DNA of 20,826 nucleotides from contig CAYLZE010000092.1 of assembly GCA_964388035.1 (NCBI GenBank), positions 1-20,826 on the forward strand, in the 5' to 3' direction. Shown piece after piece: positions 1-20,826 of the stretch. The position numbers and the translations under genes were made by a program. The notes below the pieces were generated by a model, which was not told the origin of the DNA, did not search any database, and saw only the letters and a list, made by a program, of their open reading frames with translations. Positions within the stretch are counted from its first letter, which is position 1; every line of letters starts with the position of its first letter. This stretch comes from an uncultured archaeon (GTDB lineage Archaea > Asgardarchaeota > Lokiarchaeia > Sigyniarchaeales > SOKP01).

Positions 1-668
1 GGAGGTGCGTTTCTGGCCGTCGTGGTAGGTTTGTGTGGGGCTTTGTGTCGGCCCCCACCATACGGATGATCTGACGCATTCATTGCACAACCTCGAACTA
101 CAGGCCATTTAGCGGCTTTTGAACGCAACCAATAGAATTTATTACCGGCTTTTAAAAAGGGCTTATCCGGTCTCCCGCCTCCTGCAACCACGCCGACCGT
201 GCATAAGCAATTTCCATGGAACCAGCGTGATTTTTTTGAGCGAAAGAGCACGCTTACCTTATTTCCCACTTTATCCTTTACAACAGCTCCCACCCCAGAA
301 GCGCGGGCGAATTTCCCCCCATCTCCGGGTGTGCTTTCGATGTTAAAAACTATGGTTCCAAGAGGGATTTTTTTTAAGGGAAGTATATTTCCGATTTCCA
401 CCTTTCCCGTGTCAGATTGAACGAAATCATCTCCGATATATATGCCCTCTGGAGGCAGCCAGAGCCCCTTCTCTCCATCTTCATATTTAACTTGGGCAAC
501 GGGGGCACCCCTTCCCGGAGCATGCATTAATTCCAAAACTTTAAATTCGTAACTCTTATTATTTTCTTTAAAGGGGCGATAAGTTATTCTACCGATGTGG
601 CGATGACTGGGACTTCGAGCCCAGAGATTTCCTTGACCTTTTCGTTGTACTAAAATGCGTTTTCCCAT
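1..668 (-). CDS. rpl2: 50S ribosomal protein uL2 (3' end runs off the window)
   Basis: Absent from the ORF track because it has no stop in the window. Manual translation from ATG at 668 gives MGKRILVQRKGQG...HAPGRGAPVA...WPVVRGCAMNASDHPYGGGRHK...TARNAPP, the archaeal/eukaryotic uL2 signature. Confidence 0.97.
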   Translation of the reverse strand, partial: MGKRILVQRKGQGNLWARSPSHRHIGRITYRPFKENNKSYEFKVLELMHAPGRGAPVAQVKYEDGEKGLWLPPEGIYIGDDFVQSDTGKVEIGNILPLKKIPLGTIVFNIESTPGDGGKFARASGVGAVVKDKVGNKVSVLFRSKKSRWFHGNCLCTVGVVAGGGRPDKPFLKAGNKFYWLRSKAAKWPVVRGCAMNASDHPYGGGRHKAPHKPTTTARNAP

Positions 669-1017
669 GCTTTTTTCCTTAGTTATTTTTTAGTGCTAAA
701 GATTAATTTAATTTATTTTAAGAATTCATGTCATAAAACATTTTTTGTTTTTAAGCTGGGGACATTTCCTAAAGTAGAACAAAAATAGAATGATATTATA
801 ATTGTTATTATATCCTTTATACGGGGAGTAGATATTAAGAATACCGATTAGTTAAAAAAAAGGCATATCATGATATTTTAAAGATGAATGAGAAAGAAGA
901 TCTATATAATGGAGAAGCTTCATGATCCTTTCGGATAATAGAATGCTAAATTTTTGCGATAATAAAGGAAAGAAGGAAACCTAATAAGTTAAAAAAGAAA
1001 TTTAATAAAAGATGAGA

Positions 1018-2376
1018 TTATAAGAGATTATCTTTTAGTAATGAATCCATGTTATAATTGTAGGCAATAGGGATTTCTCGCTCAACGAATTCTCCTGCGA
1101 TGTTTTGGAGGAGCATTTCCTTGATTTCCTTTTTATTTTGAGTTTGACCTAAGACCCAGCCGAGTTTCACGTAGCTCACTTCTGGGAGCATGTTCATTCC
1201 GGGGATCACACCCATGTTTTGCAACTCCCTTCCCGTGGAATATACATTCATGCCGACAAAGCCGTGTAAGGTCTGCGTGGTCATGAGAATCGTGATTTCC
1301 TCCTCAATTGCCCTTTTTATCGAACCGTACAAGTGGGTTCCGACATGCCCCAGTCCCGTTCCCGCGAGAACAATGCCTTTATATCCCTTATCGATGTAAT
1401 AATCGATTTGTTCTGCTTCCATTCCAGGATAAGAATACATCAAGGCCGTTTTCCTTTCAAAGTTAGGGCTTGCCTTCACTTTTAACCCGGGACTTTTTTC
1501 ATGAATTTTTTTAAACCAAGTGATGTTTCTATTCTTAACCATTCCTAAAGGAATATCATCCATGGTGCGGAAAGCGTGTCGCACGGAAGAGTGCATTTTT
1601 CGCACGAGGGTGCCCCGATGAATTAATCCGTAATCATGAGAAGAAGATCCGAGCATGACTACTACCACCTCGGCAAGATTTGAGGAGGCTACTATTGCGG
1701 CATTAATTAAATTTATGGCCGCATCCGATGAGGGGCGGTCGGAACTCCTTTGGCTCCCAACTAGCACCACGGGTATGGATAAATCTTTCAACATGAACGA
1801 AAGAGCAGCGGAGGTATAACTCATGGTATCCGTTCCATGACCAATGATGATGCCATCCATCTTTGAATTGGCTGCAGTTTCTATTTTTTTTGCTAATTCT
1901 TGCCAATAATCTGGTCTCATATTTTCCGAGAGAATTTCAAAAACGATTTCCGTATCAAGATTACAAATTTCTGCTAATTCGGGAACCGAGCTTAATAGTT
2001 CTCCTGGAGTGAAAGATGGGATGACAGCTCCCGTGGTATAATCTAACCGAGAGGCGACAGTACCGCCTGTTCCCAATAATTTTAAGTTGGGTAATTTTTT
2101 ATTTTTCGGGAATTCTTTTTCTGGAATCTTGTAGATAGCTTCTTTTTCGCCTATTTTTTTTAACGATTTGATTTGAGACACATTTATTCCGACGTTGTAA
2201 TTATTTTCTAATTTGATTTCTATGTAATCTGGTTGAGAATACTCATTTCTTGGCAATAAAATTCCTTCAAAGGTGGTATTATCCGTTGTTACCTGAAGGA
2301 TGTCCCATATTTTAAGATCGTGATTTTCTAAAAGCTTTCTATTCTTTCCCTTGTATCCTTTTAAATTATCTGCCAT
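1018..2376 (-). CDS. gatD: Glu-tRNA(Gln) amidotransferase subunit D
   Basis: N-terminal GatD domain (IKLENNYNVG) plus asparaginase-like motifs GTGGTVASRLDY, HGTDT and GSQRSSDRPSSD. Abuts gatE. Confidence 0.97.
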   Translation of the reverse strand: MADNLKGYKGKNRKLLENHDLKIWDILQVTTDNTTFEGILLPRNEYSQPDYIEIKLENNYNVGINVSQIKSLKKIGEKEAIYKIPEKEFPKNKKLPNLKLLGTGGTVASRLDYTTGAVIPSFTPGELLSSVPELAEICNLDTEIVFEILSENMRPDYWQELAKKIETAANSKMDGIIIGHGTDTMSYTSAALSFMLKDLSIPVVLVGSQRSSDRPSSDAAINLINAAIVASSNLAEVVVVMLGSSSHDYGLIHRGTLVRKMHSSVRHAFRTMDDIPLGMVKNRNITWFKKIHEKSPGLKVKASPNFERKTALMYSYPGMEAEQIDYYIDKGYKGIVLAGTGLGHVGTHLYGSIKRAIEEEITILMTTQTLHGFVGMNVYSTGRELQNMGVIPGMNMLPEVSYVKLGWVLGQTQNKKEIKEMLLQNIAGEFVEREIPIAYNYNMDSLLKDNLL

Positions 2377-4308
2377 TTATTTCATCTCCTTTAAGGTTTC
2401 AGTTAAAATTTTTTTTAATTCCTTCGAGACAATTGCTCCGTCAATTCTCCCCCTAATCTCTTTCATAACATCTCCCATTAATGCCCCCATCGCCCTCATT
2501 TCTTTTTCTTTAATCATTTTAAGGTTCTTCTTTATAATATTTTGGATAATTTGCTGCAATTCATTCGTGGAAATTTTTTGAAGGTTCATGTCTTCTTTAA
2601 TTTGTGCAATGGAAAACTGTGGGTTATCCGCTTTTTTAATCATCATTTCTTCGATTGCTTCTTTTCCAATTTCCTTTTTACTTAAAAAGGTAAAGATTTC
2701 AATATAATCTTCCGGAGTGATCACATCAATGATTTTTCCATCTCTTTTTAACGCCTTGGTGGTTTCTAATAAGGTGGTAACGATTAGGGTAGGATTTTCC
2801 GGATAGAGTTTTAGGAGTTTTTCGAAAAGTTCGATGTCTCCGGTGAAAATGAGTTCTTTTATCATCCTCTCTTCCAGATTAAATTTGGCGGAATAATTTT
2901 TGATGGTTTCCCATGGATATGGCGGAAGATGTTTTTGAATGAGGGTGATTTCTTCTTCGAGATTAATGATTGGAACGGAATCCGTATCGGGATATAATCT
3001 TGCCCCGCCATGTAATTCTCTTAAAAACTCAGTATTTCCATTTTCCAGTGCCATTCGCGTTTCAGGGGGGACTCCCTTAAATGCAAGCTGTATTCTATGA
3101 ATGATGACATTGAATGCCTTATCCAGTTCTTTTTGAGTGCCAAGGAGGAGAATAAACCCATCTTCCTCAGCGCTATTTAATTTTTTCCGCATTTGTTCAA
3201 TTTGTTCTTTATTAAATCCATATTTAGTCAAATCCTCATCCGAATGAATTATTCCTTTCAATCCAGAAATTGACTTAACCTTGCTACTTATTTCCGTACC
3301 AAATCGATAATCCGGCACTAATTCTTTTCCCAAAATTCCTTTAAAACCAGAAAAGTTAATTCCTTGTAATTTTTTACCCGCTTTAATTCCCTTGGAAATA
3401 AACCCTTCCTTTTTATTCTTCATTACTTCTGTTAAATCAATTATCTTTTGATTTACTTTGTCCGGACTTAGATTTCGGTTTTCTAATTCTTCCTTTATTT
3501 TGAGCAAATTGACCTGTCGCAAAATTTCATGATCTATTAATAAGGGGATCCAATCTAGTTTCTGTACTCCTTTTATTTCTATGCGGGTGCCATTTCTTAT
3601 GCTGACATTAATATCTTGACGAATGGATCCCAGAACTTTTTTTACATTAGTGGTCCATAATAAGAGACCCAATCTTTCCGCACATTCTCTACATTCAAGA
3701 GGGTCGGTGATATGTGGTTTAGTGGTTACTTCCACCAAGGGAATTCCAAGTCTATCCAAGCGAAAATAGTTGGTCTTTCCTTCTGTTTTTATTTTTCTGG
3801 CAGCATCTTCTTCCAGACAGAGCATATCGATTCCGATTTTTTTTCCGTTTTCTAATTCGATAAAACCATCTTTTGCCAGGATCATGGTGCGTTGGAACCC
3901 ACACGGAACGCTACCATCGAGATAATTTTTCCTACACACGTGCATTTCTTCGATCATGTTTGAATTCAAGAGCAATGCAATTTCCATTCCAATTTTCCTG
4001 GCTTCCTCATTACAAGAAAAAGGAGGGGTCTCGTCGAGTTCATAAGTGCATATTACATCCTTATACCCTTCATAAATCACATTCATGTCCTTTTCATATT
4101 CCGTTAGCATGGCCGTATCATAGGTACCCATTTCTCCCAATACCGGGCGCATTTTGCGTTTTACTTCAAAATCTGGTTCTCGTGTTCCTTGGAGTTCATT
4201 AGGACAACGGCAAAACAGTTTTGTTTTCGAATTGAGTTGTTGATGGATTTCTAGTCCAACAAGCAAGCCTAATTTTTTATAGTCATGATTTTTCTCTTGT
4301 ACTACCAT
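2377..4308 (-). CDS. gatE: Glu-tRNA(Gln) amidotransferase subunit E
   Basis: Motifs GLEIHQQL, KLFCRCP, LEEDAARK, LDRLGIPLVEV, IRQDINVSI, EIKGVQ, GVPPETR and GGARLYPDTD, with a C-terminal YqeY-like tail. Stop codon directly adjacent to the gatD ATG. Confidence 0.97.
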   Translation of the reverse strand: MVVQEKNHDYKKLGLLVGLEIHQQLNSKTKLFCRCPNELQGTREPDFEVKRKMRPVLGEMGTYDTAMLTEYEKDMNVIYEGYKDVICTYELDETPPFSCNEEARKIGMEIALLLNSNMIEEMHVCRKNYLDGSVPCGFQRTMILAKDGFIELENGKKIGIDMLCLEEDAARKIKTEGKTNYFRLDRLGIPLVEVTTKPHITDPLECRECAERLGLLLWTTNVKKVLGSIRQDINVSIRNGTRIEIKGVQKLDWIPLLIDHEILRQVNLLKIKEELENRNLSPDKVNQKIIDLTEVMKNKKEGFISKGIKAGKKLQGINFSGFKGILGKELVPDYRFGTEISSKVKSISGLKGIIHSDEDLTKYGFNKEQIEQMRKKLNSAEEDGFILLLGTQKELDKAFNVIIHRIQLAFKGVPPETRMALENGNTEFLRELHGGARLYPDTDSVPIINLEEEITLIQKHLPPYPWETIKNYSAKFNLEERMIKELIFTGDIELFEKLLKLYPENPTLIVTTLLETTKALKRDGKIIDVITPEDYIEIFTFLSKKEIGKEAIEEMMIKKADNPQFSIAQIKEDMNLQKISTNELQQIIQNIIKKNLKMIKEKEMRAMGALMGDVMKEIRGRIDGAIVSKELKKILTETLKEMK

Positions 4309-4438
4309 TTTATTCTCTGTTTCTCTATCTGATTATAAGCTTTATTAGTATTATTATTTTAAAAAGTTTTTAACCTAAAAAATAAGATCATCTTAAAAAA
4401 TTAGATCTTAAGGGAGATTCTTATTATAACAAGATAAT

Positions 4439-5527
4439 TCATTCTAAAAAAAGAGTATCTTCAACTTTCATGACAGTGGCATGTTTAGAGAAATATGAAG
4501 TTATAAAGTTTAACTCCTCTTCGTATTTAGTTTTATCTAGTTGAAATCTGAATTTTAACCCTTGCGAGTTAATAATCTTAATCCAATGAAGTTTTTCGAA
4601 AAATTTTAATAGGGTCAATAGAAATTGATCTTTAGAGCCAAATTTTCTTGCATCCACCTCGATTGTTGCTAAAATTTTCTTCACTTCTTTAAAATCTTTG
4701 AATTCCAAGAAAACATTGATATCTATGGATAATTTTTGAAACAAATGGATATCATTTTCATCATTCACGATTTCACAGTAATTTATGATATGATTGAGAT
4801 TCTGGTTTAAAAGAGCAACTCTTTCATTCATTGCAAAATCTCTCTTAAAAACTAAATCGGTTATTTTTATATAGAAAGTAGCTATCATTTCATTTCTAAA
4901 GTAATGGAACTTGATGATCTCCGCTCCAAAAAAACCTAGAATGCAGGCATCGAGTTTACACCGTTCAAAGAATAAATTGGGATGATTTCCAACTATTTTA
5001 ATCGTGAGATGGAGCCCTTGATCCAGTTCCTCTTCCATTAATTCAATGAGGAATTCTTTAACCATATTTTGATTAATATATAAATTCCTGATGCGCCGGA
5101 AGAATATCATGATATCTTTTCTATTGCGTATCAAGCGCTTTTCTTGAAGAAACTGTTTATAAGCTAAGAACATCTGAGGAGAGCGATAAAAATCAAAGGA
5201 GGTATATCTATTATTTTCTAATATCTTTTCGAATAACAAAATGTATGCTCTAAAGGTAAATTGCTCATAAAATTCATTCAATTCCCCGTCGACCATATCA
5301 TGTATTTCTTCAAGTTTAATTCCCTTACTAAGTATTTTCAACGCCACTTCCATTAAATAGCAACATCCTGAAGAGAAACTATTGAATTGCTGGGAGAGGT
5401 TTTGACCTACGGGGGATGATTCTTGAATTTCCTTGAAGAAGCTGTTTAATTGTGTTTTTAAAGAACCAGGGAGACTTATTGTCTGACTGAATTTTTTCTT
5501 TAATGATAAAAATCTTTTAGAGCTCAT
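4439..5527 (-). CDS. Hypothetical protein, full-length paralogue of 5574..6644; possible N-terminal ribbon-helix-helix domain
   Basis: 362 aa ORF with an SD-like GAGGT just upstream of the ATG. Shares colinear motifs with its neighbour: QTIS, VDG...FYExFxFRA, ExNRY, NLxFExCK, NYxEIVND, LLKxFEKLHWIxII. Confidence 0.85.
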   Translation of the reverse strand: MSSKRFLSLKKKFSQTISLPGSLKTQLNSFFKEIQESSPVGQNLSQQFNSFSSGCCYLMEVALKILSKGIKLEEIHDMVDGELNEFYEQFTFRAYILLFEKILENNRYTSFDFYRSPQMFLAYKQFLQEKRLIRNRKDIMIFFRRIRNLYINQNMVKEFLIELMEEELDQGLHLTIKIVGNHPNLFFERCKLDACILGFFGAEIIKFHYFRNEMIATFYIKITDLVFKRDFAMNERVALLNQNLNHIINYCEIVNDENDIHLFQKLSIDINVFLEFKDFKEVKKILATIEVDARKFGSKDQFLLTLLKFFEKLHWIKIINSQGLKFRFQLDKTKYEEELNFITSYFSKHATVMKVEDTLFLE

Positions 5528-5573
5528 AGAACCTCATCAAAAAAATTTTTTATAGATTCATATTACAATGCAT

Positions 5574-6644
5574 TTAGTTCGGAATGAGTATGATATTATC
5601 GTTTATACTTTTCACATTTGCATGTTCTGAGAGTTTTTGCATCATGTAATCAATTTCTTCATTGTACTTTTCTTTAGATAGTAAAATTTTGAAAATGTAT
5701 TCTTTTTCATCTATAATGGAAATCCAATGAAGTTTTTCGAATACTTTCAAGAGATTTACTAGTACCAAGGATTGTGATCCATATTTCTTGATATCTTTAA
5801 TTATGGTATCAATCCAATTATTTCGGGTTTTAGTGAGATTAAAATTAATAAAACAGTCCTTGTCGTCTGCAAATTTCATCCATAAATAATAATCCTGAGG
5901 ATCATTCACGATTTCACGGTAATTTACGAAATAGGAGAGATTATCTCGGACGATTTGAATTCTCTGTTTTTGAGCAATATCATCACTATATACTAAATCA
6001 GAGTCTTCAAGAACATATCTGCAATATAAGGATTTATCAGAATAGAGGCATTCTTTGATTTTAAATCCCGCAAATCCGTATATTGAAGCAATCATTTTAC
6101 AATTTTCGAAATGGAGATTCTTTTGTAAACCGCTGTATTCAAGAATAAATTTTGAAGGTTTTCCTCGTTCCACTTCAAAAAATTTATATTCCTTAGTTAG
6201 TTTATTCGATTTTGCATATTTCTCAAATCGCTCATGGAGTGTAGTGAATTCATCTATATTTTGGGGATTTTTTAAATAAAATTCTTTTATAGCTAATAAA
6301 AACTCCGGCATTCGATCATAAAAGGAAATAGAATAACGATTTGGTTCTACAGCAACTTCATAATATGGAATTGAAGCTCTGAATGAAAAATCTTCATAGA
6401 AATCATATATAATGCCATCCACGTAATTTTCCAAATCTTTTAAGGTCTTACCATTTTCAAAAAGAGTCATCATATTATCCAAAACATAGTTATAGAATGA
6501 GGATACACTTTTAAATCTCTCATCTTCGGGATCTTTTTTATTATTAACGTTCACGAATCGTTCGATCCAATCTTTTAACGCATGTGAAATTGATATGGTT
6601 TGACGTGCATTTTTTTTATTCGATTGATTTTTGTTTGTTGTCAT
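5574..6644 (-). CDS. Hypothetical protein, full-length paralogue of 4439..5527; possible N-terminal ribbon-helix-helix domain
   Basis: 356 aa ORF. N-terminus RQTISISHALKDWIERFV...FKSVSSFYNYVL fits the beta-strand/helix/helix pattern of CopG/MetJ-Arc proteins. The domain call is by eye. Confidence 0.85.
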   Translation of the reverse strand: MTTNKNQSNKKNARQTISISHALKDWIERFVNVNNKKDPEDERFKSVSSFYNYVLDNMMTLFENGKTLKDLENYVDGIIYDFYEDFSFRASIPYYEVAVEPNRYSISFYDRMPEFLLAIKEFYLKNPQNIDEFTTLHERFEKYAKSNKLTKEYKFFEVERGKPSKFILEYSGLQKNLHFENCKMIASIYGFAGFKIKECLYSDKSLYCRYVLEDSDLVYSDDIAQKQRIQIVRDNLSYFVNYREIVNDPQDYYLWMKFADDKDCFINFNLTKTRNNWIDTIIKDIKKYGSQSLVLVNLLKVFEKLHWISIIDEKEYIFKILLSKEKYNEEIDYMMQKLSEHANVKSINDNIILIPN

Positions 6645-6670
6645 TATTCGAATATTTTTTTGTATTTCAC

Positions 6671-6677
6671 ATATAAA
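6671..6677 (-). promoter_or_regulatory. Putative TATA box for the paralogue pair (leaderless or short-leader spacing)
   Basis: TTTATAT on the minus strand, about 27-33 nt upstream of the ATG at 6644. AT-rich context makes a chance match possible. Confidence 0.4.
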
Positions 6678-6969
6678 TAGTTATACTAGATTTATTAAAT
6701 ATAAATTTTTGTAATGCCAAAAGTCTTATTTAAAAAATTTGAGATACATTTTGCTTGAAAATTCCTATAAGTTAAATTGTATATTCTAATCTTTCTTAAA
6801 TAAACAGAAAATGCCTATATCTAATTAAAGGTTAATTTTCTCATTATAAATCATATTTACCCTTCTTATAATTATAGCATTTTGAATGTAGAGAAAGGAC
6901 ATGCGTATGATATTGATTTAAATACCATTATTTTTTACTATAAATGGGATATTAAATTAAAAATATTTT

Positions 6970-7080
6970 GATATCCCCCTCTTTAGGTGACTCTCTTGAA
7001 CCTATGGGGTAAAAACAGGGAAGGGAAAGGGAAGCAGAATAACTAAAAGACAAAAATCCTCCTGTTTTTTATCTTTTTTT
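6970..7080 (+). ncRNA. Candidate structured non-coding RNA (two hairpins, K-loop-like motif)
   Basis: GC-enriched island in an AT-rich spacer. TATAAA at 6939-6944; hairpin TAGGT-GA-ctctctt-GA-ACCTA extended by CCCC/GGGG; second stem AAAAACAGG/CCTGTTTTT; oligo-T tracts at the 3' end. Confidence 0.35.
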
Positions 7081-7141
7081 AAGATTTTTTTCTATTTTAA
7101 AGAACATGGAATTCTTTCTAAGTTAGATTATTTAAATATCG

Positions 7142-8788
7142 TTATAATAATGATTTGGATACATATGGGCCATCTTTCTTATATCCTTTTTTATAAAACC
7201 ATTTTCTTACGCCTATACCGCTGATGATCGCGATTTTTTGTATCCCAAATTCTTCTTTAGAGATTTTTTCGGCATGTTGAATTAAAGAATTCCCCAACCC
7301 TCGATGTTGTATTTGGAGTTCTTGGTGTGGTTGGGAATGTCTAGGAACTAACATTCCAACAATTTTGATTTCTCTTACAATGGATGTATTTCCATCATTC
7401 AATTCGTTTCTATGGGCTTGCTTAGATGGGATTCTCAATCTCAAATATCCTAATATGCATTCCCTATTACCTAGTTCATATGATAAGAAAATTTCTTTTC
7501 CTTGCGATGCAATATAATCATATCGATAGAGATTTACCGCTCTTACCACGTCTTCTTGATAGTTTTTCGAGTTTTTAAGATATCCAAATTCTCTACATCT
7601 AATGCAATTGCACTTAGACCCTTCTTGCTCAAGTTCATGCTGTATCAACTGACGCAAATTACTTTTTTTACATCCTGCTTCTATTAAATTTGCGGGAATA
7701 TCTCTCATTATTCTTTGAATTCTCACATAAGGAGGGAGGTTTTTTTTAACGGTGGCTAATAATTCAATCAATTCTTCCAAAGGATAAGGTTGATATATTC
7801 CTGATTGCCACCAGTTGTATAATTCAGTTCCTTTAACCACTACTGTGGGATATATCTTTAACATGTCGGGGCGATAATTGGAATCTGAAAATAATGTATG
7901 AAATAGGAAGAGATCCTTTTGGAAATTCGAACCGGGCAAGTTAGGCATTACATGAAGATTGACCTTGAGCCCCGCATCTTTAGTAATTCTAATTGCATTA
8001 ATGCTTTCACGAGTAGAATGCCCTCTTTTTACTAGATTATAGATTTCATCATATACCGTCTGTATTCCGATCTCAACCCTTGTTGCTCCATACTTCAGCA
8101 TCAGATCTACATGTTCTTGTTTGCAATAATCAGGTCTAGTTTCAATGGTCAATCCGACCAATCTTCTTTTGGAGTGTTCCACCCTGCGCTTGACTTCTGC
8201 TAAAGTGGCGTAGCGATTGCCTAAAATCCCTTCTAAGGCCCCTTTCACAAAATCCTCCTGATACTCCAATGGGGTAGATAGAAATGTCCCCCCCATGATG
8301 ATTAGTTCAATTTTATCCACTTCATGACCTATAGCTTCCAAATCTTTAATTCTGCTTTGTACTTGGTTGTATGGATCATAATGATTATGAATGGATCTCA
8401 TGGCTGCTGGTTCCTTGCCAGTATAGGATTGTGCAGCTTTTCCATCTGGTTGTGATTTCTCACCAGGACAATAAATGCATTGGCCCGGACAAGGAAAGGG
8501 CTTGGTCATAATGGCAATAACAGTAACTCCCGATAAAGTTCTGGTTTTTCTTCTTTTTAATTTAGTTTTAAGCAAATCCAATTGAGTGGAAGGCAGGGCT
8601 AAGGTTTCGGCAATTTCGAGTATGGTCGCATTTTTAATAACCCTATTATATTTAAATTGCTTCCCCATTTTTCCCTTCAAGCTTGTAATTTTAGATTTTG
8701 GAAAGGAGGGATGATCCAGAAGGTATTCAATAGTAGCCTTTGCTACTTTTTCTTGTAAATCAGAATTATTTTCTACCATAGAATTCAT
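7142..8788 (-). CDS. elp3: tRNA uridine(34) acetyltransferase Elp3 (radical SAM + KAT domains)
   Basis: Motifs RTLSGVTVIAIM, CPGQCIYCP (Fe-S), QSYTGKEPA, MGGTF, ETRPD, LKIYPT, RIQRIMRDIP, CIRCRE, GYLRLR and QHRGLG. Confidence 0.96.
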   Translation of the reverse strand: MNSMVENNSDLQEKVAKATIEYLLDHPSFPKSKITSLKGKMGKQFKYNRVIKNATILEIAETLALPSTQLDLLKTKLKRRKTRTLSGVTVIAIMTKPFPCPGQCIYCPGEKSQPDGKAAQSYTGKEPAAMRSIHNHYDPYNQVQSRIKDLEAIGHEVDKIELIIMGGTFLSTPLEYQEDFVKGALEGILGNRYATLAEVKRRVEHSKRRLVGLTIETRPDYCKQEHVDLMLKYGATRVEIGIQTVYDEIYNLVKRGHSTRESINAIRITKDAGLKVNLHVMPNLPGSNFQKDLFLFHTLFSDSNYRPDMLKIYPTVVVKGTELYNWWQSGIYQPYPLEELIELLATVKKNLPPYVRIQRIMRDIPANLIEAGCKKSNLRQLIQHELEQEGSKCNCIRCREFGYLKNSKNYQEDVVRAVNLYRYDYIASQGKEIFLSYELGNRECILGYLRLRIPSKQAHRNELNDGNTSIVREIKIVGMLVPRHSQPHQELQIQHRGLGNSLIQHAEKISKEEFGIQKIAIISGIGVRKWFYKKGYKKDGPYVSKSLL

Positions 8789-8889
8789 GATATTATGGGA
8801 ACTAAGATTCAGAACTTTAAAGTGCTTTATTTATCCTTACAACTAATATAGGAAGGCACAAAAGTAATAATTTATCACGATTTACCAAT

Positions 8890-9738
8890 TTAAAACGGTA
8901 TTTTTCTTCCCGTAAAATTTCTACAATTTTTACCAAAATCTTCCATTTTTCTTAGAATTTGAGAAGAAAAAACGGGACCATCCTTACAAACTAATAATCC
9001 TATAGGATCCATTACACACAATCCACATAAACCACAACCACATCGCATTACTCTCTCAAGACTGGCTTGTAGTAGAAGATCATGTTTTTCACAAGTCTTA
9101 AATATCTTGAAAATCATTTTTTCCGGTCCGCAAGCAAAAACTCTTAACTTTTTAAGCTTATCTTTAGAAAAAGTTTTAATAATATTTTCAAAAATTTCCG
9201 ATACCAAACCTTTTTCACCAAAACTGCCATCATCAGTACAAAAATAACTTGAATCACAATCTGGTTGAATATTTTGACAAAAATTAGTAAATACCATTTG
9301 TTCTTTCATTTTAGCTCCAGAAAATAGATTAATCTGCATCTCTTTCTTTTTTAATTCAAGAAGCAAGGGTTTAAGGGGAGCAAACCCGATTCCACCCGCA
9401 ATTATCATGTTCTGAAGATCTTTGTCTTGTGGAATGTTAAATCCATTTCCTAATGGACCTCTAACCCCTATATAATCACCAATTTTAAGGGTGCATAAAG
9501 CATGAGTACATTCTCCCACATCTTTTACTGTTATGCTCCAATTTCCTTTCTCATCGTACTCAGAGAGGGAAATTGGAATCTCATCCACGCCCGGAACCCA
9601 TATCATGACGAATTGTCCTGGTCTTGGAGAAACCTGTTTTTTGTTTTCAACATCCATTTTAAAAGTAAGAGTGCTAACGTGATCACATTCTTCCTTGATA
9701 TTGCTTATAGCGACCGTTTTTATCGAATTTTCACTCAA
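8890..9738 (-). CDS. pyrK: Dihydroorotate dehydrogenase electron transfer subunit
   Basis: PGQF, GPLGNGF, IAGGIG, ACGPE and the 2Fe-2S motif MRCGCGLCGLC...VCKDGPVF. Start re-assigned from 9762 to TTG at 9738 because of a strong SD 7 nt upstream. Confidence 0.93.
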   Translation of the reverse strand: MSENSIKTVAISNIKEECDHVSTLTFKMDVENKKQVSPRPGQFVMIWVPGVDEIPISLSEYDEKGNWSITVKDVGECTHALCTLKIGDYIGVRGPLGNGFNIPQDKDLQNMIIAGGIGFAPLKPLLLELKKKEMQINLFSGAKMKEQMVFTNFCQNIQPDCDSSYFCTDDGSFGEKGLVSEIFENIIKTFSKDKLKKLRVFACGPEKMIFKIFKTCEKHDLLLQASLERVMRCGCGLCGLCVMDPIGLLVCKDGPVFSSQILRKMEDFGKNCRNFTGRKIPF

Positions 9739-10657
9739 AGTCGGGCACCTCCTGTATTTCATGCTTATGGGCTAAACCCTTGAGTTCTGTGATGTTTTTA
9801 AAATTATTTGTTTCTAAGTATTTCCTTAAATTGTCATTTATATCCTTGATTATTTCCAGGCCTTTATAGAAAGCAGTTCCCACTTGAACGGCTGAAGCTC
9901 CCGCTAAAAAAAATTCGGCGACATCCTTCCAATTTGAAACCCCTCCACATCCTATTATGGGAATGCGCAAGATATTAAATAAATCATATACCATTTTTAT
10001 TGCAATGGGATGAATGGCTTTTCCCGATAGTCCGCCGCTTCCATGAGATAAAATGGGGCGTGTAGTATTAATATCAATTGACATTGCACTTATGGTGTTA
10101 ATTGCAACTACCCCATCCGCACCAGCTTGTTGGGCTGCAAGGGCAATTTCTGAAATCTTCGTGACATTTGGATTCAATTTTACAAATAATGGAATGGAAA
10201 GATTTTTTTTGATGTCTTTCACAAGACTATAGGTCAAATCCTTATCACCACCAATACTGGAAACTTCTGCATGCGGGCAAGAGATATTTATTTCAATAGC
10301 ACTGGCTCCTTGCTTTTCTGCTTCTTTAGCAACTTCGATGTAAGATTGATTTGTATCTCCAAACACGCTTACTATTAATGGAAAATCATATTGTTTTGCA
10401 AGGGCTATTTCTGATATGAAGTTTTCTATTCCGGGATTAGCCAAACCCACGCTATTTAAAAAGGTACCCGGATAAATCTCAATGATAGAAGGATTCTTAT
10501 ATCCTTTACGAGGTTTAGGACCGATTGATTTTGATACTACAGCTCCTGCTCCAGCATCGATGACCCTTTTCATGGAAGAAAAAGAAACACCTAAGATGCC
10601 CGAGGCTAAAACAATCGGAGATTTTAATCTTAGATTTGAAATCTTAAGTTCGAGCAT
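9731..10657 (-). CDS. pyrD: Dihydroorotate dehydrogenase family 1B catalytic subunit
   Basis: Motifs LASG, NSVGLANPG, EINISCPH (catalytic Cys), VKLNP, AINT, GGLSG and VQVGT. Overlaps the pyrK start. Confidence 0.96.
   Translation of the reverse strand: MLELKISNLRLKSPIVLASGILGVSFSSMKRVIDAGAGAVVSKSIGPKPRKGYKNPSIIEIYPGTFLNSVGLANPGIENFISEIALAKQYDFPLIVSVFGDTNQSYIEVAKEAEKQGASAIEINISCPHAEVSSIGGDKDLTYSLVKDIKKNLSIPLFVKLNPNVTKISEIALAAQQAGADGVVAINTISAMSIDINTTRPILSHGSGGLSGKAIHPIAIKMVYDLFNILRIPIIGCGGVSNWKDVAEFFLAGASAVQVGTAFYKGLEIIKDINDNLRKYLETNNFKNITELKGLAHKHEIQEVPDFE
9746..9753 (-). promoter_or_regulatory. Shine-Dalgarno site for pyrK, inside the pyrD 3' end
   Basis: AGGAGGTG on the minus strand, 7 nt before TTG at 9738. 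Confidence 0.75.
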
Positions 10658-10800
10658 TTCATCAAATTGAGTGTCTGAAAATATAACCCTTTTGACTTAC
10701 AGATATCATTTTTTAAGAGTCATATTTTCTGTATTTTTACAAATTTCTTTAAATGAAAATAATGATTATATATTTATAATCTTTTTAAAAAGTTAAGAAA

Positions 10801-12042
10801 ATGAAGTGTTACCTTATTGATTGTCTAACCGGACTTTTTGCTTTAGATGGGGCTGGAAATATTGTTAGTTTTGAAGATTTCAACGATAAGGTGGAAAAAA
10901 AAATTGATTTTTTCCTTGGGCTGGAAAAAAAAGATATACAACCAGAATATGAAAACTTATTGAAAGAATTAAAAAAATCGGGTTTTGATGAATTCTTTTT
11001 TGATAATGAAATTTTAGCTGAATTAACTTCAAGCAATTTAGGATACCAAACAAGCATCACGAAGAAATCCCAAGAATTCAAGAATTTTAGATTAAACTTA
11101 GAGGATCAATTAAAACGGGTTGGAATTTTTAAATCAAGAGAGGAATTAGTACGTGAATATAAGGAAATTAGTGATGCTTTAATTAGATTTAGGGTGGGCA
11201 GAGCAGGAGAAGAGAAGGATTTAATTATCATTCAAACCATTGAGACAATAGACATTTTAAAAAAAACAATTAGTTCCTTCACCATGCGCTTGAGAGAATG
11301 GTATGGGCTCTATTTTCCAGAATTGACCGATACAATCATTGATGATGAAATTCTCATGGCTCAGATTGTGTCAAAGCTTGGGAAACGGGAAAATTTTGAT
11401 GAGTATAATTTAAATCAGTATTTTAACCTTCCTGAAAAGAAGATCTCGTTGCTAATAGAAAAGGCAATTAATTCAATGGGGGCAGAAATTGATTCTTCCA
11501 TGATGCAATCTTTTGCAGATGAAATTCTTTCCTTGGATGATTATCGAATACAATTAGAAAAACGCTTAGAAGAATTGATGCAAGCTACAGCACCCAACTT
11601 AAATTCCGTGATAGGGTCTTTAATTGGGGCAAAATTGATGGCTAAGGCAGGGAGTATGAAGAAGCTTGCTTTCATGCCCGCTTCCCGTATCCAGTTATTA
11701 GGTGCGGAACGTGCTTTATATCGTTTTTTAAAAACCGGTCAAAAAGTCCCAAAACACGGCATCATATTTCAATGGAACTTCATAAGAGGAAGTCCCGTCG
11801 AGATTAGGGGTAATATAGCTAGACTTGTGGCGGGAAAAATCGGAATTGCTTCAAAGATAGATTATTTTGGCGGAGATTATGTGGGAGATGTGCTTTCCAA
11901 GGAGATAGAGAATAAAATAGGAGAAATCAAAAGTAAGTATCAAAAAGGTCAAAAGAAAAGAAAGAAAGTTGAAGACTTGCGAAAAGTGAAGAAAAAAAAG
12001 ACCAAAAAAAAAAGGAAAAAGGGAGGAAGCAGTGGTGGATAA
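10801..12042 (+). CDS. nop5: Box C/D sRNP scaffold protein Nop5 (Nop56/58 family)
   Basis: RLREWYGLYFPEL, SMG, APNL, PASRIQLLGAERAL, PKHGIIFQ and RGNIAR...IDYF, with a Lys-rich tail. Directly upstream of fibrillarin. Confidence 0.96.
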   Translation: MKCYLIDCLTGLFALDGAGNIVSFEDFNDKVEKKIDFFLGLEKKDIQPEYENLLKELKKSGFDEFFFDNEILAELTSSNLGYQTSITKKSQEFKNFRLNLEDQLKRVGIFKSREELVREYKEISDALIRFRVGRAGEEKDLIIIQTIETIDILKKTISSFTMRLREWYGLYFPELTDTIIDDEILMAQIVSKLGKRENFDEYNLNQYFNLPEKKISLLIEKAINSMGAEIDSSMMQSFADEILSLDDYRIQLEKRLEELMQATAPNLNSVIGSLIGAKLMAKAGSMKKLAFMPASRIQLLGAERALYRFLKTGQKVPKHGIIFQWNFIRGSPVEIRGNIARLVAGKIGIASKIDYFGGDYVGDVLSKEIENKIGEIKSKYQKGQKKRKKVEDLRKVKKKKTKKKRKKGGSSGG

Positions 12043-12730
12043 TATAGAAATTAGAGAACATCCTAAGTTCAAGGGGATTTACACTTCAGGGCATAACGCA
12101 AGAACTAGACTATATACTAAAAATCTGGTGCCAGGCAAGTCTGTATATGGAGAGAGGTTAATCTTTCACGGTGGTATTGAATTAAGGGAATGGGATCCTC
12201 GCAGAAGTAAATTAGCTGCAATGGTGATCCAGCGGCCTATTATGAATTACCTGGAGGATAAAGCAGCTTGTTTATATTTGGGTGCGGCATCGGGTACAAC
12301 CATTTCTCATTTATCCGATATCATGCAAATTGGAGTGATTTACGGTGTTGAATTTGCAGAAAGGAGCATAAGACAATTAATACAAAACACTTCAGAAAGG
12401 AGCAACATAATTCCGATTTTAGGTGATGCGAATTATCCTTCGGAATATGCGAATTCGATATTTACACGAATTGATTTATTATATCAAGATGTAGCTCAGC
12501 CAAATCAAGCAGAAATTGCAATCGAAAATAGCAATTATTACCTAGCAGAAAATGGGATTGGTATTTTAGCAATTAAATCTCAATCAATTGATAGTGTTGT
12601 ACCTCCTGAACAAATATATGAACAGGAGAAAAAGAAAATTGAAAATGCAGGATATCATTTACTAGAAACGATCGATATTCATAAATATGCTTCTAATCAC
12701 GTGATTATTGTTTTCAAAAAGAATTTCTGA
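12032..12730 (+). CDS. flpA: Fibrillarin-like rRNA/tRNA 2'-O-methyltransferase
   Basis: VYGE, REWDPRRSKLAA, LYLGAASGTTISHLSD, NIIPILGDA and DVAQPNQ. GTG start overlapping the nop5 end, with GGAGG upstream. Confidence 0.97.
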   Translation: MVDNIEIREHPKFKGIYTSGHNARTRLYTKNLVPGKSVYGERLIFHGGIELREWDPRRSKLAAMVIQRPIMNYLEDKAACLYLGAASGTTISHLSDIMQIGVIYGVEFAERSIRQLIQNTSERSNIIPILGDANYPSEYANSIFTRIDLLYQDVAQPNQAEIAIENSNYYLAENGIGILAIKSQSIDSVVPPEQIYEQEKKKIENAGYHLLETIDIHKYASNHVIIVFKKNF

Positions 12731-12899
12731 TTAATGCAGTAATCCAAGACATGTTTCAATCAAGGATCTTCCATGGAAGCAATTGAATTTAGTAATAATC
12801 ATTAAATAAATATGGATTCATATGTTACGAGAATTACTGCAAGCTTCGATGATATGAAGAAGAGAAAAAGAATTAAAGCAACGGGCAGATTTAAGGACT

Positions 12900-13646
12900 C
12901 TACTTTAGAAAGTCGGTTATTTTTTGATTAAATAATTCTTCATTTAAAAGGCGTTTAGTAGTATTCCAGGATTTTCGAGCAAAATCTGGTACTTTTTTAT
13001 ATTTCTTAATATATCCCCGTAAAAATTCAATCGTTTTTGTATCGGAAGGATATCCCGAGCCGATCATGCCATTTTTTTCTTTCAAGCTATCTATTAATTC
13101 ATCTCTTTTTTCTTTTGCCATGATCGAAGCAGCAGAAACAATGGGAAAGGTGTCGTCCGCTTTATGCCGGGATATGAGCTCTTTGGGGTGATAATCTAGG
13201 AGCGCTGAGATTGACTCTCCAAATCTCTTTTCATTCACGTCAGCAGCATCGATATAGATGATATCAGGTCTGAGTTTATTGAGAATGCTTGCAATTTTAA
13301 TCTCCTCTAGCTTATTTAGAGAAATGTTAATTTCCTCTCTTCCATCAATTTCCTTTGAAGTTACGATTGAAATTTCATGCGAACAACAACTATCATTTAA
13401 TAATTGCTTGAAATTTTGTCGTTTTTTCCGCGTGAGCTGTTTTGAATCCTTCACACCGATCTGCCGCAAATAATCCAGATTGGCTGCTTCATAGCAAATT
13501 CCACAGATCACCATCGGACCTAATACCGAACCCCTTCCTGCTTCATCCACGCCACATATAATCAGCTTATGCTCATAAAGATGTGCCGGTTCCTTCTTGT
13601 AGGAAGGTTCCAAGGAATTAAAATGATTCGATCTCATGATGATCAA
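12900..13646 (-). CDS. rnhB: Ribonuclease HII (start uncertain; ATG at 13637 is an alternative)
   Basis: GVDEAGRGSVLGP, VKDSK, HKAD, VSAASIMAK, GSGYPSD and RKSW, with a C-terminal PIP-box-like QKITDF. Confidence 0.96.
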   Translation of the reverse strand: MIIMRSNHFNSLEPSYKKEPAHLYEHKLIICGVDEAGRGSVLGPMVICGICYEAANLDYLRQIGVKDSKQLTRKKRQNFKQLLNDSCCSHEISIVTSKEIDGREEINISLNKLEEIKIASILNKLRPDIIYIDAADVNEKRFGESISALLDYHPKELISRHKADDTFPIVSAASIMAKEKRDELIDSLKEKNGMIGSGYPSDTKTIEFLRGYIKKYKKVPDFARKSWNTTKRLLNEELFNQKITDFLK

Positions 13647-13657
13647 GGCAATGAGCC

Positions 13658-14686
13658 TTATTTGGTCGTTTCTTGCACGAGTTCCACGAATTCTTCTTCA
13701 TTATCGACACTTTCTAATTTTTTAATCTTGATGAAAGGGATATTGCATGCCGTTAATTTTTCCGGAATTTTAAATTCATTATTCACGATGAATAACATGT
13801 TTTTTTGAAATAACTCAGAGAAAGTTTTTAAATTGTCCAAAAATTTCTCATTGAATTTGCGTCGATTTTCTGATATTCCTGAAAGAAGGGGATAAAAAGC
13901 ATCCCCACAATCCTCACAGACCGATTTCCAGTTTTTTGAGAAGATAGCTAATTCGAAAGGCACTTGTCCTTTTTTATACCAATAGGAGGAGATTCCTATA
14001 TCTTCAATAATCTCTTGAAGATGAGTTTCAAAATTAGATAATCCCTTTTCCAAACTGATCTCATTAAAATTAAACTTCACATGCCAATCTAACACGTTGA
14101 TGTTTCGAAAAATGGCCGATTTATCCAAAATATCTTTTATTTTTTCCGCAATCTGAACTGAAGGTGCCATGTTCTCGTTCTCATATGCACAAACTGTGCG
14201 TTTTGTAATATTCAATTTTTCTGAAAATTCTTTTCGGGTAATATCTTTCGATTCCCTTGTCTTTTTCACCAGCTCTCCATCTAAAAAGACGACTCCCCCG
14301 CCCCTTCTTGCTAATATATAGGGATAATCATTATTAAGAATAATTTTTTGTAGGGTTTTTAGAGAAATGAATGGTAACCCTTCTCGAGTATAGATGGTAT
14401 CATCATCTAACGGATCATATCGATTTTTCAAACCAATAAGTAAGGGTTTGGAATTCAATAAAAGAGACATTGCCTTGATATCACGCACGGTATCCAAATT
14501 GAGATTGTCAATGTTTGTAAAAAGCTTGATAAGAAACACGGCGCGTGAAGATTTATTCTTGACTAAAATGTCATAACATAATTTGTTCCTTTTGCTGGGT
14601 GCTTTCACAACGATAGTGTCGTATCCCGCATTTTTTAGCCAAATATCAATGTCTTCTAAAATTTTATCATTCTTGTTATCAATCAT
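13658..14686 (-). CDS. Conserved archaeal XRE-family HTH transcriptional regulator with flanking nuclease-like folds
   Basis: N-terminal CYDILVK...IKLFTNIDN...PLLIG...DDTIYTREG, then RRGG and a central HTH (TRKEFSEKLNITKRTVCAYEN). Matches by eye the widespread archaeal ~320 aa putative HTH regulator family. Confidence 0.85.
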   Translation of the reverse strand: MIDNKNDKILEDIDIWLKNAGYDTIVVKAPSKRNKLCYDILVKNKSSRAVFLIKLFTNIDNLNLDTVRDIKAMSLLLNSKPLLIGLKNRYDPLDDDTIYTREGLPFISLKTLQKIILNNDYPYILARRGGGVVFLDGELVKKTRESKDITRKEFSEKLNITKRTVCAYENENMAPSVQIAEKIKDILDKSAIFRNINVLDWHVKFNFNEISLEKGLSNFETHLQEIIEDIGISSYWYKKGQVPFELAIFSKNWKSVCEDCGDAFYPLLSGISENRRKFNEKFLDNLKTFSELFQKNMLFIVNNEFKIPEKLTACNIPFIKIKKLESVDNEEEFVELVQETTK

Positions 14687-14839
14687 TTTCTCTATTGAAA
14701 ATAATATTAAGTTTAAATAAATTTTTCTCTTATGTTGATCTTCAAATTAATTCAAAAAATAAATTTAATTTAACATTATTAAATATTTTATTCTATACAT
14801 CTATCGATTTATACAAAGATTTAAAAAAAAGAAACGAAA

Positions 14840-16069
14840 ATGATACAAGTTAATAAAGCTGATTTTAAACCGATTGAGGAATCGGACTTTCCAGAGATTT
14901 GTGAAAGGAAAGGTATAGGTCATCCCGATTCAGTATGTGATGCTGCTGCAGATGCTTGTTCACGTGCTTTATGTAAATATTATTTTGAGCATTTTGGTCG
15001 ATATTATCATCATAATGTAGACAAGGCTGCATTGGTTGGAGGAATTTCCAAACCAGAATTAGGTGGCGGATTGATAATTGAGCCTCAATACTTCCTAATA
15101 GTGGGAAGAGCCATTAATCAAATTCTTAAGGAAAATAAATTAGAATATATTCCAGTATCGACTATTTGCTTAGATGCATGTCGTCAGACCGTTTCCAATA
15201 TCTTCCGCAATTTGGATCTTACGAGAGACATTCAATTTGATTATGCTGTAAGACCGGGTTCCATAGATTTAACGGGTGTATTTGAAGAATCAGATGCAAT
15301 GGAGCAAATGCCATTGGCAAATGATACCAGTTTCGGGGTAGGATATGCCCCGTTGTCAGATGTCGAAAAAATTGCTTTAGAAGCTGAAAAACTACTTAAT
15401 TCCGATGCCTTCAAAGATAAATGCCCTGCATGCGGCGAAGATATCAAGGTAATGGTGCAAAGAATAAACAAAGACGTGGATATTACCGTCTGCGGTGCCA
15501 TGGTGAGTAAATATATAAGGGATAAGAGCGAATATGTCAATTATACGGATCAGATGAGAGATGCTGTTTTGGATTTAGCTGCAAAAATCATCCCGGAAAA
15601 AAATGTGAAATGCGCGGTTAATGTAGGAGACAATATCGAAAAGGGGATATTGTACCTTACACTTACGGGTACTAGTGCTGAGTCTGGAGATGATGGAGAG
15701 GTGGGCAGGGGAAATCGAAGTAACGGATTAATAACACCTTGTCGTACCATGTCCTTAGAAGCAGTTTGTGGAAAAAATCCGATAAATCACGTTGGGAAGA
15801 TTTATAACGTTCTCGCTACAAACATGGCTCGAGCAATAGTGGAGAGAGGACAAGGAGATATCATTGAAGCCCATGTAAAATTGTTATCACAGATTGGTCG
15901 TCCGATAAATGACCCGTGGGTTAATTCTATTAGTTTAATTCCCGCTGAAAATGTAAATTTTTCGAGTATTGCAAAAGTTGCTCGCGAAGTTTCAGAAGAA
16001 AAATTGAGTAAAGAAAATATCATTAGTTTGCGAGAAAGACTTATTCAGGGAAAGGAACAAGTATTTTAG
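14840..16069 (+). CDS. mat: Archaeal S-adenosylmethionine synthetase
   Basis: ERKGIGHPDS, HHNVDK, ANDTSFGVGYAP, GEDIKVM, GTSAESGDDGEVGRGNR and GKNPINHVGKIYN. Confidence 0.97.
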   Translation: MIQVNKADFKPIEESDFPEICERKGIGHPDSVCDAAADACSRALCKYYFEHFGRYYHHNVDKAALVGGISKPELGGGLIIEPQYFLIVGRAINQILKENKLEYIPVSTICLDACRQTVSNIFRNLDLTRDIQFDYAVRPGSIDLTGVFEESDAMEQMPLANDTSFGVGYAPLSDVEKIALEAEKLLNSDAFKDKCPACGEDIKVMVQRINKDVDITVCGAMVSKYIRDKSEYVNYTDQMRDAVLDLAAKIIPEKNVKCAVNVGDNIEKGILYLTLTGTSAESGDDGEVGRGNRSNGLITPCRTMSLEAVCGKNPINHVGKIYNVLATNMARAIVERGQGDIIEAHVKLLSQIGRPINDPWVNSISLIPAENVNFSSIAKVAREVSEEKLSKENIISLRERLIQGKEQVF

Positions 16070-16307
16070 CATGATTTTAATTTCTATAAAATCATCTACA
16101 TAAATAATAATTATAAGATATTGTTTTTTCTTATTATTCTTTCTTTTAATTCTTCTTTATATTTTCTTATCGTGCAAGAAATCAGAGGATATTTATTTTT
16201 CCATTTTTATTTTCGGTCATTTATAAATCATAAAATCAATAAGCATCTATTTTTTTTATACTAATGAATAATAATCTTCATATGGTTTTGGGAGAATTGA
16301 TAAAAAA

Positions 16308-16586
16308 ATGAGTTTGGACAAATGGCTTAAAAAGGATGAATCTGAAGCCAAAAAAGCAGAGAATCAAAAGAATACAAAATCTGAAAAGAAGGTTCAATCA
16401 AAGAAAAAGGACCCTATTCAAAAAAAACCTGAAAAGGAAGAACCCGGTGCTCCAAAATTAGAAAAAAAAGTTTTTTATTGTAAATCATGCAAGTTTGAAA
16501 AAACAATAATGTCGAAAAATATAAAAGAGAAACGTAAATGTCCAAAATGCAAGAAATTCATGATTTTAAAAAAAGGGGCTAAATAA
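16308..16586 (+). CDS. Small basic protein with a C-terminal zinc ribbon
   Basis: 92 aa. N-terminal MSLDKWL, a Lys/Glu-rich linker, then CKSC...CPKC. GGGAG lies upstream of the ATG. Confidence 0.8.
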   Translation: MSLDKWLKKDESEAKKAENQKNTKSEKKVQSKKKDPIQKKPEKEEPGAPKLEKKVFYCKSCKFEKTIMSKNIKEKRKCPKCKKFMILKKGAK

Positions 16587-16595
16587 AATTCGAAT

Positions 16596-16841
16596 TTACC
16601 CTTTTATTTCTTCTCTTGTTTTTGCCTGAGAGAGATCCAGAACGCTTTGACAGTTGGGACAAATATTTTTCTTCTTCGAATACTTTAAAATCAAGTAAAC
16701 GAAAAAACCCAAGCCAAAGGTTAGAAAAATCATGAAGCATAAAAGTTCATGATACATGTGCTGAAAGTTTTTTCTTCCAGGAATAACCCAATCTTCACAG
16801 GTTGGACAATAAATCCATTTCTTCTCCACGGTAAAGATCAC
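16596..16841 (-). CDS. LITAF-like membrane-anchored zinc-ribbon protein
   Basis: 81 aa with a GTG start (start uncertain). CPTC (12-15) and CPNC (61-64) flank a ~20 aa hydrophobic segment, LLCFMIFLTFGLGFFVYLIL. Confidence 0.75.
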   Translation of the reverse strand: MIFTVEKKWIYCPTCEDWVIPGRKNFQHMYHELLCFMIFLTFGLGFFVYLILKYSKKKNICPNCQSVLDLSQAKTREEIKG

Positions 16842-16921
16842 GATAATTATTCTAATTTATTTATTCAATTGGGGTTATTGTAGTGTAATTTTTTCTACAT
16901 TAATTACTTTTCGAATAGAGA

Positions 16922-17006
16922 ATGATGATACATTATATTTGATACATAAAACCCGATGGATTATGGATATGATCATGTCTAAAATAACTTCGCATTTTTA
17001 TACTGA
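16922..17006 (+). ncRNA. Candidate box C/D small RNA
   Basis: In an ORF-free spacer: C box ATGATGA 16922-16928, D'-like CCGA 16953-16956, C'-like ATGATCA 16969-16975, D box CTGA 17003-17006. No target identified. Confidence 0.3.
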
Positions 17007-17138
17007 AAGGCATTTAAAAGTGGATCCTTACCTTACTTTATCTATAGAATTCAAGTGGTCAATATCAAAATACGCAGAAAGATCTTCCAATAACAAAAGA
17101 TAATCTTAAATAAAAAGAATTAAATATACTTAAAAAAA

Positions 17139-17261
17139 TTAGTTTTCTTTCTTTTTCTTACTTTCACTTAAGAGATTCCAAGTAGAGCCTAATCCCATAT
17201 CTTTTATTCTCTTTCTTTCCTTCTCTATATCTTCATCCTTTTCCTTCTCTTCTTCGCTCAT
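17139..17261 (-). CDS. Small charged hypothetical protein (40 aa)
   Basis: MSEEEKEKDEDIEKERKRIKDMGLGSTWNLLSESKKKKEN from ATG 17261. The longer track version (to 17345) runs through AT-rich promoter-like DNA. Confidence 0.55.
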   Translation of the reverse strand: MSEEEKEKDEDIEKERKRIKDMGLGSTWNLLSESKKKKEN

Positions 17262-17390
17262 GATTCTAAAAGAGTATTTTCTTTTTTTCAATTCTATTTT
17301 TAATATTATACATAAATAAATACATAAATTTAATATTTCGTTCAATTATTTAACTAAATGAACTTTAATAAAATCAATTTGATTTAAATC

Positions 17391-18389
17391 ATGCCAACTT
17401 GCAACCATTGCGGACGGGAAGTGGGAGAAGTTTATTATTGTAAGGAGTGTGGTTATAATTATTGCAACCTGCATATTAAACCCGAAGATCATGATTGTAA
17501 CATTATCCGTGAATATTCTCAAAATTCTTCGGTTTCTACGAACTTGCCTGCAAATGGAGTACAAGGACGAGGAGAAGGAATTTCCTCCGAAATGCAAGAA
17601 GTTATTGAAACAAACATGACAGAGAAGCGGGGGACAATCGATGGATCGTACACGTGGTATAAGGAAGAATCGTATATTCCTGAAAATGCTTTTGATCCAA
17701 ATTCAGGAGTGGAATTTAAAGGGATTTTATTTGCACATAAATCGGAAATCACTCATTTCATTGTTGGGGCTCTTTTAATTTTTCTAATAGGAGCACTGGG
17801 ATTTTATGATCAAACCTTAATAGATTTTGGGTTGGGTTGGGCCATTTTTCTTTTGGCAGGTTTTTACACCTCAGCATTTTTATTTCATGAATTAGGACAT
17901 CGTCAAGTGGCTCGTCATTATGGTCTTCAAACTAAATTCCGATTGCTCACTTATGGAATAGCGCTAACTTTAATCAGCTTATTTTTAGGAATCGGTTCCC
18001 TATTCGCCATCATCCCACCCCTTCCTACGTTAGCTCTTCCTGGAGCGGTGGTGGTCTTAGGATTAGAGAAAATTGATAAAAAAACGGGACTTTGTAAAGC
18101 AGCAGGTCCTGCGGTTAATTTAATATATGGTTTTATCTTATTGATCATATCTTTTATAATATCGAAGGAGTTCTACCCATTAAACATGTTTGTGGGGTAT
18201 GCGGCAGCGATGAATTTTATTCTGGGGAGCTTTAACTTGATTCCACTAGGGATATTAGACGGGTATAATATTTTTAAATGGAATAAAACGTATTATTTCA
18301 TCTTAATATCTTCCTTGGTAATACTCTTAGTCATTACACTTGCTAATGTCTATGCTCCTATTGAATTCTCTAATTACTACCCTAAATAA
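17391..18389 (+). CDS. AN1-type zinc finger fused to a site-2 protease (M50 family) intramembrane metalloprotease
   Basis: N-terminal Cx2C-x9-Cx2C-x4-Cx2H-x5-HxC; several TM segments; intact HELGH (H166), AAGPAVN and FNLIPLGILDG motifs. Confidence 0.9.
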   Translation: MPTCNHCGREVGEVYYCKECGYNYCNLHIKPEDHDCNIIREYSQNSSVSTNLPANGVQGRGEGISSEMQEVIETNMTEKRGTIDGSYTWYKEESYIPENAFDPNSGVEFKGILFAHKSEITHFIVGALLIFLIGALGFYDQTLIDFGLGWAIFLLAGFYTSAFLFHELGHRQVARHYGLQTKFRLLTYGIALTLISLFLGIGSLFAIIPPLPTLALPGAVVVLGLEKIDKKTGLCKAAGPAVNLIYGFILLIISFIISKEFYPLNMFVGYAAAMNFILGSFNLIPLGILDGYNIFKWNKTYYFILISSLVILLVITLANVYAPIEFSNYYPK

Positions 18390-18547
18390 GGATTTTTTAA
18401 TGGCGGTATTTATTTCTGATATCTTAAGTGAAATTAATAAAAATAATCAAGATGGTTTAATTTTTTAAAGGGCAAATTAATAAAATAATGTTCCATTAAT
18501 TCAAACTATATTAATAAAGGAAATAGTTTATTTAATACGGTTTTATC

Positions 18548-19480
18548 ATGCCTAATTGCGATTATTGTCAAGAAGAGATTGGGTATCTCCCTTTTAGATG
18601 TAAATATTGTGGAGGAATTTATTGTAAGAATCATCGTTTACCCGAAAATCATGAATGCACCTTTCAAATGCTCCAAAAGCCCATTGAAACTCAAAAACCT
18701 AAACCTCTTTATCCCCAGAGTTCTCAAAAAAGTGAAGAGATCACCAAGTTCGAGAAAGCCGAATTACGGAGACAAAAGAGATATGCTAAACAACAAGAAA
18801 AACAACGAGCAAGAGCAAGAAGTCCATATGCTGGTGTTCGTGCGCCACCACAATCTTATCCCTTTCAGAGAAGGAATGTTTCGATATACCTCTTATTAGT
18901 CATATTCATAACTTCGATAGTAGCTTTAGTTTTTCCCAATTATCTCTGCTTGAGCAGTTACACGATTTTAAATTTTTACGTGTGGACTTTAATAACCTCA
19001 CTATTCGTAAGTTATTCATCTAGTTATATTGGCATCTTATTTCTCTTAATCTTAGTCTTGATTTTTTATAGTATTATCAAGAATTTAGAACTTACCTTCG
19101 GAACGAGATTTTTATTAACCCTTTATTTGGTCTGCGCATTAGGATCGGCTATCGTTTACTTTTTAATTTGGTTCGGGTTAAGTTACATTACCAACCCTTA
19201 TGATATTCCCGTTGCTGGTTTGGCCATTGGAGCTTTAATGGGCATGATATGTTTCATGATTTATTTTAACATGAATCAAGAGATGACGTTTTTATTCTTC
19301 TTCATTCCCATCCGAATGCGGGGAAAGATCTTAATATGGTTATTGATCCTAATTAATTTAATCCCGGGACTTCTCTTTGCGCTTTTCAGTCCACTTTATT
19401 TAGCCATTTACATTCCGGATTTGGGAGGGATATTGGCATCTTACTTGGTTTTTAAATTGAAATTTCAAATTAGAGTATAG
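18548..19480 (+). CDS. AN1-type zinc finger fused to a rhomboid-fold membrane domain, predicted catalytically inactive
   Basis: N-terminal Cx2C-x10-Cx2C-x4-Cx2H-x5-HxC. Rhomboid landmarks WTLITSLF, LE...G..FL..YL and FFFIPIRM are present, but GxSG is replaced by GLAIG and HLGG by DLGG. Confidence 0.82.
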   Translation: MPNCDYCQEEIGYLPFRCKYCGGIYCKNHRLPENHECTFQMLQKPIETQKPKPLYPQSSQKSEEITKFEKAELRRQKRYAKQQEKQRARARSPYAGVRAPPQSYPFQRRNVSIYLLLVIFITSIVALVFPNYLCLSSYTILNFYVWTLITSLFVSYSSSYIGILFLLILVLIFYSIIKNLELTFGTRFLLTLYLVCALGSAIVYFLIWFGLSYITNPYDIPVAGLAIGALMGMICFMIYFNMNQEMTFLFFFIPIRMRGKILIWLLILINLIPGLLFALFSPLYLAIYIPDLGGILASYLVFKLKFQIRV

Positions 19481-19485
19481 ATGTC

Positions 19486-19506
19486 AAAGGGGAGTGCCTT
19501 TTTTTT
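19486..19506 (+). terminator. Possible terminator after the AN1-rhomboid gene
   Basis: AAAGG-ggagtg-CCTTT mini-hairpin running into a T8 tract just after the stop codon. Confidence 0.35.
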
Positions 19507-19627
19507 AATTTTATATCAAGGAAATTTCTTTAAAGGTATTGAATTCATTTAATATAATTTAAATGATTTGTTTTTCATAATTACTTTATATTCTTATTAG
19601 ATTAATTCGTAAATTTAGATTCTTAAA

Positions 19628-20305
19628 ATGACCGAAAAAAAGGGATCTTCCATCGTTATTGAATTGAATGAAGATTTAATTCAAAACAATGAAGTATTAG
19701 CAAAAAAAAATCGTGAACTTTTGATAGGAAAAAAAATAAGGTTTTTTGAAATCGTTGGGGCGATTGGAGCCGGCAAAACGGCCATCCTGGAAAAAATAAC
19801 GGAACAATTATCCTCTAAATATAAAATTCTGGTAATAAATGGAGATGTGACTACCCGGATTGATGCAGATCGAATTGAACAACACGGTGCCACCACCATC
19901 CAAATAAACACGGGCCGGGAATGTGCACTTAATTCTTACCATATCTCCCAAGTAGTTAAGAATATAGACTTGGACGAATTTTCAGGCGGAATTCTATTCG
20001 TGGAAAACGTGGGAAATTTAATTTGTCCCTCCGATTTTATATTAGGAGCAGAGAAAAGAATCATAGTTGTTTCGATTACTGAGGGGGAATGGGTGGTTAA
20101 AAAACACCCATTATTATTTAAAATGTCGGATATCGCAATAATTAATAAAATTGATTTGAATGATATCCTTGAGATAAATATTGAGAATATGGTTGACGAT
20201 GCTAGAAATATCAATCCCAATTTGAGCATTTTCACGGTTAGCGCACTAACGGGAGAAGGTTTATCAGAAGTCATCAATGCATTGGATATAGACAATACTC
20301 ATTAA
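19628..20305 (+). CDS. hypB: HypB-like nickel-insertion GTPase (G3E family)
   Basis: GAIGAGKT, DADRI, INTGREC, ENVGNLICP, SITEG...KHP, NKID and SALTGEG. No His-rich N-terminus. Confidence 0.9.
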   Translation: MTEKKGSSIVIELNEDLIQNNEVLAKKNRELLIGKKIRFFEIVGAIGAGKTAILEKITEQLSSKYKILVINGDVTTRIDADRIEQHGATTIQINTGRECALNSYHISQVVKNIDLDEFSGGILFVENVGNLICPSDFILGAEKRIIVVSITEGEWVVKKHPLLFKMSDIAIINKIDLNDILEINIENMVDDARNINPNLSIFTVSALTGEGLSEVINALDIDNTH

Positions 20306-20369
20306 AAATTAAAGCAATGATAACAATAATATAATAAGGATAATCAAATCAAAAAGAATTGGTTCGAAA

Positions 20370-20792
20370 TTGTATCGTCAGTATAATACGGAATTGCAGT
20401 CCTTAATAGATAAAATTGTAAAGGTTTATGGAGATAATGAAAAATTCTTCGTGGGGCAATTAAAAGGTGTCTCGGAGGAGTCCAACCTTATCCTCGTTAA
20501 TGCTAAAAACGAAAAAAATAAGGTGTTTCCAAAAATATTAATTAGCAAGACCTTTTTTAGTTATGTGACACTAGAAGATGAACCTTTCCCAATGAAGGCA
20601 TTAGCAGATCGCATCTCGACGATCTTCTCTAAAGGACACGTGCAATATTTAGAGTCAGAAAACGTGATTTCCATTTTAAATGGCAAAATTATCGTGGATG
20701 CCGTGAATGGAGTTCGCGGAGAGGGTCCTTCTGCGGAAAGAGTAAAAAAGATATATGATCAATTCAAGATAGACCTTGAAGAATCTTCTTGA
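20370..20792 (+). CDS. Augmented Sm-like archaeal protein (SmAP3 type: Sm fold plus C-terminal domain)
   Basis: ELQSLIDKIVKV...GQLKGV...NLILVNA Sm fold, followed by a C-terminal domain ending GVRGEGPSAERVKKIYDQF. TTG start. Confidence 0.85.
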   Translation: MYRQYNTELQSLIDKIVKVYGDNEKFFVGQLKGVSEESNLILVNAKNEKNKVFPKILISKTFFSYVTLEDEPFPMKALADRISTIFSKGHVQYLESENVISILNGKIIVDAVNGVRGEGPSAERVKKIYDQFKIDLEESS

Positions 20793-20826
20793 AGAAACAT
20801 TTAATTTTATTTTTTTTAAAGAAAAG

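Follow-up and report, generated by a model that had tools for sequence, protein, structure and literature searches.

What can a rhomboid do once its catalytic residues are gone? The window analyzed here, a 20,826-nucleotide stretch of DNA from a Lokiarchaeia-type Asgard archaeon, raises this question through a gene that joins an AN1 zinc finger, by way of a basic linker, to a rhomboid-like membrane domain; a preliminary description had read its active site as lost and the protein as Derlin- or iRhom-like. The frame is uninterrupted, as claimed there, and the positions read at that stage are exact: the TM4 stretch VAGLAIGALMG begins at V222 (position 19211), and the TM6 stretch PDLGG contains D291, encoded by GAT at 19418-19420. 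The structural landmarks picked out earlier are likewise present, with WTLITSLF running from residue 146 and NLELTFG from residue 179. The features of the locus are collected in Table 1.

Table 1. Coordinates of the features discussed, numbered from the first nucleotide of the window.
Feature	Positions	Strand	Details and basis
Full-length gene, encoding an AN1 zinc finger, a basic linker helix and a rhomboid-fold domain predicted to be catalytically dead	18548..19480	+	310 aa, intact ORF
AN1 zinc finger, residues 4-39	18557..18664	+	Pfam match; ligand conservation; Cuz1 alignment
Lys/Arg-rich linker, residues 62-95	18731..18832	+	AF2 secondary structure: single long helix
Six-helix rhomboid-fold membrane domain, residues 108-310	18869..19477	+	
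TM2 rhomboid His/Asn sites (oxyanion-hole region), here Phe165 and Leu169	19040..19054	+	Profile alignment
Ile227 (ATT) at the catalytic Ser site of GxSG	19226..19228	+	Profile alignment
Asp291 (GAT) at the catalytic His site of TM6	19418..19420	+	Profile alignment
Eight-T run, first T 19 nt past the stop codon	19499..19506	+	Sequence reading only
Upstream neighbor: AN1 zinc finger fused to M50 site-2 metalloprotease (HELGH; NLIPLGILDG)	17391..18389	+	

The membrane domain only just registers as a rhomboid in Pfam, where the match over residues 145-275 scores 22.7 bits against a gathering cut-off of 22.6, and NCBIfam returns no family match for the 310-residue protein. An AlphaFold2 model built from 32 homologues (mean pLDDT 81.2, pTM 0.63, with blocks of the membrane domain at 81-96) runs from the finger through a disordered segment to a long basic helix at residues 62-95 and on to a helical membrane domain whose modelled spans include TM1 (111-128), TM2 (160-184) and TM6 (290-307), the protein ending at residue 310. 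The rhomboid fold proposed in the preliminary description is borne out by a Foldseek comparison, in which GlpG is the top match with a probability of 1.00 but a weak E-value (0.025); a sequence-profile search of the PDB returns AN1 domains as its only significant matches, a GlpG homologue appearing at E 3.2. Because these E-values are weak, the fold assignment rests on structural alignment with VIA-align and on profile-profile comparison with hhalign. In the latter, the family profile pairs with that of active archaeal rhomboids at 99.1-99.5% probability (E 3.9e-19 to 2.9e-22), and structure and profile together delineate a six-helix core that places the protein within the rhomboid superfamily (the Pfam clan of PF01694). 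Structural keystones of the fold are also retained, among them W146, T150, E181, G185 and the small-residue packing motifs of TM4 and TM6. By profile homology, the family can be shown to descend from archaeal rhomboid intramembrane serine proteases. The nearest protein-atlas clusters, which we treat as leads only, are weakly annotated as rhomboids and come from Promethearchaeota, Chlamydiota and Myxococcota.

AN1-rhomboid proteases have been reported from haloarchaea, Haloferax volcanii RhoII being one example (PMC4343526), and the window protein has the same type of architecture, with the AN1 finger at the N-terminus ahead of a rhomboid core of six TM helices. The likeness to RhoII (by description) and to active archaeal rhomboids extends over the core itself, where the latter can be aligned by profile; the two differ in that those enzymes retain the TM2 H...N, the Ser of GASG and the His of AHLGG, all of which the Lokiarchaeial family has lost, and in that the gene of this family is linked to one encoding a site-2 protease (S2P). 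Profile-profile alignment to active archaeal rhomboids sets I227 against the Ser of GASG, D291 against the His of AHLGG, and F165 and L169 against the TM2 His and Asn, in agreement with the earlier reading that the TM2 HxxxN motif is missing. None of the features of an active S54 enzyme is complete: the TM4 GxSG Ser, the TM6 His (AHxxG) and the TM2 HxxxN are gone, and the L1 WR motif is half kept, with W146 invariant and the following residue Thr in 111 of 120 homologues. A replacement Ser/His dyad, which the preliminary description had set against its own reading, is impossible within the membrane domain, since residues 108-310 contain no His.

Inspection of the 120 closest homologues separates what is general in this loss from what is peculiar to the window. 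The TM6 His column holds D in 117 sequences and E, P and N in one each, with His in none; F165 is shared by 116, and position 169 is L, I or M. The TM4 Ser column, by comparison, reads S in 89, T in 14, F and Y in 7 each, I in 2 and A in 1. The threefold active-site loss described at the outset is therefore family-wide as regards the TM6 His and the TM2 His/Asn, and confined to a minority as regards the Ser; retention of both GxSG and the His by orthologues, another counter-observation raised with that description, is seen for the Ser (89 of 120) and in no case for the His. On these alignments, the window protein belongs to a minority sublineage that additionally lost the Ser.

An exhaustive phmmer search of 1.84 billion cluster representatives yielded 889 matches, reaching AN1-bearing active rhomboids as well. 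Among clusters aligning across the domain, about 70 (clustered at 50% identity) have neither the His nor the Asn of TM2 and no His in TM6, 12 possess the full H, N, S, H set, and no intermediates between these dead and four-residue clusters were found. The Ser site of the roughly 70 dead clusters is occupied by S, W, N, G, I, T or Y, among other residues. The genome containing the window also encodes a canonical 192-residue rhomboid that has no AN1 finger and bears the WR, H..H...N, GASG and AH..G motifs, a predicted active protein that may be labelled a backup enzyme. We infer that the AN1-bearing protein is no longer able to cut, and it is very probably a rhomboid pseudoprotease.

The gene nevertheless shows the marks of selection. 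Among length-matched proteins, 257 homologues are found at E <= 1e-3, the best 120 of which show 44-65% identity and have, with few exceptions, a length of about 300 residues; mean column identity is 58%, and the invariant membrane residues include W146, F153, G162, L166, E181, F184, G185, G224, A226, G259, P273 and L292-G294. Nei-Gojobori estimates for closer genome pairs give dN/dS values of 0.17-0.53 for the dead rhomboid against 0.08-0.25 for the neighboring M50 gene; the dead rhomboid is under purifying selection, somewhat laxer than that acting on its neighbor. This purifying selection, taken with the wide conservation of the protein, argues for a selected non-catalytic role, so that the preliminary description's proposal to that effect now has behind it an intact frame, conservation across two taxonomic families and dN/dS well below 1. 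The named homologues are proteins of Promethearchaeota or Lokiarchaeota MAGs, and several carry the public annotation 'rhomboid family intramembrane serine protease'; public annotations that name family members serine proteases would be corrected by the assignment made here.

A search with the single protein locates the membrane domain in 134 of 400 genomes of the phylum. A profile built from 17 diverse dead domains (A4), which does not match the active rhomboid of the window's genome at E <= 1e-5, detects the dead domain in 120 of 134 genomes of family f1 and in 14 of 14 of family f3, both belonging to the window's order; none was found in families f2 and f4 of the same order, for which the few genomes sampled are 63-88% complete. 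The profile also has matches in other Asgard families, these being weaker (E 1e-6 to 1e-23); at the ten loci inspected outside the order, spread over eight families, all are active rhomboids without AN1, and the dead form was not found there. As far as matches were inspected, the family thus appears confined to the window's order of Lokiarchaeia-type Asgard archaea. The f3 orthologues, at about 30% identity, are dead too, with W, N or G at the Ser site and Q, S or N at the His site. Closed genomes of 4.3-6.0 Mb are included in the f3 set. A maximum-likelihood tree (LG+C20 PMSF) splits 49 dead from 16 active membrane domains by one branch with support of 100/98, the groups being defined by the counted feature itself, the root not being established and related genomes not being independent samples. 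Distribution and tree fit a single loss, which would have occurred in the ancestor of the window's order and been followed by diversification under purifying selection.

The gene immediately upstream offers a candidate partner. It encodes a protein with Pfam matches to Peptidase_M50 (E 2.7e-9) and zf-AN1 (E 1.6e-6), in which HELGH and NLIPLGILDG are intact and, across 17 orthologues, invariant. This M50 gene adjoins the dead rhomboid in 25 of 29 sampled f1 loci, the sequence ending before the M50 site in the remaining four, and the arrangement AN1-M50, AN1-dead rhomboid, HypB-like GTPase, Lsm is a recurring one in this set of 29, which represents seven genera. In f3, six of the eight loci contain an M50 gene no more than about 0.5-1.3 kb away; five of these six have an inverted gene order and an M50 without an AN1 finger, and in the sixth (L036) an AN1-M50 stands in the f1 order. 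Of the other two loci, one (L039) breaks off about 0.9 kb beyond the gene, and in the last (L040) no M50 was seen. An f3-type orthologue beside an M50 gene is represented in the genome of a cultured Loki-type archaeon. Linkage of the gene to the S2P thus persists across gene-order rearrangement.

The best overall explanation, and one that we consider probable, is that the protein is a pseudoprotease that keeps the rhomboid fold and acts with the neighboring AN1-S2P as a receptor, adaptor or regulator. Taken by itself, the step from gene linkage to a working pair comes close to an even chance without passing it. The likeliest alternative, which we still regard as fairly unlikely, is that the dead rhomboid works independently of the S2P, as a membrane-protein chaperone or scaffold or as a stress-responsive AN1 adaptor, and that the adjacency is inherited order. 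Within f1 the entire neighborhood is syntenic, and because conservation extends over the whole block (SAM synthetase, Zn-ribbon ORF, HypB-like GTPase, Lsm), adjacency there says less about a shared function than it might seem to. The lack of an AN1 finger on the neighboring M50 in most f3 genomes likewise speaks against the pairing. The two genes are moreover separated by 158 bp that contain T-runs and AT-rich, promoter-like sequence, and some genomes carry extra stand-alone dead AN1-rhomboid paralogues without an adjoining M50. Against independence stand the linkage of the pair in the sister family despite its inverted order and the presence of AN1 fingers on both genes, these being the sole two in the whole genome (96.7% complete). 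A complex prediction for M50 residues 80-332 and dead-rhomboid residues 105-310, run on matched-locus alignments, scored 0.00 and counts neither way.

The finger itself provides further indications of how such a protein might operate. It is intact: the Pfam zf-AN1 match spans residues 4-39 (E 5.7e-11, 42.8 bits), the pattern C-x2-C-x9-12-C-x2-C-x4-C-x2-H-x5-H-x-C is present together with the PF01428 profile match, and all eight zinc ligands (C4, C7, C18, C21, C26, H29, H35 and C37) are in place, each invariant or at least 90% conserved in the family alignment. PDB matches to AN1 domains extend down to E 1e-8, and the best alignments are to plant SAP and yeast Cuz1 AN1 domains. Against the Cuz1 finger (5ij4), phmmer gives E 1.3e-8 and pairs YLPF.C with FLPF.C; the LPF at residues 14-16 (L14-P15-F16) is invariant in the family, occupies the site at which members of the Cuz1/AIRAP subfamily carry the LDFLP motif and is absent from the finger of the neighboring S2P. 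By these alignments, the finger of the dead rhomboid is of the Cuz1-like type of AN1. In Cuz1, the finger is required for proteasome binding, and the [FY]LPF.C of the LDFLP motif is surface-exposed, forming a patch proposed to mediate further interaction (PMC5035049). The Lys and Arg charge of the linker, read by the positive-inside rule, would place the N-terminal finger of the dead rhomboid in the cytosol.

In the arrangement that we favor, the rhomboid scaffold would bind or locally destabilize transmembrane segments within the membrane, an activity proposed for members of the rhomboid superfamily generally (review PMC12615303), while the cytosolic AN1 finger would dock a soluble partner and the protein as a whole would serve the neighboring AN1-S2P as substrate receptor, adaptor or regulator. 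The logic would be comparable to that of iRhom with ADAM17, YqgP with FtsH, and Derlin with Hrd1/p97. The prokaryotic precedent is the Bacillus subtilis rhomboid YqgP (GluP), which acts as an adaptor for the FtsH protease (PMC7231995): there too, as would be the case here, a prokaryotic rhomboid combines a cytosolic domain with a membrane core that passes substrates to another protease, but YqgP is an active enzyme and has a cytosolic domain other than AN1. The iRhoms (RHBDF1/2, regulators of ADAM17) differ in that the Lokiarchaeial partner would be an intramembrane M50 protease, in a pairing read from gene linkage, and not an ADAM. A similar design is that of UBAC2, Dsc2 and RHBDD3, rhomboid pseudoproteases with a cytosolic ubiquitin-associated domain (review PMC12615303); by description, these likewise couple a dead rhomboid core with a small cytosolic module drawn from the ubiquitin-proteasome system, whereas the domain of the Lokiarchaeial protein is AN1 and not UBA, is N- and not C-terminal, and would be of independent, prokaryotic origin.

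An extension of this arrangement, which we judge improbable, is that the pair constitutes an independently evolved prokaryotic counterpart of ERAD, linked to the proteasome, Cdc48 or a ubiquitin-like system. The dead rhomboid would then recognize and loosen faulty membrane proteins, the AN1 fingers would tether this archaeal machinery to the membrane, and the S2P and/or the proteasome would destroy the client. If true, the archaeal relatives of eukaryotes would possess a quality-control pathway for membrane proteins.

A different matter is whether the protein is itself a true Derlin, homologous or ancestral to the eukaryotic ERAD dislocation factors, and would pull membrane proteins out with Cdc48 and the proteasome. 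We consider this very doubtful, for all that it has in its favor a common fold, the loss of catalytic residues as in Derlins, the retained W of the WR motif and the TM6 G294xxxS298 motif, the resemblance of the AN1 finger to that of Cuz1, which is associated with both proteasome and Cdc48, and the occurrence of Cdc48 and the 20S proteasome in archaea (PMC13328587). The highest structure-based identity obtained with VIA-align is also to human Derlin-1 (21% across 174-179 residues; GlpG reaches 13-16%), a difference that may reflect shared polar-to-hydrophobic swaps at the catalytic sites.

Profile comparison points elsewhere. Pfam DER1 matches none of 32 family members at E <= 10, compared with 22 of 32 for Rhomboid, and hhalign detects no relation between the family profile and one of 59 vertebrate Derlin-1 sequences (P 0.56-0.85), the test being non-exhaustive in that vertebrate Derlin-1 was its only Derlin comparator; against active archaeal rhomboids, by contrast, E lies between 1e-19 and 1e-22. 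The Derlin-1 set was collected with a 68-residue bait, which found a match at 100% identity, and database sequences alone entered the profile. A wider dead set gives a weak relation to the Derlin-1 profile (P 0.004-0.009), and Derlin-1 relates to active rhomboids in a similarly weak manner (P 0.012-0.036). A by-eye similarity between NREMTF..FFIP of the family and NRDMIV..FWFG of Derlin-1 was dropped at an hhalign P of 0.56.

Derlins (Der1, Dfm1, Derlin-1/2/3) and the Lokiarchaeial family may be alike in handling membrane proteins for degradation; the family departs from them in having Thr in place of the R of WR, an N-terminal AN1 finger and no C-terminal SHP/p97-binding tail, the protein ending about three residues past TM6, as well as in its limitation to one Asgard order and its undetectable profile link to vertebrate Derlin-1. 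The missing tail, the restriction to a single order, outside which all ten inspected matches are active, and the profile results together make a specific relation to Derlins unlikely. Nor is there an iRhom homology domain between TM1 and TM2, where L1 measures about 30 residues, or a long N-terminal regulatory region. The 'Derlin/iRhom-like' kinship suggested initially, finding no DER1 match, no hhalign link to vertebrate Derlin-1 and no iRhom domain, is best replaced by a functional analogy only, the loss of catalysis appearing to be independent, lineage-specific and internal to the archaeal rhomboid protease lineage; this family lends no support to an archaeal origin of Derlins.

Two further readings deny that the protein is a pseudoprotease under selection. 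Ser-Asp dyads are known elsewhere, in hydrolases like cPLA2 and patatin, and Ser or Thr occupies the nucleophile site in 103 of 120 close homologues (Ser in 74%), beside the near-invariant Asp291; the family might on that basis still be enzymatic through a non-canonical Ser-Asp or Thr-Asp pair, with the Ile227 copy in the window an inactive outlier. This is highly improbable, as 17 of the 120 have F, Y, I or A at the nucleophile site and most of the more distant clusters have W, N, G, I, Y or others there, the sister family has Q, S, N or E instead of the Asp, the oxyanion-hole His and Asn of TM2 are hydrophobic across the whole family, and the window protein has Ile and no His. That the gene is decaying, or is an assembly or sequencing artefact without selected function, as the marginal Rhomboid score (22.7 against 22.6) and three to four changed catalytic sites could suggest, has a negligible probability in view of the intact frame, the 257 homologues, the presence of the family in 134 of 148 genomes of two taxonomic families, the many invariant residues, dN/dS far below 1 and the recurrence of identical substitutions across independent assemblies.

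A conserved archaeal family of rhomboid pseudoproteases is thus real and apparently undescribed, the literature searched containing no description of a prokaryotic rhomboid pseudoprotease or of an Asgard AN1-rhomboid. In that literature, Derlins, iRhoms and UBAC2 are treated as eukaryotic inventions for ER quality control or trafficking; the same evolutionary move would have been made independently in Lokiarchaeia-type Asgard archaea, where a rhomboid was inactivated, its scaffold kept and a domain from the ubiquitin-proteasome world joined to it, and where the family diversified to about 70 clusters at 50% identity while linkage to the S2P persisted. Such a family would provide a simpler system in which to ask what the rhomboid fold contributes when it does not cut, and a first functional context for archaeal AN1 fingers. 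At the 3' side of the gene, where oligo-T runs can mark transcription termination in archaea, the T8 run is a possible transcription end for the dead rhomboid.

Examination of the window's own genome (5.47 Mb, 96.7% complete) revealed only two AN1 zinc fingers, both of which are carried by adjacent genes in the window that encode intramembrane-protease folds: an M50 site-2 metalloprotease and the AN1-finger rhomboid pseudoprotease (the dead rhomboid) that adjoins it. Across 17 orthologues of the M50 protein, a juxtamembrane block comprising W89, P97-E98, A100-F101 and S105-G106 is invariant; the L14-P15-F16 patch found in the finger of the dead rhomboid is absent from the AN1 finger of the M50 protein.

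When homologous loci are compared between related genomes, the dead rhomboid and its M50 neighbor give discordant divergences for one and the same genome pair (L006 versus L009, L007 versus L017, and similar pairs), with a dS of ~0.18 for the dead rhomboid as against ~1.0-1.1 for the M50 gene. In addition, a 14-residue stretch is missing from the M50 protein of L009, L014 and L017. Together, the dS discordance and this gap suggest that recombination or allele exchange has occurred inside the gene pair.

Some genomes of the same family encode additional AN1 dead-rhomboid paralogues, one or two per genome (L041-L045, L087 and L088), which are 273-315 aa long, ~30% identical, and not accompanied by a neighboring M50 gene. 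Five homologous database proteins (P0051, P0088, P0111, P0127 and P0147) are named 'rhomboid family intramembrane serine protease'; the catalytic histidine is present in none of the family members examined, and the serine-protease names are probably an over-annotation stemming from a weak Pfam match.

Features flanking the dead rhomboid gene
Feature	Position	Strand	Signature
Lysine-rich ORF, 92 aa, C-terminal CxxC...CxxC zinc ribbon	16308-16586	+	
LITAF-like zinc ribbon ORF, 81 aa	16596-16841	-	PF10601
AN1 zinc finger fused to M50 site-2 metalloprotease, intact	17391-18389	+	HELGH, NLIPLGILDG
HypB/CobW-type GTPase	19628-20305	+	PF02492, E 7.7e-18
Lsm protein with Lsm_C domain	20370-20792	+	PF14894, E 1.4e-8

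Downstream, the GTPase and Lsm genes occupy the same place 3' of the pair in most loci of family f1 of the order, and in family f3 the Lsm gene still lies no more than 2-3 kb away; no functional link of either gene to the pair is evident. Upstream, the 81-aa ORF, in which two CxxC pairs flank a hydrophobic helix, matches the LITAF-like domain, a chiefly eukaryotic module, with an E-value of 1.7e-7 and 31.7 bits (cut-off 23.8). The 92-aa ORF has only weak Pfam matches; L036 has a small ORF resembling it, at 7902-8216, close to the pair.
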